Shown here: positions 1 through 64,000 of the stretch, piece after piece
Layout of the letters: the number at the start of each line of letters is the position of its first letter
How positions within the stretch are numbered: position 1 is the first letter of the stretch
Assembly (NCBI RefSeq): GCF_003334335.1
Contig: NZ_QOWQ01000011.1
Length of the DNA stretch: 64,000 bases
Reading direction: 5' to 3' (one strand)
From: Escherichia coli
GTDB taxonomy: Bacteria; Pseudomonadota; Gammaproteobacteria; Enterobacterales; Enterobacteriaceae
Program-made: the position numbers and the translations under genes
Notes under the pieces: generated by a model
Told to the model about the DNA's origin: nothing
The model's database searches: none
What the model saw: the letters and a program-made list of their open reading frames with translations, nothing else

Positions 1-456
1 AGTACGGATTTGGGGACGAAAAACACATCGTCGTTTGATTACGGAACCAAATCCACGAATAACACCGGGGCGCATACCCATAGTATTAGCGGGACTGCAA
101 ATAGTGCCGGTGCGCACCAACACAAGAGTTCCGGTGCATTTGGTGGCACGAACACGAGCATTTTCCCTAATGGTTATACCGCGATTTCAAATCTAAGCGC
201 GGGGATTATGAGCACAACAAGCGGTAGTGGCCAGACTCGTAATGCAGGGAAGACATCATCAGATGGTGCTCATACCCACTCGCTGTCCGGCACTGCTGCA
301 AGCGCAGGCGCACATGCACATACTGTCGGTATTGGTGCTCATACGCACTCCGTTGCGATTGGCTCACACGGACACACCATCACCGTTAACGCTGCTGGTA
401 ACGCGGAAAACACCGTCAAAAACATCGCATTTAACTATATTGTGAGGCTTGCATAA
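1..456 (+). CDS. stf: Phage side tail fibre protein, C-terminal part (5' end outside window)
   Basis: Open frame from base 1 with no upstream stop. Gly/Ser/Thr-rich with repeated GAHTHS / GAHAH / GSHGH motifs, like the His-x-His motifs of T4 gp37 and lambda Stf distal fibres. Its stop overlaps the start of the next gene. Confidence 0.7.
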
Positions 457-1037
457 TGGCATTCAGAATGAGTGAACAACCACGGACCATAAAAATTTAT
501 AATCTGCTGGCCGGAACTAATGAATTTATTGGTGAAGGTGATGCATATATTCCGCCTCATACAGGTCTGCCAGCAAACAGTACCGATATTGCACCGCCAG
601 ATATTCCGGCTGGCTTCGTGGCTGTTTTCAACAGTGATGAGTCATCGTGGCATCTTGTTGAAGACCATCGGGGTAAAACAGTTTATGACGTGGCATCAGG
701 GGACGCGTTATTTATTTCTGAACTCGGCTCATTACCGGAAAATGTTACCTGGTTATCCCCGGAAGGGGAGTTTCAGAAGTGGAACGGCACAGCCTGGGTG
801 AAGGATACGGAAGCAGAAAAACTGTTCCGGATCCGGGAGGTGGAAGAAACAAAAAACAGCCTGATGCAGGTAGCCAGTGAGCATATAGCGCCGCTTCAGG
901 ATGCTGTGGATCTGGAAATCGCAACGGAGGAAGAAACCTTGTTGCTGGAAGCCTGGAAAAAGTATCGGGTATTGCTGAACCGTGTTGATACGTCAACTGC
1001 ACAGGATATTGAATGGCCAGTAGCACCTATAGGGTAA
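456..1037 (+). CDS. tfa: Phage tail fibre assembly protein
   Basis: 193 aa ORF starting at the ATG that overlaps the fibre gene stop (TAATG). The sequence resembles Tfa-family chaperones of lambdoid and P2-like phages. Confidence 0.75.
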
Positions 1038-1895
1038 ATTCGTAATGATTACCTAAATACGTTATTCTTTTGTTCAAAAAGTGATTTTGCTATAGATAGG
1101 GAGTATGTTCTTGGATTAAGAATAAAAATCGCCATGAAAGAGCTTCATGGCGAGTACATAAACGTACAAAATGTGATGAAAGTAGAGTGGCGTAAGCCAC
1201 TATATTAAGATGTGACAATAGCGAAGAAAAGTAAATAACATTTTATGGACGTTTAATTGTTAATTATAAAAACTAGAGTGCCCGATATTGTTTACCTTGC
1301 TTTAAAATAATGTACTCAAACCAAATTTTTGAGCTAAAAGCTCAAATAATATAAATGCAATAATAATGTTTAATAAGACAATTAGCTTGCTTTGTATTTT
1401 CATTTCGGAATACTGTTAAGTAACTTTGATGACCCTAACAATAGATCGGAATTTTCTTAGAGTCAATGGTCACTGTTTTTGCTTGCAAAGCAAATGTTTT
1501 GGTGGTTATAAGTTGTCTTAATATAGTCACGCATGCAACTTGTTCCATGCGGAGATTAAAGATTGGAATATAACGCTAAGATGGAATTAAATTACATTTG
1601 CAATAATCAATTTATTATTACTCAATAATTACCGATATTATTATTGTAAATTAATCATTAGAGTGCAAAAAGAAATGTAACGGCAAAATAAGAGGACGAT
1701 AGCTGAGAAAAAAGCGTGCTTTCCCAATCTGGGGCAAATCACGTCTGAATGACACCTGAAAACAGGTGGTAGCCTCAAGAAGGCTTGGAATATTCTTCTT
1801 TAATGTTATGTAATTCATTGATTTTTCGTGTACGATTTAAAGACATTTATTCCAAGAAAAATTTTTAACTCTTTGATTTTTCGACTCTGTATCAT

Positions 1896-1957
1896 CGGTC
1901 TCGAAAACCGGAGTAGGGGCAACTCTACCGGGGGTTCAAATCCCCCTCTCTCCGCCA
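1896..1957 (+). tRNA. 3' fragment (about 62 nt) of tRNA-Ser(CGA) (serU-like): anticodon stem, variable arm, T arm and acceptor 3' strand ending CCA. Not a complete tRNA.
   Basis: CGGTCTCGAAAACCGGAGTAGGGGCAACTCTACCGGGGGTTCAAATCCCCCTCTCTCCGCCA matches the 3' two-thirds of E. coli serU as I recall it. The 5' acceptor strand and D arm are missing; upstream sequence is unrelated AT-rich DNA. Confidence 0.7.
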
Positions 1958-2541
1958 CTTTATCAATGACTTATCTCCCGACTTCCCGCCTTGCTTTTCC
2001 TAAACAGAACAATCGTAGAATATTCTTGAAGGGTTAGATCGTCACTGTTTTCTGTTCGATACTGTGACATTCAGCACTTGATTCGCTATGGATCTGACAG
2101 GAAGGTTTTGAGCGAAAATTTGCAGTTATTCAGTCGTTTTCTTATCGGTCACCATTATTCTTTTAGACATTGATCCTACAAAGCTGCCGCAAAGTTGGTG
2201 GTGGGAACTGAAGTTGCGTAGAGAAGGGGTCAATACCCGGAGGCAAACATGGGCTGGCAAAAGTGTAGCGGTATTAGGCGCAGCTATTTAGCCTAGTTAT
2301 GTTTTATGAAAACTTGATATCATATAAGTGTCTTACTTATTGGCTGTAAATAAGTTTTTCCTAAGGAATTGTTTCTTGAGTATCATTTGTAACTGTAACG
2401 GAATTTATAATCCTTTGCTTTATTGTTACGGTATTTTTTATCACACCCTATTTTTTATGTGGTTTTTTATACTGAAGTTTGGCAAAGTGAACTTTATATG
2501 CATATACTTCATCCTGGTTTCAGTTAAGTTGGGTGGATGAT

Positions 2542-3285
2542 ATGGCAACTACATGTTCAGTTATATTGATTTTGGAGTCCTTTGATGTTTATTTCGGAAA
2601 AGAGAGTGTGTTTCTGGAGAGAGGTTCATCTGTACTTGTCGACTCTAGCTCTAGAGATTTTTTCCTGACATATCCTGAAAGAGTGATAGTGGCGGATTTT
2701 GGCGCTGAGTTTATTAGTCGCTATTTGAAAGCTAATAACTTAAGGGATATTTCTGATTGTAGGGAATATCCATCTTATTTAAAAATAAACTTTGCTGACT
2801 TCAGTTTAATTAAAGGATTAATTAGTTGGGCTAATCACTGTGCTGAATACATAGAAATTTTTGATGAGTCTATTGCTTTTACATGTCTCTCTGCATTTTC
2901 TTCTGAAAAACAATTTGGAGTATTTCTGTTTGAATGTTTGAAAAGCACAGGGGCTAAAGTTAAAACGATTATTCATACGGATTTATCTGCACCATGGCGT
3001 CTTAAGGATATATCATCAAGATTATATCTCAGCGAAAGTTTACTAAAGAGGAAATTGAAAGAAGAGGGGGTATCATTCAGTAAGATCATACTTGATGAGA
3101 GGATGCAAATGGCTGAATATTTACTCAGCACTCGTTGTTATCCTATTAGTAAAGTAGCTAAGGTCTGTGGTTATGCCAGTGTCTCATACTTTACTTATGT
3201 ATTTAGACGTTATTTTGGTGTTTCTCCAAGTCAATACTCTCAGAGCAGTTCAGAAAGTAAAATTCTTACTCACCAGGGAATCTGA
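2542..3285 (+). CDS. AraC/XylS-family transcriptional regulator, AppY/EnvY/Rns-like, low GC
   Basis: C-terminal helix-turn-helix region (ISKVAKVCGYASVSYFTYVFRRYFGVSPSQY) and overall similarity to prophage-borne AppY. ATG at 2542 preferred over the GTG at 2533 used by the ORF track. Confidence 0.75.
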   Translation: MATTCSVILILESFDVYFGKESVFLERGSSVLVDSSSRDFFLTYPERVIVADFGAEFISRYLKANNLRDISDCREYPSYLKINFADFSLIKGLISWANHCAEYIEIFDESIAFTCLSAFSSEKQFGVFLFECLKSTGAKVKTIIHTDLSAPWRLKDISSRLYLSESLLKRKLKEEGVSFSKIILDERMQMAEYLLSTRCYPISKVAKVCGYASVSYFTYVFRRYFGVSPSQYSQSSSESKILTHQGI

Positions 3286-3289
3286 TCAT

Positions 3290-3790
3290 TGTTCTTGCCC
3301 CCTTATTTCCAGACAGGGGGTGTATCTTAAGTTAACGTTACCCGCTGACGTCGATATTCTCGCGGAGAGCGATAACCCAACGCACTGTGCGGATGGTTTT
3401 CATTGTAATGTTCGATCGCCACTGCAAGATTATGCAATGCCGTTCTTACATTCGGTTTCGGCATGAACGCGATGTAGTCTTCCTTCATCGTTTTCACGAA
3501 CCTTTCTGCCATTCCATTACTCTGAGGACTGCTGATTGCCGTTGTGCAGGGCTCCAGATTCAACTCTCTGGCGAACTGCCATGTTTCATGCGCTCTATAC
3601 GCTGAACCGTTATCTGTCAGCCACTGGATGGACTGTTCCGGTACTTTATCGCCAAAGCGTTTTTCTATCGCTCCTAACATGACATCCTGCACTGTCGCTT
3701 TATCGTAACCTCCCGTGCTTGCGGCCCAGTCTATGGCTTCACGATCGCAACAGTCCAGGGCGAACGTAACACGCAGTTTTGAATCGCCAC
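3290..3790 (-). mobile_element. IS3-family (IS2-like) insertion sequence remnant: one terminal inverted repeat plus the 3' part of the transposase gene
   Basis: Terminus TTGCCCCCTTATTTCCAGACA at about 3291-3311 resembles the IS2 right inverted repeat. The adjacent minus-strand ORF encodes a DDE transposase C-terminus. The element is cut off near 3780-3790 by a second IS end. Confidence 0.55.
3327..3692 (-). pseudogene. Truncated IS3-family transposase OrfB (C-terminal about 120 aa only)
   Basis: Translation ends ...[20 protein letters not shown], the conserved C-terminal signature of IS3-family DDE transposases. The N-terminal catalytic region is absent. Confidence 0.6.
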
Positions 3791-4080
3791 GGGTTTAACA
3801 GACACCTCAGAGTCATTTAAGATGGCTTAAAGAGAGGTGCCCATGAGCGGTAAGCGTTATCCCGAAGAGTTTAAAACTGAAGCAGTCAAACAGGTTGTTG
3901 ATCGCGGTTATTCTGTTGCCAGCGTTGCAACACGTCTCGATATCACCACCCACAGCCTTTATGCCTGGATAAAGAAGTACGGTCCGGATTACTCCACTTT
4001 TTCATCAAGCCAATCCGCCCACCACTGCATCATTTCTCTGCGCTTATCGAGATACTGAGCGTGGTTGTAAATTCAGCTAA
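3781..4080 (+). mobile_element. Second IS3-family insertion sequence remnant: left end plus truncated orfA
   Basis: TGAATCGCCACGGGTTTAACAGACACC resembles IS3-family left ends (TGA...GTTTAAC.GACAC, as in IS600). It is followed by an OrfA-like helix-turn-helix ORF and ends abruptly before the tI/sib hairpin. Confidence 0.5.
3837..4058 (+). pseudogene. Truncated IS3-family transposase OrfA (helix-turn-helix domain intact, C-terminus degenerate)
   Basis: N-terminus MSGKRYPEEFKTEAVKQVVDRGYSVASVATRLDITTHSLYAWIKKYG is a typical OrfA helix-turn-helix. No leucine zipper, frameshift window or orfB follows. Confidence 0.6.
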
Positions 4081-4088
4081 CCCAGTGT

Positions 4089-4136
4089 GTTGACAAAAAA
4101 TTAGCGCAAGAAGACAAAAAAATCACCTTGCGCTAA
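4089..4136 (-). terminator. Lambda tI/sib-like hairpin adjacent to the att P arm
   Basis: 10-bp inverted repeat TTAGCGCAAG / CTTGCGCTAA with a 16-nt loop, followed on the minus strand by TTTTTTG. It is the reverse complement of the lambda sib/tI sequence as I recall it. Confidence 0.55.
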
Positions 4137-4138
4137 TG

Positions 4139-4300
4139 CTCTGTTACAGGTCACTAATACCATCTAAGTGGTTGATTCATAGTGACTGGATATGTTGTGT
4201 TTTGTAGCATTATGTAGTCTATTTTTTAGACTGAATAAATTATAAGTCGTTGATATTAATTGTTTTTACCGTTTCACATTCAACTTTTTTATACTAACTT
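4139..4300. other. attR: Prophage attR (lambda-type P arm, core CTTTTTTATACTAA at about 4284-4297, bacterial B' arm)
   Basis: TCTGTTACAGGTCACTAATACCATCTAAGT... closely matches the lambda P arm; it diverges toward the core. Core and downstream CTTGAGCGAAACGGGAAGG match the E. coli attB side. Confidence 0.75.
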
Positions 4301-4387
4301 GAGCGAAACGGGAAGGTAAAAAGACAAAAAGTTGTTTTTAATACCTTTAAGTGATACCAGATGGCATTGCGCCATCTGGCAGAGTGA

Positions 4388-4864
4388 TTAACTAAACATC
4401 GCAGTAATCGAGGCGCTTGCCAGAGAGTGGAAATGAACGTTAAACCCGACCATCGCGCCGCTGGCACCTTCATCGACATCAATACGTTCTATATCCAGCG
4501 CGTGAACGGTAAAAATGTAGCGATGAGTTTCGCCTTTCGGCGGTGCTGCGCCATCGTACCCGGTTTTACCAAAGTCGGTACGCGTCTGCAAAACGCCGTC
4601 TGGCATTGCTACCAGACCAGAGCCAAACCCTTGCGGTAATACGCGGGTATCAGCGGGTAAGTTAACAACTACCCAGTGCCACCAGCCGGAGCCGGTTGGC
4701 GCATCCGGGTCGTAGCAGGTGACAACAAAACTTTTCGTTCCCGCAGGAACATCATCCCACGCCAGATGCGGTGAAATATTATCGCCATCGTAACCCATGC
4801 CGTTAAAGACATGACGATGCGGCAATTTATCGCCATCGCGCAGATCGTTACTGATGAGTTTCAT
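4388..4864 (-). CDS. ybhB: PEBP-family protein YbhB
   Basis: 158 aa ORF recognised as K-12 YbhB; position next to bioA. Confidence 0.9.
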   Translation of the reverse strand: MKLISNDLRDGDKLPHRHVFNGMGYDGDNISPHLAWDDVPAGTKSFVVTCYDPDAPTGSGWWHWVVVNLPADTRVLPQGFGSGLVAMPDGVLQTRTDFGKTGYDGAAPPKGETHRYIFTVHALDIERIDVDEGASGAMVGFNVHFHSLASASITAMFS

Positions 4865-4922
4865 GAACCCTCCTTTCTTGTTTGCAGAAAGTGTAGCCAG
4901 AAACCCTCACGCGGACTTCTCG

Positions 4923-6212
4923 TTATTGGCAAAAAAATGTTTCATCCTGTACCGCGCGGTTAACCGCTGCGGTCAGACGCTGCAACTGTTGCGGGAGAAT
5001 AATATAGGGCGGCATCAGGTAAATCAGTTTGCCAAAAGGCCGGATCCAGACACCCTGTTCGACAAAGAATTTTTGCAGCGCCGCCATATTCACCGGATGA
5101 GTGGTTTCGACCACGCCAATGGCCCCCAGTACGCGCACATCGGCAACCATTTCGGCATCACGGGCGGGGGCAAGTTGCTCGCGCAGCTGTACTTCAATAT
5201 CCGCCACCTGTTGCTGCCAGTCGCCAGATTCGAGAATCGCCAGGCTGGCGTTTGCTGCCGCGCAGGCCAGCGGATTGCCCATAAAAGTTGGCCCATGCAT
5301 AAAGCAACCGGCTTCACCGTTACTGATGGTTTCTGCAACCTCGCGCGTGGTGAGTGTGGCGGAAAGGGTCATTGTGCCGCCGGTTAAGGCTTTACCGAGG
5401 CACAAAATGTCCGGCGCGATTTCTGCATGTTCACAGGCAAACAGTTTCCCGGTACGACCAAATCCAGTGGCGATCTCGTCGGCAATCAGCAAGATACCTT
5501 CGCGATCGCATATTTTGCGGATTCGTTTTAACCATTCCGGATGGTACATGCGCATCCCGCCTGCGCCCTGGACAATCGGCTCAATGATCACCGCCGCGAT
5601 TTCATGACGATGCGCCGCCATCAGGCGGGCAAAGCCCACCATATCGCGCTCATCCCATTCGCCATCCATGGGGCTTTGCGGGGCGGGAGCAAACAGGTTT
5701 TCTGGCAGGTAGCCTTTCCACAGACTGTGCATTGAGTTATCCGGATCGCACACCGACATCGCGCCAAAGGTATCGCCATGATAACCATTGCGGAAGGTCA
5801 GAAAACGCTGGCGCGCTTCGCCTTTGGCTTGCCAGTACTGCAACGCCATTTTCATCGCCACTTCCACCGCTACGGAACCGGAGTCCGCGAGAAAAACGCA
5901 CTCCAGCGGTTGCGGCGTCATCGCCACCAGTTTGCGGCACAGCTCAATGGCTGGCGCATGGGTGATACCGCCAAACATCACATGCGACATGGCATCAATT
6001 TGCGACTTCATCGCCGCATTAAGCTGCGGGTGATTGTAGCCGTGGATCGCCGCCCACCAGGACGACATACCGTCAACCAGGCGTCTGCCGTCAGACAAAA
6101 TCAGCTCGCAACCTTCGGCGCTCACCACCGGATAAACCGGCAGAGGGGAGGTCATGGATGTGTATGGGTGCCAGATATGGCGTTGGTCAAAGGCAAGATC
6201 GTCCGTTGTCAT
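4923..6212 (-). CDS. bioA: Adenosylmethionine-8-amino-7-oxononanoate aminotransferase
   Basis: Start set at [14 protein letters not shown] (429 aa); the ORF track extends 37 codons upstream into the bio operator. PLP aminotransferase class III. Confidence 0.93.
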
Positions 6213-6218
6213 AATCGA

Positions 6219-6258
6219 CTTGTAAACCAAATTGAAAAGATTTAGGTTTACAAGTCTA
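6219..6258. promoter_or_regulatory. bioO: bio operator (BirA binding site) in the divergent bioA / bioBFCD promoter region
   Basis: Imperfect palindrome TTGTAAACCAAATTGAAAAGATTTAGGTTTACAAG between the divergent bioA and bioB starts. Confidence 0.8.
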
Positions 6259-6298
6259 CACCGAATTAACAACAAAAAACACGTTTTGGAGAAGCCCC

Positions 6299-7339
6299 AT
6301 GGCTCACCGCCCACGCTGGACATTGTCGCAAGTCACAGAATTATTTGAAAAACCGTTGCTGGATCTGCTGTTTGAAGCGCAGCAGGTGCATCGCCAGCAT
6401 TTCGATCCTCGTCAGGTGCAGGTCAGCACGTTGCTGTCGATTAAGACCGGAGCTTGTCCGGAAGATTGCAAATACTGCCCGCAAAGCTCGCGCTACAAAA
6501 CCGGGCTGGAAGCCGAGCGGTTGATGGAAGTTGAACAGGTGCTGGAGTCGGCGCGCAAAGCGAAAGCGGCAGGATCGACGCGCTTCTGTATGGGCGCGGC
6601 GTGGAAGAATCCCCACGAACGCGATATGCCGTACCTGGAACAAATGGTGCAGGGGGTAAAAGCGATGGGGCTGGAGGCGTGTATGACGCTGGGCACGTTG
6701 AGTGAATCTCAGGCGCAGCGCCTCGCGAACGCCGGGCTGGATTACTACAACCACAACCTGGACACCTCGCCGGAGTTTTACGGCAATATCATCACCACAC
6801 GCACTTATCAGGAACGCCTCGATACGCTGGAAAAAGTGCGCGATGCCGGGATCAAAGTCTGTTCTGGCGGCATTGTGGGCTTAGGCGAAACGGTAAAAGA
6901 TCGCGCCGGATTATTGCTGCAACTGGCAAACCTGCCGACGCCGCCGGAAAGCGTGCCAATCAACATGCTGGTGAAGGTGAAAGGCACGCCGCTTGCCGAT
7001 AACGATGATGTCGATGCCTTTGATTTTATTCGCACCATTGCGGTCGCGCGGATCATGATGCCAACCTCTTACGTGCGCCTTTCTGCCGGACGCGAGCAGA
7101 TGAACGAACAGACTCAGGCGATGTGCTTTATGGCAGGCGCAAACTCGATTTTCTACGGTTGCAAACTGCTGACCACGCCGAATCCGGAAGAAGATAAAGA
7201 CCTGCAACTGTTCCGCAAACTGGGGCTAAATCCGCAGCAAACTGCCGTGCTGGCAGGGGATAACGAACAACAGCAACGTCTTGAACAGGCGCTGATGACC
7301 CCGGACACCGACGAATATTACAACGCGGCAGCATTATGA
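6299..7339 (+). CDS. bioB: Biotin synthase (radical SAM)
   Basis: 346 aa, CxxxCxxC motif ([10 protein letters not shown]), recognised sequence. Confidence 0.95.
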
Positions 7340-8490
7340 GCTGGCAGGAGAAAATCAACGCGGCGCTCGATGCGCGGCGTGCTGCCGATGCCCTGCGTCG
7401 CCGTTATCCGGTGGCGCAAGGAGCCGGACGCTGGCTGGTGGCGGATGATCGCCAGTATCTGAACTTTTCCAGTAACGATTATTTAGGTTTAAGCCATCAT
7501 CCGCAAATTATCCGTGCCTGGCAGCAGGGGGCGGAGCAATTTGGCATCGGTAGCGGCGGCTCCGGTCACGTCAGCGGTTATAGCGTGGTGCATCAGGCAC
7601 TGGAAGAAGAGCTGGCCGAGTGGCTTGGCTATTCGCGGGCACTGCTGTTTATCTCTGGTTTCGCCGCTAATCAGGCAGTTATTGCCGCGATGATGGCGAA
7701 AGAGGACCGTATTGCTGCCGACCGGCTTAGCCATGCCTCATTGCTGGAAGCTGCCAGTTTAAGCCCGTCGCAGCTTCGCCGTTTTGCTCATAACGATGTC
7801 ACTCATCTGGCGCGATTGCTTGCTTCCCCCTGTCCGGGGCAGCAAATGGTGGTGACAGAAGGCGTGTTCAGCATGGACGGCGATAGTGCGCCACTGGCGG
7901 AAATCCAGCAGGTAACGCAACAGCACAATGGCTGGTTGATGGTCGATGATGCCCACGGCACGGGCGTTATCGGGGAGCAGGGGCGCGGCAGCTGCTGGCT
8001 GCAAAAGGTAAAACCAGAATTGCTGGTAGTGACTTTTGGCAAAGGATTTGGCGTCAGCGGGGCAGCGGTGCTTTGCTCCAGTACGGTGGCGGATTATCTG
8101 CTGCAATTCGCCCGCCACCTTATCTACAGCACCAGTATGCCGCCCGCTCAGGCGCAGGCATTACGTGCGTCGCTGGCGGTCATTCGCAGTGATGAGGGTG
8201 ATGCACGGCGCGAAAAACTGGCGGCACTCATTACGCGTTTTCGTGCCGGAGTACAGGATTTGCCGTTTACGCTTGCTGATTCATGCAGCGCCATCCAGCC
8301 ATTGATTGTCGGTGATAACAGCCGTGCGTTACAACTGGCAGAAAAACTGCGCCAGCAAGGCTGCTGGGTCACGGCGATTCGCCCGCCAACCGTACCCGCT
8401 GGTACTGCGCGACTGCGCTTAACGCTAACCGCTGCGCATGAAATGCAGGATATCGACCGTCTGCTGGAGGTGCTGCATGGCAACGGTTAA
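7336..8490 (+). CDS. bioF: 8-amino-7-oxononanoate synthase
   Basis: 384 aa; start overlaps the bioB stop (ATGA). Confidence 0.95.
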
Positions 8491-9232
8491 TAAACAAGCC
8501 ATTGCAGCGGCATTTGGTCGGGCAGCCGCACACTATGAGCAACATGCAGATCTACAGCGCCAGAGTGCTGACGCCTTACTGGCAATGCTTCCACAGCGTA
8601 AATACACCCACGTACTGGACGCGGGTTGTGGACCTGGCTGGATGAGCCGCCACTGGCGGGAACGTCACGCGCAGGTGACGGCCTTAGATCTCTCGCCGCC
8701 AATGCTTGTTCAGGCACGCCAGAAGGATGCCGCAGACCATTATCTGGCGGGAGATATCGAATCCCTGCCGTTAGCGACTGCGACGTTCGATCTTGCATGG
8801 AGCAATCTCGCAGTGCAGTGGTGCGGTAATTTATCCACGGCACTCCGCGAGCTGTATCGGGTGGTGCGCCCCAAAGGCGTGGTCGCGTTTACCACGCTGG
8901 TGCAGGGATCGTTACCCGAACTGCATCAGGCGTGGCAGGCGGTGGACGAGCGTCCGCATGCTAATCGCTTTTTACCGCCAGATGAAATCGAACAGTCGCT
9001 GAACGGCGTGCATTATCAACATCATATTCAGCCCATCACGCTGTGGTTTGATGATGCGCTCAGTGCCATGCGTTCGCTGAAAGGCATCGGTGCCACGCAT
9101 CTTCATGAAGGGCGCGACCCGCGAATATTAACGCGTTCGCAGTTGCAGCGATTGCAACTGGCCTGGCCGCAACAGCAGGGGCGATATCCTCTGACGTATC
9201 ATCTTTTTTTGGGAGTGATTGCTCGTGAGTAA
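8477..9232 (+). CDS. bioC: Malonyl-ACP O-methyltransferase
   Basis: Start set at [17 protein letters not shown] (ATG 8477), overlapping the bioF 3' end. SAM methyltransferase motif DAGCGPG. Confidence 0.92.
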
Positions 9233-9902
9233 ACGTTATTTTGTCACCGGAACGGATACCGAAGTGGGGAAAACTGTCGCCAGTTGTGCACTTTTACAAG
9301 CCGCAAAGGCAGCAGGCTACCGGACGGCAGGTTATAAACCGGTCGCCTCTGGCAGCGAAAAGACCCCGGAAGGTTTACGCAATAGCGACGCGCTGGCGTT
9401 ACAGCGCAACAGCAGCCTGCAGCTGGATTACGCAACAGTAAATCCTTACACCTTCGCAGAACCCACTTCGCCGCACATCATCAGCGCGCAAGAGGGCAGA
9501 CCGATAGAATCATTGGTAATGAGCGCCGGATTACGCGCGCTTGAACAACAGGCTGACTGGGTGTTAGTGGAAGGTGCTGGCGGCTGGTTTACGCCGCTTT
9601 CTGACACTTTCACTTTTGCAGATTGGGTAACACAGGAACAACTGCCGGTGATACTGGTAGTTGGTGTGAAACTCGGCTGTATTAATCACGCGATGTTGAC
9701 TGCACAGGTAATACAACACGCCGGACTGACTCTGGCGGGTTGGGTGGCGAACGATGTTACGCCTCCGGGAAAACGTCACGCTGAATATATGACCACGCTC
9801 ACCCGCATGATTCCCGCGCCGCTGCTGGGAGAGATCCCCTGGCTTGCAGAAAATCCAGAAAATGCGGCAACCGGAAAGTACATAAACCTTGCCTTGTTGT
9901 AG
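9225..9902 (+). CDS. bioD: Dethiobiotin synthetase
   Basis: GTG start giving [17 protein letters not shown] (P-loop), overlapping the bioC 3' end. Confidence 0.9.
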
Positions 9903-9913
9903 CCATTCTGTAT

Positions 9914-9965
9914 TTGGTTAAATTGCGAGCGAGATCGCGTCTTCGATTGACTGCAATTTAACCAA
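9914..9965. terminator. Candidate bio operon terminator / long hairpin
   Basis: Perfect 13-bp inverted repeat TTGGTTAAATTGC ... GCAATTTAACCAA with a 26-nt spacer, starting 12 bp after the bioD stop. Confidence 0.35.
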
Positions 9966-10062
9966 TTAAATTCTAAAATAATCACGAAAAAAATTTTACT
10001 TCCGCCTCATGCGGCGAATGTGGGAATTGCCCAGGCGGCGGGGGATAGGGGCTGGAGACAGT

Positions 10063-10085
10063 TATCCACTATTCCTGTGGATAAC
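10063..10085. promoter_or_regulatory. Inverted pair of DnaA boxes upstream of uvrB
   Basis: TTATCCACT ... TGTGGATAA; the second is a perfect match to the DnaA box consensus TTATCCACA on the opposite strand. Confidence 0.55.
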
Positions 10086-10386
10086 CATGTGTATTAGAGT
10101 TAGAAAACACGAGGCAAGCGAGAGAATACGCGGCTTGCACGCGAATTGGCGTTAAAGACGGCTCAAAGAAATATCTTTTATTTTTTAACTGGTTAGATAA
10201 ATGCAATGGCAGTCACTGAACAGGCATCTCTTGCCATAAAACTGTCATCACTCATCTTGACAAATGTTAAAAAAGCCGTTGCTTTGGGGATAACCCGGTA
10301 AGGCCGGAGTTTTATCTCGCCACAGAGTAAATTTTGCTCATGATTGACAGCGGAGTTTACGCTGTATCAGAAATATTATGGTGATG

Positions 10387-10406
10387 AACTGTTTTTTTAT
10401 CCAGTA
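10387..10406 (+). promoter_or_regulatory. LexA (SOS) box of uvrB
   Basis: AACTGTTTTTTTATCCAGTA, of the form CTGT-N8-CCAG, about 75 bp upstream of the uvrB start. Confidence 0.8.
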
Positions 10407-10480
10407 TAATTTGTTGGCATAATTAAGTACGACGAGTAAAATTACATACCTGCCCGCCCAACTCCTTCAGGTAGCGACTC

Positions 10481-12502
<2,022 letters not shown>

Positions 12503-12540
12503 CAGGATAGCGAAGAAGACTGATGACAAACGGAAAACAG

Positions 12541-12637
12541 CCTGATGCGCTACGCTTATCAGGCCTACATTTTCTCCGCAATATATTGAATTTGCGCGGT
12601 TTGTAGGCCGGATAAGGCGTTCACGCCGCATCCGGCA
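12541..12637. repeat. Composite REP unit (two opposed REP palindromes around a shared spacer)
   Basis: CCTGATGCGCTACGCTTATCAGGCCTAC ... CAATATATTGAATTTGC ... GTAGGCCGGATAAGGCGTTCACGCCGCATCCGGCA. Confidence 0.85.
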
Positions 12638-12693
12638 TAAACAACGCGCACTTTGTCTTCAATAGGAAGCCGGAATTTTCCTTCGGATTTCCG

Positions 12694-13662
<969 letters not shown>

Positions 13663-13799
13663 TTAACCTGCCAATATTGAGGATACAAACTATTTTCTTC
13701 TACCTCTAAAGGACGATGCACGCTATGCCTCCCTGATGATGTATATCAAAGTAAAACCGCCATTTTCCCTTATTCTGTAGCGAAATAGCACGATCATGA

Positions 13800-13823
13800 C
13801 GCTATATACATGATTACATAGCG
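13800..13823. promoter_or_regulatory. Candidate ModE binding site in the moaA promoter
   Basis: CGCTATATACATGATTACATAGCG, of the form CGnTATATA-N-TAtAGCG. Confidence 0.45.
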
Positions 13824-13883
13824 AAAGTGTGGATGGTAAAAATCTCATTTACACGCTAGTATCGGCATAACCACTAAACACTC

Positions 13884-13998
13884 TAGCCTCTGCACCTGGG
13901 TCAACTGATACGGTGCTTTGGCCGTGACAATGCTCGTAAAGATTGCCACCAGGGCGAAGGAAGAAATGACTTCGCCTCCCGTATCTGGAAAGGTGTAC
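13884..13998 (+). ncRNA. Moco (molybdenum cofactor) riboswitch-like leader of moaA; boundaries approximate
   Basis: A conserved Moco RNA motif is known directly upstream of moaA in E. coli. Placed by position; I did not check the fold. Confidence 0.5.
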
Positions 13999-14988
13999 AT
14001 GGCTTCACAACTGACTGATGCATTTGCGCGTAAGTTTTACTACTTGCGCCTGTCGATTACCGATGTGTGTAACTTTCGTTGCACCTACTGCCTGCCGGAT
14101 GGCTACAAACCGAGCGGCGTCACCAATAAAGGCTTTCTTACCGTCGATGAAATTCGCCGGGTTACGCGCGCCTTCGCCAGTCTGGGCACCGAAAAAGTGC
14201 GCCTGACAGGAGGAGAGCCGTCTTTACGCCGCGACTTTACCGATATCATCGCCGCTGTGCGGGAAAACGACGCTATCCGCCAGATTGCGGTCACAACCAA
14301 TGGTTACCGTCTGGAACGCGATGTGGCGAGCTGGCGCGATGCGGGACTTACTGGCATTAACGTCAGTGTCGACAGTCTGGACGCCCGCCAGTTTCACGCT
14401 ATTACCGGGCAGGATAAATTCAACCAGGTCATGGCAGGGATTGATGCTGCATTTGAGGCCGGTTTTGAGAAGGTCAAAGTCAATACCGTGCTGATGCGTG
14501 ATGTTAATCATCACCAGCTCGACACCTTTCTGAACTGGATCCAGCATCGCCCTATCCAGCTGCGTTTCATCGAACTGATGGAAACGGGCGAGGGCAGCGA
14601 GCTCTTCCGTAAGCATCACATCTCTGGTCAGGTTCTGCGTGACGAGCTACTGCGTCGCGGCTGGATCCACCAATTACGTCAACGCAGCGACGGTCCCGCG
14701 CAAGTCTTTTGCCATCCAGATTACGCCGGAGAGATTGGCCTTATCATGCCGTATGAAAAAGACTTCTGCGCCACTTGCAACCGCCTGCGCGTTTCCTCCA
14801 TTGGTAAACTCCATCTCTGCCTGTTTGGTGAAGGCGGCGTTAACCTGCGCGATCTGCTGGAAGACGATACCCAGCAACAGGCGCTGGAAGCGCGTATTTC
14901 AGCGGCGCTGCGGGAGAAGAAACAGACCCATTTCCTGCATCAAAACAACACCGGTATTACGCAAAACTTATCGTACATTGGCGGCTAA
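13999..14988 (+). CDS. moaA: GTP 3',8-cyclase (radical SAM)
   Basis: Start set at [31 protein letters not shown] (329 aa). Confidence 0.95.
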
Positions 14989-15009
14989 AACGTCAAAAGG
15001 AGAGATCAG

Positions 15010-15522
15010 ATGAGTCAGGTAAGCACTGAATTTATCCCGACCCGTATTGCTATTCTTACGGTTTCTAATCGTCGCGGTGAAGAAGACGATACCTCCGGTC
15101 ACTATCTGCGCGATTCGGCGCAAGAAGCGGGCCATCACGTTGTCGATAAAGCCATTGTGAAAGAAAACCGCTACGCTATTCGCGCTCAGGTATCTGCGTG
15201 GATCGCCAGCGACGATGTACAAGTGGTATTGATTACGGGTGGTACTGGCCTGACGGAAGGTGATCAGGCTCCCGAAGCATTGCTGCCGTTGTTCGACCGT
15301 GAAGTTGAAGGTTTTGGTGAAGTGTTCCGGATGTTGTCGTTTGAAGAGATTGGCACTTCCACGTTGCAATCTCGTGCGGTAGCGGGCGTCGCCAACAAAA
15401 CGCTGATTTTCGCCATGCCGGGTTCGACCAAAGCGTGCCGTACCGCATGGGAAAATATCATCGCGCCGCAGCTGGATGCCCGTACGCGTCCGTGTAATTT
15501 CCATCCACATTTGAAGAAATAA
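15010..15522 (+). CDS. moaB: Molybdenum cofactor biosynthesis protein B
   Basis: 170 aa, recognised sequence. Confidence 0.93.
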
Positions 15523-15524
15523 GT

Positions 15525-16010
15525 ATGTCGCAACTGACCCATATCAACGCCGCTGGCGAAGCGCACATGGTGGATGTCTCCGCCAAAGCGGAAACCGTGC
15601 GTGAAGCGCGGGCGGAAGCCTTTGTCACCATGCGCAGCGAGACGCTGGCGATGATTATTGATGGTCGCCACCACAAAGGCGACGTATTTGCCACTGCGCG
15701 TATTGCCGGTATTCAGGCGGCAAAACGCACCTGGGATCTGATCCCGCTCTGTCATCCGCTGATGCTCAGCAAAGTTGAAGTCAATTTACAGGCCGAGCCG
15801 GAGCACAATCGGGTGCGTATAGAAACCTTATGCCGCCTGACCGGGAAAACCGGTGTCGAAATGGAAGCATTAACCGCGGCCTCCGTGGCGGCGCTGACCA
15901 TTTATGACATGTGCAAAGCGGTGCAAAAAGATATGGTGATTGGTCCGGTACGTTTGCTGGCGAAGAGCGGCGGCAAGTCGGGTGACTTTAAGGTGGAAGC
16001 GGATGATTAA
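15525..16010 (+). CDS. moaC: Cyclic pyranopterin monophosphate synthase
   Basis: 161 aa, recognised sequence. Confidence 0.95.
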
Positions 16011-16248
16011 AGTTCTTTTTTTCGCCCAGGTGCGCGAGTTGGTGGGAACAGATGCAACCGAAGTGGCTGCGGATTTCCCAACTGTTGAAGCGTTACGCCA
16101 GCACATGGCTGCGCAGAGCGATCGCTGGGCGCTGGCGCTGGAAGATGGCAAATTACTGGCTGCCGTCAACCAGACGCTGGTGAGTTTTGACCATCCGCTG
16201 ACTGACGGCGACGAAGTAGCTTTCTTCCCGCCGGTAACCGGAGGTTAA
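16003..16248 (+). CDS. moaD: Molybdopterin synthase sulfur carrier subunit
   Basis: 81 aa ending in GG; start MIKVLFFAQ at 16003 overlaps the moaC 3' end. Confidence 0.93.
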
Positions 16249-16249
16249 G

Positions 16250-16702
16250 ATGGCAGAAACCAAAATTGTTGTTGGTCCGCAGCCGTTCAGCGTAGGAGAA
16301 GAGTACCCGTGGCTGGCGGAGCGTGACGAAGACGGTGCGGTAGTCACCTTTACTGGTAAGGTGCGCAACCATAACCTGGGCGACAGCGTCAACGCATTAA
16401 CCCTCGAACACTATCCGGGGATGACTGAAAAAGCACTGGCAGAAATTGTTGATGAAGCGCGTAACCGCTGGCCGCTGGGGCGCGTCACTGTGATTCACCG
16501 CATCGGGGAATTATGGCCGGGCGATGAAATCGTTTTTGTCGGTGTCACCAGTGCGCATCGCAGCAGTGCGTTTGAAGCCGGGCAGTTTATTATGGATTAT
16601 CTCAAAACCCGCGCACCGTTCTGGAAGCGCGAAGCCACGCCGGAAGGCGACCGCTGGGTTGAAGCTCGGGAGAGCGATCAGCAGGCGGCAAAACGCTGGT
16701 AG
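16250..16702 (+). CDS. moaE: Molybdopterin synthase catalytic subunit
   Basis: 150 aa, recognised sequence. Confidence 0.95.
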   Translation: MAETKIVVGPQPFSVGEEYPWLAERDEDGAVVTFTGKVRNHNLGDSVNALTLEHYPGMTEKALAEIVDEARNRWPLGRVTVIHRIGELWPGDEIVFVGVTSAHRSSAFEAGQFIMDYLKTRAPFWKREATPEGDRWVEARESDQQAAKRW

Positions 16703-16712
16703 TTTTTTGTTA

Positions 16713-16740
16713 GCCGGATAAGGCACCGCTGCGTCCGGCA
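16713..16740. repeat. Single REP element after moaE
   Basis: GCCGGATAAGGCACCGCTGCGTCCGGCA. Confidence 0.7.
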
Positions 16741-16838
16741 ATTTCACCGCTCAGTACATACGTTTACGCTGCGTCGATGCACAGCCTCATCATTTTGCAG
16801 TATCCTTAAGATATTCCTTATATCTTCAGGAGATCGTC

Positions 16839-17543
16839 ATGGACAGATTCCCACGTTCTGATTCAATCGTACAACCCCGGGCTGGCTTGCAAACTTATAT
16901 GGCTCAAGTCTATGGCTGGATGACCGTTGGCTTGTTGCTGACCGCATTTGTTGCCTGGTATGCGGCTAATTCCGCGGCCGTGATGGAGCTGTTGTTCACT
17001 AACCGTGTCTTTTTAATCGGTCTGATCATCGCGCAATTAGCATTGGTTATTGTGTTATCAGCGATGATTCAAAAGCTGAGCGCAGGTGTAACGACGATGC
17101 TCTTTATGCTTTATTCGGCGCTGACGGGTCTTACGCTTTCCAGTATATTCATTGTCTATACCGCTGCTTCTATCGCCAGTACTTTCGTCGTTACTGCCGG
17201 GATGTTCGGCGCAATGAGCCTGTACGGTTACACCACGAAGCGCGATTTAAGTGGCTTTGGCAATATGCTGTTTATGGCGTTAATCGGCATTGTGCTGGCA
17301 TCGCTGGTCAACTTCTGGTTGAAAAGCGAAGCATTGATGTGGGCAGTTACCTACATCGGCGTGATTGTCTTTGTCGGATTGACGGCGTATGACACGCAGA
17401 AACTGAAAAATATGGGTGAGCAGATTGATACCCGCGACACGTCGAACCTGCGCAAATATTCCATTCTTGGCGCGTTAACCTTGTATCTGGACTTCATCAA
17501 CCTGTTCCTGATGTTGTTGCGGATCTTCGGCAACCGCCGTTAA
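16839..17543 (+). CDS. ybhL: BAX inhibitor-1 family inner membrane protein
   Basis: 234 aa, multi-pass hydrophobic, recognised. Confidence 0.9.
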   Translation: MDRFPRSDSIVQPRAGLQTYMAQVYGWMTVGLLLTAFVAWYAANSAAVMELLFTNRVFLIGLIIAQLALVIVLSAMIQKLSAGVTTMLFMLYSALTGLTLSSIFIVYTAASIASTFVVTAGMFGAMSLYGYTTKRDLSGFGNMLFMALIGIVLASLVNFWLKSEALMWAVTYIGVIVFVGLTAYDTQKLKNMGEQIDTRDTSNLRKYSILGALTLYLDFINLFLMLLRIFGNRR

Positions 17544-17747
17544 TTCTTTTTCACCATCACTATCCCGGCCATGTGTCGGGATTTTTTTCTTACTAAAAAC
17601 GACACTTAACAAGTACCAGGTATAAAATATGCCTTATGGACGAGCGGAAGCGTTTTCTGTATCCATAAATGCAAAAGTATTTTGTATGCGTGGTTTTAAA
17701 TTTATTGATGGTGAATATTAATATTTTTTCTAAGGATAACTAAAAGA

Positions 17748-18461
17748 ATGGAATCATACTCGCAAAACAGCAATAAATTAGATTTTCAGCACGAGGCCAG
17801 GATATTAAACGGTATATGGCTCATTACCGCTTTAGGTTTGGTGGCAACCGCAGGACTAGCCTGGGGAGCTAAGTATCTCGAAATTACGGCAACCAAATAT
17901 GATTCACCACCAATGTATGTCGCCATAGGGTTATTATTACTTTGTATGTATGGCTTAAGTAAGGATATCAACAAGATAAATGCCGCCATCGCGGGCGTAA
18001 TATATCTGTTTTTACTCTCTTTGGTGGCGATTGTCGTTGCAAGTTTAGTTCCTGTATATGCCATTATCATCGTGTTCAGCACTGCGGGCGCGATGTTTTT
18101 AATCAGTATGCTGGCCGGTTTATTATTTAATGTTGATCCTGGTTCTCACCGTTTTATCATTATGATGACGTTGACAGGGTTGGCCCTGGTAATCATCGTG
18201 AATGCGGCATTAATGAGTGAACGGCCCATTTGGGTAATAAGTTGCTTAATGATTGTGTTATGGCCAGGCATTATCTCGCATGGACGAAATAAGCTCCTTG
18301 AACTGGCAGGAAAATGCCATAGTGAAGAGTTGTGGAGTCCGGTTCGTTGCGCTTTTACAGGTGCATTAACACTCTATTACTATTTTATCGGCTTCTTTGG
18401 GATACTTGCCGCGATAGCTATAACGCTTGTCTGGCAAAGGCATACGCGTTTTTTTCATTAG
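17748..18461 (+). CDS. ybhM: BAX inhibitor-1-like inner membrane protein
   Basis: 237 aa, hydrophobic, lower GC than neighbours. Confidence 0.85.
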   Translation: MESYSQNSNKLDFQHEARILNGIWLITALGLVATAGLAWGAKYLEITATKYDSPPMYVAIGLLLLCMYGLSKDINKINAAIAGVIYLFLLSLVAIVVASLVPVYAIIIVFSTAGAMFLISMLAGLLFNVDPGSHRFIIMMTLTGLALVIIVNAALMSERPIWVISCLMIVLWPGIISHGRNKLLELAGKCHSEELWSPVRCAFTGALTLYYYFIGFFGILAAIAITLVWQRHTRFFH

Positions 18462-18496
18462 TCGTAAATGCAGATACTAAAGAACTTAACTGAACT

Positions 18497-19453
18497 TCAC
18501 ATCGCCGCTTCATTTTTCGCTCGTAGCTTTTTCGCCTGGCTTTCCAGCAACAGGTAACAGATCAGCGCCAGCAGCAGTGGGATAAAGTAATACAGCACAC
18601 GGTAAGCGAGCAGGGCGGCGATAATTGTGCCTTTGGTGATATGCTCCCCAGCCAGTAGCGCGATAAACACCGCTTCCAGCACACCAATTCCCGCCGGAAT
18701 ATGCACGATGACGCCTGCAATACTACTAACCAGCAACACGCCCAGTACAAAGAAATAGTTAACGCTTTGACCAAGTAACAGCCAGATAATCGCCCCCATT
18801 ACCATCCAGTTAACGCTGGAAATCAGCATCTGGGCGAGGGCGAATTTCCATGAAGGCAGTACCAGCTTTTGCCCTTTAATGGTCATATGGCGGTGCTTCG
18901 CGAAAGCGCAAAACCACAAATAAACCGCGATAATCATCAGTAAGCCAATGCCGAGAATACGCAGCGTAGTTTGATCGACATACCAGTGATCCGGCAACTC
19001 CACCACGCCTGCGGTAAAGATAATCCCCGCCAGTAAAATATAGCCCAGCCAGTTGGTGGTGATACTGAGCGAGAAAATCCGCGTAATAGTGCTACCGGGC
19101 AACCCCAGACGAGAGTACAAACGATAGCGCATACCAATGCCGCCGACCCAGGTACTGAGTGTCAGGTTGAAGGCGTAGCAGATAAACGACACCAGCATCA
19201 CCTGGCGCTTCGCCAGTTTGTGACCGCAGTAAAAGCGGGCGAGCAGGTCATAGCAGCCGTAAATCAGATAACTGACGACCACCAGCCCGACCGCACTGAG
19301 CAGCGCAACGCGATTGTAGTCACGGATGACCTTCCAGACCTCTTCCCAGTCCACCTTTTTGGCGTAGACCACCAGCAACACAATCACCGCGATAAAAAAC
19401 AGCCAGGTGAGGATCTTCTTTGCTAAGCGCCAGCGCGGGTGTGATTTACTCAT
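18497..19453 (-). CDS. ybhN: Inner membrane protein with lysylphosphatidylglycerol synthase-like transmembrane region
   Basis: 318 aa; its start overlaps the clsB stop. Confidence 0.88.
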   Translation of the reverse strand: MSKSHPRWRLAKKILTWLFFIAVIVLLVVYAKKVDWEEVWKVIRDYNRVALLSAVGLVVVSYLIYGCYDLLARFYCGHKLAKRQVMLVSFICYAFNLTLSTWVGGIGMRYRLYSRLGLPGSTITRIFSLSITTNWLGYILLAGIIFTAGVVELPDHWYVDQTTLRILGIGLLMIIAVYLWFCAFAKHRHMTIKGQKLVLPSWKFALAQMLISSVNWMVMGAIIWLLLGQSVNYFFVLGVLLVSSIAGVIVHIPAGIGVLEAVFIALLAGEHITKGTIIAALLAYRVLYYFIPLLLALICYLLLESQAKKLRAKNEAAM

Positions 19454-20694
19454 CAGGGTTTTACCCCCGTGTTTTCAGTTTCTACCCGATCCTGCGTTTC
19501 CATTGTCGGTTGTGCGGGGGGATCAACCTGCGTCAGACGTGGTGTGTGTGCCGGAAGCCAGCCAACCAGCGCCGGGAAGTGGCGTAAAAAGTGGAACGCC
19601 AGCACGCTTTTGGTCAGGTTCCACCAGGTGCGTTTCGGCAGCATGGTCTCATCGACCTGCTGACAATCTGCGGCAATAATGCCGTTCAGATTATCGCGCA
19701 GCGTCTGGTTAAAATGACGATCGTGGATGATGACATTTGCTTCGAGATTCAGTGACAAACTGAGCGGATCGAGATTACTGGACCCTACTGTCGCCCAGTG
19801 ATCGTCCATCAATGCCACTTTGCCGTGGAGCGGGCGGCGGCGGTACTCAAATACCTGAACGCCGCCTTTAACCAGATAGTTATACAGCAAGCGCGCACCG
19901 ACTCTGACAATCGGCATATCCGGTTCGCCCTGAATGATCAGTTTGATCCGCACCCCGCGCCGTGCCGCTTTACGCAAGGCGTGTAAAAATCGATAGCCGG
20001 GGAAGAAGTAGGCGTTGGCGATAATGACTTCTCGCTGCGCCTGAGTGAGCATTTTCAGATAGTGACGTTCAATATCATCGCGATGTTCTTCGTTATCGCG
20101 CCAGACCAGCAATACCTGCGCTTCTCCCGGCTGGCGGTTCTCTTCCGCTTTGTGATGACGTCGCCACCAGCGTCGTGCCGCGCTCTGTCCAGGCAGGTTT
20201 TCCAGCTCAAACTGGAGAATATCTTCGACAATCGGCCCTTCAAGGCGTACCGCGTAATCCTGTTTAGCCTCTGGACCGTAGCTGGACATATGCTCGGCGG
20301 AGTAATTCAGCCCGCCAATAAAGGCGATACGCGCGTCGATCACCACAATTTTGCGATGCATCCGGCGAAACACATTGGTGCGCATACCAAAAAGGCGAGG
20401 GCGGGGATCGTAGTAGCGAAATACCACGCCAGCTGCCGTCAGTTCATTGACAAACTCATCGCTGAGATCCGGCGAACCGTAGCCATCCAGCAAGACTTCC
20501 GCTTTAACCCCGCGTTGCGCTGCTGCCAGTAGTGCCGCATGCAGCTGTTTGCCGACGTCATCCTCAAACCAGATAAACGTTTCAAGAATGATGCGTTCTT
20601 GTGCCTCGCCAATCGCCTTAAACACCGCGGGATAATATTGCTCGCCGTTTTCCAGCAACTCGATCTTATTGCCTTCACGCCAGCTACATTTCAT
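19453..20694 (-). CDS. clsB: Cardiolipin synthase B (phospholipase D family)
   Basis: 413 aa with two HKD-type motifs (HRKIVVID..., HGKVALMDD...). Confidence 0.93.
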
Positions 20695-21452
20695 AAATGA
20701 ATCTCCGCACTTAAAGGGGCATGATCAGAAAGGTGTCGCCATGTCTGCAGCGGCAACGCGGTTGGCGCGCTGGCGCTGGCATTTTTGACGTAGATCCTGT
20801 CCAGACGTAGTAGAGGAAATTGCACCGGAAACGTGCGCGCCGGGCGTCCGTGGGCGCGGGTAAATATCTCATCCAGCCCGGCCTGCACTTTTAACGGATG
20901 ATTAGCTTTTTGCCGCCAGTCGTTGAAATCACCCGCCACCAATACTGGTTCGCCGTCCGGCAGCTCATTGACCCATTCGGCGAGCATCGCAAGCTGCGCC
21001 TGACGGTGCGCCTCACGCAGGCCCAGATGTACGCACATCACATGAATCGCTTTTCCGGTCATCGGCGGCACAATGCGGCAGTAGAGCACGCCGCGCTTTT
21101 CCGCACCATCGACCGAAACATCGCGATTCTCATAATGTTCAATGGGATAACGCGACAGTACGGCGTTGCCGTGATGCCCTTCCGGGTATACGGCATTGCG
21201 ACCGTAGGCAAAATCGCTCCACATAGTGTCGGCGAGAAACTCGTAGTGCGAGGTATCGGGCCAGTTTTCCACATGCAGCGGATGAACTTCGTGCGCGCCC
21301 ATCACTTCCTGCAGGCAAACAATATCGGCGCTGACGGTACGCACGGCATCGCGAAGTTCCGGCAAAATGAAGCGTCGGTTAAACGCGGTAAAGCCTTTGT
21401 GAATATTGATGGTGAGCACCTTGAACGAAAATTGTTGTGTTTGATCGGGCAT
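20691..21452 (-). CDS. ybhP: Endonuclease/exonuclease/phosphatase family protein
   Basis: 253 aa; 4-bp overlap with clsB. Confidence 0.9.
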
Positions 21453-21584
21453 AATTTTCCTGTCTTTGCCTCTTATCTCATTGAAATAGTGTAGTCGGCG
21501 TCACAAAAAGGTGCGGTCTTACGGAATTTTCCGTAAAGTTCGGTACTCTGAGTAAGTAGAGATAAATTCTTCAGGAGAGAAGCC

Positions 21585-21995
21585 ATGAAGTGGCAACAAC
21601 GTGTTCGTGTCGCAACGGGTCTAAGTTGCTGGCAGATTATGTTGCATTTACTGGTAGTGGCGCTGCTGGTGGTGGGCTGGATGAGTAAGACTCTGGTTCA
21701 CGTCGGCGTGGGATTATGCGCACTGTATTGTGTCACGGTAGTGATGATGCTGGTGTTTCAGCGCCACCCCGAGCAACGCTGGCGTGAGGTGGCAGACGTG
21801 CTGGAAGAGCTGACCACGACCTGGTATTTTGGCGCAGCGCTGATTGTGCTGTGGCTGTTGTCCCGCGTACTGGAAAACAACTTTTTGCTGGCAATTGCAG
21901 GGCTGGCGATCCTTGCTGGCCCGGCGGTAGTGTCTTTGCTGGCGAAAGATAAGAAGTTACATCACCTTACGTCTAAACATCGCGTACGCCGCTGA
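21585..21995 (+). CDS. ybhQ: Inner membrane protein YbhQ
   Basis: 136 aa hydrophobic protein; its 3' end overlaps the ybhR 3' end on the other strand. Confidence 0.8.
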
Positions 21996-23063
21996 CCCTG
22001 TCGTGGCCGTTATCACCAGTAGCGGCCACAAACTATTCCACACAATATCCAGACTCGCATCCTTCAAATAAATCTGCTTGGTAATGTCCGTAAAGTGGCG
22101 AATAGGGTTAATCCACGTCAGGTTTTGCAGCCATACTGGCATGTTTTCCACCGGAGAAACGTAACCGGAAAGGAGAATGGCGGGCATCATAAAAACAAAC
22201 ACGCCGATAAACGCCTGCTGTTGTGTCGAGCAGAGTGATGAAATCAACAGACCGAATCCCACCAGCGATAAACCGTAAATCACCATCGTAAAGTAGAACA
22301 GCGCCAGCGATCCGGCGAAGGGGATTTGATACGCCCAGATACCAATCGCCAGCACAATGGTGGCCTGGAAGGTGGCGACAATTAACGCCGGTACGGCTTT
22401 GCCGATGAAGATCTGCCAGGTGGTGAGCGGCGAAACCAGTAGCTGATCGAGCGTACCTTGTTCACGTTCGCGGGCGACGGAAAGTGAAGTGACGATCATT
22501 ACGCCGATAGTGGTGATCATGGCGATCAGCGACGGCACCACAAACCATTTGTAGTCAAGATTCGGGTTATACCAGTTGCGTACCACCAGCTCGCTGTTGT
22601 TAGGTTTCGGTTTTCCTTCCAGCAGCTCCTGCTGATAATTTTTGACGATCTGTTGCAGGTAGTTGGCGGCAATTTGCGCACTGTTGGAGTTACGCCCGTC
22701 GAGGATCAACTGCAACGGCGCGGTCTGGAAGGTATCCAGTTTGCGCGAGAAGTCAGCCGGGAAACGCACCAGTAGTAACGCCTTTTGTGTGTCGATGGTT
22801 GGGCGGATCTCCTGTGGGCTTTTCAGCAGCAGCACATGGGTAAAGGCGCTGGCGCGGGCAAAACGTTGGGTCAGCTCCACCGAATGCTCGCCGTTATCTT
22901 CATCGTAGATGGCGATGGTGGCGTTAGTCACTTCCAGCGTGGCGGCGAACGGGAACAGGATCACCTGAATAAGCACAGGTAAAATCAGAATCGCGCGGGT
23001 TTGTGGTTCGCGCAGCAACGACTGCAACTCTTTGCGGATTAACGTCCATAAGCGATGAAACAT
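21957..23063 (-). CDS. ybhR: ABC-2 type exporter permease
   Basis: 368 aa, recognised. Confidence 0.92.
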
Positions 23064-23073
23064 GCTCTTCTCC

Positions 23074-24199
23074 CTAATCCAGCCGACGTTTGGTTTTCAG
23101 CCACGTCAGGCCGATAAACATCACCGCCGAAGCGATCAAAAACAGCACGTTTACCACCAGCACCACTGGAATATTCCCGGCGAGGAACAGGCTTTGCAGG
23201 GTGCTGACGAAATAACGAGCGGGAATAATGTACGTCACCGCGCGGATCACCGCGGGCATACTGTCGATCTGAAAAATAAAGCCGGAAAGCATAATCGACG
23301 GCAGGAACGCGGCGTTCAGGGCGACCTGAGCGGCATTGAACTGGTTGCGGGTAATCGTGGAAATCAGCAGCCCCATCCCCAGGGTACTGAGTAAAAACAG
23401 GCTGGAGATAAAAAACAGAATAAGCAGCGAACCGCGATACGGCACGCCGAGAATAAACACTGACACCAGCATACACAGCAGCATCGCCAGCATCCCGAGA
23501 AAGTAATAAGGGATCAGCTTACACAGCAGCAGTTCCGTGCGGGTAATCTCCGTAGAGAGCAGAGCCTCCATGGTGCCGCGTTCCCATTCTCGCGCCACCA
23601 CCAGCGAGGTGAGAATCGCGCCGATGACCGTCATGATAATGGTCACCGCACCCGGGATAATAAAGTGCTGGCTTATCGCCGCCGGGTTAAACCAGTAGCG
23701 GGTTTGTACATCAATAAGCGGTTCAAAAGTCTGCCCGTTGTCCTCCGCTCGCTGCATTTGCCAGATCTGCCAGATCCCTTCGACATACCCCTGTACAAAG
23801 TTAGCGGTATTCGGCTCACTGCCGTCGGTGATCACCTGAATCGGTGCGGTGGCGTTGGCGCGCTCCATCTGTTCCGCAAAATCCACCGGAATAACCACCA
23901 GACCGCGAATTTTCCCCGCCTGCATTTTGGCGATCAGTTCCTGACGGTTATCGCTGATGGTGGCGTCGATGTAGGGTGAACCGGTCATGGTGTGGGTGAA
24001 ATCCAGCGCCGCTTCGCTACGCTGTTCCAGTAAAATCCCGACCCGCAGCTTGCTGGAGTCGAGGTTAATGCCGTAACCAAAAATAAACAGCAGTAGCAGC
24101 GGGATCACTACCGCAATCAGCCAGCTACTCGGATCGCGAACGATCTGCCGCGTCTCTTTAACGCACAGCGCCCGTACGCGACGCCAGGACAGGATCGGG

Positions 24200-24207
<8 letters not shown>
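23074..24207 (-). CDS. ybhS: ABC-2 type exporter permease
   Basis: 377 aa, paralogous to ybhR. Confidence 0.92.
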
Positions 24208-27598
<3,391 letters not shown>

Positions 27599-27826
27599 CG
27601 CACAGTCCATTCTTAATCAAATGATTGATTAAGATTATGACTCCATAGGGGAGTTGTCCAGTATGGCTAAGAATTTTAGCAACGCCAGTCACAGGGATAA
27701 TTTATGCGCTGCGTCACAAAAACTGCTACACTCCGCTCCCTCATGACATTGTGGTTTTTGTCATTTTCCTTTTCAGTATCTCCCTGAAAACTACACCGGT
27801 AACGGTCGGGGCGGTTCGGAGTAGTT

Positions 27827-29191
27827 ATGTCTTTCGATTCTTTGGGTTTAAGCCCTGATATCCTGCGCGCCGTTGCCGAGCAGGGTTACCGTGAACCCAC
27901 CCCTATTCAGCAGCAGGCGATCCCTGCGGTGCTGGAAGGCCGCGACCTGATGGCTAGCGCCCAGACCGGCACCGGCAAAACAGCGGGCTTTACGCTGCCG
28001 CTGTTGCAACACCTGATCACTCGCCAGCCGCACGCCAAAGGGCGTCGTCCGGTACGTGCGCTCATTCTTACCCCGACCCGTGAACTGGCGGCGCAGATTG
28101 GCGAAAACGTCCGTGATTACAGCAAATACCTGAACATTCGTTCGCTGGTGGTGTTTGGTGGTGTGAGTATTAACCCGCAGATGATGAAACTGCGTGGCGG
28201 CGTTGATGTGCTGGTGGCAACCCCGGGACGTTTGCTGGACCTGGAACATCAGAATGCAGTGAAGCTGGATCAGGTTGAAATCCTCGTCCTCGATGAAGCT
28301 GACCGCATGCTCGACATGGGCTTTATCCACGATATCCGTCGCGTGTTAACAAAACTACCTGCGAAGCGCCAGAACCTGTTATTCTCCGCGACCTTCTCTG
28401 ACGATATTAAAGCCCTGGCGGAAAAACTGTTGCACAACCCGCTGGAAATCGAAGTGGCACGCCGCAATACCGCGTCTGATCAGGTGACCCAGCACGTTCA
28501 CTTTGTCGATAAGAAACGCAAACGCGAATTGCTGTCGCACATGATTGGGAAAGGGAACTGGCAGCAGGTGCTGGTGTTTACCCGTACCAAACACGGCGCT
28601 AACCATCTGGCTGAACAGCTCAATAAAGATGGCATCCGTAGTGCGGCGATCCACGGCAATAAATCGCAAGGTGCGCGTACTCGTGCGCTGGCTGATTTTA
28701 AATCGGGCGATATTCGTGTACTGGTGGCAACTGACATCGCTGCGCGCGGCCTGGATATTGAAGAGCTGCCGCACGTCGTCAACTATGAACTGCCAAACGT
28801 ACCTGAAGATTATGTCCACCGTATCGGGCGTACCGGTCGTGCGGCTGCTACCGGTGAAGCGTTGTCGCTGGTGTGTGTTGATGAACACAAACTGCTGCGT
28901 GATATCGAAAAACTGCTGAAAAAAGAGATCCCGCGCATTGCGATTCCGGGCTATGAGCCGGACCCGTCAATCAAAGCCGAACCGATCCAGAACGGTCGCC
29001 AGCAACGTGGCGGCGGCGGTCGTGGGCAAGGTGGTGGTCGCGGTCAACAGCAACCACGCCGTGGGGAAGGTGGCGCAAAATCTGCAAGCGCGAAACCTGC
29101 AGAAAAACCGTCTCGCCGCCTCGGCGATGCCAAACCGGCAGGCGAACAACAACGTCGCCGCCGTCCGCGTAAACCTGCCGCTGCGCAGTAA
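27827..29191 (+). CDS. rhlE: ATP-dependent DEAD-box RNA helicase
   Basis: 454 aa with DEAD, SAT and GKT motifs and an RGG-rich basic tail. Confidence 0.95.
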
Positions 29192-29244
29192 TCTTTTATG
29201 CCGGGCTATGCCCGGCATCAGGCTGATGAACAAACGCAAAACTG

Positions 29245-29341
<97 letters not shown>

Positions 29342-29422
29342 ATTTCACAACAAGCACTTGTCAGCAATTTGAGAACACGGGAAAAAATTTATCTGTTTTA
29401 CCGCCCATAAGCCACCGAGACG

Positions 29423-29905
29423 TTACTTCTCTATAGCCAATTGTTCGCGCAACTCCATTAAAAGGTAGCCCAGTCGATTCTTGCCCTTACCATGACCACC
29501 GTCTCCCCAGTAAGCATCGTTTTCCGTATGCTCAACCAGTTTTGCGGGCGCGGTTGCCAGCAAGAGCGCACGCAGTTCTGCATGCTGTTCGAATTTAGCG
29601 CGAAGTGCTTTTCGCATCACCTGTTCTTTGACCGACTCCCAGTTTTTACGCAGAGGCTTAGAACGATCGCGCCCCATGCGTGCGGCGACCATAGGGGAAG
29701 AAACCCGACGGATCTCTTCGCGGTATTTTTCATCAAGGAATTTTTGTGCCTGAAAATAGTGTTCTGAGGTGGGCCAGGTTTTCCCGTCAACCTTGATGGG
29801 CCAGGCGGCAAAGTTAGAAAAATCACCGTAGTCATCGCTGGTGCTGTAGAAATTTATGATGGTGTCTTGCATGACGTGTTGGATCCTTTGTGCTCGAACG
29901 GGCAT
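29423..29905 (-). CDS. ybiA: N-glycosidase YbiA (DUF1768)
   Basis: 160 aa, recognised. Confidence 0.9.
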   Translation of the reverse strand: MPVRAQRIQHVMQDTIINFYSTSDDYGDFSNFAAWPIKVDGKTWPTSEHYFQAQKFLDEKYREEIRRVSSPMVAARMGRDRSKPLRKNWESVKEQVMRKALRAKFEQHAELRALLLATAPAKLVEHTENDAYWGDGGHGKGKNRLGYLLMELREQLAIEK

Positions 29906-29990
29906 TAAACCGCATTATGTTGGTGGTTATTGCGAGCCGCTTTCCAGAAACAGAAAAACCATTACCCCTGAAAACCGAAAAATGCCACAA

Positions 29991-30010
29991 TATTGGCTGT
30001 TTATACAGTA
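29991..30010 (+). promoter_or_regulatory. LexA box of dinG (non-canonical left half-site)
   Basis: TATTGGCTGTTTATACAGTA, 15 bp upstream of the dinG ATG; the right half CAGTA is canonical. Confidence 0.65.
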
Positions 30011-30024
30011 TTTCAGGTTTTCTC

Positions 30025-32175
30025 ATGGCATTAACCGCCGCGCTTAAAGCGCAAATTGCCGCCTGGTATAAGGCGCTTCAGGAACAGATCCCCGACTTTA
30101 TTCCCCGTGCGCCGCAGCGGCAGATGATTGCGGATGTCGCCAAAACGCTGGCCGGAGAAGAAGGGCGACATCTGGCGATTGAAGCCCCCACCGGCGTTGG
30201 GAAAACGCTCTCTTATTTGATTCCCGGCATCGCCATTGCCCGCGAAGAGCAAAAAACGCTGGTGGTGAGTACCGCCAACGTGGCATTGCAGGATCAGATT
30301 TACAGCAAAGATTTACCGCTGCTGAAAAAGATCATTCCCGATCTTAAATTCACTGCCGCTTTTGGGCGTGGGCGCTACGTTTGTCCGCGTAATCTGACGG
30401 CGCTCGCCAGTACTGTACCCACGCAACAGGATCTGCTGGCGTTTCTTGACGACGAACTGACGCCGAACAATCAGGAAGAGCAAAAACGTTGTGCGAAGCT
30501 GAAGGGCGATCTCGATACTTATAAATGGGATGGTCTGCGCGATCATACTGATATCGCTATAGATGACGATCTCTGGCGTCGTTTAAGTACCGACAAAGCC
30601 AGCTGCCTCAACCGCAATTGTTACTACTATCGTGAATGCCCGTTTTTTGTCGCTCGTCGGGAGATTCAGGAAGCGGAAGTGGTGGTGGCAAACCATGCGC
30701 TGGTGATGGCGGCGATGGAAAGCGAAGCGGTATTGCCTGACCCGAAAAATTTACTGCTGGTGCTGGACGAAGGCCATCACCTGCCGGATGTGGCGCGGGA
30801 TGCGCTTGAGATGAGCGCCGAAATCACCGCGCCGTGGTATCGGCTACAGCTGGACTTGTTCACGAAACTGGTCGCTACCTGCATGGAGCAGTTTCGCCCG
30901 AAGACCATCCCACCGCTGGCGATCCCTGAACGTTTGAATGCGCATTGTGAAGAGTTGTATGAGCTTATCGCCTCGTTAAACAACATTCTCAATCTCTACA
31001 TGCCTGCCGGGCAGGAGGCAGAGCACCGTTTTGCGATGGGCGAACTGCCAGATGAAGTGCTGGAGATCTGCCAGCGGCTGGCAAAACTCACCGAGATGCT
31101 GCGTGGCCTGGCGGAGTTATTTCTTAACGATTTAAGTGAGAAAACCGGCAGCCATGACATTGTACGTCTGCATCGGTTGATTTTGCAGATGAACCGCGCG
31201 TTGGGGATGTTCGAGGCGCAAAGCAAACTCTGGCGGCTGGCTTCGCTGGCGCAATCTTCCGGTGCACCGGTGACCAAATGGGCGACGCGGGAAGAGCGCG
31301 AAGGGCAGCTACACCTCTGGTTTCACTGCGTGGGAATACGTGTCAGCGATCAGCTGGAAAGGCTGCTGTGGCGCAGTATTCCGCACATTATTGTCACCTC
31401 CGCAACCTTGCGTTCGCTGAACAGTTTTTCGCGTTTGCAGGAGATGAGTGGTCTGAAAGAGAAAGCGGGCGACCGTTTTGTGGCGCTGGATTCCCCCTTT
31501 AACCACTGCGAACAGGGCAAAATTGTTATTCCCCGGATGCGCGTTGAGCCTTCCATCGACAACGAAGAGCAGCATATTGCCGAAATGGCGGCCTTTTTCC
31601 GTAAGCAGGTGGAGAGCAAAAAACATCTCGGTATGTTGGTACTGTTTGCCAGCGGACGGGCGATGCAGCGCTTTCTCGACTATGTGACGGATTTACGTCT
31701 GATGTTGCTGGTTCAGGGCGATCAGCCGCGTTACCGTTTAGTTGAACTGCACCGCAAACGCGTCGCCAACGGTGAGCGCAGCGTGCTGGTGGGCTTACAG
31801 TCATTTGCCGAAGGGCTTGATTTGAAAGGTGATCTGCTCAGCCAGGTGCATATCCACAAAATCGCTTTTCCGCCCATCGACAGCCCGGTGGTGATCACCG
31901 AAGGGGAATGGCTGAAAAGCCTCAACCGCTATCCGTTTGAGGTGCAAAGCCTGCCGAGCGCCTCGTTTAACCTGATTCAGCAGGTTGGGCGACTGATTCG
32001 AAGCCACGGTTGCTGGGGCGAAGTGGTTATCTACGACAAACGCTTGCTGACCAAAAATTATGGCAAGCGACTACTGGATGCATTACCGGTATTTCCGATA
32101 GAGCAACCGGAAGTCCCTGAAGGTATAGTTAAAAAGAAAGAAAAAACGAAATCCCCACGCCGTCGGCGGCGTTAA
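30025..32175 (+). CDS. dinG: ATP-dependent DNA helicase DinG
   Basis: Start set at MALTAALKAQIAAWYKALQ (716 aa) rather than the ORF-track start 45 codons upstream. Confidence 0.94.
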   Translation: MALTAALKAQIAAWYKALQEQIPDFIPRAPQRQMIADVAKTLAGEEGRHLAIEAPTGVGKTLSYLIPGIAIAREEQKTLVVSTANVALQDQIYSKDLPLLKKIIPDLKFTAAFGRGRYVCPRNLTALASTVPTQQDLLAFLDDELTPNNQEEQKRCAKLKGDLDTYKWDGLRDHTDIAIDDDLWRRLSTDKASCLNRNCYYYRECPFFVARREIQEAEVVVANHALVMAAMESEAVLPDPKNLLLVLDEGHHLPDVARDALEMSAEITAPWYRLQLDLFTKLVATCMEQFRPKTIPPLAIPERLNAHCEELYELIASLNNILNLYMPAGQEAEHRFAMGELPDEVLEICQRLAKLTEMLRGLAELFLNDLSEKTGSHDIVRLHRLILQMNRALGMFEAQSKLWRLASLAQSSGAPVTKWATREEREGQLHLWFHCVGIRVSDQLERLLWRSIPHIIVTSATLRSLNSFSRLQEMSGLKEKAGDRFVALDSPFNHCEQGKIVIPRMRVEPSIDNEEQHIAEMAAFFRKQVESKKHLGMLVLFASGRAMQRFLDYVTDLRLMLLVQGDQPRYRLVELHRKRVANGERSVLVGLQSFAEGLDLKGDLLSQVHIHKIAFPPIDSPVVITEGEWLKSLNRYPFEVQSLPSASFNLIQQVGRLIRSHGCWGEVVIYDKRLLTKNYGKRLLDALPVFPIEQPEVPEGIVKKKEKTKSPRRRRR

Positions 32176-32202
32176 TGATGTGAGTCAGGTAAGGAGTCGT
32201 AA

Positions 32203-33165
<963 letters not shown>

Positions 33166-33171
33166 TTCTTT

Positions 33172-33248
<77 letters not shown>

Positions 33249-33293
33249 ACGCCCGGCGTGCAGCATAAAAATACAACAAACACATAACATAAA

Positions 33294-34391
<1,098 letters not shown>

Positions 34392-34494
34392 AAAAAAGCC
34401 CGTCCAGTGGCGGACGGGCAAACAAGGGTAACATAGGATCAATGAGGGTTAGAGCATATGCGTCTGTCGGCAAACAGACAGGGAAATACTTGTG

Positions 34495-34617
34495 CTGGAC
34501 GTAGCGTAAACGCCTGATCCGTCCAACGGTTCGGATTTTGTAGGCCTGATAAGACGCGGTAGCGTCGCATCAGGCATCTGTTGCCGGATGCGGCGTAAAC
34601 GCCTTATCCGTCCTACG
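34495..34617. repeat. REP cluster between ybiC and ybiJ
   Basis: Several REP palindromes (GTAGGCCTGATAAGACGCGGTAGCGTCGCATCAGGC, CCGGATGCGGCGTAAACGCCTTATCCG). Confidence 0.8.
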
Positions 34618-34619
34618 AA

Positions 34620-34880
34620 TTACTTATAAATTACCGCAGTACCGCTTAATTTATTGTTGTTGGTGGCGGAAGTGATGCTGTATCCACTGGCACCGGCTGC
34701 CGCGGCTTTCTCAGCCAGTTTCGCTTCCAGGGCATCGAGGGTGGATGCGCCATCGGCAGAAACCACGCCGATTTTATTCATGTTCTGTGCCTGGGATGCC
34801 GTTACCGGTTCCGCCGCGAACACGCCAAATGACAGAGTTGAAAGAGCCATAGCAGCAACAACAGTATTGATAGTTTTCAT
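34620..34880 (-). CDS. ybiJ: DUF1471 (YhcN-family) small periplasmic protein
   Basis: 86 aa, signal peptide, C-terminal ...TAVIYK. Confidence 0.9.
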   Translation of the reverse strand: MKTINTVVAAMALSTLSFGVFAAEPVTASQAQNMNKIGVVSADGASTLDALEAKLAEKAAAAGASGYSITSATNNNKLSGTAVIYK

Positions 34881-35144
34881 AATTAATCTCTCGCAGGTGA
34901 TTTTTGTATAAGTGACGTTGTTTCGTCGATGTGATGAGTATCACGTTTTTTTACGAGAGATAAAATCGAAGAGAATTGACCGCCTTGTTCAAATAAATTG
35001 ATTGATATCTAACCTACTGATAAACCATTTATTTGTTGTACTTATGAACTTGTTTTATACCGCGTGGCAGTCACAGCAGCGTTAAAGGCACGGAATGACA
35101 CGCAAAATACAAATTATACTCGCTATGCATCTCGCCAGTTGTAG

Positions 35145-35411
35145 TTAACGTAACTGGCTGTCTTTCGAACCTCTGCGATTATATCCTGTATAAGCTGGTT
35201 TTTGTAAATCTTTCTCCTGCTGACAATGAATACATAAGCGCACGCCAGGAATGGCTTCCCGACGGGCCTGCGGGATGGGGGCACCGCACTCTTCACATTC
35301 ATCCAGGCTTTCGCCGCGCGGAATTTCACCCCGAGCGCGGGCAATCGCATCTTCAATTGTACTGTTGATCTGTTCGTTGACGGCGTCATCGTTAGCCCAA
35401 CCGGATGCCAT
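35145..35411 (-). CDS. ybiI: DksA/TraR-type C4 zinc-finger protein
   Basis: 88 aa with CxxC...CxxC. Confidence 0.85.
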   Translation of the reverse strand: MASGWANDDAVNEQINSTIEDAIARARGEIPRGESLDECEECGAPIPQARREAIPGVRLCIHCQQEKDLQKPAYTGYNRRGSKDSQLR

Positions 35412-35484
35412 ATCGACCTCCCCATATCAATACTTGTACAGTTAAGTGTAGCTAATCCAGGGACGAACTCGGGCAGTTCAAGCA

Positions 35485-36162
35485 TCAGATCTCCGACCAT
35501 TCCCGCAGCAGATTATGATAAAGATTAAGCAGCGACAGGATCTCTTCACTTTCGCCGTAGCGGCTTTTCAGCGACTGAATATTGTTGTCCAGTTCAAACA
35601 GCATGGCGCGCTTTTTATCATCGCGGATCATCGACTGGATCCACATAAATGATGCCACTCGTACGCCGCGGGTTACGGGTGTCACGCAATGCAGGCTGCT
35701 GGAGGGATACAACACGAGATCGCCTGCCGGGAGTTTTACCCGATGTTGTCCGAAGGTGTCATTAACGACCAGTTCGCCGCCGTCGTAGCTTTGTGGATCG
35801 CTTAAAAACAGCGTGGCAGAAAGGTCAGTACGCATCCAGCCGTTTTGTGGATGGCTGCGTACTGCGCCATCCACATGGAAACCATAGGTTTCATTGTTCT
35901 GATAGCGATTAAACAGCGGCGTGGAAAGGGTACGCGGCAAGGCCGCGGCAAAGAATAAAGCATGTTGGTTAACCGCGTTCAGCACCTCATTTTGCAGGGC
36001 GGCGTATAACGTGCTGCGGGTGTCGACCTGTTGATTGTTCTTAACTTGCGCACCTTGTGCGCCGGTGGTGACGCGTCCATCCACCCATTCGGCTTGTTCC
36101 AGTTGTTCGCGAAAACGAGCGACGTCCTGTGGCGATAACACGCCGGGAATGTGGTACATCAT
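35485..36162 (-). CDS. ybiX: PKHD-type Fe(II)/2-oxoglutarate-dependent hydroxylase
   Basis: Start set at [11 protein letters not shown]; lies directly downstream of fiu on the same strand. Confidence 0.88.
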
Positions 36163-36203
36163 ACAATTTCTCCAAAAAGTGGGGCCTGCGCCCCACATCT
36201 GAA

Positions 36204-38486
36204 TCAGAAATGCATATTGGCTGTGAGCAAGAAGGTTCTTGGCTCGCCCGGGTGATAACGGTAGCCGCTCTTGTTGATTGAGGCGACGTAATCGGTATCA
36301 AACAGGTTGTAAACGTTTAGCTGGAAGTCGAGATTGCGATTAACTCGATACCCCAGTTTGGCATCGGCGACCCAGTAACCTTCGGTAAACGCTGGCGTTC
36401 CCACCGCGCCGTCTGAACCTTTATGCATACTGCCGATATAGCGTGCGCCCGCGCCAACAGAGATATCGTCGGTTGCCTGATATTGGCTCCATAAGGTGAA
36501 GGCGTGCTCCGGGGTATACGGCAGCGATGAGGAACCATCCTGGGCAACATCTTTGCCGTTTTTGATGGTTGCTTTTTGCTGGGTATAGCCGCCAATCACC
36601 TGCCACGCGGGAGTGATATTCCCGGCCACGGATATCTCATAGCCTTCGACGCGTTTCTTACCGTATTGCGAGTAAGTTCCGTCATCATTTTGCTCAACTT
36701 CATTTTCGATATCAGTGCGGAACAGCGCGGCGGTGAGCAACAGACGTTTATCCAGAACCTGCCATTTGGTGCCAATCTCGCTGGTGTTGGCTTTTTGCGG
36801 TTTAAAATCGGTGCGGTTGGCACTGTTACCGCTGCCAGACTGCGCAAGGGCGAAGTTGTTGCCGCCCGGAGGCTGCTGGGAAACGGCATAGTTAATATAG
36901 ACATTGCCGTTTTCCGTCAGGTGATACAGCGCCCCGGCTTTCCAGTTCATCAGATTGCCCGACTTGGCGGTGTCGACGGTGGTGACCGGAGAACCTTTTG
37001 CCACACCAGTTGGGCAGGTGATGGCACCGCGTCCGCTGCCGCCGCAGGCGGTGGCACTGTCATATTCAGTATGATAATTATCCAGACGGATCCCGCCGTT
37101 CAGCTCAAAATCACGGGTGATTTGCAGCGTATCAAAGGCGTAAATTGCGAAGGTATCCGTCTGACCATTGGCGTTTGCGCCGTTGCGCGTCAGGCCGCCG
37201 GGATGAATGCTGCTGTCAGGATGATAAATATTTACCGCGGGTAACGTCACCGGATTAACGCCGTAGTTAGTCTGCGTTTCACGGGTAAATTCCACGCCGG
37301 TACTGACATCATGACCGATAGAACCGGTATAGAACGTCGAGGTCAGGTTGGTCTGGTTGGTGAGAATTTTATTACTCACATCTTTGGTATTCGCCGTGCG
37401 TGACCAGGTCCAGCTATTCACATCGCTGGTGGGCTGAGTAATATTCGACGCCCCGCCCATAATCGCCGTCATCAGGTAATCCTGCTTTACGCGCGACCAA
37501 CGGGTAGTATTGCGAATGGTGGTGTTATCGTTGATGTCGTGCTCAAAACGCATGGTGGCGGTGTCGGTGGTCGAATCGTCGTAATCGGAATCCGTGCCGT
37601 AAAAGTTATGAGTATCAACTTTTCCGGAATGATTCAGGGCCGCCGTTCCCGCAGATGGGGCAGAATAGCCCGGCAAACCGATGGTCGGAATGCCGCCGTC
37701 TGGCGTGTTGTGCTGGGTGACATGCAGATAATTAAGATACAAACGATTCGCTGTACCAAGGCCAAAAGCGACAGAAGGGGCGACGCCGTAACGCTCATTT
37801 TTGACTTTGTCGCGTCCGGCATCGTGCGTTTTTTCGCCCATTACATTCAGGCGCACCGCGGTGGTATCACCAATGACCTGATTGACGTCCAGCGTGCCGC
37901 GGCGGAACCAGGCGCTGCCAATACTGGCGGAGGCGTCAATGCCGGAATCATTGCGCGGCTGCTTGCTGATCATATTGATCGAGCCTGTCGGTGCGCTGCG
38001 CCCGTAGTCGGTGCCGGACGGCCCTTTAATCACTTCGACCTGCTCGGTATTGAAGGTGTCGCGCGAGACGCTGCCGATATCGCGAATGCCATCAATATAA
38101 ATACTGTTAGAGGTATCGGCACCACGCATATAAATGGCGTCGCCAGTGGTGGAGTTACCGTTCTCACCCGCAAAAAACGCACCCACGCCGGGGACGTTTT
38201 TGAGCGCGTCGGTAAGGTTGGTTGCGCCCTGATCTTTAATCACTTGTTCAGAAATTACCGTCATCGTGCGGGTAGTATCCGCTACCGGACGCGAGAATTT
38301 CGGATCGGCAGATTGTTGTGGCGCATAAAGCGAAGGCGTTGATGCTTCGACAACCAGCGTGTCATCCGCGTTAGTTTGCCCTTCGGCGGCGAGTGCCTGA
38401 GCCACAGGCGTGATGCCAATACAAAGACCGGCAAAGAACGTGAGCGAATGAAATTGTCTGGCAGGGAAATTGCGATTGTTTTCCAT
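36204..38486 (-). CDS. fiu: TonB-dependent catecholate siderophore receptor
   Basis: 760 aa, signal peptide, C-terminal beta-barrel ending in F. Confidence 0.94.
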
Positions 38487-38590
38487 TTTGCAGGTGACTT
38501 TTTCTTATATGTTGAAATTTTCACTGCCACGAGAAAGCCTCTCTGCGGATGCGATGCCACTGTTAATCCCGTGATAGTGCTCGTGAAAGT

Positions 38591-38617
38591 GATAATAATT
38601 TTGATAAGCATTATCAC
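38591..38617. promoter_or_regulatory. Fur box in the fiu promoter
   Basis: GATAATAATTTTGATAAGCATTATCAC resembles the Fur consensus GATAATGATAATCATTATC. Confidence 0.7.
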
Positions 38618-38750
38618 TTGGAGCGATTTTCTATCACCCATTGCGCGAAAAAGAAATACATTTATTTACATTGAGTTCATATTTGATGTTTTTTGATTAC
38701 AAAACAGACGAAAACTGCATCCAGAGGCGAATGCAGTTACGTTGGTGGGG

Positions 38751-39011
38751 TTATTTGTAGATGGTTGCAGTACCGAACATCTGGTCATTTCCGCCTGCGG
38801 AATTAATGACATAACCTTTCGCGCCTTGTTCGCGCGCTTTTTCTGCCAGTTTATCCTCCAGATCGCTTAGGTTTGATGCGCCAGTTGCCGAAACGGTACC
38901 GGCGGGCCGTAGCTGACCGCTGTCCAGGTTACTCATCGGTTGCGCGGCATAAGCCGTGAGAGAGATTCCGCTCAGGACGGTGGCAATCAGTAGTGTGAGG
39001 CACTTTTTCAT
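38751..39011 (-). CDS. mcbA: DUF1471 (YhcN-family) periplasmic protein McbA
   Basis: Start set at MKKCLTLLIATVLSGISLTAYA (86 aa); C-terminal ...TATIYK. Confidence 0.88.
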   Translation of the reverse strand: MKKCLTLLIATVLSGISLTAYAAQPMSNLDSGQLRPAGTVSATGASNLSDLEDKLAEKAREQGAKGYVINSAGGNDQMFGTATIYK

Positions 39012-39283
39012 AATGACATCCTCATAAATACAACGGGTAGTGCCTGATAAGTGTAGGTCGCCTGCGCGATGCAAATGACGCAAAAAATTGACAGAGATGT
39101 GCTTATTTTTTGAACGATATATTTTTACAAAATAAGACAAATCAATGACATGCATAATGCTGATTTTTATGATGAATTGCCATAAACCATAGCCATGTTA
39201 AGGTTTTGGGGAATGATAAACGCAGCCAGATATTTACCCTGTCGCGTTATGCGGGTATCTTACGCCGCTGCTTAAAGGAGAAT

Positions 39284-40213
39284 GCTATGTCCGCCCAGAA
39301 ACCGGGGTTGCATCCGCGCAACCGTCATCACAGCCGCTACGATCTCGCCACGCTTTGTCAGGTCAATCCTGAACTCAGGCAATTCCTCACGCTTACACCC
39401 GCCGGGGAGCAAAGCGTAGACTTTGCCAATCCGCTGGCGGTGAAGGCGCTCAATAAGGCGTTGCTGGCCCATTTTTACGCCGTAGCGAACTGGGATATCC
39501 CCGACGGTTTTCTCTGCCCACCAGTACCGGGCCGGGCGGATTATATTCATCACCTTGCCGATTTACTGGCAGAAGCAAGCGGAACAATTCCAGCGAATGC
39601 CAGCATTCTGGATATCGGCGTTGGTGCGAACTGTATTTATCCGCTGATTGGCGTACATGAATATGGCTGGCGTTTTACCGGTAGTGAAACCAGCAGCCAG
39701 GCGTTAAGCAGTGCGCAGGCGATTATCAGTTCTAATCCGGGGCTTAACCGCGCCATTCGTCTGCGTCGGCAAAAAGAGAGTGGGGCGATTTTTAACGGCA
39801 TCATCCATAAAAACGAGCAATACGACGCGACCTTGTGTAACCCGCCATTCCACGATTCCGCCGCTGCGGCACGGGCAGGTAGTGAGCGTAAACGCCGTAA
39901 CCTGGGGCTGAACAAAGACGATGCACTGAACTTTGGCGGCCAGCAACAGGAGTTGTGGTGTGAAGGCGGTGAAGTCACCTTTATCAAAAAGATGATTGAA
40001 GAGAGCAAAGGCTTCGCGAAGCAGGTGATGTGGTTTACATCACTGGTATCTCGTGGTGAAAACTTACCGCCGTTGTATCGTGCCCTGACGGACGTGGGCG
40101 CGGTGAAGGTGGTTAAAAAAGAGATGGCCCAGGGGCAAAAGCAGAGTCGCTTTATTGCCTGGACCTTTATGAACGACGAGCAGCGCCGCCGTTTTGTCAA
40201 TCGCCAGCGTTAA
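39284..40213 (+). CDS. rlmF: 23S rRNA m6A1618 methyltransferase
   Basis: Start set at [15 protein letters not shown]; contains the NPPF methyltransferase motif. Confidence 0.9.
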
Positions 40214-42435
40214 AGCGTTGGTTCCCCCGGCGGTAACGGTTCAGCCGGGGTCGCGCCCGGAGCAGGCAGCACCTGATAAGTCTGCACTGGCGCGCGAACG
40301 CCCGCCAGGTCGAAATGTTTTTTCACCTGGCTGTCGAGGGCAAAGCGTACCGTCCACTGTTTGAGTGGCAGCGTGGTGAACGAAACACGCAGTGTAAACG
40401 CGGTATTGCTTAAGCCGACAATCCCGGCAAAATTCGGTTCACCAATAATCAGCCCGCGAATTTCTTCGTTTTCCATTAATTCCGCTACCGCATCTTTCAG
40501 TGCCTGATTGGCTTTATCAGCATCTTCATGGCGATCAACATCATAATTTGCCACCACCGAACCAATGCCGCGGACAAAGTTAGCAAAGGTGGTTATCGAA
40601 GACCACGGAATGATGTGATACGCCCCGGTATCCTGTCGTACGCCCACGGAGCGAATCGACATCCGTTCCACTGTGCCGGTCAACGGCCCGATAGTCACCA
40701 AATCTCCAGTGTTCATGCCGTTTTCAAACTGAATAAATACCCCGGTGATAATATCTTTCACCAGCGTTTGCGAACCAAACGAGATAGCCAGACCTAATGC
40801 CCCGGCACCTGCCAGCAATGGCGCGATATTGACGCCGATTTCCGACAACACAATCATGATGGTGATGGTACTGATAATCACCGCCAGCGCGTTACGAAAC
40901 AGCGTAAGCAGGGTACGCGTGCGGGCGCTGGGTAGCGGGCGGCCATGAATATCCGAAGCCAGCCGGTTTTCGATCAAACTGGCGAGCACCGTCCAGCCAA
41001 CCGCCGAGAAGAAAAGAATGAGTGCGATACGGATCAGGATATCTACGGTTTTCTGCCCCGCGCCGTTTTGCAGCCAGTTCCAGAAATCGAACAATCCCCA
41101 TGCGCTCAACAGCAACATTACCGCCACGCAGACTGTCAGAATACGCGCCGTTTTCAGCGCCGCCGACAGCCAGCCATTCAACCGTTTTTGCAGCTCCGGA
41201 TAGTTACGCTGAGTATGTGGCGAGAGAGTGATGGTTTTCGCCAGCCAGCGGGAAAACATACCGGAAACAAACGCTGCGATACCAATAATCGCCAGGCTGC
41301 GCACCGTTGCACCCATCATAAATTTCAGGCTGTTGCCCGGATCGAACAACGAAAAGAAAAACAGCACGATAAAATAGGCGCTTGCCAGCCAGTGCCACAC
41401 CAGCGCAAAGGCGCGGATAAACAGGCTGAAAAAGGCCAGCGAATGCTCCGCGAAGTTGAGCAAATGCTGGGTAATCTCTTTTTTATTACGAAAGATCAGG
41501 TACAACGCCCAGACGGTCATGCACAGCATAATGATGACGTTCGCCAGCGCACCTATCTGTACATTCACCTGATTAGAGATAATCGGCACGGCCACAATCA
41601 GGCCATAACCTATCAAACTGCTTAACCAGCTCAGGCGACGACTCCAGTAACGGGCGCTCTCGTCCTGAATCGTGAACGGGCGCAGCTCCGCCACGTTTGG
41701 GCAAAAAATCAGGCGTAGTACGGCTTTGAAAAATTCAATGAGGGCAAAGGCGTTGAGAAACAAACTTTGTTGGAAAGCGATGGTGCGACTGCCTGCATTC
41801 AGGTTGTCGCTTAATACCTGGCCGACAAATAATGTCAGGGCCAGTAACAGCAGGTCGATAATAAACGCCCCGATAATCATCGCCGGAAGCTGCAACCAGT
41901 TGCTGCGCTCACGATTTTTTTGCCGCGCCCACTGACCCATTTTGCGATACAGCGGCAGTGCGCACAGGCGAATCAGCCAGTAAAAACCAAACACTAATAC
42001 CGCTAACATTGAAAAATGGGTCAGCGCATTGCTGAAGGTTTGTGGATTAAACGGCTTATGCGGGGAGCCGGTGATATTGCGATAAAGTTGCCCGAAGCGG
42101 GCGGAAAGGGCTTCACCATAATGGCGGCTGACTTCGGTGACCTTTTGCAGCACGGTTTGCTCTTCGACCAGCGTCGGCGGCACTATTTTTGGTACCGGTT
42201 CAGCAGGGGGCGTAGCGGCAACGGTGCGCAACTGGTCGATCAACTCTTTACGCGAGGTGTCATTATCCAGCACATCCGCCAGTGCGCCATAGGCCGCTTT
42301 TTTTTGTTCGATATCCGGTTCCGGGGCCGGTTCAGTCGTTGAGTCCGTTGTCGTTGTGGTTGTAACGCCGGGTATGGATACCGCGTGGGCAGGTGCGCCC
42401 AGCAGGCAGAAGAGGATGAACAGGATCCACCGCAT
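40210..42435 (-). CDS. ybiO: Mechanosensitive channel, MscS family
   Basis: Start set at [18 protein letters not shown] (741 aa), with signal peptide. Confidence 0.9.
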
Positions 42436-42586
42436 GACTCCTCCAGTGAGAAAATAGAGCAAAAAGATAAGTATAGATGCTGGAGGAGGGGCGATTTTAA
42501 ATGAGAGGAATCTGGTGTGCCTCCCTTTCGGGTGAAAGGGAGGAAGGGATATTAAGCAGGTTGCTGACAACGTGCGGGCTTTTTTG

Positions 42587-42688
42587 CCGGATGCGGCGTG
42601 AACGCCTTATCCGTCCTACAAGTTCATGCAATTTTAATAAGTTGCCAGATATCCTGTAGGCCTGATAAGCGTAGCGCATCAGGCAATG
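42587..42688. repeat. Composite REP unit, opposite orientation to 12541-12637
   Basis: CCGGATGCGGCGTGAACGCCTTATCCGTCCTAC ... GTAGGCCTGATAAGCGTAGCGCATCAGGC. Confidence 0.8.
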
Positions 42689-42695
42689 TGTCTTA

Positions 42696-43418
42696 TTAAG
42701 AGACGTGCTGCAAAAATTCCTGCAAGCGCTGGCTCGGCGGGTTCTTGATCAACACCTGCGGATTGCCATCTTCCGCAATCCGGCCTTTGTCGATAAAGAT
42801 CAGCCGCGAAGCTACTTTCTCGGCAAAACCGATTTCGTGGGTCACGATCACCATCGTCATCCCTTCTTCAGCCAGATCCTGCATAACCTTCAGCACTTCA
42901 TGGCGCAGTTCCGGGTCAAGAGCGGAAGTCGGTTCATCAAACAGCATCATTTTCGGCTTCACCGCCAGCGCGCGGGCAATCGCCACACGCTGCTGTTGAC
43001 CACCAGAAAGTTCGGAAGGGTAGTGATGTGCACGTTCTGCCAGACCGACTTTCGCCAGCAGCTCACGTGCCAGTTTTTCCGCCTCTTCTTTGTTCGCGCC
43101 ACGCACGCGTAGCGGGCCAAACATGACGTTTTCCAGCGCTGTCAGATGCGGGAAGAGGTAAAACTGCTGGAACACCATACCTGCTTCCTGGCGAATCAGG
43201 CGCTCGTCAACTTTCGGATCGTTAACCTTCAGGCCATCGACAATCAGATCGCCGGAGGTGATTTCTTCCAGTTTGTTGATGCAGCGCAGCAGGGTCGATT
43301 TACCGGAACCGGACGGCCCGATAATCACCACGACTTCGCCCTGGGCAATGTTCAAATCGATATTGTGCAGCACCTGGGTTGGGCCAAAGTGCTTGGAGAC
43401 GTTTTTAAATTCAATCAC
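42696..43418 (-). CDS. glnQ: Glutamine ABC transporter ATP-binding protein
   Basis: 240 aa, Walker [10 protein letters not shown]. Confidence 0.95.
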
Positions 43419-44074
43419 AGGATTTTCATCCTTCTTTCCAGACGACGCAGAATAAAGCTCAGCACCAGGGTAATAATCAGATAGAACACCGCCACGGCGC
43501 TCCAGATCTCAAGGGCGCGGAAGTTACCGGCAATAATTTCTTGCCCCTGACGGGTCAGTTCCGCCACGCCGATCACAATAAACAGCGAGGTGTCTTTAAT
43601 GCTGATGATCCACTGGTTACCCAGCGGCGGCAGCATACGACGCAGTGCCAGCGGTAAAATGACGTAGCGAATGGTTTCCCAACGTGAAAGACCGAGCGCC
43701 AGTCCTGCTTCACGAAAACCTTTGTGGATAGACAGCACCGCACCACGCGTGATTTCCGCAATATACGCGCCGGAGTTGATCATGATGGTGACCACCGCCG
43801 CAGTAAATGGGTCGATGCGTAAGTCGTTAAACGCCATCGGCAGGGCGAAATAAATAAACATCACCTGGACGACGATAGGTGTGCCGCGGATCACTTCAAT
43901 AAAGACCAGCGCGACGTGGTTGGCTATCCAACCTCCGAAGGTGCGTGCAAAACCTGCCAGCAATCCGATTACCAGACCGCCTGCCAGACCGAGGACCGAA
44001 ATCCACAGGGTCATTTTGGCACCTTCAATCAGAAGCGGAATGGCAGGCCAGATGGCACTCCAGTCAAACTGCAT
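43415..44074 (-). CDS. glnP: Glutamine ABC transporter permease
   Basis: 219 aa; overlaps the glnQ start. Confidence 0.95.
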
Positions 44075-44122
44075 ATGTTGTTCCTGTTACCGTGGTGTAA
44101 ATAATCAAATTCAGGGTAATTA

Positions 44123-44190
44123 ATGGCCCCGGAGCGGGTTTGCGCCCCTCACCCTAATCCTCTCCCCATAGGGGAGAGGGAACTGCCAGT
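44123..44190. repeat. GC-rich palindromic intergenic element between glnH and glnP
   Basis: GGCCCCGGAGCGGGTTTGCGCCCCTCACCCTAATCCTCTCCCCATAGGGGAGAGGG, with inverted repeat CCTCTCCCC/GGGGAGAGG. Confidence 0.5.
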
Positions 44191-44212
44191 GCGTTTTACA
44201 GGTGTAGCGTTA

Positions 44213-44974
<762 letters not shown>

Positions 44975-45011
44975 CTATCCACGGGACGATCCCCTGCGTG
45001 ACATTCACATA

Positions 45012-45029
45012 TATGAAAAAATCGTGCCA
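45012..45029 (-). promoter_or_regulatory. Sigma54-type promoter (glnHp2-like)
   Basis: The minus strand reads TGGCACGATTTTTTCAT (-24 GG / -12 region) about 60 bp upstream of the glnH start. Confidence 0.55.
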
Positions 45030-45362
45030 GTTTTGCAACTCCTTGATTTTTCGAGATGCGGCAAAAACGTGATGCACGATTTATAGGGCAATACCCTGAA
45101 GATGCACCATTCTGGGGCACCAATCTGGTGCGCTAAAATTGTGCACTCAACACAGTGATTATTTAGCGTAAAACCTGATGAAAAAACAATCTTTATGTAA
45201 CGATTGTGTGATGATGTGGATACAAAAAATTTACTTAATCAGCTGGAGATAGCAGATGGATGCACTAAATAAGTGCGTTGAGGTGGGCTGCAAAACAAAA
45301 CGGCCTCCTGTCAGGAAGCCGCTTTTATCGGGTACTAAAGTTCTGCACCATCAGCGATGGAT

Positions 45363-46010
<648 letters not shown>

Positions 46011-46126
46011 TTAGATATATTGATAAGAACAATTCTTATTTATCTGCTCGCCAGGAATTTTCGGAATAAATATGCTTTTGCATAATTCGATATATAAAGA
46101 CGGTGTAGAGGAAAAGTAGCGAGAAA

Positions 46127-46156
46127 TTCTGCATGGTTATGCATAACCATGCAGAA
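46127..46156. terminator. Perfect 30-bp palindrome directly downstream of rhtA (candidate terminator or binding site)
   Basis: TTCTGCATGGTTATGCATAACCATGCAGAA is its own reverse complement. Confidence 0.4.
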
Positions 46157-46164
46157 ATGTAAAT

Positions 46165-47052
46165 TTAATTAATGTCTAATTCTTTTATTTTGCTCTCTTT
46201 GCGTACTGTCAGCGTAGACCCCATTGAAGCGGCGATGATAGCGCCGAGCGCCAGTAGCTGTATGGGTGTCAGTGTTTCTCCGAGGAAAATCATCCCGGAA
46301 ACGGCAGCCAGCGCCGGTTCCATGCTCATCAGCGTACCAAATGTCCGTGTTGGCAAACGGGTGAGGGCAATCATTTCCAGCGAATAAGGCAGAGCGGTCG
46401 AGAGAATAGCGACAGCCAGACCCAATGGAATAACCGACCAGTGCCAGAGTGCTTCACCAGCCTGAAGCGCTCCAATTGGCACGAAAATTAACGCTGCAAT
46501 CAACGAACCAATTGCCACCGTCGCAGGGCCATGTTCCGCTCCTGCGCGTTGCCCACTTAAAATGTAAATAGCCCAACAAGCCCCGGCCCCCAGTGCCAGC
46601 GCACAGCCGGTTAAATCGACATGGGAAACGTCTTGCCCCAGCGGTAGCAGGAACCACAGACCAAGAACCGCCAGCACAACCCAGACGAAATCTACCGGGC
46701 GACGAGAAGAGAACAGCGCCACCGCCAGTGGTCCGGTGAACTCCAGCGCCACCGCAATACCCAGCGGTACTGTCTGAATAGAAAGATAAAAAAGATAATT
46801 CATCCCACCCAGCGAAACGCCGTAAAACAACAGCGGTAACCGTTGCTCTTTGGCAAAGCGCAGTCGCCATGGCTTAAAGAACGCGATGAGGATCAGCGTT
46901 CCTAATGCCAGACGCAGCGCAGTGACACCCGGTGCGCCCACCAGAGGAAAAAGTGACTTAGCTAACGAGGCTCCACCCTGAATAGACGCCATGGCAACGA
47001 GCAATATGACTATTGGTAACCAGACCGGCATTTTACGTAATGAACCAGGCAT
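46165..47052 (-). CDS. rhtA: Threonine/homoserine exporter (DMT superfamily)
   Basis: Start set at MPGSLRKMPVWLPIVILL (295 aa). Confidence 0.92.
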   Translation of the reverse strand: MPGSLRKMPVWLPIVILLVAMASIQGGASLAKSLFPLVGAPGVTALRLALGTLILIAFFKPWRLRFAKEQRLPLLFYGVSLGGMNYLFYLSIQTVPLGIAVALEFTGPLAVALFSSRRPVDFVWVVLAVLGLWFLLPLGQDVSHVDLTGCALALGAGACWAIYILSGQRAGAEHGPATVAIGSLIAALIFVPIGALQAGEALWHWSVIPLGLAVAILSTALPYSLEMIALTRLPTRTFGTLMSMEPALAAVSGMIFLGETLTPIQLLALGAIIAASMGSTLTVRKESKIKELDIN

Positions 47053-47404
47053 CCTTTCTCCCACAAATATCTAGACTTAAGTAAAGCGTGGAGTGTACTG
47101 GATATACCCAATGCTGGTTGAGCATTTGTTGAAAAAATTTTCCCCCGTTTTGACTAAAATGCGCCAGGATTGATGGAATCATTAGTCTGGTGATTAGGAA
47201 TAATCTGGATGAATGACAGGGAAAACATGCGTAATACTTACGCAGTTCTCTGAAAAAGTGATTTAAATTTAGATGGATAGCGGTGTATGGAAACGTTCTG
47301 TTACATGAAATGGCCCGTTAGACATCACAAATCGCGAAGAGTTTCCCATTAATTTTTGATATATTTAAAACTTAGGACTTATTTGAATCACATTTGAGGT
47401 GGTT

Positions 47405-47920
47405 ATGAAAAAAATTGCATGTCTTTCAGCACTGGCCGCAGTTCTGGCTTTCACCGCAGGTACTTCCGTAGCTGCGACTTCTACTGTAACTGGCGGTTAC
47501 GCACAGAGCGACGCTCAGGGCCAAATGAACAAAATGGGCGGTTTCAACCTGAAATACCGCTATGAAGAAGACAACAGCCCGCTGGGTGTGATCGGTTCTT
47601 TCACTTACACCGAGAAAAGCCGTACTGCAAGCTCTGGTGACTACAACAAAAACCAGTACTACGGCATCACTGCTGGTCCGGCTTACCGCATTAACGACTG
47701 GGCAAGCATCTACGGTGTAGTGGGTGTGGGTTATGGTAAATTCCAGACCACTGAATACCCGACCTACAAACACGACACCAGCGACTACGGTTTCTCCTAC
47801 GGTGCGGGTCTGCAGTTCAACCCGATGGAAAACGTTGCTCTGGACTTCTCTTACGAGCAGAGCCGTATTCGTAGCGTTGACGTAGGCACCTGGATTGCCG
47901 GTGTTGGTTACCGCTTCTAA
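47405..47920 (+). CDS. ompX: Outer membrane protein X
   Basis: Start set at MKKIACLSALAAVLAFTAGTSVA (171 aa); ends ...GYRF. Confidence 0.95.
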   Translation: MKKIACLSALAAVLAFTAGTSVAATSTVTGGYAQSDAQGQMNKMGGFNLKYRYEEDNSPLGVIGSFTYTEKSRTASSGDYNKNQYYGITAGPAYRINDWASIYGVVGVGYGKFQTTEYPTYKHDTSDYGFSYGAGLQFNPMENVALDFSYEQSRIRSVDVGTWIAGVGYRF

Positions 47921-47935
47921 TCACTTTGGTGATAT

Positions 47936-47970
47936 AAAAAATCCGCCTCTCGGGGCGGATTTTTGTTTTT
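47936..47970. terminator. Rho-independent terminator after ompX (bidirectional, shared with the opgE 3' end)
   Basis: AAAAATCCGCCTCTCGGGGCGGATTTTTGTTTTT: GC-rich hairpin flanked by an A-run and a T-run. Confidence 0.85.
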
Positions 47971-49552
47971 AAGGTTTCGGGTCGAAAATATCGGTTCCGA
48001 GATGGTTGTAATCCACCTTCTGTAACTGGAAGTTGGTGATGTATATCGGCCCGGCTTTCTTCTCAGATATAAACGGGTATTTGATGTTAATTTCCTTCGC
48101 TTTAATCCCCGTCCACTGGGAGAAAAAGCCTAAGAAGTCATTGGCTGAGCGGCGGGCTTTAATCACACGATGCGCTTTATCGTCGCTGGAAATGACCATA
48201 AAAGGCACCTGGAAATTTTGCTGATATTTATCATCATGGGCAAGGTATTGCACGTCTTTACCGCGCTCTTTAAAGGCCAGACCGTGGTCAGAAAAGTAAA
48301 CCAGCGAGAAGCTGCTGCCGCTGTTGCGTAACTGATCGTACAGCTTGCGCAGTAAATCGTCCGTTTGCGTCATGGTATAGAGATAGCACGACGTTTCTTT
48401 CGATTGCACAAAGGTTTCGTATTTTCCTTGTGTCCTGTCGCAGGCCTGCGGATGTGAGCCCATCAGATGTAGAACAATCAGCTGCGGTTGCGAGTGCTCT
48501 TGCGCCAGCACTTGAGCGGTCATATCCAGTAACGCTTCGTCTTTGGTGTTTTTATCTGCTTCAAAATTACCTTCTTTCAGGAAGTACACTTCATCTGCTC
48601 GTTTGGCGATGCTGGCGATAGCGGTATCGTATTCGCCGATTTGACCCTGGTTGGAAAACCACCAGGTCTGGAAGCCCGCGCGATTTGCCAGGGTGACAAA
48701 GTTATCCTGAAACTGTGGTTTGCCATCGACAACGCGATTGAGCGTTAAGCCAAGCGATTTCTGCGTGGAGCCACTGGCGGCAATGTAGTCAGCAAATATC
48801 AAACCGTTAACGCTGCTGGCAAACGGGGTATTGTCCCAGTGACCGCCAAAGGCACCGAGGGCATCGCGACGCGCGCTTTCACCGATCACCACCACATAGG
48901 TCTGATACTTCGGCTTAACGGCAGTGACCGTCCAGGTATCTTTCATTCCGGAAAGTTTTGCCATCCGTTCTTGCTCTTCAATCACCTCGTTATTATTGAC
49001 GATGACATCCTTAGCAAAACGAAATACCGGATAGCCAGTATCTTTCAGTTTAAATACGCCACCCCAGGCCAGGTTTTGCACGGGAGCAACAAAAAATGTC
49101 GCCACACTGAATACCAGACACAGGCTGTCGAAGGTATTCCAGCGCGCTTTTTCATTCTCTTTTTTTCGCCTGATTGCTATTACGCCGAGCGCAAAAATAA
49201 ATAAGCCGACCAGGTAGCTGTACCACGGAAAAATCGTCAGGATTTCGGTCGACTCTTCCATATTGGTGGAGTGCAATGCCAGCAATGTATTGAAATTAGG
49301 CGCGCCGTAGGCCTGAGCAAAAGGGAAATAACAAGCCGCCACCAGCGAACTGACACCGACCAGAACTTTTTGTACGCGAGGCAATGTTCGCCATAGCAAA
49401 AGCAAAATAGCCGTAAACGCAGCGGTGTAGAGCAAACTGAAGGGGTAACCTAAGCCGAGGTTAATTAATAGCGACTGTAAAAAGTAGAACGCAGTCCACG
49501 GGCTAAATACCCGGCTACGGGTAACAAGCGATTCTTTGAGGGTTAAATTCAT
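47969..49552 (-). CDS. opgE: Phosphoethanolamine transferase
   Basis: 527 aa (formerly ybiP); N-terminal transmembrane region plus sulfatase-like domain. Confidence 0.9.
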   Translation of the reverse strand: MNLTLKESLVTRSRVFSPWTAFYFLQSLLINLGLGYPFSLLYTAAFTAILLLLWRTLPRVQKVLVGVSSLVAACYFPFAQAYGAPNFNTLLALHSTNMEESTEILTIFPWYSYLVGLFIFALGVIAIRRKKENEKARWNTFDSLCLVFSVATFFVAPVQNLAWGGVFKLKDTGYPVFRFAKDVIVNNNEVIEEQERMAKLSGMKDTWTVTAVKPKYQTYVVVIGESARRDALGAFGGHWDNTPFASSVNGLIFADYIAASGSTQKSLGLTLNRVVDGKPQFQDNFVTLANRAGFQTWWFSNQGQIGEYDTAIASIAKRADEVYFLKEGNFEADKNTKDEALLDMTAQVLAQEHSQPQLIVLHLMGSHPQACDRTQGKYETFVQSKETSCYLYTMTQTDDLLRKLYDQLRNSGSSFSLVYFSDHGLAFKERGKDVQYLAHDDKYQQNFQVPFMVISSDDKAHRVIKARRSANDFLGFFSQWTGIKAKEINIKYPFISEKKAGPIYITNFQLQKVDYNHLGTDIFDPKP

Positions 49553-49823
49553 ATGCCACTATCGTAACAAACGCCATGTGCTTACCCTGGCGTCAAGGGT
49601 CAATACCTGCAAGAGTGCGTGAAGAGTGGAAAGGGGTCCGCATCCGCGAGCCGCAATATACGCAGGGCTGCAAGAAGATAGAGCGAGCCGCCGTTCAGGT
49701 CAACTACTGACGAACAAATCTTTTGCGAAGGGGATTGCAAATCCGACAAAAAGTGGGGTTTTTCAGACCAAAACGCGTTATGCCTGCATGAAAGCAGGAG
49801 TGAAGCGGCGTACCGCGACGCCG

Positions 49824-49952
49824 CTATTTATCGGAAGGTTTATCTTGCTGCGGTTTGTTGTTGACCATATCGCACAACATAGAGAGCAGCATTAACCGTA
49901 CTTTAAAGGGAGAATGACTAAACACGCGCATACACCTCTTGAACTCATTCAT
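49824..49952 (-). CDS. mntS: Small protein MntS (42 aa)
   Basis: Manual translation of the minus strand gives MNEFKRCMRVFSHSPFKVRLMLLSMLCDMVNNKPQQDKPSDK followed by a stop. Below the ORF-track size cut-off. Confidence 0.85.
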   Translation of the reverse strand: MNEFKRCMRVFSHSPFKVRLMLLSMLCDMVNNKPQQDKPSDK

Positions 49953-50014
49953 AAGACCTCCTGACTTGCTAATCCCGTCGATCCTTGAGGGATGATTGCA
50001 TTACATACAGATAT

Positions 50015-50035
50015 AGCACAGGCTATATTATATAG
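50015..50035. promoter_or_regulatory. Candidate MntR operator in the mntS / mntR intergenic region
   Basis: Perfect palindrome GCTATATTATATAGC upstream of mntS. Confidence 0.4.
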
Positions 50036-50137
50036 CTATTGCTAAAACGTTAATTTTTTGTACCTTCGCAACTCTGGTTTACAATGTGCGCACGAAATGA
50101 GAACGCTATGTATGCGTCACCATAATGAGGAAGCACA

Positions 50138-50605
50138 ATGAGTCGTCGCGCAGGTACGCCAACAGCAAAAAAAGTGACGCAGTTAGTGAACGTGGAAGAG
50201 CACGTTGAAGGGTTCCGCCAGGTCAGAGAGGCGCATCGGCGCGAGCTTATTGATGATTACGTTGAGCTGATTTCTGACTTGATCAGGGAAGTGGGGGAAG
50301 CTCGTCAGGTGGACATGGCTGCTCGTCTGGGAGTTTCGCAACCGACGGTGGCTAAAATGCTTAAGCGGCTGGCAACCATGGGGCTGATTGAAATGATCCC
50401 CTGGCGTGGCGTGTTTTTAACGGCAGAAGGAGAGAAGCTGGCGCAGGAAAGCCGCGAGCGACATCAGATAGTCGAAAATTTCTTGTTGGTGTTGGGCGTC
50501 AGTCCGGAAATCGCCCGTCGCGACGCGGAAGGCATGGAGCACCATGTTAGTGAAGAGACGCTCGACGCTTTTCGTTTGTTTACCCAGAAACACGGTGCCA
50601 AATGA
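50138..50605 (+). CDS. mntR: Manganese-responsive transcriptional regulator (DtxR family)
   Basis: 155 aa, recognised. Confidence 0.93.
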
Positions 50606-51720
50606 GCCTGCCTTTTTTACGCACGCTGCAAGGCGATCGTTTTTTTCAGTTATTAATTCTTGTTGGTATCGGATTAAGCTTTTTCGTGCCCTTTGCACCG
50701 AAATCCTGGCCTGCTGCTATCGACTGGCACACCATCATCACCTTAAGCGGCCTGATGCTGCTGACCAAAGGTGTGGAGTTAAGCGGTTATTTTGATGTGC
50801 TGGGGCGCAAAATGGTGCGCCGCTTTGCTACGGAGCGTCGGCTGGCGATGTTTATGGTGCTGGCGGCGGCGCTGCTTTCTACCTTTCTGACCAACGATGT
50901 CGCGCTGTTTATTGTTGTTCCGCTGACTATCACGCTAAAAAGACTGTGTGAGATCCCGGTTAATCGGCTGATTATTTTTGAGGCGCTGGCAGTCAACGCT
51001 GGTTCGCTACTGACGCCAATTGGCAACCCGCAAAATATTCTTATCTGGGGACGTTCTGGTCTTTCGTTTGCCGGATTTATTGCCCAAATGGCACCGCTGG
51101 CTGGCGCAATGATGCTGACGCTCCTGCTCCTGTGCTGGTGTTGTTTCCCTGGAAAGGCGATGCAATACCATACGGGGGTGCAAACACCGGAGTGGAAACC
51201 GCGGCTGGTGTGGAGTTGTCTGGGGCTGTATATCGTCTTTCTGACGGCGCTGGAGTTCAAACAAGAGCTGTGGGGACTGGTGATTGTGGCGGCAGGCTTT
51301 GCGCTGCTGGCACGTCGCGTGGTGCTCAGTGTGGACTGGACGCTGCTGCTGGTGTTTATGGCGATGTTTATCGACGTCCATTTACTGACCCAGCTTCCAG
51401 CGTTGCAAGGCGTGTTGGGTAACGTGAGTCATCTATCTGAACCCGGGTTATGGTTAACGGCAATCGGTTTATCGCAGGTGATCAGTAACGTGCCGAGTAC
51501 CATATTGTTGCTGAACTATGTGCCGCCGTCTTTATTACTGGTATGGGCGGTAAACGTAGGTGGCTTTGGGTTATTACCCGGATCGCTGGCAAATTTGATT
51601 GCGCTACGTATGGCGAACGATCGCCGCATCTGGTGGCGTTTCCATCTCTATTCAATACCGATGCTGTTGTGGGCGGCGTTGGTGGGATATGTTTTGTTAG
51701 TTATACTCCCGGCCAACTAG
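50602..51720 (+). CDS. ybiR: ArsB/NhaD-superfamily transporter
   Basis: 372 aa polytopic membrane protein; start overlaps the mntR stop. Confidence 0.9.
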
Positions 51721-51732
51721 GGTCTGGCAAAT

Positions 51733-51766
51733 AAAAAAGGCGGATTATGAGTCCGCCTTTTGCTTT
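51733..51766. terminator. Bidirectional rho-independent terminator between ybiR and ldtB
   Basis: AAAAAAGGCGGATTATGAGTCCGCCTTTTGCTTT. Confidence 0.85.
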
Positions 51767-51778
51767 AAGTTTTGAAGA

Positions 51779-52699
51779 TTAATTCAGACGAACCGGCATC
51801 CCGGAGCGGTTTTTAATCGCTTCATCAAGAACAACCTGGTCAACATCTGGCTGACCGGTCACTGTCTGCACGCTCTTCGTCAGGGTAATTGGCACAATTT
51901 CCTGACCTTCAAACTGGGCTTCGGTGGTAGACAGCGGGTTATGGACTTCAATATAACGGCTGCCGTCTGGCTCGGTGGTCGCTTTTACCGGCTCATCAAT
52001 AAACTGTACGCGGGTACCGACCGGTACTTTCTCGAACAGGAATTTGATGTCTTCGTTACGCAGACGCACACAACCATGACTTACACGCAGGCCGATACCG
52101 AAGTTGGCGTTGGTGCCATGGATAGCATACAGGCGACCGATATAGAGTGCATACAGCCCCATCGGGTTATCCGGACCTGCCGGAACGACAGCCGGAAGCG
52201 GTTCGCCCGCAGCGCGGTACTCTGCGTGCATTTTGGCGGTCGGCGTCCAGGTCGGGCCTGCTTTTTTACGCTCAACTTTGGTGGTCCAGTTGATAGGCGT
52301 ATCTTTGCCTAACTGACCAATGCCGATCGGCAGCACGATAACGGTGTTGGTCCCTTTCGGATAGTAATAAAGACGCATCTCAGCACTGTTAATGACGATG
52401 CCTTCATGAACGGTATCCGGCAGGATCAGCTGCTGCGGAATGTTCAGTACAGTACCGCCTTTCGGCAGGAAGGTATCCACACCCGGGTTCGCTTCCATCA
52501 TATTGGAAAGCCCCATCTGGTACTCGGCGGCAAAATACTCCAGCGGCTGAGTGTTACCTTCAGGAATGGTGATCACCTGATTCTGACCAACCAGGCGACT
52601 CCCGTCGGTTGGCAGAGGATAAGTTACCGCAGAGGCGGTACTGCAAAAGCCGACAACAGCGAAGGCCGCTGCGAATAATGTTTTCAATTTCATATTCAT
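51779..52699 (-). CDS. ldtB: L,D-transpeptidase
   Basis: 306 aa (formerly ybiS), signal peptide, catalytic SHGC motif. Confidence 0.93.
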
Positions 52700-52917
52700 G
52701 TTAAGCGAGATTTTGTGCCTGGCAGGCCATTGGGTTGAGAATATTAGAGTATTGGAAGCGCATTATAAGTTCATTCCAGCTCACAGTGAAATCAGATGTG
52801 TACGAAATCACATTTTTTGCCTTTGGCTTGAGTGTAGACCTTAAGCGAGGAGCAGGATCTTCTTTCAGACTTATGGCATAATGCGCGGTTTGTCATATCT
52901 CTTTTCAGGATACGCCT

Positions 52918-54510
52918 GTGTTAGTTTCCAGTAACGTCACCATGCAGTTCGGCAGTAAGCCGTTGTTTGAAAACATTTCCGTCAAATTTGGCGGCGGCAA
53001 CCGTTACGGCCTGATTGGCGCGAACGGTAGTGGTAAATCCACCTTTATGAAGATCCTCGGCGGCGACCTTGAGCCGACGCTGGGTAACGTTTCCCTCGAT
53101 CCCAACGAGCGCATTGGTAAACTGCGTCAGGATCAGTTTGCCTTTGAAGAGTTCACTGTGCTGGATACGGTGATCATGGGGCATAAAGAGTTGTGGGAAG
53201 TGAAGCAGGAGCGCGACCGCATCTATGCTTTGCCGGAAATGAGTGAAGAAGACGGCTATAAAGTGGCCGATCTGGAAGTTAAATACGGCGAAATGGACGG
53301 TTACTCTGCGGAAGCTCGCGCCGGTGAACTGTTGCTTGGCGTGGGAATTCCAGTGGAACAGCACTACGGCCCGATGAGTGAAGTTGCTCCTGGCTGGAAG
53401 CTGCGTGTGCTTCTGGCGCAGGCGCTGTTTGCTGATCCGGATATTCTCCTGCTCGACGAACCGACCAACAACCTCGACATCGACACCATTCGCTGGCTGG
53501 AACAGGTGCTGAACGAGCGTGACAGCACCATGATCATCATCTCGCACGACCGTCACTTCCTTAACATGGTCTGTACCCACATGGCGGATCTGGATTACGG
53601 CGAGCTGCGCGTTTATCCGGGTAACTACGATGAGTACATGACGGCGGCGACCCAGGCGCGTGAACGTCTGCTGGCCGATAACGCCAAGAAGAAAGCGCAG
53701 ATTGCTGAGTTGCAATCTTTCGTTAGCCGCTTTAGCGCCAACGCCTCGAAATCTCGCCAGGCAACTTCGCGCGCGCGCCAGATTGATAAAATCAAACTGG
53801 AAGAGGTGAAAGCCTCCAGCCGTCAGAACCCGTTCATCCGTTTTGAACAGGATAAGAAACTGTTCCGTAACGCGCTGGAAGTGGAAGGTCTGACCAAAGG
53901 GTTTGATAACGGTCCGCTGTTTAAAAATCTCAACCTGCTGCTGGAAGTGGGTGAAAAACTGGCGGTACTGGGTACCAACGGCGTCGGTAAATCAACGCTG
54001 CTGAAAACGCTGGTGGGCGATCTGCAACCGGACAGCGGCACCGTAAAATGGTCTGAGAACGCGCGCATTGGTTACTATGCTCAGGACCACGAATATGAGT
54101 TTGAAAATGATCTGACCGTGTTCGAATGGATGAGCCAGTGGAAGCAGGAAGGCGATGACGAGCAGGCGGTACGCAGTATTCTCGGTCGTTTGCTGTTCAG
54201 CCAGGACGACATCAAAAAGCCAGCTAAAGTGCTTTCCGGTGGGGAAAAAGGGCGGATGCTGTTTGGTAAGTTAATGATGCAGAAGCCGAACATTCTGATC
54301 ATGGACGAACCGACCAACCACCTGGATATGGAATCCATTGAGTCGCTGAACATGGCACTGGAACTGTATCAGGGCACGCTGATCTTTGTTTCACACGACC
54401 GTGAGTTCGTAAGCTCCCTGGCGACCCGCATTCTGGAAATCACCCCGGAACGCGTGATCGACTTTAGCGGTAATTACGAAGATTACCTGCGTAGTAAAGG
54501 GATCGAGTAA
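52918..54510 (+). CDS. ybiT: ABC-F family ATPase
   Basis: 530 aa, GTG start, two ABC domains and no transmembrane domain. Confidence 0.92.
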
Positions 54511-54571
54511 GTGATTATCCGTCACCCCGATACTGTCGGGGTGACGGCGGCTGATGACAAATGCAAAATAG

Positions 54572-54670
54572 CCTGATGCGCTACGCTTATCAGGCCTACG
54601 CAGTACCTGCAATATATTGAATCTGCAGGACTTTGTAGGCCGGATAAGGCGTTAACGCCGCATCAGGCAT
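54572..54670. repeat. Composite REP unit, third copy in the same orientation as 12541-12637
   Basis: Same architecture and spacer (CAATATATTGAATCTGC). Confidence 0.85.
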
Positions 54671-54750
54671 TAACAAAGCGCATTTGTCAGCAATCTGAGT
54701 AACGTCGAATCGATTTTCTTAATCCCACATCAATTCACTTCCATTAATTC

Positions 54751-56016
54751 TCAAACATCCATGCCCAACGCTCGCTTACCGTGAATGTTGAGGTCGGCAA
54801 GCGTAAAGCGTCCTTCCCAGTTTGTTTCATAGTCCTCGCGCGGGAAGTCGCCCGGTGATGCGCCTTTTTCCAGTGCGGCCTTCACCTTGTGCGCGTAGGC
54901 AAGATTTTTCTCGCACATCGGTGCCGCAGGAATGTACATCACGTTGCCCCAACCTTGTTGATTTTCAACGGGGGCAACGGAATGGATGACGTCGCAGTGC
55001 CACCAGACGGAGTCTCCGGCTTCGAGTTTTGGAATGCTGGTTAACGCCTCAATCAACAGTGGATGCCATTGCTCTGATACCGGCAATACTCTTCCGGGCG
55101 CTACGCCGCACAGTTCATCCTCCGGCACATCATCAAGCAGCGGACGTAACAGTACGTACGCCATAGCTTCAGGAATGGGCACGACGTGCAGCAGCCCCTG
55201 ACCAGGCAGCATATCAGAGAGCGCTGTCCAGCCCTGGAATGTCCGAAACACGGAACATTTGGTGGTGTTGTCCACCGTGTACTCTTCAACTTCCGTACGA
55301 TGTGCCGCATGCCAGGGATCATATTGCGCCAGATTGCCATTAAAGACGTTGGCGAAAACGCGCTGATACGCTGGAAGCAGCCAGCGTTCCAGTGCCCCGG
55401 AGTCGGTATGCGCTCCAAGACCTTTGGAGGTCGTTCCGGGCGGACGGCGGCGGATACGGTCAGGGTAGATGACGCTCACATCCGGGTTAAACCATTGCTT
55501 TCCATCACTTTCAAATGTCCACAGACGATTGAGAAACGACTGCGCATTCGCCATTTCTTCACTCTGGCGGGCCTGCATTTGCGCCTGCGACCAGTAGATG
55601 GGGTAAATCTCGGGACGTGAAGCGCTGAGCGTCCCGAAGAAATTATCGCCGGGGCCTTTGTAGACCTCGTCAAAGCGGTTGCGGTCCAGATAGTCCAGCA
55701 TCGACTGATCCCAGCCTAGCGCTTGTTCGCGGGGGAAATGGCCTTTTATCACCGCACAACCGCGACGTTTAATCTGTTCGCGCTGCTCTGCAGTAACATG
55801 ACCTGCTTTGATATCGGCATAAGACAGCACCGGCCAGACGGTATCGCCCTGTGCTTTGAGTGCGTTGATTTCAGCCACTCGCGTGGCAATGTCATCGCTT
55901 AGCTGATTAAAGATCTGCTGGACGTCGCCAAGCTGCGCCCGCAGCGCGTGCTTCATCTGACGGATAGCTGCTTTGTGATCGGCAGGCAATGTGTCGCTGG
56001 TAAAAGTAGAAGCCAT
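54751..56016 (-). CDS. ybiU: DUF1479-family protein
   Basis: Start set at MASTFTSDTLPADHK (421 aa). Confidence 0.88.
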   Translation of the reverse strand: MASTFTSDTLPADHKAAIRQMKHALRAQLGDVQQIFNQLSDDIATRVAEINALKAQGDTVWPVLSYADIKAGHVTAEQREQIKRRGCAVIKGHFPREQALGWDQSMLDYLDRNRFDEVYKGPGDNFFGTLSASRPEIYPIYWSQAQMQARQSEEMANAQSFLNRLWTFESDGKQWFNPDVSVIYPDRIRRRPPGTTSKGLGAHTDSGALERWLLPAYQRVFANVFNGNLAQYDPWHAAHRTEVEEYTVDNTTKCSVFRTFQGWTALSDMLPGQGLLHVVPIPEAMAYVLLRPLLDDVPEDELCGVAPGRVLPVSEQWHPLLIEALTSIPKLEAGDSVWWHCDVIHSVAPVENQQGWGNVMYIPAAPMCEKNLAYAHKVKAALEKGASPGDFPREDYETNWEGRFTLADLNIHGKRALGMDV

Positions 56017-56167
56017 AACCACCTCTCATTAACTTTCATTCGAAACCATTCTGATTTGCATGTGACAATATAAGTTATAAATAAGTTAATGCAAGTTTAA
56101 TGATTTGATGTGATGTACAGGATGTAAAAAGAAGGGAAAACCGGAGCGCACGGCTCCGGTAGAGAGG

Positions 56168-56983
56168 TCAGCTGTTAAAAGGGGATGTGTTATCCAGCAC
56201 CGCCTGAATCACATTCAGCGCGCCTTCATGATTATTATCATCGGTAGCGTAACGGGCGATTTGTTTAATGTTTTCCGCAGCATTGCCCATCGCAAAGGAA
56301 TAACGCGCCATTTTCAGCATCTCCGCATCGTTACCGCTGTCGCCAATCGCTACCACATTTTGCGGTGACAGATCCCAGCGTTTCAGTAACCGCGAAATAC
56401 CGTTTGCTTTATGTAGACCGGGAATAATCAGGTCGATAAAGCCAAAACCACTGGTAACGGGTTTCATAATGCCATCGAGCGCTACGTGCAGTTTGTCGAT
56501 CACTAACGGGATTTGTTCATCCGGCAGGTTGAGCGAAAACTTGAACAGTACGTCGTCAATCTCCTGATAATCTTTTACAGGTTTCAGGCGATGGTAGTGT
56601 TTTGCCATCAGTGCGACAAATGCTTCGGGGGCATTTTCGCTGACATATGCACTTTGCAGACCGCAGGCGACAAAATTGAGTTGCTTATCTTTTAGCAACT
56701 CGCCAATAACAATCCGCGATTCATGTCGGGTCAGTTCGCCGTGGAACAACTGCTTGCCATGTTCGTAAACCAGTGCGCCGTTTTCCGCGACAAAAGAGAT
56801 CTCATCCTTTAGCTCAGGAAAGAATGAAATAAGCTGGTAATACTGATTACCGCTGGCAACAACGAACTTAATGCCGCGCTTTTTCAGTTCCTGATATTGC
56901 GCCATAAAACGTGGTTGGTTGTACGTTTTGGCGTCGTTAAGAAAAGTACCGTCCATGTCTGTGACGATAACTTTTACGCTCAT
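56168..56983 (-). CDS. ybiV: HAD-superfamily (Cof-type) sugar phosphatase
   Basis: 271 aa, N-terminal DMDGT motif. Confidence 0.92.
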
Positions 56984-57128
56984 AGGTGTGCTCCTGGCTC
57001 GAAAATGAAACCGTAACAGTGTAATAACAATGTGACGCAGAGCACAAATTATATTTCGAATGAAAGTAAGGATGAAATTGATGATGTGAATGATTTAGCC
57101 CGGCGACGACGCCGCCGGGCCGAGGAGA

Positions 57129-59561
57129 TTACAGCATATGTTCAGTACGGGCGATGATATCGTCCTGAGCGTCTGGAGAGAGCGCGGTGAAGAACGCGGA
57201 ATAGCCCGCGACACGCACTACCAGATCGCGATACTGATCGGGATGTTTTTTCGCATCCAGCAGCGTTTCGCGGGAAACGATGTTGTACTGAATATGCCAG
57301 CCTTTATGCACTTCAAAGAAGGTACGCAGCAGGATCATCAGTTTCTGCTTGTCAGATTCGTTCTCCAGCGTTGCCGGATTCAGTTTCTGGTTGAGCAACA
57401 CGCCGCCGAGAATCGCTGCCGTAGGCAGTTTACCCACTGAGCCAATGACCGCAGTAGGGCCAAGATGGTCAGTACCGGAGGCCGGGCTTGCGCCTTCTGC
57501 CAGCGGGGTGTGGGCTTTACGCCCGTCCGGTGTTGCCATAGTCTGCGCGCCAAACGGTACGTTAGCGGAGATTGATGACGTACCCGCGTAATAGTTGCCG
57601 CCAACCGGACCACGACCGTAGCGCGGATTATGGTACTGTTTCAGTTCGTCGATATAGGTCTGATAAGCGCGAGCCAGCAGCGTATCGACAGTATCATCGT
57701 CGTTGCCGTACTTCGGCGCACCGTTAATCAGCCGCTGACGCAGCTGCTCGTGAGTCAGGCCGTCGAAGTCATCTGCCAGTGCGGCAGCAAGCTGTTGCTG
57801 ACCAATCGCACCTTGTTCAAACACCAGTTTCTTCACTGCCGCCAGGCTGTTGCCGAGGTTGGCAATGCCGACCTGCAGGCCAGAAACCCAGTCATATTTC
57901 GCGCCGCCTTGCTTGATACTTTTCGCTCGCTCAATACAGTCATCCACCAGCGCCGAGCAGAGAATATCGTGCACGTTCTCTTCCAGCATGGTGTCGACGA
58001 CATATTCGATTTCGATTGATTTGCGGGTGTAGTAACGGATTTGCGTATCCCACGCGTCCATCACTTCATCGAAGTTGTTGAAGTTACCTGCCGACAACGC
58101 TTTTTCTTGTGGCAGGAACACTTTGCCGCTGGTGGCATCATGCCCGCCTTCCAGCGCCGCCAGCATCACGCGGGCGAAGTTGATAAAGCTCATGCCGGTA
58201 CAGCGATAGCCCCATTTGCCACCGACGGCGGTTTCTATACAACCAATCGCTGCGTAGTCATAAGCGTCCTGCGGTTCAATACCGAGTTTAATAAATTCCG
58301 GGATCACGATTTCGTCGTTGTTGAACGCCGGCATCCCGAAGCCGCAACGGATCACCTGTACGCAGGCGTCGAGGAAATCGTTGCTCATTCCTGCATGGTA
58401 ACGCACGCTGAGGTTAGGCTGAGTGGAACGCAGGCGACCGCAGGATTCGAGGATCGCGTAAGAGAGTGGATTCACCGCGTCCATTGGTTGACCATCAACC
58501 AGATTTTGCCCGCCAATAGTGACGTTCTGATACAGCGGACTTCCCGCAGAGGCTTTTGAGTGTGAGCCGGAGCGGATCTTGTTCACTTCCAGCAGTTTCA
58601 GCCAGCAGCTATGCAGCATCTCGATGGCGTGTTCGCGATCCAGCGTCTGGTTGAGTTCAACGTCGCGGCGATAGTACGGGTAGAGATACTGGTCCATACG
58701 ACCAAACGATACTGAGTGACCGTTAGATTCGATCTGCAAAATCAACTGGATGAAGTAACACAGTTGCAGCGCCTGCCAGAAAGTCTGCGGCGGCTGGTGG
58801 GCGATAAGATCGCAGTTTTCTGCCATCGCCAGCAGTTCATCGCGACGGCTTTCGCGGGTTTCGGTCGCGGCCATTTCACGCGCCAGGGCAGCGAAACGTT
58901 CAATGTGTTCACTGACTGCCACCAGCACGATATCAATCGCTTTCAGGAATTGCTCACCGTGTAAATCTTCCAGCACCGTCAGGTTGATGCGCGAGCGACG
59001 TTCCGCTACTTTCTCGCGCAGACCATCAAGCCCTTTTTCCAGCAGCAGCGGGAAATTCACCGCCAGGTGCGCATCGCCGGAGGTCATATTGCCTTCCGCT
59101 TTAATGATTCCGGTCGCCAGCAGACCTTTTTGCTCATCGGTAAACATGCCGTAGCAGCGATCCTGTACGGTCTGACCGCGCCACCACGGGCACACTTCAT
59201 GCAGAACGCGTTTGTTCTCTTCGCTCACCGCAAAGCCAGCACCGGGACGATCTGCCAGATCATCAATCTCTTTTTCGATCCACGAGACAGTATATTCCGG
59301 GAAGATCGGCGCGGCGCGAACTTCGCTTGCCTGGTTGCCAATGATCAACTCATCGTGTTTGATCCAGATGGTGCGATTCGCCAGGTGATGCGCCAGTGCC
59401 AGCGCGCGACGTACCGGGATCGGCTTATCGAGATGTTGTTGATACATCTCGGTATAGTGCTGCGCGCGCTCGGTACAGACTGGCGGTTTCACAATATGCA
59501 CCAGCGCATTTTTGTGCGCTTTAATGCGGTCGCTGAGCGTGTCCAGTTTCAGTGTGGTCAT
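57129..59561 (-). CDS. ybiW: Pyruvate formate-lyase-like glycyl radical enzyme
   Basis: 810 aa; C-terminal glycine-radical region (...RVAGYSAFF...). Confidence 0.93.
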   Translation of the reverse strand: MTTLKLDTLSDRIKAHKNALVHIVKPPVCTERAQHYTEMYQQHLDKPIPVRRALALAHHLANRTIWIKHDELIIGNQASEVRAAPIFPEYTVSWIEKEIDDLADRPGAGFAVSEENKRVLHEVCPWWRGQTVQDRCYGMFTDEQKGLLATGIIKAEGNMTSGDAHLAVNFPLLLEKGLDGLREKVAERRSRINLTVLEDLHGEQFLKAIDIVLVAVSEHIERFAALAREMAATETRESRRDELLAMAENCDLIAHQPPQTFWQALQLCYFIQLILQIESNGHSVSFGRMDQYLYPYYRRDVELNQTLDREHAIEMLHSCWLKLLEVNKIRSGSHSKASAGSPLYQNVTIGGQNLVDGQPMDAVNPLSYAILESCGRLRSTQPNLSVRYHAGMSNDFLDACVQVIRCGFGMPAFNNDEIVIPEFIKLGIEPQDAYDYAAIGCIETAVGGKWGYRCTGMSFINFARVMLAALEGGHDATSGKVFLPQEKALSAGNFNNFDEVMDAWDTQIRYYTRKSIEIEYVVDTMLEENVHDILCSALVDDCIERAKSIKQGGAKYDWVSGLQVGIANLGNSLAAVKKLVFEQGAIGQQQLAAALADDFDGLTHEQLRQRLINGAPKYGNDDDTVDTLLARAYQTYIDELKQYHNPRYGRGPVGGNYYAGTSSISANVPFGAQTMATPDGRKAHTPLAEGASPASGTDHLGPTAVIGSVGKLPTAAILGGVLLNQKLNPATLENESDKQKLMILLRTFFEVHKGWHIQYNIVSRETLLDAKKHPDQYRDLVVRVAGYSAFFTALSPDAQDDIIARTEHML

Positions 59562-59566
59562 GGTTG

Positions 59567-60466
59567 TTATCCTCGTAAGGTCGCGGTTAACCCTTTCTGG
59601 CAGGCATACTGCTGGGCAAAGTCGAGCAGTTCTGGCGCATCAAGCGGTTTTTCCGGGGCGTCATAGGGCAGATTAAGTAAGTGATATTTGTTGATGCCCA
59701 GCGTGTGGTAGGGCAGAAAATGAATTTCGCCAACGTGCAGCTCGTCGGCGGCAAAATCGGTAATGGCTTTTACAGAGGTTTCGTCGGCATTAAAGCCCTG
59801 AATCAGCGGCACGCGGATAATGATTTTTTTGCCCGCTGCGGCGAGTTTTTTCAGGTTATCCAGCACTCTGGCGGCGTTACCGTCGGTCCACTGTTTAAAC
59901 GGCGCGTCGGCAACGTGTTTTAAATCGGCAAGAAACAGATCGATATAGGGCAGAGAAGGGGCGATATATTTCCACGGCACATGCAGACAGGTTTCTACCG
60001 CAGTATGAATGCCTGCCTCGTGGCTGGCTTGCAGTAGCGCCATCGCCATTTCCGGCTGCATAAAGGGCTCACCACCCGAAAGCGTTAAACCGCCGCCGCT
60101 GCGATCGTAAAACGGTTTATCGCGCAGAACGGTCGTCATGATCTCCTCAACGCTTTTCACTTCACCACACACGGTTAATGCCTGTGTCGGACAGCAGTCG
60201 GTTAACGCCGTCAGATGCTCCGGGGTTAACTTTTCCCGATGAATAAGCAAACCATTCAGCGCGCGCTCAATCACTTCCGGCGCGGCCTTAGCGCACAGCT
60301 CGCAGCCTTCCAGACACAGTCGTGCGTCATACAGCAGATCCTGCGTGCGGGCGCGGCTTTCCGGGTTCTGACACCAGCGGCAGCCCAGCGAACAGCCTTT
60401 AAGAAATACGACCGTGCGGATACCGGGGCCATCATGGGTCGAGTAGCGCTGAATATTGAAAATCAT
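59567..60466 (-). CDS. ybiY: Glycyl-radical enzyme activating protein (radical SAM with extra ferredoxin-like cysteine clusters)
   Basis: Start set at [36 protein letters not shown]. Confidence 0.9.
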
Positions 60467-60596
60467 AGTTGCCTCTCTATTTCGTTCAAGCATTAAAATA
60501 CTTTCGAATGAAAGTTAGATTGATGTGCGTCAACTGTTCAGAGAGTTTTCCCGTGATAGTCTACATTCAGACAAAAAGTACATTTTGAGGATGGTT

Positions 60597-61259
60597 ATGG
60601 AACTGTATCTGGATACTTCAGACGTTGTTGCGGTGAAGGCGCTGTCACGTATTTTTCCGCTGGCGGGTGTGACCACTAACCCAAGCATTATCGCCGCGGG
60701 TAAAAAACCGCTGGATGTTGTGCTTCCGCAACTTCATGAAGCGATGGGCGGTCAGGGGCGTCTGTTTGCCCAGGTAATGGCTACCACTGCCGAAGGGATG
60801 GTTAATGACGCGCTTAAGCTGCGTTCTATTATTGCGGATATCGTGGTGAAAGTTCCGGTGACCGCCGAGGGGCTGGCAGCTATTAAGATGTTAAAAGCGG
60901 AAGGGATTCCGACGCTGGGAACCGCGGTATATGGCGCAGCACAAGGGCTGCTGTCGGCGCTGGCAGGTGCGGAATATGTTGCGCCTTACGTTAATCGTAT
61001 TGATGCTCAGGGCGGTAGCGGCATTCAGACTGTGACCGACTTACACCAGTTATTGAAAATGCATGCGCCGCAGGCGAAAGTGCTGGCAGCGAGTTTCAAA
61101 ACCCCGCGTCAGGCGCTGGACTGCTTACTGGCAGGATGTGAATCAATTACTCTGCCACTGGATGTGGCACAACAGATGATTAGCTATCCGGCGGTTGATG
61201 CCGCTGTGGCGAAGTTTGAGCAGGACTGGCAGGGAGCGTTTGGCAGAACGTCGATTTAA
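60597..61259 (+). CDS. fsaA: Fructose-6-phosphate aldolase 1
   Basis: Start set at [30 protein letters not shown] (220 aa). Confidence 0.93.
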
Positions 61260-61334
61260 CCGGACGTTCTGCATCCTCATAAATTGCTGATGACGTGGCG
61301 GAGTGCCGCGTCTTATCAGGCCTGGAGGTGGCAA

Positions 61335-62084
61335 TTACTGCCCACACACCTCACACCCCGGATTACGCATCAGTTTCATTTCGCGAAACTGACAGGTCAT
61401 CGCATCGTACATGACGATTTTCCCGCTGGCCGGTTTGCCATAACCTGCCAGCATTTTGATCGCTTCCATTGCCTGCAACGAACCAATTACGCCGATCAAC
61501 GGTGCCATTACGCCTGCTTCCACGCAGGTTAATGCATTTTCACCAAACAAACGGCTAAGGCAGCGATAGCACGGTTCACCGTCCTGATAAGTAAAGACGG
61601 TGATTTGACCTTCCATACGAATTGCCGCGCCGGAAACCAGCGGTACCTTCGCGGCAAAACAGCCTGCGTTCAGTTGATTACGTACCGCAACGTTATCCGT
61701 ACAGTCGAGCACCAGATCGTGTTCAGCAATCAATGCTGCAAGTTCTGCGTCATCCAGCAGTGCATTGACTGGCGTAATCGCGATATGTGGGTTGATCCGC
61801 GTCAGGGCGTCACGGGCGGATTCCACCTTCGGTTGCCCGACCGTGGCATCACTGTGCAGTGTCTGGCGTTGCAGATTCGAGAGCGAAACCGTGTCGAAGT
61901 CGAGCAGCGTCAGGTTACCGACACCGGCGCTTGCCAGATACTGCGAGGCTGCACAGCCGAGGCCGCCCAGGCCCACTATCAGCACGCGAGAATCTTTCAG
62001 CGCCTCCTGGCCGTCAAAATCAAAGCCGCGCAGAATGATTTGCCGGTTGTAGCGCAGCATCTCCTGATCGCTGAGTTCCGCCAT
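61335..62084 (-). CDS. moeB: Molybdopterin-synthase adenylyltransferase
   Basis: 249 aa, ThiF/MoeB fold, C-terminal CxxC pairs. Confidence 0.95.
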   Translation of the reverse strand: MAELSDQEMLRYNRQIILRGFDFDGQEALKDSRVLIVGLGGLGCAASQYLASAGVGNLTLLDFDTVSLSNLQRQTLHSDATVGQPKVESARDALTRINPHIAITPVNALLDDAELAALIAEHDLVLDCTDNVAVRNQLNAGCFAAKVPLVSGAAIRMEGQITVFTYQDGEPCYRCLSRLFGENALTCVEAGVMAPLIGVIGSLQAMEAIKMLAGYGKPASGKIVMYDAMTCQFREMKLMRNPGCEVCGQ

Positions 62085-63319
62085 TACAGGCCTCCGAACA
62101 ACGCGTTAAACGGTTCTACTTCCACCCATTCGCCCACTTCCACATTGCCGCGATCGCGTTCCAGCACGATAAAGCAGTTGCCGAGGCTAAAGGAGCTAAA
62201 TATATGTGAACCCTGATGTCCGGTGGTCGTCACTTCCAGTTCGCCATCGGCGTTGCGTTGCAGCACGCCGCGCTGGAAATCAAGACGTCCTGGCGTTTTT
62301 TTCAGGCGGGACGCTGTGCGTACGCGCTGGCGCGCGGGCAGGCCGCTGGCGGTGTTACCGCTTAGTTTTGCCAGCAAAGGCTGTACCAGTTGATAGAAGG
62401 TCAGCGTCGCTGAAACCGGGTTGCCCGGCAGGCCGCAGAACCAGCTATTGCTGAGTTTACCGAACGCGAACGGTTTACCTGGTTTAATCGCCAGCTTCCA
62501 GAAGGCGATCTCCCCCAGCTCTTCAAGAATCGTTTTGGTGTAATCCGCCTCACCCACTGAAACACCGCCGGAACTGATCACCACATCCGCCTGGCTGTCG
62601 GCTTCAATAAATGCGGCGCGCAGGGCATGGGGATCGTCGCGGATAATCCCTAAGTTAATTACCTCGCATCCCAACTGTTCTAACATCAGGTGTACGGCGA
62701 GACGGTTGGTATCGTAGATTTGGCCGTCGCCCAGCGGCTGACCGGGCAACTGGAGTTCATCACCGGTAGAAAAAAGCGCTACACGCACTTTACGAATCAC
62801 CGGAACTTCGGCAATCCCCAGTGAAGCAATTACTGGCAGCTCTGCGGTAGTCAGGCGAGTTCCCGCCGGGAAAACAACCGCACCTGCAGAGATATCTTCA
62901 CCGCGACGGCGAATATTTTGCCCGCTACGCACTTCAGCAGTAAAACGCACGCCATTGTCCATTTGTTCAGTCTGCTCCTGCATCACCACCGCTTCGCAGC
63001 CTTCCGGCACCGGCGCACCGGTCATAATACGAATGCAGGTACCCGCAGGCCATTCACCATGGTATGGCTGACCGGCAAAGGATTTACCGGCAACGGGCAG
63101 CGGTTGCCCGGAGGCAATATCGGCTAAACGCACCGCGTAGCCGTCCATTGCGGAGTTATCAAACCCCGGAACATCAAGCGGCGAAACGACATCGCTCGCC
63201 AGAATACGACCAAAACACTGTACCAGTGGCAGCGTTTCCTGGGCGGTCAGTGGGGTGACGCGAGAAAGCATCTCATTAAGCGCGGTGTCGAGCGACATCA
63301 ATCCGGTGGTAAATTCCAT
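62084..63319 (-). CDS. moeA: Molybdopterin molybdenumtransferase
   Basis: 411 aa; its stop overlaps the moeB start. Confidence 0.95.
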
Positions 63320-63522
63320 GAAAACACTCCTGCGGAGGCAAAATCGAATTTGCCTATTATGTCAGAAAAACGCCACAGACTGTATGCCACCTCGGGCGTA
63401 GCGCTGGGTCCTGCCTTTACATGCCATATCCATCTTTCTATATTCAAAAATTGAATGAGTAATTCATAAAAATTCTGATATTTATAGCAAAAGTGGCGAA
63501 CCACCCTTAATGGACGAATACT

Positions 63523-64000
63523 ATGGGCAAAGCAGTCATTGCAATTCATGGTGGCGCAGGTGCAATTAGCCGCGCGCAGATGAGTCTGCAACAGGAATTA
63601 CGCTACATCGAGGCGTTGTCTGCCATTGTTGAAACCGGGCAGAAAATGCTGGAAGCGGGCGAAAGTGCGCTGGATGTGGTGACGGAAGCGGTGCGTCTGC
63701 TGGAAGAGTGTCCACTGTTTAACGCCGGAATTGGCGCTGTCTTTACGCGTGATGAAACCCATGAACTGGACGCCTGTGTGATGGATGGTAACACCCTGAA
63801 AGCCGGTGCGGTGGCGGGCGTTAGTCATCTGCGTAATCCGGTTCTTGCCGCCCGGCTGGTGATGGAGCAAAGCCCGCATGTGATGATGATTGGCGAAGGG
63901 GCAGAAAATTTTGCGTTTGCTCGTGGCATGGAGCGCGTCTCGCCGGAGATTTTCTCCACGCCTTTGCGTTATGAACAACTACTGGCAGCGCGCAAGGAAG
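63523..64000 (+). CDS. iaaA: Isoaspartyl dipeptidase / L-asparaginase family protein, 5' part (3' end outside window)
   Basis: Manual translation from the ATG at 63523 gives MGKAVIAIHGGAGAISRAQMS..., open to the window end. Not in the ORF track because no stop is reached. Confidence 0.85.
   Translation, partial: MGKAVIAIHGGAGAISRAQMSLQQELRYIEALSAIVETGQKMLEAGESALDVVTEAVRLLEECPLFNAGIGAVFTRDETHELDACVMDGNTLKAGAVAGVSHLRNPVLAARLVMEQSPHVMMIGEGAENFAFARGMERVSPEIFSTPLRYEQLLAARKE

Follow-up and report, generated by a model that had tools for sequence, protein, structure and literature searches.

The inverted DnaA-box pair upstream of uvrB in Escherichia coli and its place in the DARS1 core

DARS1 is one of two chromosomal elements that regenerate ATP-DnaA, and it helps to time the initiation of replication in Escherichia coli. 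The element of E. coli K-12 was reportedly described by Fujimitsu, Senriuchi and Katayama in 2009. In published maps DARS1 spans 101 bp and lies upstream of uvrB, at 17.5 min or 0.81 Mb (PMC5742627; PMC11317965), and its core is defined as DnaA boxes I–III, with box I opposed to boxes II and III (PMC5742627). There, ADP is stripped from spent DnaA, and the resulting apo-DnaA leaves and then binds ATP (PMC5742627). Fragments of 70 bp (PMC6868365) and 101 bp (PMC5742627), both identical in sequence to the site analyzed here, release ADP from DnaA in vitro.

On the 70-bp fragment ADP-DnaA forms discrete complexes, and the consensus box II is thought to be the first that it occupies; from there a second protomer is brought to box I by head-to-head contact between AAA+ domains, and a third to box III by the normal head-to-tail contact (PMC6868365). 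Boxes I and II hold the protomers that release ADP, box III one that does not, and release needs Gln208, which lies at the modeled head-to-head interface and for whose dimer a 5-bp gap between boxes is suitable (PMC6868365). The reaction is stimulated by DiaA (PMC6868365). For the site in our window, this ADP-release mechanism would hold on the strength of the cited papers and the identity of the sequence.

In vivo, DARS1 contributes modestly: its deletion lowers the ori/mass ratio to ~0.8 with no asynchrony, and it costs fitness in LB competition and in mouse-gut colonization (PMC4585315). Deletion mutants also have less chromosome-bound DnaA, larger cells and fewer origins (PMC12371093), and oversupply of DARS1 and DARS2 stimulates initiation (PMC5742627). 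Swapping box I or box II, not box III, weakens the stimulation of initiation by DARS1 in vivo (PMC11724364). To this body of work we add a wider conservation survey (E. coli, the Enterobacterales, one Vibrionaceae genome and one Orbaceae genome) and two loose ends, i.e., a conserved non-consensus base and spacer within the core, and an offset between the core and the ChIP-seq peak assigned to it.

The box cluster and its identity

The window, a 64-kb stretch of E. coli DNA analyzed as a whole, carries in its bioD–uvrB spacer a pair of opposed DnaA boxes at 10062–10084 (TTATCCACT-ATTCC-TGTGGATAA), extended to 10096 by CCA-TGTGTATTA. A first-pass annotation of this DNA had located a real pair, with coordinates (10063–10085) that were one base too high, and had correctly described two 9-mers in opposite orientation with 5 bp between them. 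It had further put the pair ~400 bp before uvrB and ~300 bp before the LexA box, in agreement with the 397 bp that we measure from box II to the uvrB start (10481) and the 303 bp to the uvrB LexA box (10387–10406). It omitted a third box, TAATACACA, 3 bp past box II, and recognized neither DARS1 nor the 5-bp head-to-head arrangement as the mechanistically important feature. The features of the region, with boxes named according to the assignment argued below, are as follows.

9225–9902, + strand: bioD coding sequence (context; start as in the MG1655 annotation)
10062–10070, + strand: DARS1 DnaA box I, TTATCCACT, 8/9 to the consensus TTATCCACA
10071–10075, no strand: 5-bp spacer ATTCC between head-to-head boxes I and II
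10076–10084, − strand: DARS1 DnaA box II, TTATCCACA, 9/9 to the consensus
10088–10096, − strand: DARS1 DnaA box III, TAATACACA, 7/9; reads TGTGTATTA on the + strand
10100–10141, no strand: flank of the DARS1 core, approximate extent, with motifs GAAAAC and CGAGAG..CGCGG (putative coordinate mapping)
10285–10293, − strand: DnaA-like box TTATCCCCA between promoters P3 and P2, 8/9; kept across genera (0.80 column identity)
10387–10406, + strand: LexA box of uvrB P2, AACTGTTTTTTTATCCAGTA (sequence given in PMC6015884)
10481–12502, + strand: uvrB coding sequence (context)

Box III stands head-to-tail with box II across the 3-bp gap CCA. In the numbering used for the uvrB promoter, box I is DnaA-box7, the consensus box II is DnaA-box6 and box III is DnaA-box5 (PMC6015884). 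The published description of boxes I and II is likewise of opposite orientations with a “5-bp space” between them (PMC6868365), and boxes II and III together form the “double DnaA box” entered for DARS1 in a ChIP-seq compilation (Table 1 of PMC11317965). Box II is the sole occurrence of a perfect TTATNCACA within the 64-kb window. A further DnaA-like box (10397–10405, 7/9) overlaps the LexA box of uvrB P2.

A chance origin of the boxes was rejected on shuffling, on analytic expectation and on the conservation described below. Specifically, the I/II pair is the only one in the window with boxes of at most one mismatch lying at most 30 bp apart, and such a pair arose in 7% of dinucleotide shuffles (n = 300) when orientation was ignored and in 2.3% when the boxes had to converge. 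Analytically, a convergent pair at exactly 5 bp is expected 6e-4 times per window and 0.05 times per 4.6-Mb genome, and the triple with a third box at 3 bp ~1e-6 times per window. An open reading frame that runs across the boxes (10009–10155, + strand, 48 aa) was also set aside as a mechanical ORF: MG1655 annotates nothing between bioD and uvrB, and the sequence immediately 5′ of box I is free to diverge across genera, which counts against it.

The bioD–uvrB spacer is identical at 578/578 positions to that of MG1655 (NC_000913.3 812948–813525), and we therefore equate the boxes with the published DARS1 core; with NC_000913.3 coordinates equal to window coordinates plus 803045, boxes I–III fall at 813107–813141. 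Both the orientations of the boxes and their 5-bp and 3-bp gaps are those of the MG1655 DARS2 core, and the locus is that of DARS1, i.e., the bioD–uvrB spacer at 0.81 Mb with MG1655-identical sequence. The flank fits as well. In DARS1, 42 bp flanking the last DnaA box (bases 198–239) stimulate ADP release in vitro (PMC4585315); if numbering starts at the first base after the bioD stop, so that box III ends at base 194, we infer that these bases correspond to 10100–10141. A flank of ~42–50 bp beside box III is present here, identical to that of MG1655, and its motifs are kept across genera. It is thus almost certain that the inverted pair is boxes I and II of DARS1, with the core completed by box III 3 bp downstream. 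The element is already known and well characterized, and its biology was established between 2009 and 2025 on identical sequence, so our finding is the rediscovery of a textbook element.

Conservation within and beyond the Enterobacterales

Within E. coli, 5,425 of 5,426 complete genomes match a 621-bp stretch that includes the site, between genes annotated bioD and uvrB, and the 43-bp core (10058–10100) is identical in 5,424 of the 5,426. Over the 61 bp from 10050 to 10110, a single-base difference is seen in about half of the E. coli genomes; two of these were examined, and both have the common SNP, a G-to-C change at 10055, 7 bp outside box I. Plasmid-labeled copies of DARS1 also occur, at two E. 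coli “plasmid” places and in 14 PLSDB records. The seven full-length E. coli matches in PLSDB include chromosome-sized records of 0.7–4.9 Mb, and the one Klebsiella record inspected carries a chromosomal bio-uvrB-pmrAB segment. Examples of plasmid-filed records with the chromosomal bio-uvrB region are NZ_OL790696.1 (4.8 Mb) and NZ_CP079601.1 (121 kb). Among the plasmid records examined there was no sign of a genuinely mobile DARS1, and we rejected plasmid-borne copies as what look like mislabeled or misassembled pieces of chromosome.

To follow the element beyond the species, uvrB loci were retrieved by a degenerate pattern inside uvrB (codons 11–21, FKP[SA]GDQPEAI) that is independent of the boxes, with one genome per species and at least 120 loci in all. 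Among the matches listed, 17 of the 18 Enterobacterales loci with enough upstream DNA have a convergent pair at exactly 5 bp followed by box III. They come from Escherichia, Citrobacter (3), Enterobacter, Cedecea, Serratia, Yersinia, Rahnella, Acerihabitans, Pectobacterium (2), Erwinia, Pantoea (2), Tatumella and Rosenbergiella. The same arrangement stands upstream of uvrB in Salinivibrio (Vibrionaceae) and in Ca. Schmidhempelia (Orbaceae). The pair with box III is absent from all 12 listed uvrB loci of Pseudomonas and Stutzerimonas, and the other 87 non-enteric loci listed gave a single weak, AT-rich and chance-like match.

The exception among the 18 is Pantoea sp. Nvir, a reduced-genome symbiont of the stink bug Nezara viridula. 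Here a remnant, GTATCTATT-GTTAC-TATGGATAA-TAT-AATGTAATG, agrees at 22/35 positions and lies ~200 bp upstream of the uvrB pattern in a spacer of 35% G+C. Such decay would accord with a loosened control of replication where the genome is reduced.

The position of the core is fixed relative to one neighbor. In six loci from Cedecea, Serratia, Yersinia, Pantoea and Erwinia, 1.3–2 kb separate bioD from the core, and yet the distance from the core to the uvrB ATG stays at ~410–545 bp (273 bp in Ca. Schmidhempelia); since the boxes keep their distance to uvrB despite insertions on the bioD side, the element is tied to uvrB rather than to bioD. The Klebsiella locus has two features between bioD and the core, a gene for an ABC ATP-binding protein and a small hypothetical ORF, and here too the distance to uvrB is kept.

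When the 800 bp that precede the uvrB pattern are aligned across 19 species, 10062–10097 is the best-conserved upstream stretch, with a mean column identity of 0.86–0.94. The LexA box/P2 region (0.67–0.82) falls below the boxes, and the start of the uvrB coding sequence is comparable to them. Box II and the C that follows it (10076–10085) are invariant in all 19 species; box I is invariant at positions 1–8 in the 17 aligned Enterobacterales (the window and 16 others), and its position 9 carries T or C in all 17 instead of the consensus A. The spacer keeps its 5-bp length in every orthologue found, with ATTCC nearly invariant across the Enterobacterales, and box III retains its TGTG and AT core across genera.

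The same alignment bears on a reading of the 9-bp inverted repeat as a hairpin, which would act either in DNA, as a cruciform, or as a terminator that stops transcripts running through from the bio operon. A consensus scan does present the repeat as terminator-like (a 9-pair stem, a 7-nt loop and a T-containing tail), and the single-stranded DNA has a predicted folding energy of −7.6 kcal/mol, with z = −3 relative to shuffles. Yet none of the nine stem pairs shows a compensatory change across the 19 species, and all six departures from the commonest pair break pairing; the pair just beyond the boxes, G10061–C10085, is itself broken in four species. Conservation instead follows the register of the DnaA boxes and continues past the stem into box III; only four of the nine stem pairs are G–C, and the tail, CATGTGTATT, is a poor U-tract. 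An Rfam search of the site returned no family match. Given the absent covariation and the absent Rfam match we rejected the hairpin, whose probability we regard as negligible, and retained the DARS1 assignment.

Elsewhere in the spacer, an inverted repeat with 16-nt arms (9911–9926, TATTTGGTTAAATTGC, and 9953–9968, GCAATTTAACCAATTA; 94% complementary, 26 nt between arms) begins 9 bp past the bioD stop. It is poorly conserved across genera (~0.45), gave a sub-threshold chance match to an Rfam miRNA model and, because it is A+T-rich, is not a typical intrinsic terminator. Conserved islands occur at 10116–10133 (AAGCGAGAGAATACGCGG, 0.75–0.79, within the DARS1 flank), at 10197–10205 (ATAAATGCA, 0.85) and at 10260–10268 (ACAAATGTT, 0.75), the last of which adjoins a perfect TTGACA at 10256–10261.

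DnaA occupancy and the uvrB promoter P3

The first-pass annotation had suggested that the pair might serve a distal DnaA-regulated promoter, and the literature bears this out. Promoter P3 of uvrB “completely overlaps” DARS1, ATP-DnaA footprints DARS1 strongly, and a TG-to-CA change in the consensus box II (DnaA-box6) raises P3 activity 5.9-fold; LexA binds a weak site overlapping the boxes and also represses P3 (PMC6015884). DnaA on the same boxes that make up the DARS1 core would thus also repress this distal promoter. We infer that P3 would have its −10 region under box III and its −35 and spacer region under boxes I and II. Our simple sigma-70 consensus scan called no promoter at the boxes, P3 included, and the exact overlap of P3 with the boxes is therefore taken from the literature. 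An overlap with a promoter under the control of both LexA and DnaA links replication control with DNA repair.

Taken to its limit, this evidence would make the boxes a transcriptional operator and nothing else, with repression of P3 their whole purpose. The promoter overlap and the derepression on mutation of the consensus box speak for it (PMC6015884), as does the steady distance of the element from uvrB where bioD has been moved away. A repressor site, however, could do without a head-to-head box held at exactly 5 bp, and DnaA-bound operators are mostly head-to-tail doubles 2–3 bp apart (PMC11317965). Moreover, DARS2 repeats the I/II/III geometry without being a uvrB promoter, and the 70-bp fragment alone releases ADP in vitro while deletion of DARS1 alters initiation (PMC6868365; PMC4585315). 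An operator without further function is therefore very unlikely; operator function is better seen as a second role of DARS1 that coexists with the first than as its rival.

Occupancy by DnaA, which the first-pass annotation had named as the check on its proposal, is documented by DNase I footprinting (PMC6015884), by gel shifts (PMC6868365) and by a ChIP-seq peak 16x over control (PMC11317965), with the caveat that the called peak center lies ~200 bp downstream of the pair. The peak, labeled DARS1, is at 813331 (PMC11317965), which in NC_000913.3 coordinates is window position 10286, within the box TTATCCCCA at 10285–10293. By our mapping, the DARS2 peaks of the same kind lie ~30 bp from their boxes. 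Because of the ~200-bp displacement, occupancy of the core in vivo is less cleanly resolved than the footprint in vitro. The offset could come from peak calling at low enrichment or from real occupancy of the box at 10285–10293; this box has no partner at 2–3 bp. The footnote to the source table names NC_000913.2, while its values for oriC (3925806) and DARS2 fit NC_000913.3.

These observations invite a tentative proposal that we ourselves think improbable, namely that the core is constrained beyond the needs of three DnaA boxes (the non-consensus position 9 of box I, the near-invariant ATTCC) and that DARS1 in vivo may include the distal box at 10285–10293. Constraint of this kind on box I and the spacer would be in keeping with a head-to-head dimer that is tuned by its geometry and sub-optimal by design, or with a further protein that reads these bases, such as RNA polymerase at P3 or LexA. 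Part of it may be a known preference for the flank of box II, as many strong sites read TTATCCACAg (PMC11317965). The distal box might perhaps take part in functional DARS1 by looping, a role that the 101-bp in vitro definition would miss.

Comparison with DARS2, double DnaA boxes and datA

A paralogue of the cluster is the MG1655 DARS2 core, TTATTCACC-TTTTC-TGTGGATAG-AGT-TGTGAAGAA (NC_000913.3 2969135–2969169; positions 636–670 of our locus L002; rppH/ygdT–mutH spacer). As in the DARS1 core, boxes II and III share an orientation that box I opposes, the gaps measure 5 and 3 bp, and the two cores are identical at 24 of 35 positions in an ungapped hand count. Each box of the DARS2 core has one mismatch, whereas box II of DARS1 is perfect. 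DARS2 has a long regulatory arm with a box V, whereas DARS1 has a flank of ~42–50 bp and a promoter overlap. Finally, DARS2 requires IHF, Fis and negative supercoiling; DARS1 needs none of the three, is active by itself in vitro and gains nothing from supercoiling (PMC11724364).

A second cluster of DARS geometry, distinct from the DARS2 core, lies ~190 bp upstream of mutH (NC_000913.3 2969451–2969485; L002 952–986). It reads TTATCCCAG-CTTTC-TGTGGATAA-CAT-GGTGTAAGA, with a perfect box II, and its flanks ACAGTTATCC and CTGTGGATAAC are identical to flanks of DARS1. It falls under the strongest “DARS2” ChIP-seq peak (2969501, 213x; PMC11317965). In the DARS literature examined we did not find this cluster named as a core.

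Boxes II and III of DARS1 belong to the same class as the double DnaA boxes found at promoters (nrdA, polA, purH, mioC and dnaA), with the same orientation, a 3-bp gap and repression of the promoter (PMC11317965). Box I, which faces box II across 5 bp, falls outside the double-box class and is specific to DARS cores.

Like DARS1, the datA locus is a group of DnaA boxes in non-coding DNA through which the amount of active DnaA is adjusted. The two work in opposite directions, however: datA needs an IHF site and promotes ATP hydrolysis, and its deletion leads to over-initiation (PMC4585315; PMC12371093; PMC5742627), whereas DARS1 promotes ADP release and its deletion leads to under-initiation. 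This contrast decides a further suggestion of the first-pass annotation, that the pair is a DnaA titration site, i.e., a datA-like sink that lowers free or active DnaA. A perfect box would suit a sink: box II is of high affinity, the site is bound by DnaA, and a 2025 study that counts the DARS1 boxes among the chromosomal DnaA binding sites speaks of losing DARS1, DARS2 and, above all, datA “as titration loci” (PMC12371093). Against it, three boxes could hold just a few of the cell's DnaA molecules. Cells that lack DARS1, moreover, are larger, have fewer origins per mass and show raised dnaA promoter activity, and deletion of datA has the reverse effects (PMC4585315; PMC12371093). The titration reading fails because the deletion phenotype has the wrong sign; it is not the accepted function of the element, and we consider it extremely unlikely to explain the pair.

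Regeneration of ATP-DnaA by DARS1 thus remains the reading that we adopt. Compared with DARS1 of E. coli K-12, the site in the window differs in no respect: the locus is the same, and boxes, gaps, flank and position all match.

Follow-up and report, generated by a model that had tools for sequence, protein, structure and literature searches.

Three BIME-1 repeat units at transcription-unit 3' ends in a 64-kb segment of an Escherichia coli genome

The window analyzed here, a stretch of 64,000 nucleotides from Escherichia coli (contig NZ_QOWQ01000011.1), contains three direct copies of a composite repeat, located after uvrB, rhlE and ybiT, and a fourth copy on the opposite strand after glnQ. The three direct copies are almost certainly full-length members of the BIME-1 family (also RIB or RIP), with a likely role of IHF and REP hairpins at transcript 3' ends, and the glnQ copy is a degraded member. 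The identity of the elements is held with high confidence and their local function with moderate confidence; from the sequences we infer that IHF occupies these particular loci and that RNA is stabilised there. An earlier note on this DNA had reported three near-identical composite REP units of roughly 97 bp together with two inverted relatives. This was a correct sighting of an already known family, which was described in 1991-93 and is catalogued in E. coli K-12. The note overlooked that the spacer of the units is the IHF-site linker L of this named family and that one of the two relatives, the cluster at 34.5 kb, is another BIME class.

Genomic context of the repeats

Positions 4284 to 64000 of the window align gap-free to the genome of E. 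coli K-12 MG1655 with 99.79% identity, and window position x corresponds to MG1655 position x + 803045. According to the MG1655 annotation, the interval 12541-12637 lies between uvrB (+) and ybhK (-), 29245-29341 between rhlE (+) and ybiA (-) and 54572-54670 between ybiT (+) and ybiU (-). The plus-strand copies were confirmed at these three positions. All three are extragenic and lie between convergent genes (uvrB|ybhK, rhlE|ybiA, ybiT|ybiU). The fourth unit (42587-42688) follows glnQ (-) and precedes ybiO (-), and the remaining interval (34495-34617) follows ybiJ (-) and overlaps the small features ybiE and zbiJ. The repeats had been said to mark operon ends, and indeed every unit sits at the 3' end of a transcription unit. 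No repeat feature is annotated at any of the five intervals in the MG1655 RefSeq annotation.

Positions 1 to 4283 of the window are not MG1655 sequence. They are 98% identical to the right arm of the lambdoid phages ev099 and mEp332 and contain tail fibre, tail-fibre assembly, transposase and AraC-type regulator genes; an Rfam IS009 match (799-997) is located inside this stretch. The phage-like sequence joins the chromosome at about position 4284 in the ybhC|ybhB interval, which we take to be the lambda attachment region, and the strain therefore carries a lambdoid prophage there. A molybdenum-cofactor riboswitch upstream of moaA (13867-14011, +; Rfam RF01055, 103.6 bits) is a known and expected feature of the region.

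Anatomy of the three direct copies

The three direct copies were dissected into the following parts.

12519-12667, + strand: full BIME-1 unit between uvrB and ybhK (dissection, match to the 130-copy consensus, block absent in APEC O1)
Parts of the uvrB copy, + strand: left outer motif 12519-12539; Y REP 12540-12568; L spacer 12569-12602; Z REP 12603-12637; right outer motif 12638-12667
12579-12591, - strand: IHF-consensus core of the uvrB copy, reading ATTCAATATATTG, a 12/13 match to WATCAANNNNTTR
29223-29372, + strand: full BIME-1 unit between rhlE and ybiA (dissection, homology break of strain 2779 at the left end)
Parts of the rhlE copy, + strand: left outer motif 29223-29243; Y REP 29244-29272; L spacer 29273-29307; Z REP 29308-29342; right outer motif 29343-29372
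29283-29295, - strand: IHF-consensus core of the rhlE copy
54550-54698, + strand: full BIME-1 unit between ybiT and ybiU (dissection, decayed E. albertii orthologue, deletion in EC0026B)
Parts of the ybiT copy, + strand: left outer motif 54550-54570; Y REP 54571-54599; L spacer 54600-54634; Z REP 54635-54669; right outer motif 54670-54698
54610-54622, - strand: IHF-consensus core of the ybiT copy

Each copy consists of two opposed REPs, Y and Z, with GTAG/CTAC at their inner ends, around a long spacer. The glnQ copy shares this arrangement, with GTAGGAC at one end. The Y-type arm GCCTGATGCGCTACGCTTATCAGGCCTAC is found at all three direct loci, and its 28 nt inside the 97-nt interval are 100% identical. 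The Y REP of these copies is of the short-loop type. The Z-type arm GTAGGCCGGATAAGGCGTTnACGCCGCATCCGGCA is likewise present at all three loci and is 89-94% identical; its loop differs between the copies (TTCAC, TTTAC, TTAAC), and the ybiT copy reads CATCAGGCA in place of CATCCGGCA. The description of the copies as near-identical thus holds for the Y arms (28/28) but is somewhat generous for the whole 97-nt units, which are 85-89% identical. Exact runs shared by two copies reach at most 29-30 nt. Each of the four loci has a single unit, with no tandem reiteration.

The spacers are 34-35 nt long and 66-78% identical in pairwise comparison. All three contain the invariant core CAATATATTGAAT, and over the 19-nt core GCAATATATTGAATyTGCr the direct copies share 18 or 19 of 19 positions. 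The copies therefore have more in common than the generic REP palindrome, and the earlier description as composite REP units with a conserved spacer is borne out for them. In the window, the 19-nt core GCAATATATTGAATTTGCA occurs three times at up to 3 mismatches (0.03 expected) and the REP end motif 13 times (0.40 expected), so that the repeats are far beyond chance. On the minus strand of each spacer, ATTCAATATATTG lies at the identical position and matches WATCAANNNNTTR in 12 of 13 positions, against a background of 0.59 such matches per kb per strand in the window. In the uvrB copy this IHF core falls within an Rfam ES036 match (12561-12602, - strand).

The extent of roughly 97 bp given earlier was drawn too narrowly, for the conserved sequence extends past both ends of the 97-nt core, by about 21 nt on the left side and about 30 nt on the right. 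The flanks common to the three copies read CTGATGACAAAyGCAAAAyw on the left and aACAAaGCGCAyTTGTCAGCAATyTGA on the right. The full unit measures about 150 bp and comprises a left outer motif (consensus CTGATGACAAACGCAAAAyt, ~21 nt), the Y REP, the L linker, the Z REP and a right outer motif (consensus aACAAaGCGCAyTTGTCArCAATCTGA, ~30 nt). The outer motifs are probably the flanking motifs 'A' and 'B' of BIME-1 in the work of Gilson and Bachellier.

Assignment to the BIME-1 family

The BIME-1 of Gilson, Bachellier and colleagues is reportedly the same element as the RIB of Boccard and Prentki and the RIP of Oppenheim and colleagues, both of 1993. BIME-1 was described as a combination of z1 and y REPs with a long, well-conserved linker L, a frequent IHF site and an occurrence as single units (Ton-Hoang et al., 2012; PMC3333891). 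The same definition was given by Nunvar et al. (2010; PMC2817692), citing Boccard and Prentki (1993), and Oppenheim et al. (1993) are cited for these IHF-site elements by Delihas (2011; PMC3184786). The elements of the window have the opposed Y and Z REPs, the L linker of 34-35 nt with an IHF core, the single-unit occurrence, the extragenic 3'-end position and the dozens of copies per genome that characterise the family. The three direct copies differ from it in nothing essential, whereas in the glnQ copy the linker is diverged and lacks the IHF match, the Z arm reads GTAGGAC and the left outer motif is missing.

BIME-2 and atypical BIMEs, such as REP325, the source of naRNA4, are made of the same REP palindromes in alternation. 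They have short linkers without an IHF site and a long-loop Y REP, are reiterated in tandem and are preferentially cleaved by gyrase. Because of the long L linker and the short-loop Y REP, the three direct copies do not belong to BIME-2. A more distant likeness exists to MITE-type repeats with IHF sites, such as the Correia element of Neisseria, which are intergenic, about 100-160 bp long and polymorphic in presence and absence, have terminal inverted sequence and an internal IHF motif, and are co-transcribed with upstream genes (PMC3184786). Their sequence, however, is unrelated. BIME-1 is built from GTAG/CTAC REPs tied to a tyrosine (HUH) transposase and has no long terminal inverted repeats and target-site duplications; its outer inverted repeat amounts to only about 7 nt at the consensus level.

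The Rfam model RF02751 (ES036/CssrF) matches all three spacers on the minus strand above the gathering score. This model comprises 43 nt and is the reverse complement of the linker plus the Y REP edge. Since it is the linker read backwards, a match reports membership in the repeat family and not an sRNA gene. In annotations, the appropriate label for these stretches is BIME-1 repeat, not sRNA gene or novel motif.

A decayed copy after glnQ and a three-REP cluster after ybiJ

Two further loci had been described as inverted relatives of the same unit. They were dissected as follows.

42556-42685, - strand: decayed BIME-1-like unit after glnQ, upstream of ybiO (dissection)
Parts of the glnQ copy, - strand: Y REP 42685-42656; L-like spacer 42655-42620; Z-type REP 42619-42585; right outer motif 42584-42556
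34493-34616, no strand assigned: three-REP cluster, BIME-2-like or atypical BIME (alternating orientation, after ybiJ)
34493-34527, - strand: degenerate Z-type REP of the cluster
34540-34576, + strand: long-loop Y REP of the cluster
34582-34616, - strand: Z-type REP of the cluster

The relationship stands for the copy after glnQ with regard to layout, as Y REP, spacer and Z REP follow each other on the minus strand in the same way, but the spacer is only 60-67% identical to those of the direct copies. No IHF-consensus match at up to 1 mismatch was found in this spacer. The Z arm reads GTAGGAC, the left outer motif is absent and the score against Rfam ES036 (20.7 bits) is below the threshold of 37.6. 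By its sequence, the copy is a degraded member of the BIME-1 family.

At 34495-34617, in contrast, the description as two REPs around the conserved spacer does not apply. Three REPs alternate there, separated by linkers of about 12 and 5 nt that are unrelated to the L spacer and contain no match to its core. An Rfam naRNA4 match was obtained at 34543-34613 (- strand, 78.4 bits). The arrangement fits the BIME-2 or atypical type, and the cluster represents a different BIME class from the direct copies. The MG1655 annotation places two features over and beside the cluster (window 34390-34620), the small-protein gene ybiE and the sRNA zbiJ. The ybiE reading frame therefore overlaps a degenerate REP, and zbiJ is located just beyond the cluster on the ybiJ strand. 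Isolated REP remnants are also present elsewhere in the window: a solitary decayed Z-like REP directly follows moaE (16706-16742), and a Y REP fragment, CGTCTTATCAGGCCTGG, lies between the convergent genes fsaA and moeB (61305-61325).

Copy number and taxonomic spread

The linker alone is present in all 5,426 complete E. coli genomes, where the median count per genome is at least 26, a lower bound given the short linker query. In a scan of one genome per species with the pattern GGCCTAC-N8-10-GCAATATATTGAA, more than 120 stretches matched among the matches listed. They belong to several Escherichia species-level groups, E. albertii, E. whittamii and Pseudocitrobacter. The matches listed also include short contigs with Escherichia-type BIME-1 in assemblies labelled Bacteroides, Collinsella, Desulfosporosinus and Methylobacterium, which are most likely E. 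coli DNA contamination.

An alignment of 130 non-identical copies shows 60-90% conservation to about 22 nt on the left and about 31 nt on the right of the REP pair. These flanks lay outside the search pattern, and the full unit is therefore about 150 bp long. In the consensus, the outer motifs are mutually inverted over no more than about 7 nt (TGACAAA/TTTGTCA). The idea that a long-range outer helix is under selection was considered and dropped: pairing within a copy is no better than with the flank of another copy (6.51 within copies, 6.39 ± 0.10 after partner shuffling). Copy-specific compensatory pairing was likewise not found in the linker stem (3.53 versus 3.45 ± 0.05 with shuffled partners). 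As we see it from these comparisons, the outer inverted repeat is probably a consensus feature and not a selected helix. RNAalifold, applied to the 130-copy alignment, returned only fragmentary REP stems with a covariation term of -0.15 kcal/mol; this result is uninformative because alignment gaps break the stems. Given the lack of copy-specific compensatory change, there is no sign that an RNA fold other than the REPs is under selection.

Occupancy of the three loci in other strains

E. albertii and cryptic Escherichia lineages also carry the unit at these three loci, which indicates that the insertions are old and that the copies persisted across species. The E. albertii orthologue of the ybiT copy is decayed, with CCTGG for CCTAC and GCAATGTATTG for the core. 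To count filled sites in E. coli, queries made of the unit and 150 nt of flank on each side were used, and a site was taken as filled at a coverage of at least 80%. Among the 5,426 genomes, the site is filled in 3,676 cases at uvrB, in 4,301 at rhlE and in 2,685 at ybiT. About 21-51% of the genomes have no full-length filled site at one or other locus, and none of the three copies is therefore indispensable.

Three strains illustrate the other alleles. In APEC O1 the uvrB|ybhK interval is 154 nt shorter, and exactly the block from left to right outer motif is missing; a private hairpin next to ybhK is kept in this empty site. In strain 2779 the homology downstream of rhlE ends at the left edge of the unit (window 29222 onward), and a PaaA2/ParE-type toxin-antitoxin pair replaces the BIME-1 and ybiA, a replacement seen in some E. 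coli genomes. A laboratory derivative of strain EC0026B carries a 73-nt deletion in the ybiT unit (window 54590-54662), between an ATCAGGC repeat in one REP arm and its counterpart in the other. It removes the IHF linker and leaves one chimeric REP. This repeat pair exists only because the Z arm of the ybiT unit reads CATCAGGCA and not CATCCGGCA.

Transcript 3' ends and proposed function

Each 150-nt unit folds well below shuffled controls (z -3.2 to -6.9). A hairpin followed by a U tract and associated with a unit was found in none of the four intergenic regions on either strand. In the data of Adams et al. (2021; PMC7815308, supplementary file 2), bicyclomycin-sensitive Rho-dependent regions are reported at MG1655 positions 815186 (-), 857953 (+) and 845551 (-). 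These correspond to window positions 12141, 54908 and 42506 and are located, in the direction of transcription, 378 nt (uvrB|ybhK), 210 nt (ybiT|ybiU) and 50 nt (glnQ) beyond the units; the positions are approximate because the method compares 800-nt windows. The Term-seq 3' ends curated in the same study, which are based on uniquely mapped reads only, include none inside the units (PMC7815308). Downstream of rhlE and ybiT, a private hairpin is located between stop codon and unit. A transcript may therefore meet another protective structure before it reaches the unit.

In the model of Peters and of Dar and Sorek (2018), Rho terminates downstream, and exonucleases degrade the transcript up to a stable hairpin, in many cases a REP, that defines and protects the 3' end. 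The observations on the units agree with this model. They also agree with a recent description of REPs as combined attenuators and stabilisers with a link to Rho, in which convergent genes sharing a REP were more highly expressed (Harris et al., 2026). Binding of IHF to the linker of the family is documented (literature cited in PMC2817692, PMC3333891 and PMC3184786); the IHF ChIP study of Prieto et al. (2012) contains no discussion of REPs.

Based on these reports, the units would act on two levels. On the DNA level, IHF would bind and bend the L linker between the two REPs. On the RNA level, transcripts from either flanking gene would enter the unit and, REPs being palindromic, G+C-rich REP hairpins would form in the RNA of either strand. 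Rho would then halt transcription a short way past the unit, and 3'-to-5' exonucleases would trim the RNA to the REP hairpins, which would set and stabilise the 3' end of the mRNA. With regard to origin, a non-autonomous repeat spread by a REP-associated tyrosine transposase has been proposed in the literature. Such a spread would explain the many copies and the presence or absence of whole blocks.

Alternative explanations

Some features of the units would also fit bidirectional intrinsic (Rho-independent) terminators for convergent gene pairs, as three of the four units are located between convergent genes and stable hairpins form on both strands. We regard this as improbable, since the REP stems lack a following U tract on both strands, the terminator scan returned none associated with the units and Rho-dependent regions are located beyond three of them. 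The bicyclomycin sensitivity of these regions implies that transcription passes through the units. A function as small-RNA genes, with ES036/CssrF read from the minus strand of the spacer and naRNA4-like RNAs from the REPs acting in trans, e.g., in nucleoid organisation, is slightly less probable still. Rfam matches at gathering score were obtained for ES036 at all three spacers and for naRNA4 at 34543-34613, and most REPs are transcribed (Qian et al., 2015). However, the ES036 model is the reverse complement of linker and REP edge, promoter-like sites were not found in any of the intergenic regions, and each genome has dozens of copies of the element. The units contain no curated 3' end (Adams et al., 2021; PMC7815308), and for REP325/naRNA4 no role in chromosome compaction was seen by Harris et al. 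(2026), who report a local 3'-UTR role instead.

The earlier note had further regarded the copies as substrates for recombination. That they matter chiefly in this way, by deleting or duplicating the 17-42-kb segments between them, is very unlikely. They are direct repeats of about 150 bp with 85-89% identity, and older reports describe duplication join-points mediated by REPs, but exact runs of 29-30 nt are only about the minimal length for RecA-dependent exchange. Chimeric deletion junctions (uvrB-rhlE, rhlE-ybiT, uvrB-ybiT) were found in 0 of 5,426 complete E. coli genomes. The rearrangements that were seen are presence or absence of a whole unit and the 73-nt deletion within a unit; exchange between units was not seen. 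Recombination between the copies is possible in principle and, as judged from these deletion junctions, has left no trace. It is easier to imagine, though in our opinion still rather unlikely, that the units are purely selfish, decaying non-autonomous mobile elements without host function, whose position at operon ends results only from the removal of insertions elsewhere by selection. The presence or absence of whole blocks, the sites filled in only 3,676, 4,301 and 2,685 genomes, the decayed ybiT orthologue in E. albertii, the glnQ copy without IHF match and left motif, the lack of copy-specific covariation and the location of the units distal to gene-proximal hairpins would all agree with this, and activity of REP-associated transposases on REPs and BIMEs is documented (PMC3333891). 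On the other hand, the three loci are also occupied in E. albertii and the cryptic Escherichia clades, the REP arms kept 89-100% identity, in contrast to the drifted spacer flanks, and IHF binding, mRNA stabilisation and attenuation by REPs or BIMEs are published (PMC2817692; PMC3333891; Dar and Sorek, 2018; Harris et al., 2026). A selfish element is moreover compatible with the preferred reading as BIME-1 units acting through IHF and REP hairpins, because it concerns the origin rather than the present effect.

The whole block as a variable unit

Two observations, both minor, may go beyond the textbook description of BIME-1: the whole block as the unit of insertion and deletion, and its occurrence in arrays. 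We suggest only tentatively, and with more doubt than belief, that the whole block of about 150 bp is the functional and mobile unit, which is gained and lost precisely, rewires shared convergent 3' UTRs and amplifies into arrays in some lineages. If these behaviours are undescribed, they would be a modest extension of BIME biology. As filled and empty alleles occur among thousands of sequenced strains, they form a natural experiment on REP and IHF function. The alleles at the three loci offer a contrast for measuring how a BIME-1 affects convergent genes in their 3' ends and expression, a question under continuing debate (Harris et al., 2026).

BIME-1 is usually described as single units (PMC3333891). 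Unlike this, tandem arrays with a period of 181-182 nt were found in two cryptic Escherichia genomes, where the repeated segment consists of the whole BIME-1 unit and a 30-nt extra hairpin. The array comprises about 7 copies in Escherichia sp. MOD1-EC7003 and 2.2 copies in Escherichia sp. E1V33, with an identity of 94-97%.

Follow-up and report, generated by a model that had tools for sequence, protein, structure and literature searches.

The DNA upstream of moaA in Escherichia coli raises the question of which regulatory elements act on the gene and how they are layered. In the 64,000-nucleotide stretch of E. coli DNA analysed here (the window), a preliminary description had placed a ModE-like palindrome about 175 bp upstream of the moaA start, followed by a leader in which the Moco RNA motif was expected, and had given the region approximate boundaries of 13800 and 13998. 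The gene concerned is the following.

13999-14988, plus strand: moaA coding sequence (GTP 3',8-cyclase), first gene of moaABCDE, from the list of open reading frames and RefSeq (WP_001295301.1).

The start of its translation (31 residues) includes the radical-SAM CxxxCxxC motif. The control region in front of it is identical to that of K-12 moaA and does not merely resemble it: window 13603-14011 corresponds to K-12 MG1655 816648-817056 with 0 differences, so that every base matches across the yvcK-moaA intergenic region and into the start of moaA, and the element itself carries no difference at all. RefSeq annotates the identical sequence with uvrB, divergent yvcK (ybhK), moaA, moaB, moaC, moaD, moaE, and ybhL, and the K-12 gene order uvrB / yvcK(ybhK) / moaABCDE / ybhL is that of the window; the same annotation has a "molybdenum cofactor riboswitch" at the equivalent of window 13867-14011. 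All but one of 5426 complete E. coli genomes (5425) contain segment 13600-14100, 5256 of them with at least 99% identity. Of the 5438 matching places, two lie on plasmids and the others on chromosomes, and some genomes have two places. Window 13800-14011 is almost certainly the native E. coli control region of moaABCDE, the operon for molybdopterin/molybdenum cofactor synthesis, working in layers. This control region is already fully described, and the analysis adds nothing new to it.

The transcriptional layer can be placed from published distances. The Fig. 2 legend of Regulski et al. 2008 (PMC2408646), after Anderson et al. 2000, gives the moaA start sites as S1 (+1) and S2 (-87). According to the same paper, which cites Anderson et al. 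2000 for this exact sequence, S2 is FNR-dependent, S1 is activated by molybdate-ModE, and the stretch from S1 to the start codon is 131 nt long and mediates repression when Moco is made. Since 13999 minus 131 is 13868, S1 is placed near 13868, and three features of the DNA can be listed.

13736-13749, no strand assigned: FNR-like site ATGAT-GTAT-ATCAA for the distal, anaerobically induced promoter S2, agreeing with TTGAT-N4-ATCAA at 9 of 10 positions.
13771-13781, plus strand: distal promoter S2, candidate -10 hexamer TATTCT at 13771-13776 and start at about 13781 (±~3 nt), from the published distance and the TTATTCTGTAGCGAAA block conserved in four enterics.
13857-13868, plus strand: proximal promoter S1, candidate -10 hexamer TAGTAT at 13857-13862 and start at about 13868 (±~3 nt), from the published distance and the CACGCTAGTATCGGCATAACCAC block conserved in four enterics.

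A strict sigma-70 consensus scan of 13600-14100 returned no promoter, and the hexamers were therefore assigned by eye together with the published distances and the conserved blocks. The S1 -35 hexamer, also read by eye, is a weak TGGTAA; the absence of a strict consensus at S1 is as expected for an activator-dependent promoter. For FNR, the pattern alone is not significant, with 5 matches in the 64-kb window against 2.4 expected. The site is nevertheless retained because it is conserved and suitably positioned, pattern statistics alone being insufficient: it is kept in Escherichia albertii, Citrobacter, and Enterobacter (alignment columns 101-113) and lies about 38-42 nt upstream of the S2 start deduced above. 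Its centre is at -38.5 relative to the derived 13781, compared with -41.5 for a class II site, so either the derived S2 start is about 3 nt off or the spacing is atypical. With the support of the literature, 13736-13749 is taken as the putative FNR site of S2. Layered control upstream of moaA, as the preliminary description had it, agrees with the ModE-activated S1, FNR-dependent S2, and 131-nt Moco-responsive leader described in PMC2408646. That description omitted the FNR/S2 layer and the CsrA input discussed below, and the region extends upstream to about 13736.

A mobile element has entered this intergenic region in one strain. In E. coli strain 774, a urinary isolate, an IS4-like ISVsa5 lies between yvcK and moaA (L124:1279-2487), with its transposase gene oriented as moaA. 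The insertion is equivalent to a position near window 13721, some 15 nt before the FNR-like site, and leaves the FNR site, the ModE palindrome, and the riboswitch intact.

Between the two promoters lies the palindrome.

13800-13823, no strand assigned: ModE operator palindrome CGCTATATA-CATGAT-TACATAGCG, supported by the consensus match, shuffles, conservation, the modA control, and literature.

The arms CGCTATATA (13800-13808) and TACATAGCG (13815-13823) are each 9 nt long, complementary at 8 of 9 positions, and separated by a 6-nt spacer; theirs is the sole inverted repeat reported in 13650-14010. The distance of about 175 bp in the preliminary description is exact, as 175 nt (13824-13998) lie between the 3' edge of the palindrome and the moaA start codon, whose A is at 13999, the centre being 187.5 nt upstream of the ATG. 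The E. coli ModE consensus, in the form quoted in PMC545781, is ATCGNTATATA-N6-TATATANCGAT, and the pattern used for scanning was the consensus core CGNTATATA-N6-TATATANCG with 16 specified positions. The palindrome has 1 mismatch to these 16 positions, or 4 to the 20 positions that include the outer AT/AT, and it is the single match in the 64-kb window at up to 3 mismatches.

Because the region is AT-rich intergenic DNA, such a match might be a chance AT-rich inverted repeat, or a TATA-rich promoter-like stretch without ModE function, and once 3 mismatches are allowed at least one match does appear in 12 of 100 window shuffles. The actual match has only 1 mismatch, however, a level reached in none of 100 dinucleotide-preserving shuffles of the window. 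A scan of K-12 792000-818000 with the same pattern served as a positive control and gave exactly two sites, the modA operator and the moaA site. The modA operator CGTTATATTGTCGCCTACATAACG, 20-43 nt before the modA ATG in K-12, has 2 mismatches, so the moaA palindrome is nearer to the consensus core than a bona fide operator. Written as arms and spacer, the operator of modABC, which encodes the molybdate transporter, CGTTATATT-GTCGCC-TACATAACG, is a palindrome of the same type as CGCTATATA-CATGAT-TACATAGCG, with the same 6-nt spacer. At modA the ModE site covers the promoter and start region, and its effect is repression. Unlike that operator, the moaA site would occupy about -68 to -45 relative to S1, immediately before the weak -35 hexamer, and here ModE activates (PMC2408646).

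Conservation bears on the same question. In an intergenic alignment of the E. coli window with Escherichia albertii, a Citrobacter, and an Enterobacter, the conserved islands are the FNR-like half-sites, the TTATTCTGTAGCGAAA block, both ModE arms, and the CACGCTAGTATCGGCATAACCAC block. The E. albertii ModE site is the same as that of E. coli; the Citrobacter site, CGCTATGTA-CAAGAT-TATATAGCG, has 1 mismatch, and the Enterobacter site, CGCTATGTA-TAAAAG-TACATAACG, has 2. The spacer is thus free to vary among the enterics (CATGAT, CAAGAT, TAAAAG) while the arms are kept, the distance from the site to the S1 -10 block is the same in the three other species, and the off-consensus position shifts between the arms (TATATA/TACATA, TATGTA/TATATA, TATGTA/TACATA). 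Constrained arms, a variable spacer, and a moving mismatch are the pattern expected for a site read by a dimeric protein. Both arms are thus kept in three further enterics with a fixed spacing to the S1 -10 block, and activation of S1 by ModE is itself reported in PMC2408646; a chance origin is therefore extremely improbable. The reading of 13800-13823 as a ModE operator, which has the E. coli-type features that can be tested in silico, is supported. The 64-kb window does not contain modE. K-12, whose moaA region is identical, has it about 22 kb upstream (793856-794644), and the source strain very likely has the gene too.

Downstream of the palindrome, the leader carries the RNA layer. The check named in the preliminary description, a covariance-model search with the Rfam Moco motif, returned a significant match rather than none: RF01055 matches 13867-14011 on the plus strand with 103.6 bits (gathering threshold 36) and E = 1.1e-24, covering model positions 1-135 of 135 without truncation, and it is the sole Rfam match in 13550-14150 even at E <= 1. 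The Moco motif expected in the leader is therefore present at full length, and the RefSeq riboswitch has the same coordinates. Of the approximate boundaries, the start at 13800 is indeed the first base of the palindrome, but the end at 13998 falls about 7-13 nt short, since the RNA, with its outer P1 pairs and the flank of the model, runs to 14005-14011. The parts of the RNA are as follows.

13867-14011, plus strand: Moco RNA motif (RF01055, Molybdenum/Tungsten riboswitch aptamer), aptamer and built-in expression platform, from the covariance model and RefSeq.
13878-13883, plus strand: P1 5' strand (ACAC-u-C), from the pair map of the Rfam alignment.
13886-13922, plus strand: P2 hairpin with an internal loop 13889-13891 / 13917-13919 (UCU/UUU), from the Rfam alignment, non-canonical pairs, and covariation.
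13924-13949, plus strand: P3 hairpin (GUGACAAU...AUUGCCAC), from the Rfam alignment.
13952-13977, plus strand: P4 hairpin with a GAAA tetraloop cap at 13963-13966 and a GGA motif at 13959-13961, from the Rfam alignment and pair map.
13978-13988, plus strand: P5 mini-hairpin (CC...GG), whose 3' strand starts the purine tract, with the second GGA at 13987-13989, from the Rfam alignment and pair map.
13990-13996, plus strand: Shine-Dalgarno core AAGGUGU, of which 13992-13996 (GGUGU) is the P1 3' strand, from the pair map.

The window sequence has canonical bases at 34 of the 41 consensus pairs. P1 is formed by the pairs 13878-13996, 13879-13995, 13880-13994, 13881-13993, and 13883-13992, and the outer pairs 13869/14005, 13870/14004, and 13872/14002 extend it just past the AUG. 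The Shine-Dalgarno core lies 3-9 nt upstream of the AUG, and the ribosome-binding site is described as sitting inside P1 (PMC2408646). The same paper locates a tetraloop receptor in the P2 bulge, and the non-canonical UCU/UUU loop of P2 in the window is in the place of the expected receptor and matches that description. The loop of P3 has an 11-nt insertion relative to the RF01055 model; the presence of P3 assigns the RNA to the Moco class and not to the proposed tungsten-cofactor class. One A.C mismatch in P3 (13927/13946) is A-U in Citrobacter and G-C in Enterobacter. The RNA is on the same strand as moaA, directly upstream of it and overlapping its start, and moaB-moaE come next.

At the 5' end of the leader, directly after the conserved ATAACCAC, an Enterobacter MAG has a 17-nt insert (L079:1402-1418) relative to E. 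coli and E. albertii, and Citrobacter sp. FP75 has a 24-nt insert after the same conserved block (L058:1705-1728). The Citrobacter insert, AATGTACTCGACGTATGACGAGTA, could form a small hairpin (TACTCG...CGAGTA). Both inserts lie between the presumed S1 start and P1, which indicates that the outermost pairs of Rfam 'P1' are unconserved even within the Enterobacteriaceae.

The single-sequence minimum free energy (MFE) fold of 13867-14011 (-42 kcal/mol, z = -1.5) differs from the consensus fold, which has an energy of -26.6 kcal/mol on this sequence. Failure of such a prediction to find the consensus fold is usual for junction-rich riboswitches with tertiary contacts. The MFE fold was dropped as a test of the aptamer, as thermodynamics alone misses it, and the covariance model and covariation were used instead. 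In the MFE fold, the Shine-Dalgarno region 13991-13997 pairs with UGCACCU at 13891-13897, in the P2 5' strand, rather than with P1, and AGCC at 13885-13888 pairs with GGCU at 14001-14004 just past the AUG. With these pairings the Shine-Dalgarno sequence is predicted to be occluded in a non-aptamer fold too, at a z of -1.5 that does not distinguish the fold statistically; such occlusion may be linked to the need for CsrA in moaA translation.

Homologues give the consensus fold its comparative support. A scan for the invariant 3' core GCCTCCC-N5-TGGAAAGG, with one genome per species, found at least 120 loci in many phyla. All 14 of the gammaproteobacterial loci tested have full-length RF01055 matches of 68-103 bits, and the moaA ATG is recognisable 10-13 nt before the end of the match in 8 of the 14, as in the window. 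In a MAFFT alignment of 15 gammaproteobacterial sequences, standard pairs are formed in 92.3% of cells; sliding the 3' partners by 1-3 columns lowers this to 30-45%. The predicted partners have a covariation score of 0.409, slid partners at most 0.097, and none of 500 shuffles reaches 0.409. Compensatory changes on both sides occur in 11 of the 26 pairs, including 4 of the 8 pairs of P4; the pairs of P2 also covary (helices 2-4 of the alignment), and the P5 segment is invariant in 15 homologues. P3 was left out of these counts owing to a one-column register shift between the enteric and Vibrio rows. RF01055 RNAs of other bacteria resemble the moaA leader in their P1-P5 architecture, their GAAA tetraloop, and an invariant 3' core, GCCUCCC...UGGAAAGG, and the gammaproteobacterial ones lie directly before moaA, whose ATG falls 10-13 nt short of the 3' end of the match, like that of the window. 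Many RF01055 RNAs elsewhere differ in having terminator platforms, in being arranged in tandem, or in lacking P3 (the proposed tungsten-cofactor class) (PMC2408646). As judged from sequence and covariation, the leader is a member of RF01055 and has every feature of the family that can be tested in silico.

The DNA layer has a much narrower range than the RNA. In the Aeromonas, Vibrio, Aliivibrio, Shewanella, and Psychromonas loci, the closest ModE-like sequence ahead of the moaA riboswitch is 4-7 mismatches away from the pattern. Among the matches listed from the at least 120 loci, 119 Moco-RNA instances were searched for a palindrome with up to 3 mismatches in the 360 nt preceding the aptamer, and the E. 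coli-type ModE palindrome was present at 3 Enterobacteriaceae loci only, a count that is a lower bound because the E. coli-type pattern could miss divergent ModE motifs in other phyla. In this sample of 119 instances among the matches listed, then, the ModE layer appears confined to the Enterobacteriaceae and the riboswitch appears ancient. Counted from the S2 start, the palindrome would also occupy about +20 to +43, and molybdate-ModE bound there could activate S1 and at the same time be a roadblock to transcription from S2, switching between the promoters rather than adding to them. It is unlikely, if worth stating, that the ModE layer is such a lineage-restricted overlay in front of an ancient riboswitch and that ModE, as a roadblock to S2, switches promoter usage.

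How the RNA would act is suggested by the position of P1. The 131-nt stretch from S1 "precisely encompasses" the Moco RNA (PMC2408646). In the same study a translational fusion driven by lacUV5 showed more than threefold repression on induction of the moa operon, and repression in E. coli was lost in a mutant with P3 disrupted and regained in a compensatory mutant. The overlap of P1 with the Shine-Dalgarno sequence, outer pairs that reach past the AUG, and the absence of a terminator point to sequestration of the Shine-Dalgarno sequence in the aptamer's own P1, as proposed in PMC2408646. Premature transcription termination, intrinsic or Rho-dependent, would be a different main route of control; it is used by other Moco RNAs, which have terminator platforms (PMC2408646), and blocked translation of a leader-proximal open reading frame can, in general, secondarily expose Rho sites. 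A terminator scan of 13600-14100 found no terminator-like hairpin with a U-run, however, and the P1 3' strand overlaps the Shine-Dalgarno sequence with the AUG inside the Rfam match. The published repression was, moreover, measured with lacUV5-driven translational fusions (PMC2408646), and it is very unlikely that the riboswitch works mainly by termination.

With sequestration of the Shine-Dalgarno sequence as the preferred mechanism, the layers can be put in order. At the DNA level, two weak sigma-70 promoters would serve the operon: the distal S2 (~13781) would be activated anaerobically by FNR at about 13736-13749, and the proximal S1 (~13868) by a molybdate-loaded ModE dimer on 13800-13823, just upstream of the S1 -35. 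Every transcript would then carry the leader of about 131 nt, which would adopt the Moco aptamer fold with its five helices. At high levels of Moco, or of a close pathway product, ligand binding would stabilise this fold and lock P1, and with its 3' strand (GGUGU, 13992-13996) being the Shine-Dalgarno core and its outer pairs running past the AUG, initiation at moaA would be blocked; the Moco leader would be a translational OFF switch. CsrA supplies an opposite input: PMC7652899, citing Patterson-Fortin 2013, places two CsrA sites within the aptamer and has CsrA expose the Shine-Dalgarno sequence and activate moaA translation. The leader has exactly two GGA motifs, at 13959 in upper P4 and at 13987 in the P5/Shine-Dalgarno tract, and these are likely the CsrA sites. 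Bound to two aptamer sites, most likely these, CsrA would remodel the RNA, exposing the Shine-Dalgarno sequence and activating translation.

The E. coli OFF riboswitches of thiM (TPP) and btuB (adenosylcobalamin) are established examples of the same logic, in which a ligand-stabilised fold sequesters the Shine-Dalgarno sequence. The moaA aptamer differs from these in fold and ligand, its Shine-Dalgarno sequence lies in the aptamer's own P1 rather than being taken up by a separate anti-Shine-Dalgarno helix, and its aptamer also takes a protein input, from CsrA (PMC7652899).

An alternative is that the leader is a conserved structured RNA with no Moco binding of its own, through which a Moco-binding protein or another trans factor represses. 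Direct Moco-RNA binding is undemonstrated, as Moco is too unstable (PMC2408646), the identity of the effector metabolite was still called unknown in 2024 (PMC10845959), and CsrA is a precedent for a protein that binds within the aptamer (PMC7652899). CsrA as described there activates and does not repress, however, and Regulski et al. 2008 found no protein factor and showed that Moco and its tungsten analogue are discriminated (PMC2408646). The size and architecture are also those of an aptamer, with five helices, a GNRA tetraloop and receptor, and a junction that is the most conserved part, and the RNA occurs in many phyla (at least 120 loci matching one 15-base core pattern). Repression by a protein in place of the ligand is therefore distinctly improbable, and ligand-stabilised closure of P1 remains the preferred reading.

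Away from the control region, the window strain appears to differ from K-12 in carrying prophage DNA some 9.5 kb upstream of the element, presumably at the lambda attachment site. Window 1-4283 has no counterpart at the K-12 position, and colinearity begins at window 4284, which is K-12 807329, between ybhC and ybhB; this junction is presumably the phage-lambda attachment site. Stretches 100% identical to 1-4283 in other E. coli are annotated as phage tail, tail fibre assembly, transposase/integrase-core, and an AraC-family regulator, and at least 80% of the stretch is present in 117 genomes only. From its sequence, 1-4283 resembles the right end of a prophage inserted at the ybhC/ybhB site; E. 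coli strain E2865 also has a prophage at attB-lambda. A full-length Rfam RF02111 'IS009' RNA is found at 799-997 on the plus strand (218 bits; gathering threshold 117), inside this prophage- or IS-like stretch. Three copies of Rfam ES036 (CssrF) are present on the minus strand at 12561-12602, 29265-29307, and 54592-54634 (41.6-43.4 bits; gathering threshold 37.6), and naRNA4 (CssrE) is present at 34543-34613, also on the minus strand (78.4 bits). The ES036 and naRNA4 copies are short dispersed repeat-type RNAs. The ES036 copy at 12561-12602 is just downstream of uvrB and yvcK, and its E. albertii equivalent is L036:2300-2341.

The locus serves as a positive control, in that a known operator and a known riboswitch were placed to within a few bases from the raw sequence. 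For the organism, moaABCDE is a classic case of one operon on which four signals converge: FNR conveys oxygen, ModE conveys molybdate, the RNA aptamer conveys the end-product cofactor, and CsrA brings in the global carbon and physiological state.

What the first reader, a model, noticed from the sequence alone, without database searches (positions are those of the whole stretch)
16839..18461. Tandem BAX inhibitor-1 family membrane proteins with contrasting composition
ybhL and ybhM are adjacent same-strand genes of the same family, but ybhM and the 204-bp spacer before it are noticeably more AT-rich. This suggests an old duplication followed by divergence, or a separate acquisition of ybhM.
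Basis: seen in the sequence. Interest (0 to 1): 0.3.

Follow-up and report, generated by a model that had tools for sequence, protein, structure and literature searches.

The report
Conserved ybhL beside fast-evolving, AT-rich ybhM
Two neighbouring E. coli membrane-protein genes really are distant relatives with different base composition: ybhL is an old, tightly conserved gene, while ybhM is an often-lost, fast-changing member of a variable gene cluster found only in enteric bacteria.

Summary
ybhL (16839-17543) and ybhM (17748-18461) are same-strand BI-1 family genes separated by 204 bp. Pfam Bax1-I scores are 1e-62 and 1e-19, and a profile-profile comparison gives 99.8% probability.

The composition contrast lies only at third codon positions. 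GC3 is 61.7% in ybhL, which is host-like, and 44.5% in ybhM (z = -3.1). The spacer is 32.8% GC, the lowest of 28 intergenic regions.

ybhM is not a simple local duplicate of ybhL.
- In 38 of 47 related species, ybhL directly abuts convergent ybhN.
- ybhM belongs to a hyper-divergent clade (25-45% identity) found only in Enterobacteriaceae.
- That clade forms variable arrays of 0-3 copies at this junction.
- In Salmonella it travels as a three-gene cassette with two Sip4-like membrane proteins.

Within Escherichia, ybhM has dN/dS of about 0.4, against 0.02-0.04 for its neighbours. It is incomplete or absent in about 12% of complete E. coli genomes. It lacks the conserved Asp pair that YbhL keeps. 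It has its own promoter in a reported H-NS-bound spacer.

Its function is unknown. An immunity-like role is suggestive, and a nearly neutral relic is equally possible. The genes are known; the variable array appears undescribed. Interest is modest.

The parts
16839..17543 (+). ybhL: conserved BI-1/TMBIM-type inner-membrane protein of 234 aa. It keeps the Asp pair (D185 in AYDTQ, D218 in LYLDFINLF) that aligns with the pH-sensor aspartates of B. subtilis YetJ.
   Evidence: ORF. Pfam Bax1-I 1.1e-62, model positions 1-207 of 207. Aligned to YetJ chain 4pgr_A, E 1e-8. GC3 0.617, host-like. Present in full in 5425 of 5426 complete E. coli genomes. dN/dS 0.024.
17562..17590 (+). Intrinsic-terminator-like hairpin (ATCCCGGCC-ATGTG-TCGGGAT) with a T-run, just after the ybhL stop codon. 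The hairpin is conserved in genomes that lack ybhM, where it sits between convergent ybhL and ybhN.
   Evidence: Terminator scan: 8-pair stem, 5 GC pairs, tail TTTTTTCTTA. The same hairpin is present in L003 and L085.
17544..17747 (.). ybhL-ybhM spacer of 204 bp at 32.8% GC, the lowest of 28 intergenic regions in the window.
   Evidence: No Rfam match at E up to 1.
17585..18492 (+). The 908-bp 'ybhM islet' (39.9% GC). This is the exact segment present in the window and absent from a ybhM-less Escherichia genome (L003). It begins in the T-run of the ybhL terminator and ends 4 bp before the ybhN stop codon.
   Evidence: The blastn alignment of window against L003 breaks at window 17584 / 18493, which correspond to L003 6745 / 6747. 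GC.
17599..17626 (+). Sigma-70 promoter of ybhM: ACGACA, 16 nt, TATAAA. It is reported as a constitutive RpoD promoter, with an H-NS mark on the ybhL-ybhM spacer.
   Evidence: Consensus scan hit at 17599..17628. The same hexamers and the H-NS mark are listed for the ybhL>ybhM spacer in Shimada et al. 2014, PMC3946193.
17748..18461 (+). ybhM: divergent BI-1-family inner-membrane protein of 237 aa with 7 predicted helices. G179 and Y212 replace the Asp pair. Codon usage is AT-rich, with rare codons.
   Evidence: ORF. Pfam Bax1-I 9.8e-20, model positions 3-205 of 207. AF2 model with pLDDT 92.1 and 7 helices. Alignments A1 and A4. GC3 0.445. dN/dS 0.40-0.46.
18497..19453 (-). ybhN (convergent, LPG_synthase_TM family): the right-hand conserved anchor of the variable junction.
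   Evidence: Synteny across 47 species loci.

Best explanation
The two genes are distant homologues with different histories.

ybhL is the ancestral, vertically inherited member of the BI-1/TMBIM family. It is under strong purifying selection and keeps the Asp pair that gates the Ca2+/H+ leak in the solved homologue BsYetJ.

ybhM is the Escherichia representative of a small, hyper-divergent 'YbhM-like' offshoot of YbhL-type proteins. This offshoot exists only in Enterobacteriaceae and occupies a variable islet at the ybhL-ybhN junction, where genes are repeatedly gained and lost.
- 0 copies in most genera.
- 1 copy in this window.
- 2 copies in 14% of complete E. coli genomes.
- 3 copies in some Escherichia lineages and in one unidentified assembly.

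In the window, ybhM is a separate transcription unit. The ybhL terminator comes first, then an AT-rich spacer reported to be H-NS-bound, with ybhM's own sigma-70 promoter. Its low GC is a matter of synonymous codons, as is typical of accessory, weakly expressed, xenogeneically silenced DNA. It has been co-inherited with its neighbours within Escherichia, since its dS equals theirs. Its protein sequence changes roughly 8-20 times faster than theirs (dN), and it is often truncated, IS1-disrupted or deleted.

Shown here: homology, composition, distribution, evolutionary rates, gene decay, and loss of the Asp pair.

Inferred: YbhM no longer works as a YetJ-like pH-gated leak channel. My preferred mechanism, at roughly 25% probability, is that YbhM-like proteins act as protective, immunity-like inner-membrane proteins against membrane-inserting toxins of competing bacteria. 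The E. coli copy would then be an orphan under relaxed selection.
For: Homology.

Composition is confined to GC3 and rare codons.

Ancestral adjacency of ybhL and ybhN: 38 of 47 species loci have a gap of at most 250 bp, and only 3 of 80 loci carry a YbhM-like gene. The 908-bp presence/absence difference against L003 is clean.

Restriction to Enterobacteriaceae. An exhaustive HMMER search of 1.84 billion representatives gave 93 hits at E up to 1e-3. Apart from one YbhL-type protein (P0098, E 4.8e-10), the full-length hits at E below 1e-9 outside Escherichia YbhM are nine roughly 30%-identical clusters. Seven of these are named as Escherichia, Salmonella, Kluyvera, Superficieibacter or Pseudocitrobacter. 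The clade is monophyletic at 89.5% bootstrap.

Arrays at the same junction:
- Salmonella: ybhL, M-like, 202 aa, 186 aa, ybhN.
- E. coli: ybhL, A, ybhM, ybhN. Gene A is present in 750 of 5426 genomes.
- Escherichia: ybhL, A, ybhM, B, DUF3969, 73 aa, ybhN.
- Kluyvera, and L094 with three copies.

AT-rich GC3 of YbhM-like genes relative to flanking genes in Escherichia, Salmonella, Pseudocitrobacter and L094.

Rates: ybhM has dN/dS 0.41 and dS 0.185. ybhL has 0.024 and 0.158. moaE, ybhN, clsB and ybhP have dN/dS 0.025-0.040.

Decay: only 4788 of 5426 genomes have at least 80% of ybhM in one piece, against 5425 for ybhL. There is a 390-bp in-frame deletion allele, IS1 insertion or deletion, and shortened protein clusters.

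Promoter, terminator and H-NS.

Asp pair.

Immunity-like hint. The three-gene cassette (M-like plus two mutually homologous membrane proteins) occurs at two unrelated Salmonella loci. All four partner proteins hit NCBIfam 'immunity protein Sip4' and no other family, at E 3e-5 to 3e-8. Sip4 is the 4-TM immunity protein to the pore-forming T6SS effector Ssp4 (PMC12669606). A T6SS PLD-type effector with Sel1 genes sits in the same junction in Enterobacter sp. BIGb0383 (L031). The M-like gene lies 3.3 kb from a vgrG gene in Superficieibacter.
Against: - The origin of the clade is unresolved. The NJ tree puts it inside YbhL-type BI-1 proteins but not beside enterobacterial YbhL, and long-branch effects are likely.
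- No mobility genes, tRNA or flanking direct repeats mark the islet, and no phage or true plasmid carries ybhM. A transfer vehicle is therefore not shown.
- AT-richness could come partly from mutation bias under weak selection rather than foreign origin. The Phytobacter copy (GC3 0.76) matches its host and the Kluyvera copy (0.64) is near it.
- Against an arms race, substitutions within Escherichia fall in the N-terminal tail and the TM helices. None falls in the five predicted loops. That pattern looks like relaxed constraint.
- No toxin gene is adjacent to any YbhM-like gene examined.
- The Sip4 matches lie far below NCBI's curated cutoff (21-34 bits against 240).
- There are no PADLOC or PHROG hits.
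- The second Asp is also absent from YccA, a functional family member, so its loss does not prove loss of function.
Confidence: 0.7

Rival explanations
1. ybhM is a nearly neutral relic. It would be a dispensable, H-NS-silenced paralogue drifting towards pseudogenisation, with no present function. Its AT-richness and fast protein evolution would simply reflect weak selection.
For: - dN/dS of 0.4-0.46 is 10-20 times that of neighbouring genes.
- About 12% of complete E. coli genomes lack an intact copy, and 26 have no match at all.
- There are in-frame deletion alleles and IS1 disruption.
- Substitutions sit in TM helices and the N-terminal tail, not in loops.
- Rare codons and the H-NS mark point the same way.
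- Only incidental mentions of ybhM appear in the literature.
Against: - dN/dS is clearly below 1.
- The 237-aa frame is kept in E. coli, E. albertii, E. fergusonii and a cryptic Escherichia lineage.
- The YbhM-like clade keeps its own invariant or nearly invariant positions despite about 30% overall identity: A28, W39, G114, M116, F117, G144, N152, W162, S165, W172, C201 and G205.
- The gene is reported as induced 4.6-5.1 fold in O157 on lettuce (PMC6891304).
Confidence: 0.25
2. ybhM is a working BI-1/YccA-type protein with an ordinary physiological role. It could be an ion-leak channel or a modulator of the FtsH protease, like its paralogue YccA. It would be used under specific stress conditions, and its composition would be incidental.
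For: - Full-length Bax1-I match.
- A confident 7-helix model that matches AlphaFold models of BI-1/YccA proteins.
- YccA also lacks the second Asp yet is functional; it is annotated 'modulator of FtsH protease'.
- Stress-associated induction has been reported.
Against: A housekeeping-type role does not fit its restriction to one genus, copy-number variation of 0 to 3, frequent loss, 25-45% identity between members in sister genera, or cassette mobility in Salmonella. Both YetJ-type aspartates are replaced, by G179 and Y212.
Confidence: 0.2
3. ybhM arose by a recent tandem duplication of ybhL in the E. coli lineage and then diverged and became AT-rich in place.
For: The genes are adjacent, on the same strand, in the same family and of similar length.
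Against: - Identity is only 25%, while the dS of ybhM equals that of its neighbours.
- YbhM groups with YbhM-like proteins of other genera, not with YbhL.
- E. fergusonii and E. albertii already carry a YbhM of 87-89% identity.
Confidence: 0.03

Closest known systems
BI-1 / TMBIM family (Pfam PF01027 Bax1-I). The structural reference is Bacillus subtilis YetJ (PDB 4PGR and related entries), described from my own knowledge (Chang et al. 2014, Science) as a pH-sensitive Ca2+ leak channel gated by an Asp171-Asp195 pair.
   Same: Both window proteins match the family profile over their full length. YbhL aligns to YetJ with both aspartates conserved. YbhM is predicted with high confidence to have seven helices.
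   Different: YbhM has G179 and Y212 at the two Asp positions and lacks the 4-residue 'IxVY' segment of YbhL-type proteins. It gives no sequence hit to YetJ even as a subfamily profile. It belongs to a clade restricted to one bacterial family.
E. coli YccA (b0970), a BI-1 family substrate and modulator of the FtsH protease.
   Same: Same family and the same organism. YccA also lacks the second Asp (LYVSLYNIF).
   Different: YccA serves as the outgroup to both YbhL and YbhM-like proteins in the tree, at 14% identity to YbhM. Nothing here tests an interaction with FtsH.
Orphan immunity-gene islands of polymorphic toxin / T6SS systems, including Sip4, the 4-TM immunity protein to the pore-forming effector Ssp4 of Serratia marcescens (PMC12669606).
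   Same: - Variable copy number at a fixed chromosomal junction.
- Extreme divergence between close relatives, and AT-rich composition.
- Polytopic inner-membrane proteins.
- Linkage in Salmonella to two Sip4-like genes in a cassette found at two loci.
- T6SS-related cargo in the same junction or nearby in other genera.
   Different: No cognate toxin is adjacent to any YbhM-like gene seen. No BI-1 family protein was found described as an immunity protein in the one literature search made. The Sip4 similarity of the partner genes is weak. The window itself has neither the partner genes nor any toxin.
H-NS-silenced horizontally acquired islets of E. coli (xenogeneic silencing).
   Same: A low-GC segment of 908 bp at 39.9% GC, rare codons, a reported H-NS mark at the promoter, and presence/absence polymorphism.
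   Different: There is no integrase, tRNA or repeat boundary. dS shows vertical co-inheritance within the genus, so any transfer is old.

Membership tests
BI-1/TMBIM (Pfam PF01027 Bax1-I) | Significant, near full-length match to the family profile | tested here: met
   YbhL 1.1e-62 (model positions 1-207 of 207). YbhM 9.8e-20 (positions 3-205 of 207). hhalign of the YbhM-like profile against the YbhL-like profile gives 99.8%.
BI-1/TMBIM (Pfam PF01027 Bax1-I) | Seven transmembrane helices | tested here: met
   The AF2 model of YbhM has pLDDT 92.1 and pTM 0.88. It has seven helices: 6-43, 54-76, 79-100, 103-127, 134-154, 159-192 and 198-235. This is a prediction only.
BI-1/TMBIM (Pfam PF01027 Bax1-I) | Fold matches the solved BsYetJ structure | tested here: inconclusive
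BI-1/TMBIM (Pfam PF01027 Bax1-I) | Conserved di-aspartyl pH sensor (BsYetJ D171/D195; residue numbers from my own knowledge) | tested here: not met
   For YbhM, G179 and Y212 align to YbhL D185 and D218. For YbhL the feature is met: AYDTQ and LYLDFINLF align to YetJ LYDLNQ and LYLDFINLF.
BI-1/TMBIM (Pfam PF01027 Bax1-I) | pH-dependent Ca2+/H+ leak activity | not testable with these tools
   This needs proteoliposome flux assays.
Horizontally acquired, H-NS-silenced islet | Composition and codon usage atypical for the host | tested here: met
   GC3 0.445, z = -3.1. TTA, ATA and AGG codons are enriched. The islet is 39.9% GC against 51.6% for the window.
Horizontally acquired, H-NS-silenced islet | Absent from the same site in related genomes | tested here: met
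   38 of 47 species loci have ybhL abutting ybhN. L003 lacks exactly 908 bp. 26 E. coli genomes have no match.
Horizontally acquired, H-NS-silenced islet | Mobility signatures (integrase, tRNA, direct repeats) or a mobile carrier | tested here: not met
   None appear in the annotation or at the boundaries. There are no phage hits, and the 'plasmid' hits are records of 0.7-4.9 Mb, apart from one 56-kb record, all typed as non-mobilizable.
Horizontally acquired, H-NS-silenced islet | H-NS binding | not testable with these tools
   This rests on literature only: an H-NS mark on the ybhL>ybhM spacer in PMC3946193.
Toxin-immunity (T6SS / polymorphic toxin) immunity proteins | Encoded next to a cognate toxin | tested here: not met
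   No toxin lies next to ybhM in the window or next to the YbhM-like genes in L083-L094. In Superficieibacter the neighbours are an unassigned 864-aa protein and a vgrG.
Toxin-immunity (T6SS / polymorphic toxin) immunity proteins | Linkage to known immunity families, and polymorphic arrays | tested here: inconclusive
   All four Salmonella partner proteins hit only NCBIfam NF053812 (Sip4), at E 3e-5 to 3e-8, which is below the curated cutoff. Arrays are seen. Neither applies to the window itself.
Toxin-immunity (T6SS / polymorphic toxin) immunity proteins | Specific protection against a toxin | not testable with these tools
   This needs competition assays.

The most novel reading that the evidence does not exclude
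YbhM-like proteins would be a previously unrecognised class of seven-helix inner-membrane immunity or decoy proteins, recruited from a housekeeping BI-1 ion-leak channel. They would protect Enterobacteriaceae against pore-forming or membrane-inserting toxins delivered by competitors. The ybhL-ybhN junction would be a dedicated 'immunity islet' that collects them together with Sip4-like genes. E. coli ybhM would be a widespread orphan member of this class.
Probability: 0.2. Interest if true: 0.7.

Novelty: new variant of a known kind. Interest (0 to 1): 0.38.

Why it matters
ybhL and ybhM are annotated with the same family name in every E. coli genome, which hides how differently they behave. 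One is a core gene under strong constraint. The other is a fast-evolving, frequently lost, silenced accessory gene that belongs to a variable array found only in enteric bacteria.

Recognising this has three uses.
- It prevents function being transferred from YbhL, YccA or YetJ to YbhM.
- It flags the ybhL-ybhN junction as a small hotspot of strain-to-strain variation that could serve for typing. Observed variants are gene A in 14% of genomes, deletion alleles and IS1 insertions.
- It gives a concrete, testable lead: a BI-1-derived membrane protein linked to Sip4-like genes may take part in defence against membrane-targeting toxins.

If that lead fails, the locus is still a clean natural example of how gene duplicates are born and lost, and of how they decay under H-NS silencing.

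Tried and rejected
- **RNA element in the spacer:** Rfam gave no match at E up to 1 over 16500-18700.
- **Anti-phage defence or phage origin:** YbhM, a Salmonella YbhM-like protein and the cassette partners have no PADLOC or PHROG hits. tblastn against 50,697 phage records found nothing.
- **Plasmid carriage:** all 7 'plasmid' hits are Escherichia records typed as non-mobilizable. Six are 0.7-4.9 Mb long, so they are chromosomes or fragments, and one is 56 kb.
- **Amino-acid composition as the cause of the low GC:** rejected, because GC1 and GC2 are identical in the two genes.
- **Direct sequence link of YbhM to a solved structure:** none with the single sequence or with the subfamily profile.
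- **Profile search with the four Sip4-like partners:** the word-indexed search returned only Salmonella proteins, so it gave no bridge to true Sip4.
- **Context look-up of Superficieibacter P0083:** not on record; P0172 was used instead.
- **The 864-aa neighbour of P0172:** no Pfam or NCBIfam assignment.
- **Small ORFs of the L094 and Pseudocitrobacter arrays:** only one sub-threshold hit, to MafI immunity at E 0.0056.
- **Window spacer as a deletion scar of gene A:** not supported. Only the first ~110 nt of the 321-nt query (the ybhL 3' end, stop codon and terminator) and the last ~87 nt (the end of the spacer and the start of ybhM) align to A-carrying loci. The ~125-bp middle of the spacer is unrelated.
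Full report
**What the window is.** The window is E. coli chromosome. It has 5 mismatches over 38.6 kb to strain PEC1009. The local gene order is bioABFCD, uvrB, yvcK, moaABCDE, ybhL, ybhM, then ybhN-clsB-ybhP on the opposite strand.

**Checking the observation.** ybhL is at 16839-17543 (234 aa), ybhM at 17748-18461 (237 aa), and the spacer is 204 bp. Both proteins match Pfam Bax1-I over its full length, at 1.1e-62 and 9.8e-20. Pairwise BLASTP gives 25% identity over 151 residues, E 7e-13. A profile-profile comparison of the two subfamilies gives 99.8% probability over 213 columns. Homology is therefore secure but distant.

**Where the composition difference lies.** The contrast is real and has a clear cause.
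- GC1 (0.45 / 0.44) and GC2 (0.39 / 0.39) are the same in the two genes. Both are low because the proteins are hydrophobic.
- GC3 is 0.617 in ybhL, which has z = +0.58 against 52 other core genes of the window.
- GC3 is 0.445 in ybhM, which has z = -3.1 and lies below every one of those genes.
- ybhM favours TTA, ATA, GGA/GGG and AGG codons, whereas ybhL favours CTG and ATC.
- The spacer, at 32.8% GC, is the most AT-rich of 28 intergenic regions.

**Transcription.** A terminator-like hairpin with a T-run follows ybhL at 17562-17590. A sigma-70-like promoter (ACGACA, 16 nt, TATAAA) lies at 17599-17626. It matches the constitutive RpoD promoter listed for the ybhL>ybhM spacer, with an H-NS mark, in a genomic SELEX study (PMC3946193). 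No Rfam family matches the spacer. The two genes are therefore most likely separate transcription units.

**Distribution of ybhM itself.**
- A word-indexed search of 5.8 billion proteins returned only Escherichia and Shigella sequences.
- An exhaustive HMMER scan of 1.84 billion cluster representatives gave only 93 hits at E up to 1e-3. Beyond the Escherichia cluster, and apart from one YbhL-type protein (P0098), the full-length hits at E below 1e-9 were nine clusters at 25-35% identity.
- Seven of the nine are named as Escherichia, Salmonella, Kluyvera georgiana, Superficieibacter electus or Pseudocitrobacter.
- Ordinary YbhL-type proteins appear only at E of about 1e-5 to 1e-10.
- In an NJ tree with 200 bootstraps these 'YbhM-like' proteins are monophyletic (89.5%). 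They lie within YbhL-type BI-1 proteins, with YccA as outgroup, but they are not sister to the enterobacterial YbhL clade (4%).

**Synteny around ybhL.** A scan of one genome per species with YbhL returned 80 loci. ybhN is present in 47 of them. In 38 of those 47 the ybhL-ybhN gap is at most 250 bp (median 71 bp), so there is no gene between them. Only 3 of the 80 loci carry a YbhM-like gene. One Escherichia genome (L003) lacks ybhM cleanly. Aligning it to the window shows that the extra segment is window 17585-18492. That segment is 908 bp at 39.9% GC, and runs from the terminator T-run to 4 bp before the ybhN stop codon.

**What else occupies the ybhL-ybhN junction.**
- Many Salmonella serovars: ybhL, YbhM-like (235 aa), 202 aa, 186 aa, ybhN.
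- Some E. coli: ybhL, gene A (234 aa, YbhM-like), ybhM, ybhN. Gene A is present in 750 of 5426 complete genomes.
- Some Escherichia: ybhL, A, ybhM, B (232 aa), DUF3969, 73 aa, ybhN. This makes four BI-1 genes in a row.
- Kluyvera georgiana: one copy.
- An unidentified assembly (L094): three copies interleaved with small ORFs.
- Other genera: unrelated cargo in the same gap. Examples are a PLD-type T6SS effector with three Sel1 genes (L031), a catalase and lipocalin (L032), and an EptA-like transferase in E. albertii (L004).

Members of the clade are only 25-45% identical to one another, even within one array. YbhL is 85-93% identical across the same hosts. Most copies have lower GC3 than their flanking genes. 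The Phytobacter copy matches its host and the Kluyvera copy is close to its host.

**Population genetics within Escherichia.**
- Against a divergent Escherichia lineage (L091), ybhM has a dS of 0.185. This is like its neighbours (0.12-0.26), so it has been inherited together with them.
- Its dN is 0.076 against 0.003-0.009 for the neighbours. That gives dN/dS of 0.41, compared with 0.024 for ybhL and 0.025-0.040 for moaE, ybhN, clsB and ybhP.
- Amino-acid changes concentrate in the N-terminal tail (8 of 31) and the TM helices. None falls in the five predicted loops. This looks more like relaxed constraint than selection on exposed surfaces.
- Among 5426 complete E. coli genomes, ybhL is full length in 5425. 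ybhM reaches 80% coverage in one piece in only 4788, and 26 genomes have no match.
- Examples of decay include a 390-bp in-frame deletion allele, IS1 insertions and an IS1-associated deletion.

**The proteins.** YbhL aligns to the solved homologue BsYetJ with both aspartates of the pH sensor conserved, at D185 and D218. In YbhM these positions are G179 and Y212. Across the clade the first position is variable (often E) and the second is mostly S. YccA also lacks the second Asp, so this loss alone does not mean the protein is inactive. The clade keeps its own conserved positions: W39, G114-x-M116-F117, G144, N152, W162, S165, W172, C201 and G205. The AF2 model is confident (pLDDT 92.1) and has seven helices. 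PDB fold searches did not retrieve YetJ. AFDB50 matched YbhM-like and BI-1/YccA models.

**Clues to function.**
- The Salmonella unit of three genes (YbhM-like plus two mutually homologous membrane proteins) is found both at the ybhL junction and in an island downstream of guaA. Order and spacing are the same, at 37-45% identity between the corresponding proteins of the two copies. The genes therefore move and persist together.
- All four partner proteins hit one NCBIfam model and no other: 'immunity protein Sip4'. E-values are 3e-5 to 3e-8 across most of the profile, far below the curated cutoff.
- Sip4 is a 4-TM inner-membrane immunity protein to the pore-forming T6SS effector Ssp4 (PMC12669606).
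- In the guaA island, a Sel1-repeat gene, DUF1266 and, in one strain, TsiV lie nearby.
- In Superficieibacter the YbhM-like gene is followed by an unassigned 864-aa protein and then a vgrG.

These clues are suggestive only. No toxin is adjacent to any YbhM-like gene, and the window has none of these partner genes. PADLOC and PHROGs give nothing, and no phage or true plasmid carries ybhM. The literature held here mentions ybhM only in passing, for example as induced on lettuce in O157.

**Verdict.** The genes are homologous and ybhM is compositionally foreign-looking, but this is not a simple local duplicate. ybhM is lineage-restricted, dispensable cargo of a variable islet inserted between two conserved genes. 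It evolves fast under weak constraint and is reported to be H-NS-bound.

What it does is unknown. I rate an immunity-like protective role at about 0.2-0.25, a near-neutral relic at about 0.25, and an ordinary BI-1/YccA-like physiological role at about 0.2. The genes themselves are known and annotated. The hyper-divergent YbhM-like array and its Sip4-like partners appear undescribed, so overall interest is modest.

Noticed in passing
L083:8001-9908 and L086:8001-9900 (Salmonella enterica): A three-gene cassette occurs at two unrelated chromosomal sites, the ybhL-ybhN junction and downstream of guaA. It consists of a YbhM-like gene (235/238 aa) followed by two mutually homologous membrane-protein genes (~203 and ~185 aa). 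All four partner proteins weakly hit NCBIfam 'immunity protein Sip4' and no other family.
   Followed up: partly
L085:8001-8705; L091:6455-9299 (Escherichia): Some E. coli and other Escherichia genomes carry extra YbhM-like genes flanking ybhM. Gene A is present in 750 of 5426 complete genomes. Gene B, with a DUF3969 gene and a 73-aa ORF, is rare. Together these give up to four BI-1 family genes in tandem.
   Followed up: yes
L094:145-7202 (Logan SRR18370191, organism not named): ybhL is followed by eleven small same-strand genes. They include three YbhM-like genes (234, 223 and 245 aa) and several small soluble ORFs with no family assignment. One has a sub-threshold MafI-immunity hit (E 0.0056).
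   Followed up: partly
L031:6706-11818 (Enterobacter sp. BIGb0383): In this species the ybhL-ybhN junction holds a 611-aa protein with HKD-like motifs, which looks like a PLD-type T6SS effector. It also holds three tandem ~328-aa Sel1-repeat genes that look like immunity genes. These assignments are from reading the sequences only.
   Followed up: no
L004:7063-10247 (E. albertii NBRC 107761): An AT-rich 3.6-kb insert (35.6% GC) lies after ybhL. It contains an EptA/CptA-like phosphoethanolamine transferase (553 aa), an 81-aa C-terminal remnant of ybhM, a B-type YbhM-like gene and a DUF3969 gene.
   Followed up: partly
L098:8001-13275 (Superficieibacter electus): Here the YbhM-like gene is not next to ybhL. 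It lies beside an 864-aa protein with no Pfam or NCBIfam match, followed by a T6SS vgrG at the contig end.
   Followed up: partly
window 17629-17721: A 30-codon ORF (MPYGRAEAFSVSINAKVFCMRGFKFIDGEY) lies inside the ybhL-ybhM spacer, just downstream of the ybhM promoter. The ~125-bp middle of the spacer has no counterpart in loci that carry gene A.
   Followed up: no
window 17544-18461, with E. coli records H6-H10, H22 and L097: IS1 elements are repeatedly inserted in or next to ybhM in different E. coli strains. One strain has an IS1-associated deletion that leaves only 57 bp of the gene.
   Followed up: partly
window 2542-3285 and 456-1037: An AraC-family regulator gene has very low GC (35.1%, GC3 27.4%). 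It lies next to prophage tail-fibre remnants and transposase fragments at the left end of the window. An Rfam IS009 match lies at 799-997.
   Followed up: no
window 13867-14011: A Moco (molybdenum cofactor) riboswitch lies upstream of moaA (Rfam RF01055, 103.6 bits). The Ssp4 paper reports a small benefit of moaC deletion in P. fluorescens under T6SS attack. This is a curious coincidence with the Sip4-like genes found beside the moa-ybhL locus in Salmonella.
   Followed up: no
window 21957-21995: ybhQ (+) and ybhR (-) overlap convergently by 39 bp at their 3' ends.
   Followed up: no
L083:736-3000 (Salmonella): An LRR plus NEL (novel E3 ligase) type III effector gene is inserted between uvrB and yvcK, just upstream of the moa operon. 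It is absent from the E. coli window.
   Followed up: no
window 12561-12602, 29265-29307, 34543-34613, 54592-54634: Rfam finds three ES036 (CssrF) sRNA matches and one naRNA4 (CssrE) sRNA match in intergenic regions of the window.
   Followed up: no

What the first reader, a model, noticed from the sequence alone, without database searches (positions are those of the whole stretch)
18497..21452. Translational coupling in the ybhP-clsB-ybhN operon
The ybhP stop overlaps the clsB start by 4 bp and the clsB stop overlaps the ybhN start by 1 bp. A phospholipase D-type cardiolipin synthase is thus tightly linked to a phosphoesterase and to a membrane protein resembling the flippase-like domain of lysyl-phosphatidylglycerol synthases. 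This suggests a shared lipid-modification role.
Basis: partly seen in the sequence, partly recalled or inferred. Interest (0 to 1): 0.25.

Follow-up and report, generated by a model that had tools for sequence, protein, structure and literature searches.

The report
Known E. coli ybhP-clsB-ybhN lipid operon
The three overlapping genes are the already described E. coli ybhP-clsB-ybhN operon, an ordinary annotated feature; its gene order and stop/start overlaps are kept across many bacteria, which supports a shared role in modifying and moving membrane lipids.

Summary
ybhP (20691-21452), clsB (19453-20694) and ybhN (18497-19453) lie on the minus strand. They overlap by ATGA (4 nt) and TGATG (1 nt), and each start is the first possible start codon of its ORF.

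The domain calls also hold: an EEP phosphoesterase, ClsB (two HKD motifs), and a stand-alone MprF-type lipid-transport domain.

Such overlaps are common: 11 of 39 same-strand neighbour pairs in this region overlap. These two, however, are conserved. In 80 genomes of gamma- and betaproteobacteria the three genes are always adjacent and in the same order. The EEP/ClsB junction is NTGA in 78 of 83 loci, with a GGAG inside the upstream gene and rare Leu codons that create the ATG. The ClsB/YbhN junction is a 4-nt or 1-nt overlap in 74 of 81 unfused junctions. In at least 7 protein clusters from metagenomes or unnamed assemblies the two are one fused protein.

In 27 of 80 loci, mostly pseudomonads, the trio sits among trehalose/alpha-glucan genes. 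This fits the published need for ClsB in trehalose phospholipid synthesis.

The operon, the ClsB-YbhN interaction and the shared lipid role are already published. Translational coupling itself is inferred, not shown. Verdict: already known, low interest.

The parts
20691..21452 (-). ybhP: cytoplasmic endonuclease/exonuclease/phosphatase (EEP) family phosphoesterase, 253 aa
   Evidence: ORF; Pfam PF03372 over residues 14-244, E=6e-23. EEP catalytic positions N16, E49, D175/N177, D218 and D243-H244 are invariant in 62 orthologues. AF2 model has pLDDT 84; the top solved fold match is human neutral sphingomyelinase, followed by TDP2.
19453..20694 (-). clsB: phospholipase-D-type transphosphatidylase (cardiolipin synthase B), 413 aa
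   Evidence: NCBIfam NF008427 at 749.9 bits (cutoff 281). Pfam PLDc_2 x2 plus PLDc. HKD motifs HRK at residue 113 and HGK at residue 290. It aligns to positions 117-472 of the 483-position bacterial cardiolipin synthase model, so it lacks that model's N-terminal part.
18497..19453 (-). ybhN: stand-alone MprF-type lipid transport (flippase/scramblase-like, PplT/UPF0104) membrane protein, 318 aa
   Evidence: Pfam PF03706. NCBIfam MprF model matched only at positions 3-301 of 841. Aligns to residues 40-342 of the solved P. aeruginosa-type MprF 9goe and to 6lvf/7duw.
20691..20694 (-). ATGA stop/start overlap of ybhP and clsB
   Evidence: The NTGA overlap is conserved in 78 of 83 loci from other genera.
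20703..20706 (-). GGAG Shine-Dalgarno-like motif for clsB, inside the last codons of ybhP, 8 nt upstream of the ATG
   Evidence: GGAG is at the same place in 67/82 loci. In 13/13 other Enterobacterales the codons are NNG GAG, although the residue before Glu varies between Ala and Val.
19451..19455 (-). TGATG stop/start overlap of clsB and ybhN
   Evidence: Elsewhere 28 loci have this 1-nt type, 46 have the NTGA type and 4 are in-frame fusions.
19463..19468 (-). GGGGGT, a weaker Shine-Dalgarno-like motif for ybhN, 9 nt upstream of its ATG, inside clsB
   Evidence: Read from the sequence. Its conservation was not analysed.
21458..21461 (-). AGGA Shine-Dalgarno-like motif for ybhP
   Evidence: Read from the sequence.
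21488..21506 (-). Conserved promoter-like element TTGTGAC-N5-CTACACT upstream of ybhP; the CTACACT resembles a sigma-S type -10
   Evidence: Conserved in 12 of 14 Enterobacterales upstream regions; coordinates checked. RpoS dependence of ybhP-ybhO is published (PMC2907692). The sigma-S reading of the motif is my inference from the known consensus. The generic sigma-70 scan found nothing on this strand.

Best explanation
This is the E. coli ybhP-clsB-ybhN operon, a stress/stationary-phase-induced three-gene module that remodels phospholipid head groups. ClsB is a PLD-type transphosphatidylase without the N-terminal part of ClsA-type synthases. It exchanges the head group of a phospholipid at the cytoplasmic face of the inner membrane. 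Published products are cardiolipin or PG in vitro or when over-expressed, and 6-phosphatidyltrehalose and 6,6'-diphosphatidyltrehalose (PT/diPT) in vivo. YbhN is the MprF transport domain on its own and moves lipid between leaflets. ClsB plus YbhN therefore work like a split MprF, that is a synthase plus a translocator. YbhP is a catalytically intact Mg-dependent EEP phosphoesterase. It performs an accessory hydrolytic step on the head group, substrate or product; which step is unknown. The 4-nt and 1-nt stop/start overlaps, together with Shine-Dalgarno motifs inside the upstream genes, let ribosomes finishing one gene start the next, so the three proteins are made together. Shown here: the overlaps, the domain identities, the conservation of order and junctions, and the fusions. 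Published: co-regulation, the ClsB-YbhN two-hybrid interaction, and the ClsB requirement for PT/diPT. Inferred: actual translational coupling, lipid flipping by YbhN, and the reaction of YbhP.
For: Anatomy. Families. Co-conservation: 80 genome loci from Pseudomonas, Stutzerimonas, Cellvibrio, Variovorax, Bordetella, Achromobacter, Rhizobacter, Caldimonas, Rivibacter and 14 Enterobacterales all carry EEP-ClsB-YbhN in the same order and on the same strand. No flanking gene family is present in more than 28 of the roughly 83 loci analysed. Spot checks keep the trio down to 40% ClsB identity (L088-L090). Junction selection: NTGA in 78/83 loci; TGA stop in 82/82; rare CTA/TTA as last codon in 46/82; GGAG in 67/82. 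Rosetta-stone fusions: 7 representatives of 50%-identity clusters (707-797 aa) carry full ClsB and YbhN domains in one chain, each preceded by an EEP gene with the same 4-nt overlap in the loci read. Two of these clusters recur in 5 and 13 independent assemblies. Literature: operon and ClsB-PplT(YbhN) two-hybrid interaction (10.1101/2022.03.11.483950); the whole operon on a plasmid restores and over-produces cardiolipin in Salmonella, and H290A is inactive (PMC9241728); ClsB is essential for PT/diPT (PMC6446866); joint induction; the MprF transport domain is a promiscuous scramblase (PMC11980842).
Against: No direct measurement of coupling exists. Each gene has its own Shine-Dalgarno-like motif, so independent initiation is possible. 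Induction falls along the operon (17.6x, 12.3x, 4.4x), so expression is not strictly equal. Overlaps are common in this genome region (11/39 pairs). Published clsB deletions do not change cardiolipin levels, and a pplT(ybhN) deletion had the same phospholipid pattern as wild type, so the physiological product is unsettled. The YbhP fold matches DNA/RNA phosphodiesterases (TDP2, ANGEL2) almost as well as sphingomyelinase.
Confidence: 0.8

Rival explanations
1. The overlaps are only compact operon packing. The three genes are co-transcribed, but each is translated from its own ribosome-binding site, and the overlap has no regulatory meaning.
For: Overlaps are frequent: 11 of 39 same-strand pairs in the region overlap, 6 of them by 1 or 4 nt. 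Each gene has its own SD-like motif. Induction ratios differ along the operon.
Against: The exact NTGA geometry is kept in 78/83 loci at about 50-60% protein identity. It is kept by rare Leu codons (CTA/TTA) and an invariant TGA stop. In 13/13 other Enterobacterales the GGAG is preserved through synonymous and non-synonymous change. The second junction goes as far as gene fusion.
Confidence: 0.15
2. The operon is a stationary-phase cardiolipin system. ClsB makes cardiolipin from PG, YbhN redistributes cardiolipin or PG, and trehalose lipids are a side reaction.
For: The whole operon on a plasmid restores and over-produces cardiolipin in a Salmonella triple cls mutant (PMC9241728). YbhN interacts with PgpA/B/C and ClsB. 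The name and the NCBIfam equivalog point the same way.
Against: Single clsB deletions leave cardiolipin unchanged but abolish PT/diPT (PMC6446866). In 27/80 loci the trio lies among trehalose/alpha-glucan genes. This model gives no obvious need for an EEP phosphoesterase.
Confidence: 0.3
3. YbhP is a nucleic-acid enzyme (the old annotation was 'predicted DNase') with no role in lipid metabolism, and it merely shares the transcript.
For: Weak NCBIfam and PDB sequence hits are to exodeoxyribonuclease III. TDP2 and ANGEL2 are among the best fold matches.
Against: The EEP gene is adjacent to ClsB in 79/79 evaluable loci and in 8 further metagenome or unnamed-assembly loci. This includes a PLD relative at 37% identity that has no YbhN next to it. 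Its 3' end carries the conserved start signals of clsB. The single best solved fold match is a lipid phosphodiesterase, human neutral sphingomyelinase.
Confidence: 0.1

Closest known systems
E. coli/Salmonella ybhP-clsB-ybhN ('clsB operon', pplT operon) as described in bioRxiv 10.1101/2022.03.11.483950 and PMC9241728
   Same: It is the same locus, with the same three genes, order and annotation.
   Different: Nothing differs in the window itself. Four points were not found in the papers read here: the junction conservation, the ClsB-YbhN fusions, the spread of the EEP-PLD pair beyond the trio, and the embedding in trehalose/alpha-glucan clusters.
MprF (bifunctional aminoacyl-PG synthase/flippase)
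   Same: YbhN is homologous to the MprF transport domain. A cytoplasmic lipid-modifying enzyme is paired with, or fused to, that domain.
   Different: The enzyme is a PLD-type transphosphatidylase, not the aminoacyl-tRNA-dependent GNAT-like synthase. In the natural fusions the enzyme is N-terminal and the transport domain C-terminal, the reverse of MprF. In E. coli the two are separate proteins.
gpgSDF of P. aeruginosa and hexSDF of C. difficile (PMC12713373): head-group synthase, head-group-processing hydrolase and YbhN/UPF0104-family predicted flippase in one three-gene predicted operon
   Same: The logic is the same: cytoplasmic synthase, cytoplasmic hydrolase, and YbhN-family membrane protein.
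   Different: The chemistry differs. Those systems use a glycosyltransferase and a deacetylase; this one has a PLD transphosphatidylase and an EEP phosphoesterase. The gene order also differs (hydrolase first here). The hydrolase's substrate is unknown here.
ClsA and ClsC cardiolipin synthases
   Same: Same PLD superfamily with two HKD motifs.
   Different: ClsB lacks the N-terminal ~116 positions of the ClsA-type model. It has different partner genes, and in vivo it is needed for trehalose phospholipids rather than for bulk cardiolipin.

Membership tests
Translationally coupled gene pair (stop/start overlap) | Same-strand ORFs whose stop and start codons overlap | tested here: met
   ATGA at 20691-20694 and TGATG at 19451-19455.
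Translationally coupled gene pair (stop/start overlap) | Ribosome-binding motif for the downstream gene inside the upstream gene, kept by selection | tested here: met
   GGAG lies 8 nt before the clsB ATG. It is present in 67/82 loci. The NNG GAG codons are present in 13/13 other Enterobacterales. Rare CTA/TTA last codons create the ATG. For ybhN only a weaker GGGGGT was seen.
Translationally coupled gene pair (stop/start overlap) | Downstream translation depends on translation of the upstream gene | not testable with these tools
   This needs reporter fusions with premature stops in the upstream gene.
ClsB (NCBIfam NF008427, PLD superfamily) | Score above the curated cutoff over the full length | tested here: met
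   749.9 bits against a cutoff of 281; residues 1-408 match model positions 1-408 of 409.
ClsB (NCBIfam NF008427, PLD superfamily) | Two HxK(x)4D catalytic motifs | tested here: met
   HRKIVVID from residue 113 and HGKVALMD from residue 290. H290A is reported inactive in Salmonella.
EEP family (Pfam PF03372) | Domain match and the conserved catalytic Asn/Glu/Asp/His set | tested here: met
   E=6e-23 over residues 14-244. N16, E49, D175, N177, D218, D243 and H244 are invariant in 62 sequences.
EEP family (Pfam PF03372) | Substrate class (lipid, sugar phosphate or nucleic acid) | tested here: inconclusive
   The fold search puts neutral sphingomyelinase first (E=9.4e-15), but TDP2 and ANGEL2 are nearly equal.
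MprF | PF03706 transport domain | tested here: met
MprF | C-terminal aminoacyl-PG synthase domain | tested here: not met
   YbhN is 318 aa and matches only positions 3-301 of the 841-position MprF model, at 164 bits against a cutoff of 600. It is a stand-alone YbhN/PplT protein, not an MprF.
Trehalose phospholipid (PT/diPT) pathway | ClsB orthologue present | tested here: met
   The Salmonella ClsB cluster is 86% identical.
Trehalose phospholipid (PT/diPT) pathway | Genomic linkage to trehalose synthesis genes | tested here: inconclusive
   No linkage in the E. coli region (no tre/ots genes) or in any of 14 Enterobacterales loci. Linkage is present in 27/80 loci: treS-maltokinase, glgB and glgX in pseudomonads and Cellvibrio; otsA and otsB in Rhizobacter and in L005.
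Trehalose phospholipid (PT/diPT) pathway | PT/diPT produced, and dependent on ybhP or ybhN | not testable with these tools
   This needs lipidomics. Published data cover only clsB and did not detect PT/diPT in P. aeruginosa, B. pertussis or Shigella.
Anti-phage defence PLD systems (DISARM DrmC and similar) | Match to a defence-system model at family level | tested here: not met
   Only generic PLD-level hits to DrmC (at most 66 bits in PADLOC; 74 bits against a cutoff of 133 in NCBIfam). YbhP and YbhN have no PADLOC hit.

The most novel reading that the evidence does not exclude
The trio may be a dedicated 'synthase, head-group-processing enzyme, flippase' module for trehalose phospholipids, or a related glyco-phospholipid. 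It would follow the same logic as gpgSDF. ClsB phosphatidylates trehalose or trehalose-6-phosphate. YbhP removes a phosphate from, or otherwise trims, the lipid-linked head group, as inositol 5-phosphatases of the same EEP fold do on PIP2. YbhN exports the product. In pseudomonads the module would be an overlooked part of the osmotic-stress trehalose/alpha-glucan gene cluster. YbhP and YbhN would be the 'unknown additional requirements' that make PT/diPT production strain-dependent.
Probability: 0.3. Interest if true: 0.55.

Novelty: already known. Interest (0 to 1): 0.22.

Why it matters
The window feature is textbook operon organisation in a locus that is annotated in every E. coli genome and discussed in recent papers, so it changes nothing by itself. 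The comparative results sharpen an open question: what YbhP and YbhN do, and what ClsB really makes. Three results bear on it. ClsB and YbhN occur as one polypeptide in several lineages. The EEP-ClsB pair is the most persistent core. In many pseudomonads the module lies inside the trehalose/alpha-glucan cluster. ClsB-dependent trehalose phospholipids activate the innate immune receptor Mincle (PMC6446866), so knowing the full pathway would matter for Salmonella and E. coli envelope biology. These leads are directly testable with three deletion mutants and lipidomics.

Tried and rejected
- The word-indexed protein search with ClsB listed only enterobacterial proteins of 78-99% identity and gave no diversity. 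The exhaustive representative search was needed.
- PDB sequence searches found nothing for ClsB and only a marginal ExoIII hit for YbhP.
- The generic promoter/terminator scan of 18200-21800 found no more sites than shuffled sequence, and none on the minus strand upstream of ybhP. The 35-bp ybhN-ybhM gap does not fold better than shuffles (z = +1.85), so no intrinsic terminator can be named.
- The first trehalose test, with OtsA and OtsB queries only, found just L005/L006 and L065. The link in pseudomonads appeared only after flanking-gene clustering and NCBIfam naming of GlgB, TreS and GlgX.
- A defence-system reading (PLD plus nuclease-like EEP) was rejected.
- Rfam found no RNA family within 18497-21600.
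- Cluster look-up gave no organism names for the fusion proteins, so their taxa remain unknown. Nearest-neighbour identity of their EEP genes only says they are proteobacteria-like.
- I recalled that the P. aeruginosa trio is PA2154-PA2156. I could not verify the gene identities with the tools. The papers confirm only that PA2156 and PA2157 lie between the two trehalose operons and are co-regulated.
- A fusion or complex structure prediction was considered and dropped, because the tool reports no interface confidence.
Full report
**Observation.** The window is E. coli chromosome. The 3.4-kb stretch around the finding is 100% identical to several complete genomes, and 5424 of 5426 complete E. 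coli genomes carry it. Each begins at the first possible start codon of its reading frame. Reading the strand shows ...GCG GAG ATT CAT TTA TGA with the clsB ATG overlapping as ATGA (20691-20694). It also shows ...AAA CCC TGA TG with the ybhN ATG overlapping as TGATG (19451-19455). RefSeq annotates the same three CDS as ybhP, clsB and ybhN.

**Is it more than chance?** An overlap alone is not remarkable. In the annotated homologous 64 kb of E. coli HS, 11 of 39 same-strand adjacent CDS pairs overlap, 6 of them by 1 or 4 nt. What is not chance is the conservation, described below.

**What the proteins are.**
- YbhP is an EEP-family phosphoesterase (PF03372, E=6e-23). The catalytic Asn/Glu/Asp/His positions are invariant in 62 orthologues.
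- ClsB matches its NCBIfam equivalog at 749.9 bits against a cutoff of 281. It has two HKD motifs, at H113 and H290. It aligns only to positions 117-472 of the 483-position bacterial cardiolipin synthase (ClsA-type) model, so it lacks that N-terminal part.
- YbhN is PF03706. It aligns to residues 40-342 of solved MprF structures, which is the transport domain. It lacks the synthase domain.
- None of the three is a defence-system protein.

An exhaustive search of 1.84 billion representative proteins with ClsB gave diverse relatives. A scan of one genome per species with an alignment of 17 of them returned 80 loci:

| Group | Loci |
|---|---|
| Pseudomonas | 40 |
| Stutzerimonas | 12 |
| Enterobacterales | 14 |
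| Burkholderiales (Variovorax, Bordetella, Achromobacter, Rhizobacter, Rivibacter, Caldimonas) | 9 |
| Cellvibrionales | 2 |
| Unclassified MAGs | 3 |

- Searching their six-frame ORFs with the three E. coli proteins found an EEP gene immediately upstream in 79 of 79 evaluable loci. A YbhN gene lies immediately downstream in 80 of 80. All are on the same strand.
- Flanking genes are lineage-specific. The commonest neighbour, a DUF72 gene, is present in only 28 loci.
- These 80 are the best-scoring relatives and not a random sample, so I also spot-checked more distant representatives:

| ClsB identity | Locus | Result |
|---|---|---|
| 47% | L088 | complete trio |
| 44% | L089 | complete trio |
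| 40% | L090 | complete trio |
| 39% | L091 | no EEP gene |
| 37% | L092/L093 | EEP-PLD pair (8-nt overlap), no YbhN gene |
| 32% | L094 | neither partner |

- The EEP-PLD pair therefore persists in one relative (37% identity) that has no adjacent YbhN gene.

**Junction conservation.**
- The EEP stop and ClsB start form NTGA in 78 of 83 loci.
- The EEP stop codon is TGA in 82 of 82. It is preceded by A (54), G (25) or T (3), never C.
- The last sense codon is CTA in 34 and TTA in 12. From general knowledge these are rare Leu codons in these organisms, which suggests they are kept to form the ATG.
- GGAG sits 8 nt before the start in 67 of 82. In 13 of 13 other Enterobacterales the codons read NNG GAG, even though the residue before the Glu varies between Ala and Val.
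- The ClsB/YbhN junction is an NTGA-type 4-nt overlap in 46 loci and a TGATG/TAATG 1-nt overlap in 28. It is different in 7, and 4 metagenomic loci are in-frame fusions.
- This is the signature expected of selection on termination-reinitiation. It is still indirect evidence.

**Fusions.**
- Seven representatives of separate 50%-identity clusters (707-797 aa, 44-53% identical to E. coli ClsB) carry a complete ClsB domain followed by a complete YbhN domain.
- Two of these clusters recur in 5 and 13 independent assemblies, so they are not sequencing errors.
- In every fusion locus read, an EEP gene precedes the fusion with the same 4-nt overlap.
- ClsB and YbhN therefore act together. The enzyme is N-terminal and the transport domain C-terminal, the mirror image of MprF.

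**Link to trehalose.**
- In L005/L006 the fused operon directly follows a trehalose-phosphatase gene. It lies next to a trehalose-6-phosphate synthase gene and a TreS-like gene.
- In a Rhizobacter MAG, otsB and otsA lie upstream on the same strand.
- In pseudomonads and a Cellvibrio MAG the trio sits between glgX on one side and the convergent glgB and treS-maltokinase genes on the other.
- In total 27 of 80 genome loci have such a gene within 8 kb. None of the 14 Enterobacterales loci does, and neither does the E. coli region.
- Papers on P. aeruginosa place PA2156 and PA2157 between the two trehalose operons, PA2151-2153 and PA2160-2165, in one co-regulated stress cluster (PMC3224232; PMC3591346). 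The two trehalose papers I searched do not mention a cardiolipin synthase or phospholipase there.
- Against it, the same study did not detect these lipids in P. aeruginosa, B. pertussis or Shigella under its culture conditions.

**YbhP.** An AlphaFold model built on 62 orthologues (pLDDT 84, pTM 0.87) matches human neutral sphingomyelinase best among solved structures (E=9.4e-15). TDP2 and ANGEL2 follow closely. The fold cannot decide between a lipid, sugar-phosphate or nucleic-acid substrate. The invariant linkage to ClsB argues for a role in the same pathway.

**Regulation.**
- Published transcriptomics show joint induction: 17.6x, 12.3x and 4.4x with a LolCDE inhibitor (PMC5105897), induction by fluoride (PMC10100675), and RpoS dependence of ybhP-ybhO (PMC2907692).
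- Upstream of ybhP, TTGTGAC-N5-CTACACT (21488-21506) is conserved in 12 of 14 Enterobacterales. I read it as a sigma-S-type -10 element; this is an inference.
- No intrinsic terminator is recognisable after ybhN.

**Comparison with what is known.**
- The operon, its presence in Enterobacteriaceae and a ClsB-YbhN two-hybrid interaction are described in the PplT preprint. That preprint does not mention PLD fusions or trehalose.
- The Salmonella 'clsB operon' has been cloned as ybhP-clsB-ybhN.
- A 2025 paper on MprF cites YbhN's position next to cardiolipin synthesis genes.
- The nearest functional paradigms are MprF and the gpgSDF/hexSDF synthase-deacetylase-flippase operons.
- The trio works like these but is a member of neither. 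YbhN fails the MprF synthase-domain criterion, and the enzymes belong to other families.

**Verdict.**
- Novelty is 'already known' and interest is low (0.22).
- The most novel reading not excluded is that the trio is a dedicated trehalose-phospholipid synthase/processing/export module that is part of the pseudomonad trehalose cluster. I give this a probability of about 0.3. It would be of moderate interest if true.

Noticed in passing
window 21519-21536 (ybhP-ybhQ intergenic region): A perfect 18-bp palindrome, TTACGGAAAATTCCGTAA, lies about 25 bp upstream of the CTACACT element. It is perfect or nearly so (1-2 mismatches) in 7 of the 14 aligned upstream regions, all Enterobacteriaceae, and looks like a binding site for an unidentified regulator.
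   Followed up: partly
window 21957-21995: ybhQ (+, 21585-21995) and ybhR (-, 21957-23063) converge, and their 3' ends overlap by 39 bp.
   Followed up: no
L084 4657-10240 (Cellvibrio MAG): Tandem duplication: EEP-ClsB-YbhN is followed directly by a second ClsB-YbhN pair without its own EEP gene. The block is flanked by glgX and treS.
   Followed up: partly
L010 6287-7204 and 27 other pseudomonad/Cellvibrio loci: A DUF72 gene (PF01904, related to E. coli PRK10302) lies directly upstream of the EEP gene on the same strand in 28 loci. It may be a fourth member of the operon in those lineages.
   Followed up: partly
L092 3265-5170 and L093: A PLD relative at 37% identity to ClsB keeps the upstream EEP gene (8-nt overlap) but has no YbhN gene. 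The EEP-PLD pair therefore persists here without an adjacent YbhN gene.
   Followed up: partly
L091 1119-2946: A GT2 glycosyltransferase gene overlaps a PF03706 (YbhN-family) gene, about 1 kb from a distant ClsB-like PLD gene. This is a different synthase-plus-flippase pairing of the gpgSDF kind.
   Followed up: no
protein P0122 (568 aa): A ClsB relative (57% identity) with a low-complexity Ala/Pro/Gln-rich insert of about 100 residues between the two PLD halves, and a long Ala/Pro-rich tail.
   Followed up: no
window 799-997, 13867-14011, 34543-34613, 12561-12602, 29265-29307, 54592-54634: Rfam matches elsewhere in the window: IS009, the Moco riboswitch before moaA, naRNA4, and three ES036 copies. 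None lies in the finding.
   Followed up: no
window 18462-18496: Only 35 bp separate the convergent stops of ybhN and ybhM. The region has no terminator-like fold (z = +1.85 against shuffles), so where the operon's transcript ends is unclear.
   Followed up: partly

Follow-up and report, generated by a model that had tools for sequence, protein, structure and literature searches.

The DNA analysed here, a stretch of 64,000 nucleotides referred to below as the window, belongs to the Escherichia coli chromosome and displays the gene order rhlE-ybiA-dinG-ybiB, with gene coordinates that are base for base those of the RefSeq annotation of E. coli strain HS. In that annotation, rhlE (27827-29191, plus strand) is followed by ybiA, a variable cassette gene encoding an N-glycosidase/NADAR protein (29423..29905, minus strand), and hcxB starts from 33306. 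Between them lie dinG (30025..32175, plus strand), which encodes an ATP-dependent DNA helicase of 716 aa, and ybiB (32203..33165, plus strand). The dinG open reading frame reaches 1052 bits against the NCBIfam equivalog NF008729, for a cut-off of 598, and is thus recognized as DinG by this model. A 1.1-kb query taken around the site described below matches 5422 of the 5426 complete E. coli genomes, and a search in a plasmid collection returned only mislabelled chromosomal pieces. The tetranucleotide AGGT at 30015..30018 (plus strand), placed 6 nt before the dinG ATG, is a likely ribosome binding site judging from its sequence, and its columns are 87-99% conserved when 79 distinct upstream sequences are aligned.

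Upstream of dinG, the 20-mer TATTGGCTGTTTATACAGTA occupies positions 29991..30010 (no strand being assigned to it), which correspond to 833036-833055 in MG1655. Its identification as the LexA operator (SOS box) of dinG draws together its sequence, an exact match to a published site, its matrix score and its conservation. Positions 15-20 of the box form the canonical right half ACAGTA, and the left half TATTGG is degenerate: positions 3-6 read TTGG where the consensus has CTGT, so that the strict core palindrome CTGT-N8-ACAG (CTG-N10-CAG) is interrupted by two core mismatches. A CTGT is found within the spacer, at positions 7-10. From the end of the box at 30010, 14 nt remain before the dinG ATG (30025-30027). 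The initial annotation had read the letters in the same way, with TTGG replacing CTGT on the left, a second CTGT in the spacer and ACAGTA on the right, and had placed the end of the box 15 bp before the ATG, which is the difference between 30025 and 30010. Its proposal of a non-canonical LexA box upstream of dinG agrees with both the literature and the matrix score.

The primary reference for the ‘asymmetric dinG operator’ of E. coli K-12 is reportedly the work of Lewis and Mount in 1992 (J Bacteriol 174:5110). The box of the window and this K-12 operator are the same object, with the same 20-mer at the same place relative to dinG in the same rhlE-ybiA-dinG-ybiB context, and no difference could be observed between them. 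The site is therefore already known, as a long-characterised asymmetric LexA operator giving dinG its SOS control, and its name comes from the known departure of the left half from the CTG core. The 20-mer TATTGGCTGTTTATACAGTA is the published dinG SOS box, described as ‘experimentally characterized’; a tiling-array study of the UV response includes it in its table of SOS-box motifs and places it upstream of a single UV-induced transcript, ‘ybiB, ding’ (PMC3009722). According to the literature, ybiB belongs to the dinG operon controlled by LexA and shares both the transcript and the operator of dinG. Moreover, Culyba et al. (2018) built synthetic recA promoters carrying native E. coli operator sequences, that of dinG included. 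They classed the native dinG promoter as ‘early’, and both this timing and its low UV ED50 are what a weak operator should give. Other treatments also induce the gene: dinG mRNA increases by log2 1.0-1.7 with ciprofloxacin, and bleomycin raises dinG 1.7-fold in the wild type and not in recA (PMC3305319). In Salmonella, nalidixic acid induces dinG 10.6-fold, and the gene carries one box, 14 bp from its ATG, with a heterology index (HI) of 10.08.

We scored the box with a LexA matrix built from the 17 other published boxes of Table 4 of PMC3009722, dinG being left out. Its leave-one-out HI is 12.8 in one orientation and 11.4 when symmetrised, corresponding to log-odds of 9.8 bits and 13.2 bits respectively. 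Verified weak boxes give close values under the same scoring (polB, HI 12.6 and 9.8 bits; dinB, 11.8 and 11.7 bits), and dinG stands level with them, as the lowest-scoring known box, alone or in a tie. In K-12 the HI has a bimodal distribution, binders peaking at 7.3 and non-binders at 22.3, and the dinG box falls on the binder side. The initial annotation had left the box to be judged on its matrix score, and this score lies within the verified range, not below a binding threshold. Among the 63,981 positions of the window, scanned with the symmetrised matrix, the dinG box ranks second with 13.0 bits. Matches scoring at least as high are expected 0.145 times by chance in Markov-1 simulated 64-kb windows, and at the same rate approximately 3e-4 times in the 119-bp ybiA-dinG intergenic region. 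The only better match in the window is the uvrB LexA box AACTGTTTTTTTATCCAGTA at 10387-10406, located 73 nt upstream of the uvrB ATG (10480), whose 24.7 bits are circular since this box belongs to the training set.

The score of the dinG box is carried by its flanks and by the AT-rich part of its spacer. A search for CTGT-N8-ACAG with at most one mismatch returned 23 matches for 17.5 expected, with the dinG box absent among them, and this pattern is uninformative. We also considered a second LexA register making use of the internal CTGT. It was rejected, as all shifted 20-mers within 15 bp on either side score at most -14 bits; the internal CTGT forms no second LexA site because it lies 4 bp, and not 8 bp, from ACAG. 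Elsewhere in the window, a LexA-like match, GCCTGTGTTAGTTTCCAGTA, was noticed at 52914-52933 (11.95 bits, HI 13.05), where it overlaps the GTG start of ybiT (52918) downstream of a promoter-like element TGgCATAAT at about 52872-52880. This match probably arose by chance.

The conservation of the region was then considered at two scales. Within E. coli, 5405 of 5422 genomes carry the 47-bp segment 29981-30027 without a single change. At the family scale, a species scan using the first 400 residues of DinG as query and one genome per species gave 80 Enterobacteriaceae loci, including Escherichia, Citrobacter, Salmonella, Klebsiella, Enterobacter, Kluyvera, Kosakonia and Raoultella. The dinG box is the best matrix match in all 80 of them, at 13-15 nt from the ATG. 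The alignment of the 79 distinct upstream sequences shows 24 consecutive columns (29986-30009) conserved at 94% or more, most of them invariant, and within them columns 29994-30009 reach 99-100%, the ACAGT of the right half being invariant. Upstream of 29978 the intergenic region is poorly conserved. The first 1200 nt of the coding sequence of dinG, taken from the same species, served as a control. Conservation of 96% or more is reached there by just 6.8% of third codon positions, and the longest uninterrupted stretch of columns at 94% or above has 14 columns, where the operator block has 24.

The 3′ end of dinG offers a further comparison. There, TACTGGATGCATTACCGGTA at 32072-32091, about 110 bp before the ybiB ATG, is LexA-like with 12.1 bits and encodes the residues LLDALPVF. 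Its synonymous sites decay outside Escherichia, and we have rejected it as a separate ybiB operator, considering it a chance match. The contrast with the conserved dinG operator is thus clear.

The box is included in a near-invariant block of 24-27 bp that also contains the motif TGnCACAAT. A classical promoter and terminator scan of positions 29800-30100 found no -35/-10 pair and nothing else, so that the dinG promoter has to be deduced from conservation; a dinG start site is likewise absent from the TSS table of Kim 2012 and from the rows listed for Ettwiller 2016. In the 79 sequences, T29983 and G29984 are 100% conserved, n29985 only 76%, and CACAAT (29986-29991) 96-100%. This succession of T, G, a variable n and CACAAT is the pattern predicted for an extended -10 element under selection (29983..29991, plus strand), which would adjoin the box directly. 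If CACAAT is the -10 hexamer, dinG transcription would start near 29996-29999, the box would extend from about -7 to +13, a classic case of promoter occlusion, and box position 3 would become promoter position -5. The suspicion of the initial annotation that the box probably overlaps the promoter gains from this conserved TG-n-CACAAT abutting the box, and it stays at the level of a prediction.

Alternatively, the same operator could work with another geometry, in which ATGCCA (29982-29987) would serve as -35 and TACAGT (30004-30009) as -10, separated by a 16-bp spacer; the bases under the box would in that case be those of the spacer and the -10, and the start site would lie outside it. Both hexamers have 4 of 6 consensus matches and both lie inside the invariant block. 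Their total of 8 out of 12 is nevertheless below the threshold of the scan, the proposed -35 has A or G as its first base and T in no sequence, and a start near 30016 would leave a leader of 8-9 nt devoid of the AGGT ribosome site at 30015-30018. The conservation of T, G and CACAAT around a variable n is what an extended -10 would show and argues against this pair. We therefore consider such a geometry unlikely, while giving it some weight.

Whichever geometry applies, the 10-bp spacer is invariant, and so more conserved than expected for LexA binding. C29997 and G29999 depart from the AT-rich consensus of LexA spacers, yet both are 99-100% conserved among the 79 sequences. This invariance exceeds what LexA recognition needs, and part of it must have another cause. 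We attribute the extra constraint to the overlapping predicted promoter, that is to its discriminator and start site. The same bases could instead betray a second function of the invariant block, beside LexA, carried by the inverted repeat CTGT-TTAT-ACAG (29997-30008), either as a site for another DNA-binding protein or as a hairpin at the 5′ end of the mRNA. An RNA starting at 29997 does form a 4-bp hairpin in its minimum-energy structure; this hairpin, however, is no better than those of shuffled sequences (z = -0.93, 31 of 200 shuffles folding as well), the leader RNA has no Rfam match, and covariation is impossible as the columns never vary. The repeat moreover occupies the bases predicted to serve as discriminator and start site, an overlap that can account for the constraint, and a second function of this kind appears to us improbable. 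Finally, that the box resembles a LexA site by chance and is conserved only as core promoter is an explanation we hold for practically negligible: a non-canonical left half and the two further matches near 12 bits whose locations seem unrelated to regulation (32072 in dinG and 52914 on the ybiT start codon) speak in its favour, against a published operator bound and characterised with LexA, an induction reported to depend on both recA and damage, and an ACAGT half invariant in 79 sequences whereas the 32072 match decays outside Escherichia.

Returning to the LexA operator overlapping the predicted extended -10 promoter, its left half deserves attention. One position is variable inside the box, position 3 (29993..29993, plus strand), which is the C of CTG in canonical boxes and would be -5 of the predicted promoter. 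Among the 79 distinct sequences it is G in 74, T in 4 and A in 1, and never C: T is found in Escherichia, G in the other genera and A in E. whittamii. The family-wide form of the box is TAGTGGCTGTTTATACAGTA, and the TTG of E. coli is, by this comparison of sequences, a derived variant of it. Since a base other than C is found at position 3 throughout the family, the asymmetry of the operator is ancient and maintained. In the work on promoter position -5 that bears on this point (Haugen 2006, as summarised in PMC10911233), the non-template base is described as being read by sigma region 1.2, with a half-life of the open complex 10-50-fold longer for G than for C. Taken together, this suggests that LexA would prefer a C exactly where the predicted -35-less promoter would tolerate C least, hence the degenerate half-site.

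The other side of the intergenic region is also of interest. The divergent ybiA promoter (29971..29987, minus strand) has its start mapped at 29971: Table S1 of Kim et al. 2012 gives for b0798 a TSS at NC_000913.2 832239 with a leader of 66 nt, and the promoter string given there for ybiA, once reverse-complemented, matches window 29971-30021 exactly. Consequently, the dinG box covers -20 to -39 of the ybiA promoter. An extended -10 is predicted for ybiA on the minus strand, made of TG (29987-29986), n and CATTTT (29984-29979). The two predicted extended -10 elements are thus placed back to back and share a palindromic TGnCA core (29983-29987), in which each TG complements the first two bases of the other hexamer; this would explain why both hexamers begin with CA and not with TA. 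The conservation pattern of the 79 sequences is compatible with both elements. In addition, bleomycin raises ybiA 2.7-fold in the wild type and not in recA (PMC3305319).

A 2024 article (PMC11125620) places both ybiA and rhlE inside the LexA-controlled dinG operon. In the window, ybiA is on the strand opposite to dinG, and rhlE is on the same strand, upstream, with the opposed ybiA between them. Neither gene can therefore be co-transcribed with dinG from the dinG promoter, and any co-regulation of ybiA would have to use the divergent promoter.

Between rhlE and the regulatory region of dinG lies a variable slot. It is occupied by ybiA in the window, and in E. coli E69 the segment 29230-29925 is replaced by 45 bp (positions 1357-1401 of locus L003). 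In E. whittamii the slot measures about 920 bp (positions 482-1401 of locus L002) and contains two abutting open reading frames of 146 aa and 93 aa, which look like a putative toxin-antitoxin pair. Past the variable slot, homology resumes at 29926. Approximately 37% of complete E. coli genomes give no coverage of the ybiA part of the query, and ybiA is absent from all the non-Escherichia loci fetched.

The arrangement of one box between dinG and ybiA resembles that of uvrA/ssb, in which a single box lies between divergent genes and has been treated as shared in a Salmonella study. By analogy, the dinG box may control both divergent genes; the data fit this view without proving it. The two cases differ in that ybiA is a variable cassette missing from many strains, and that its control by LexA is putative. 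The dinG/ybiA region also recalls bidirectional promoters, where a single short AT-rich core with pseudo-symmetry gives rise to both divergent starts (Warman et al. 2021; PMC12825309), the palindromic TGnCA here supplying the TG of the extended -10 on each strand. In bidirectional promoters the usual separations between starts are 18, 10 or 23 bp and the hexamer is shared, whereas the dinG and ybiA hexamers are adjacent and unshared, with a separation of about 27 bp between the mapped ybiA start at 29971 and the predicted dinG start at about 29998. A more ambitious reading would combine these elements: the overlapping promoter would keep the left half degenerate through its -5 base and sigma region 1.2, and a single operator would sit on two back-to-back extended -10 elements sharing TGnCA, so that LexA would also control the divergent transcript, that of ybiA where this gene is present. 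We put this forward as a tentative proposal, rather doubtful when all its parts are taken together.

Compared with canonical gammaproteobacterial LexA boxes, for which TACTG(TA)5CAGTA is the reference form (recA, sulA, umuD, uvrB), the dinG box has the same length of 20 bp, the same TA...TA flanks, the ACAGTA half and the AT-rich 3′ part of the spacer, as well as a matrix score in the verified range and a location predicted to be close to the promoter. It differs from them by its left half TATTGG, with TTG in place of CTG and the C absent in 80 of 80 species, and by being among the weakest operators, with an early induction at a low threshold.

We are thus highly confident that the transcription unit dinG(-ybiB) has its LexA operator at 29991-30010, where it would act by repression over the predicted core promoter. 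The sequence, the matrix score, its rarity, the strict conservation and the constant distance to the ATG come from the present analysis; LexA binding and the induction of dinG by damage come from the literature; the promoter geometry is predicted, and with it the exact mode of occlusion. On this basis, a LexA dimer would sit on the 20-bp site through one canonical half, ACAGTA, and one degenerate half, TATTGG. The first base of the site would also be the final one of the predicted extended -10 (TGcCACAAT), and the site would then cross the predicted start. With the end of the -10 and the start site covered in this way, bound LexA would keep RNA polymerase from forming a productive complex at dinG, the gene repressed through the box. 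Upon DNA damage, self-cleavage of LexA stimulated by RecA would free the dinG promoter. The weakness of the operator would make this repression leaky and lift it early, at low doses of damage, with a modest induction ratio.

These results bring little beyond confirmation of the identity of the site, which is a textbook case within the E. coli SOS regulon, with a 1992 paper of its own and a place in later quantitative work on LexA operators. The locus also illustrates that consensus searches with CTG-N10-CAG overlook real LexA sites, which the full 20-bp matrix combined with phylogenetic footprinting recovers. Beyond this, the comparative data offer a testable reason for the weakness of the operator, namely a single base on which LexA and RNA polymerase would make opposing demands, and they hint at a variable NADAR gene, ybiA, borrowing an SOS-controlled region.
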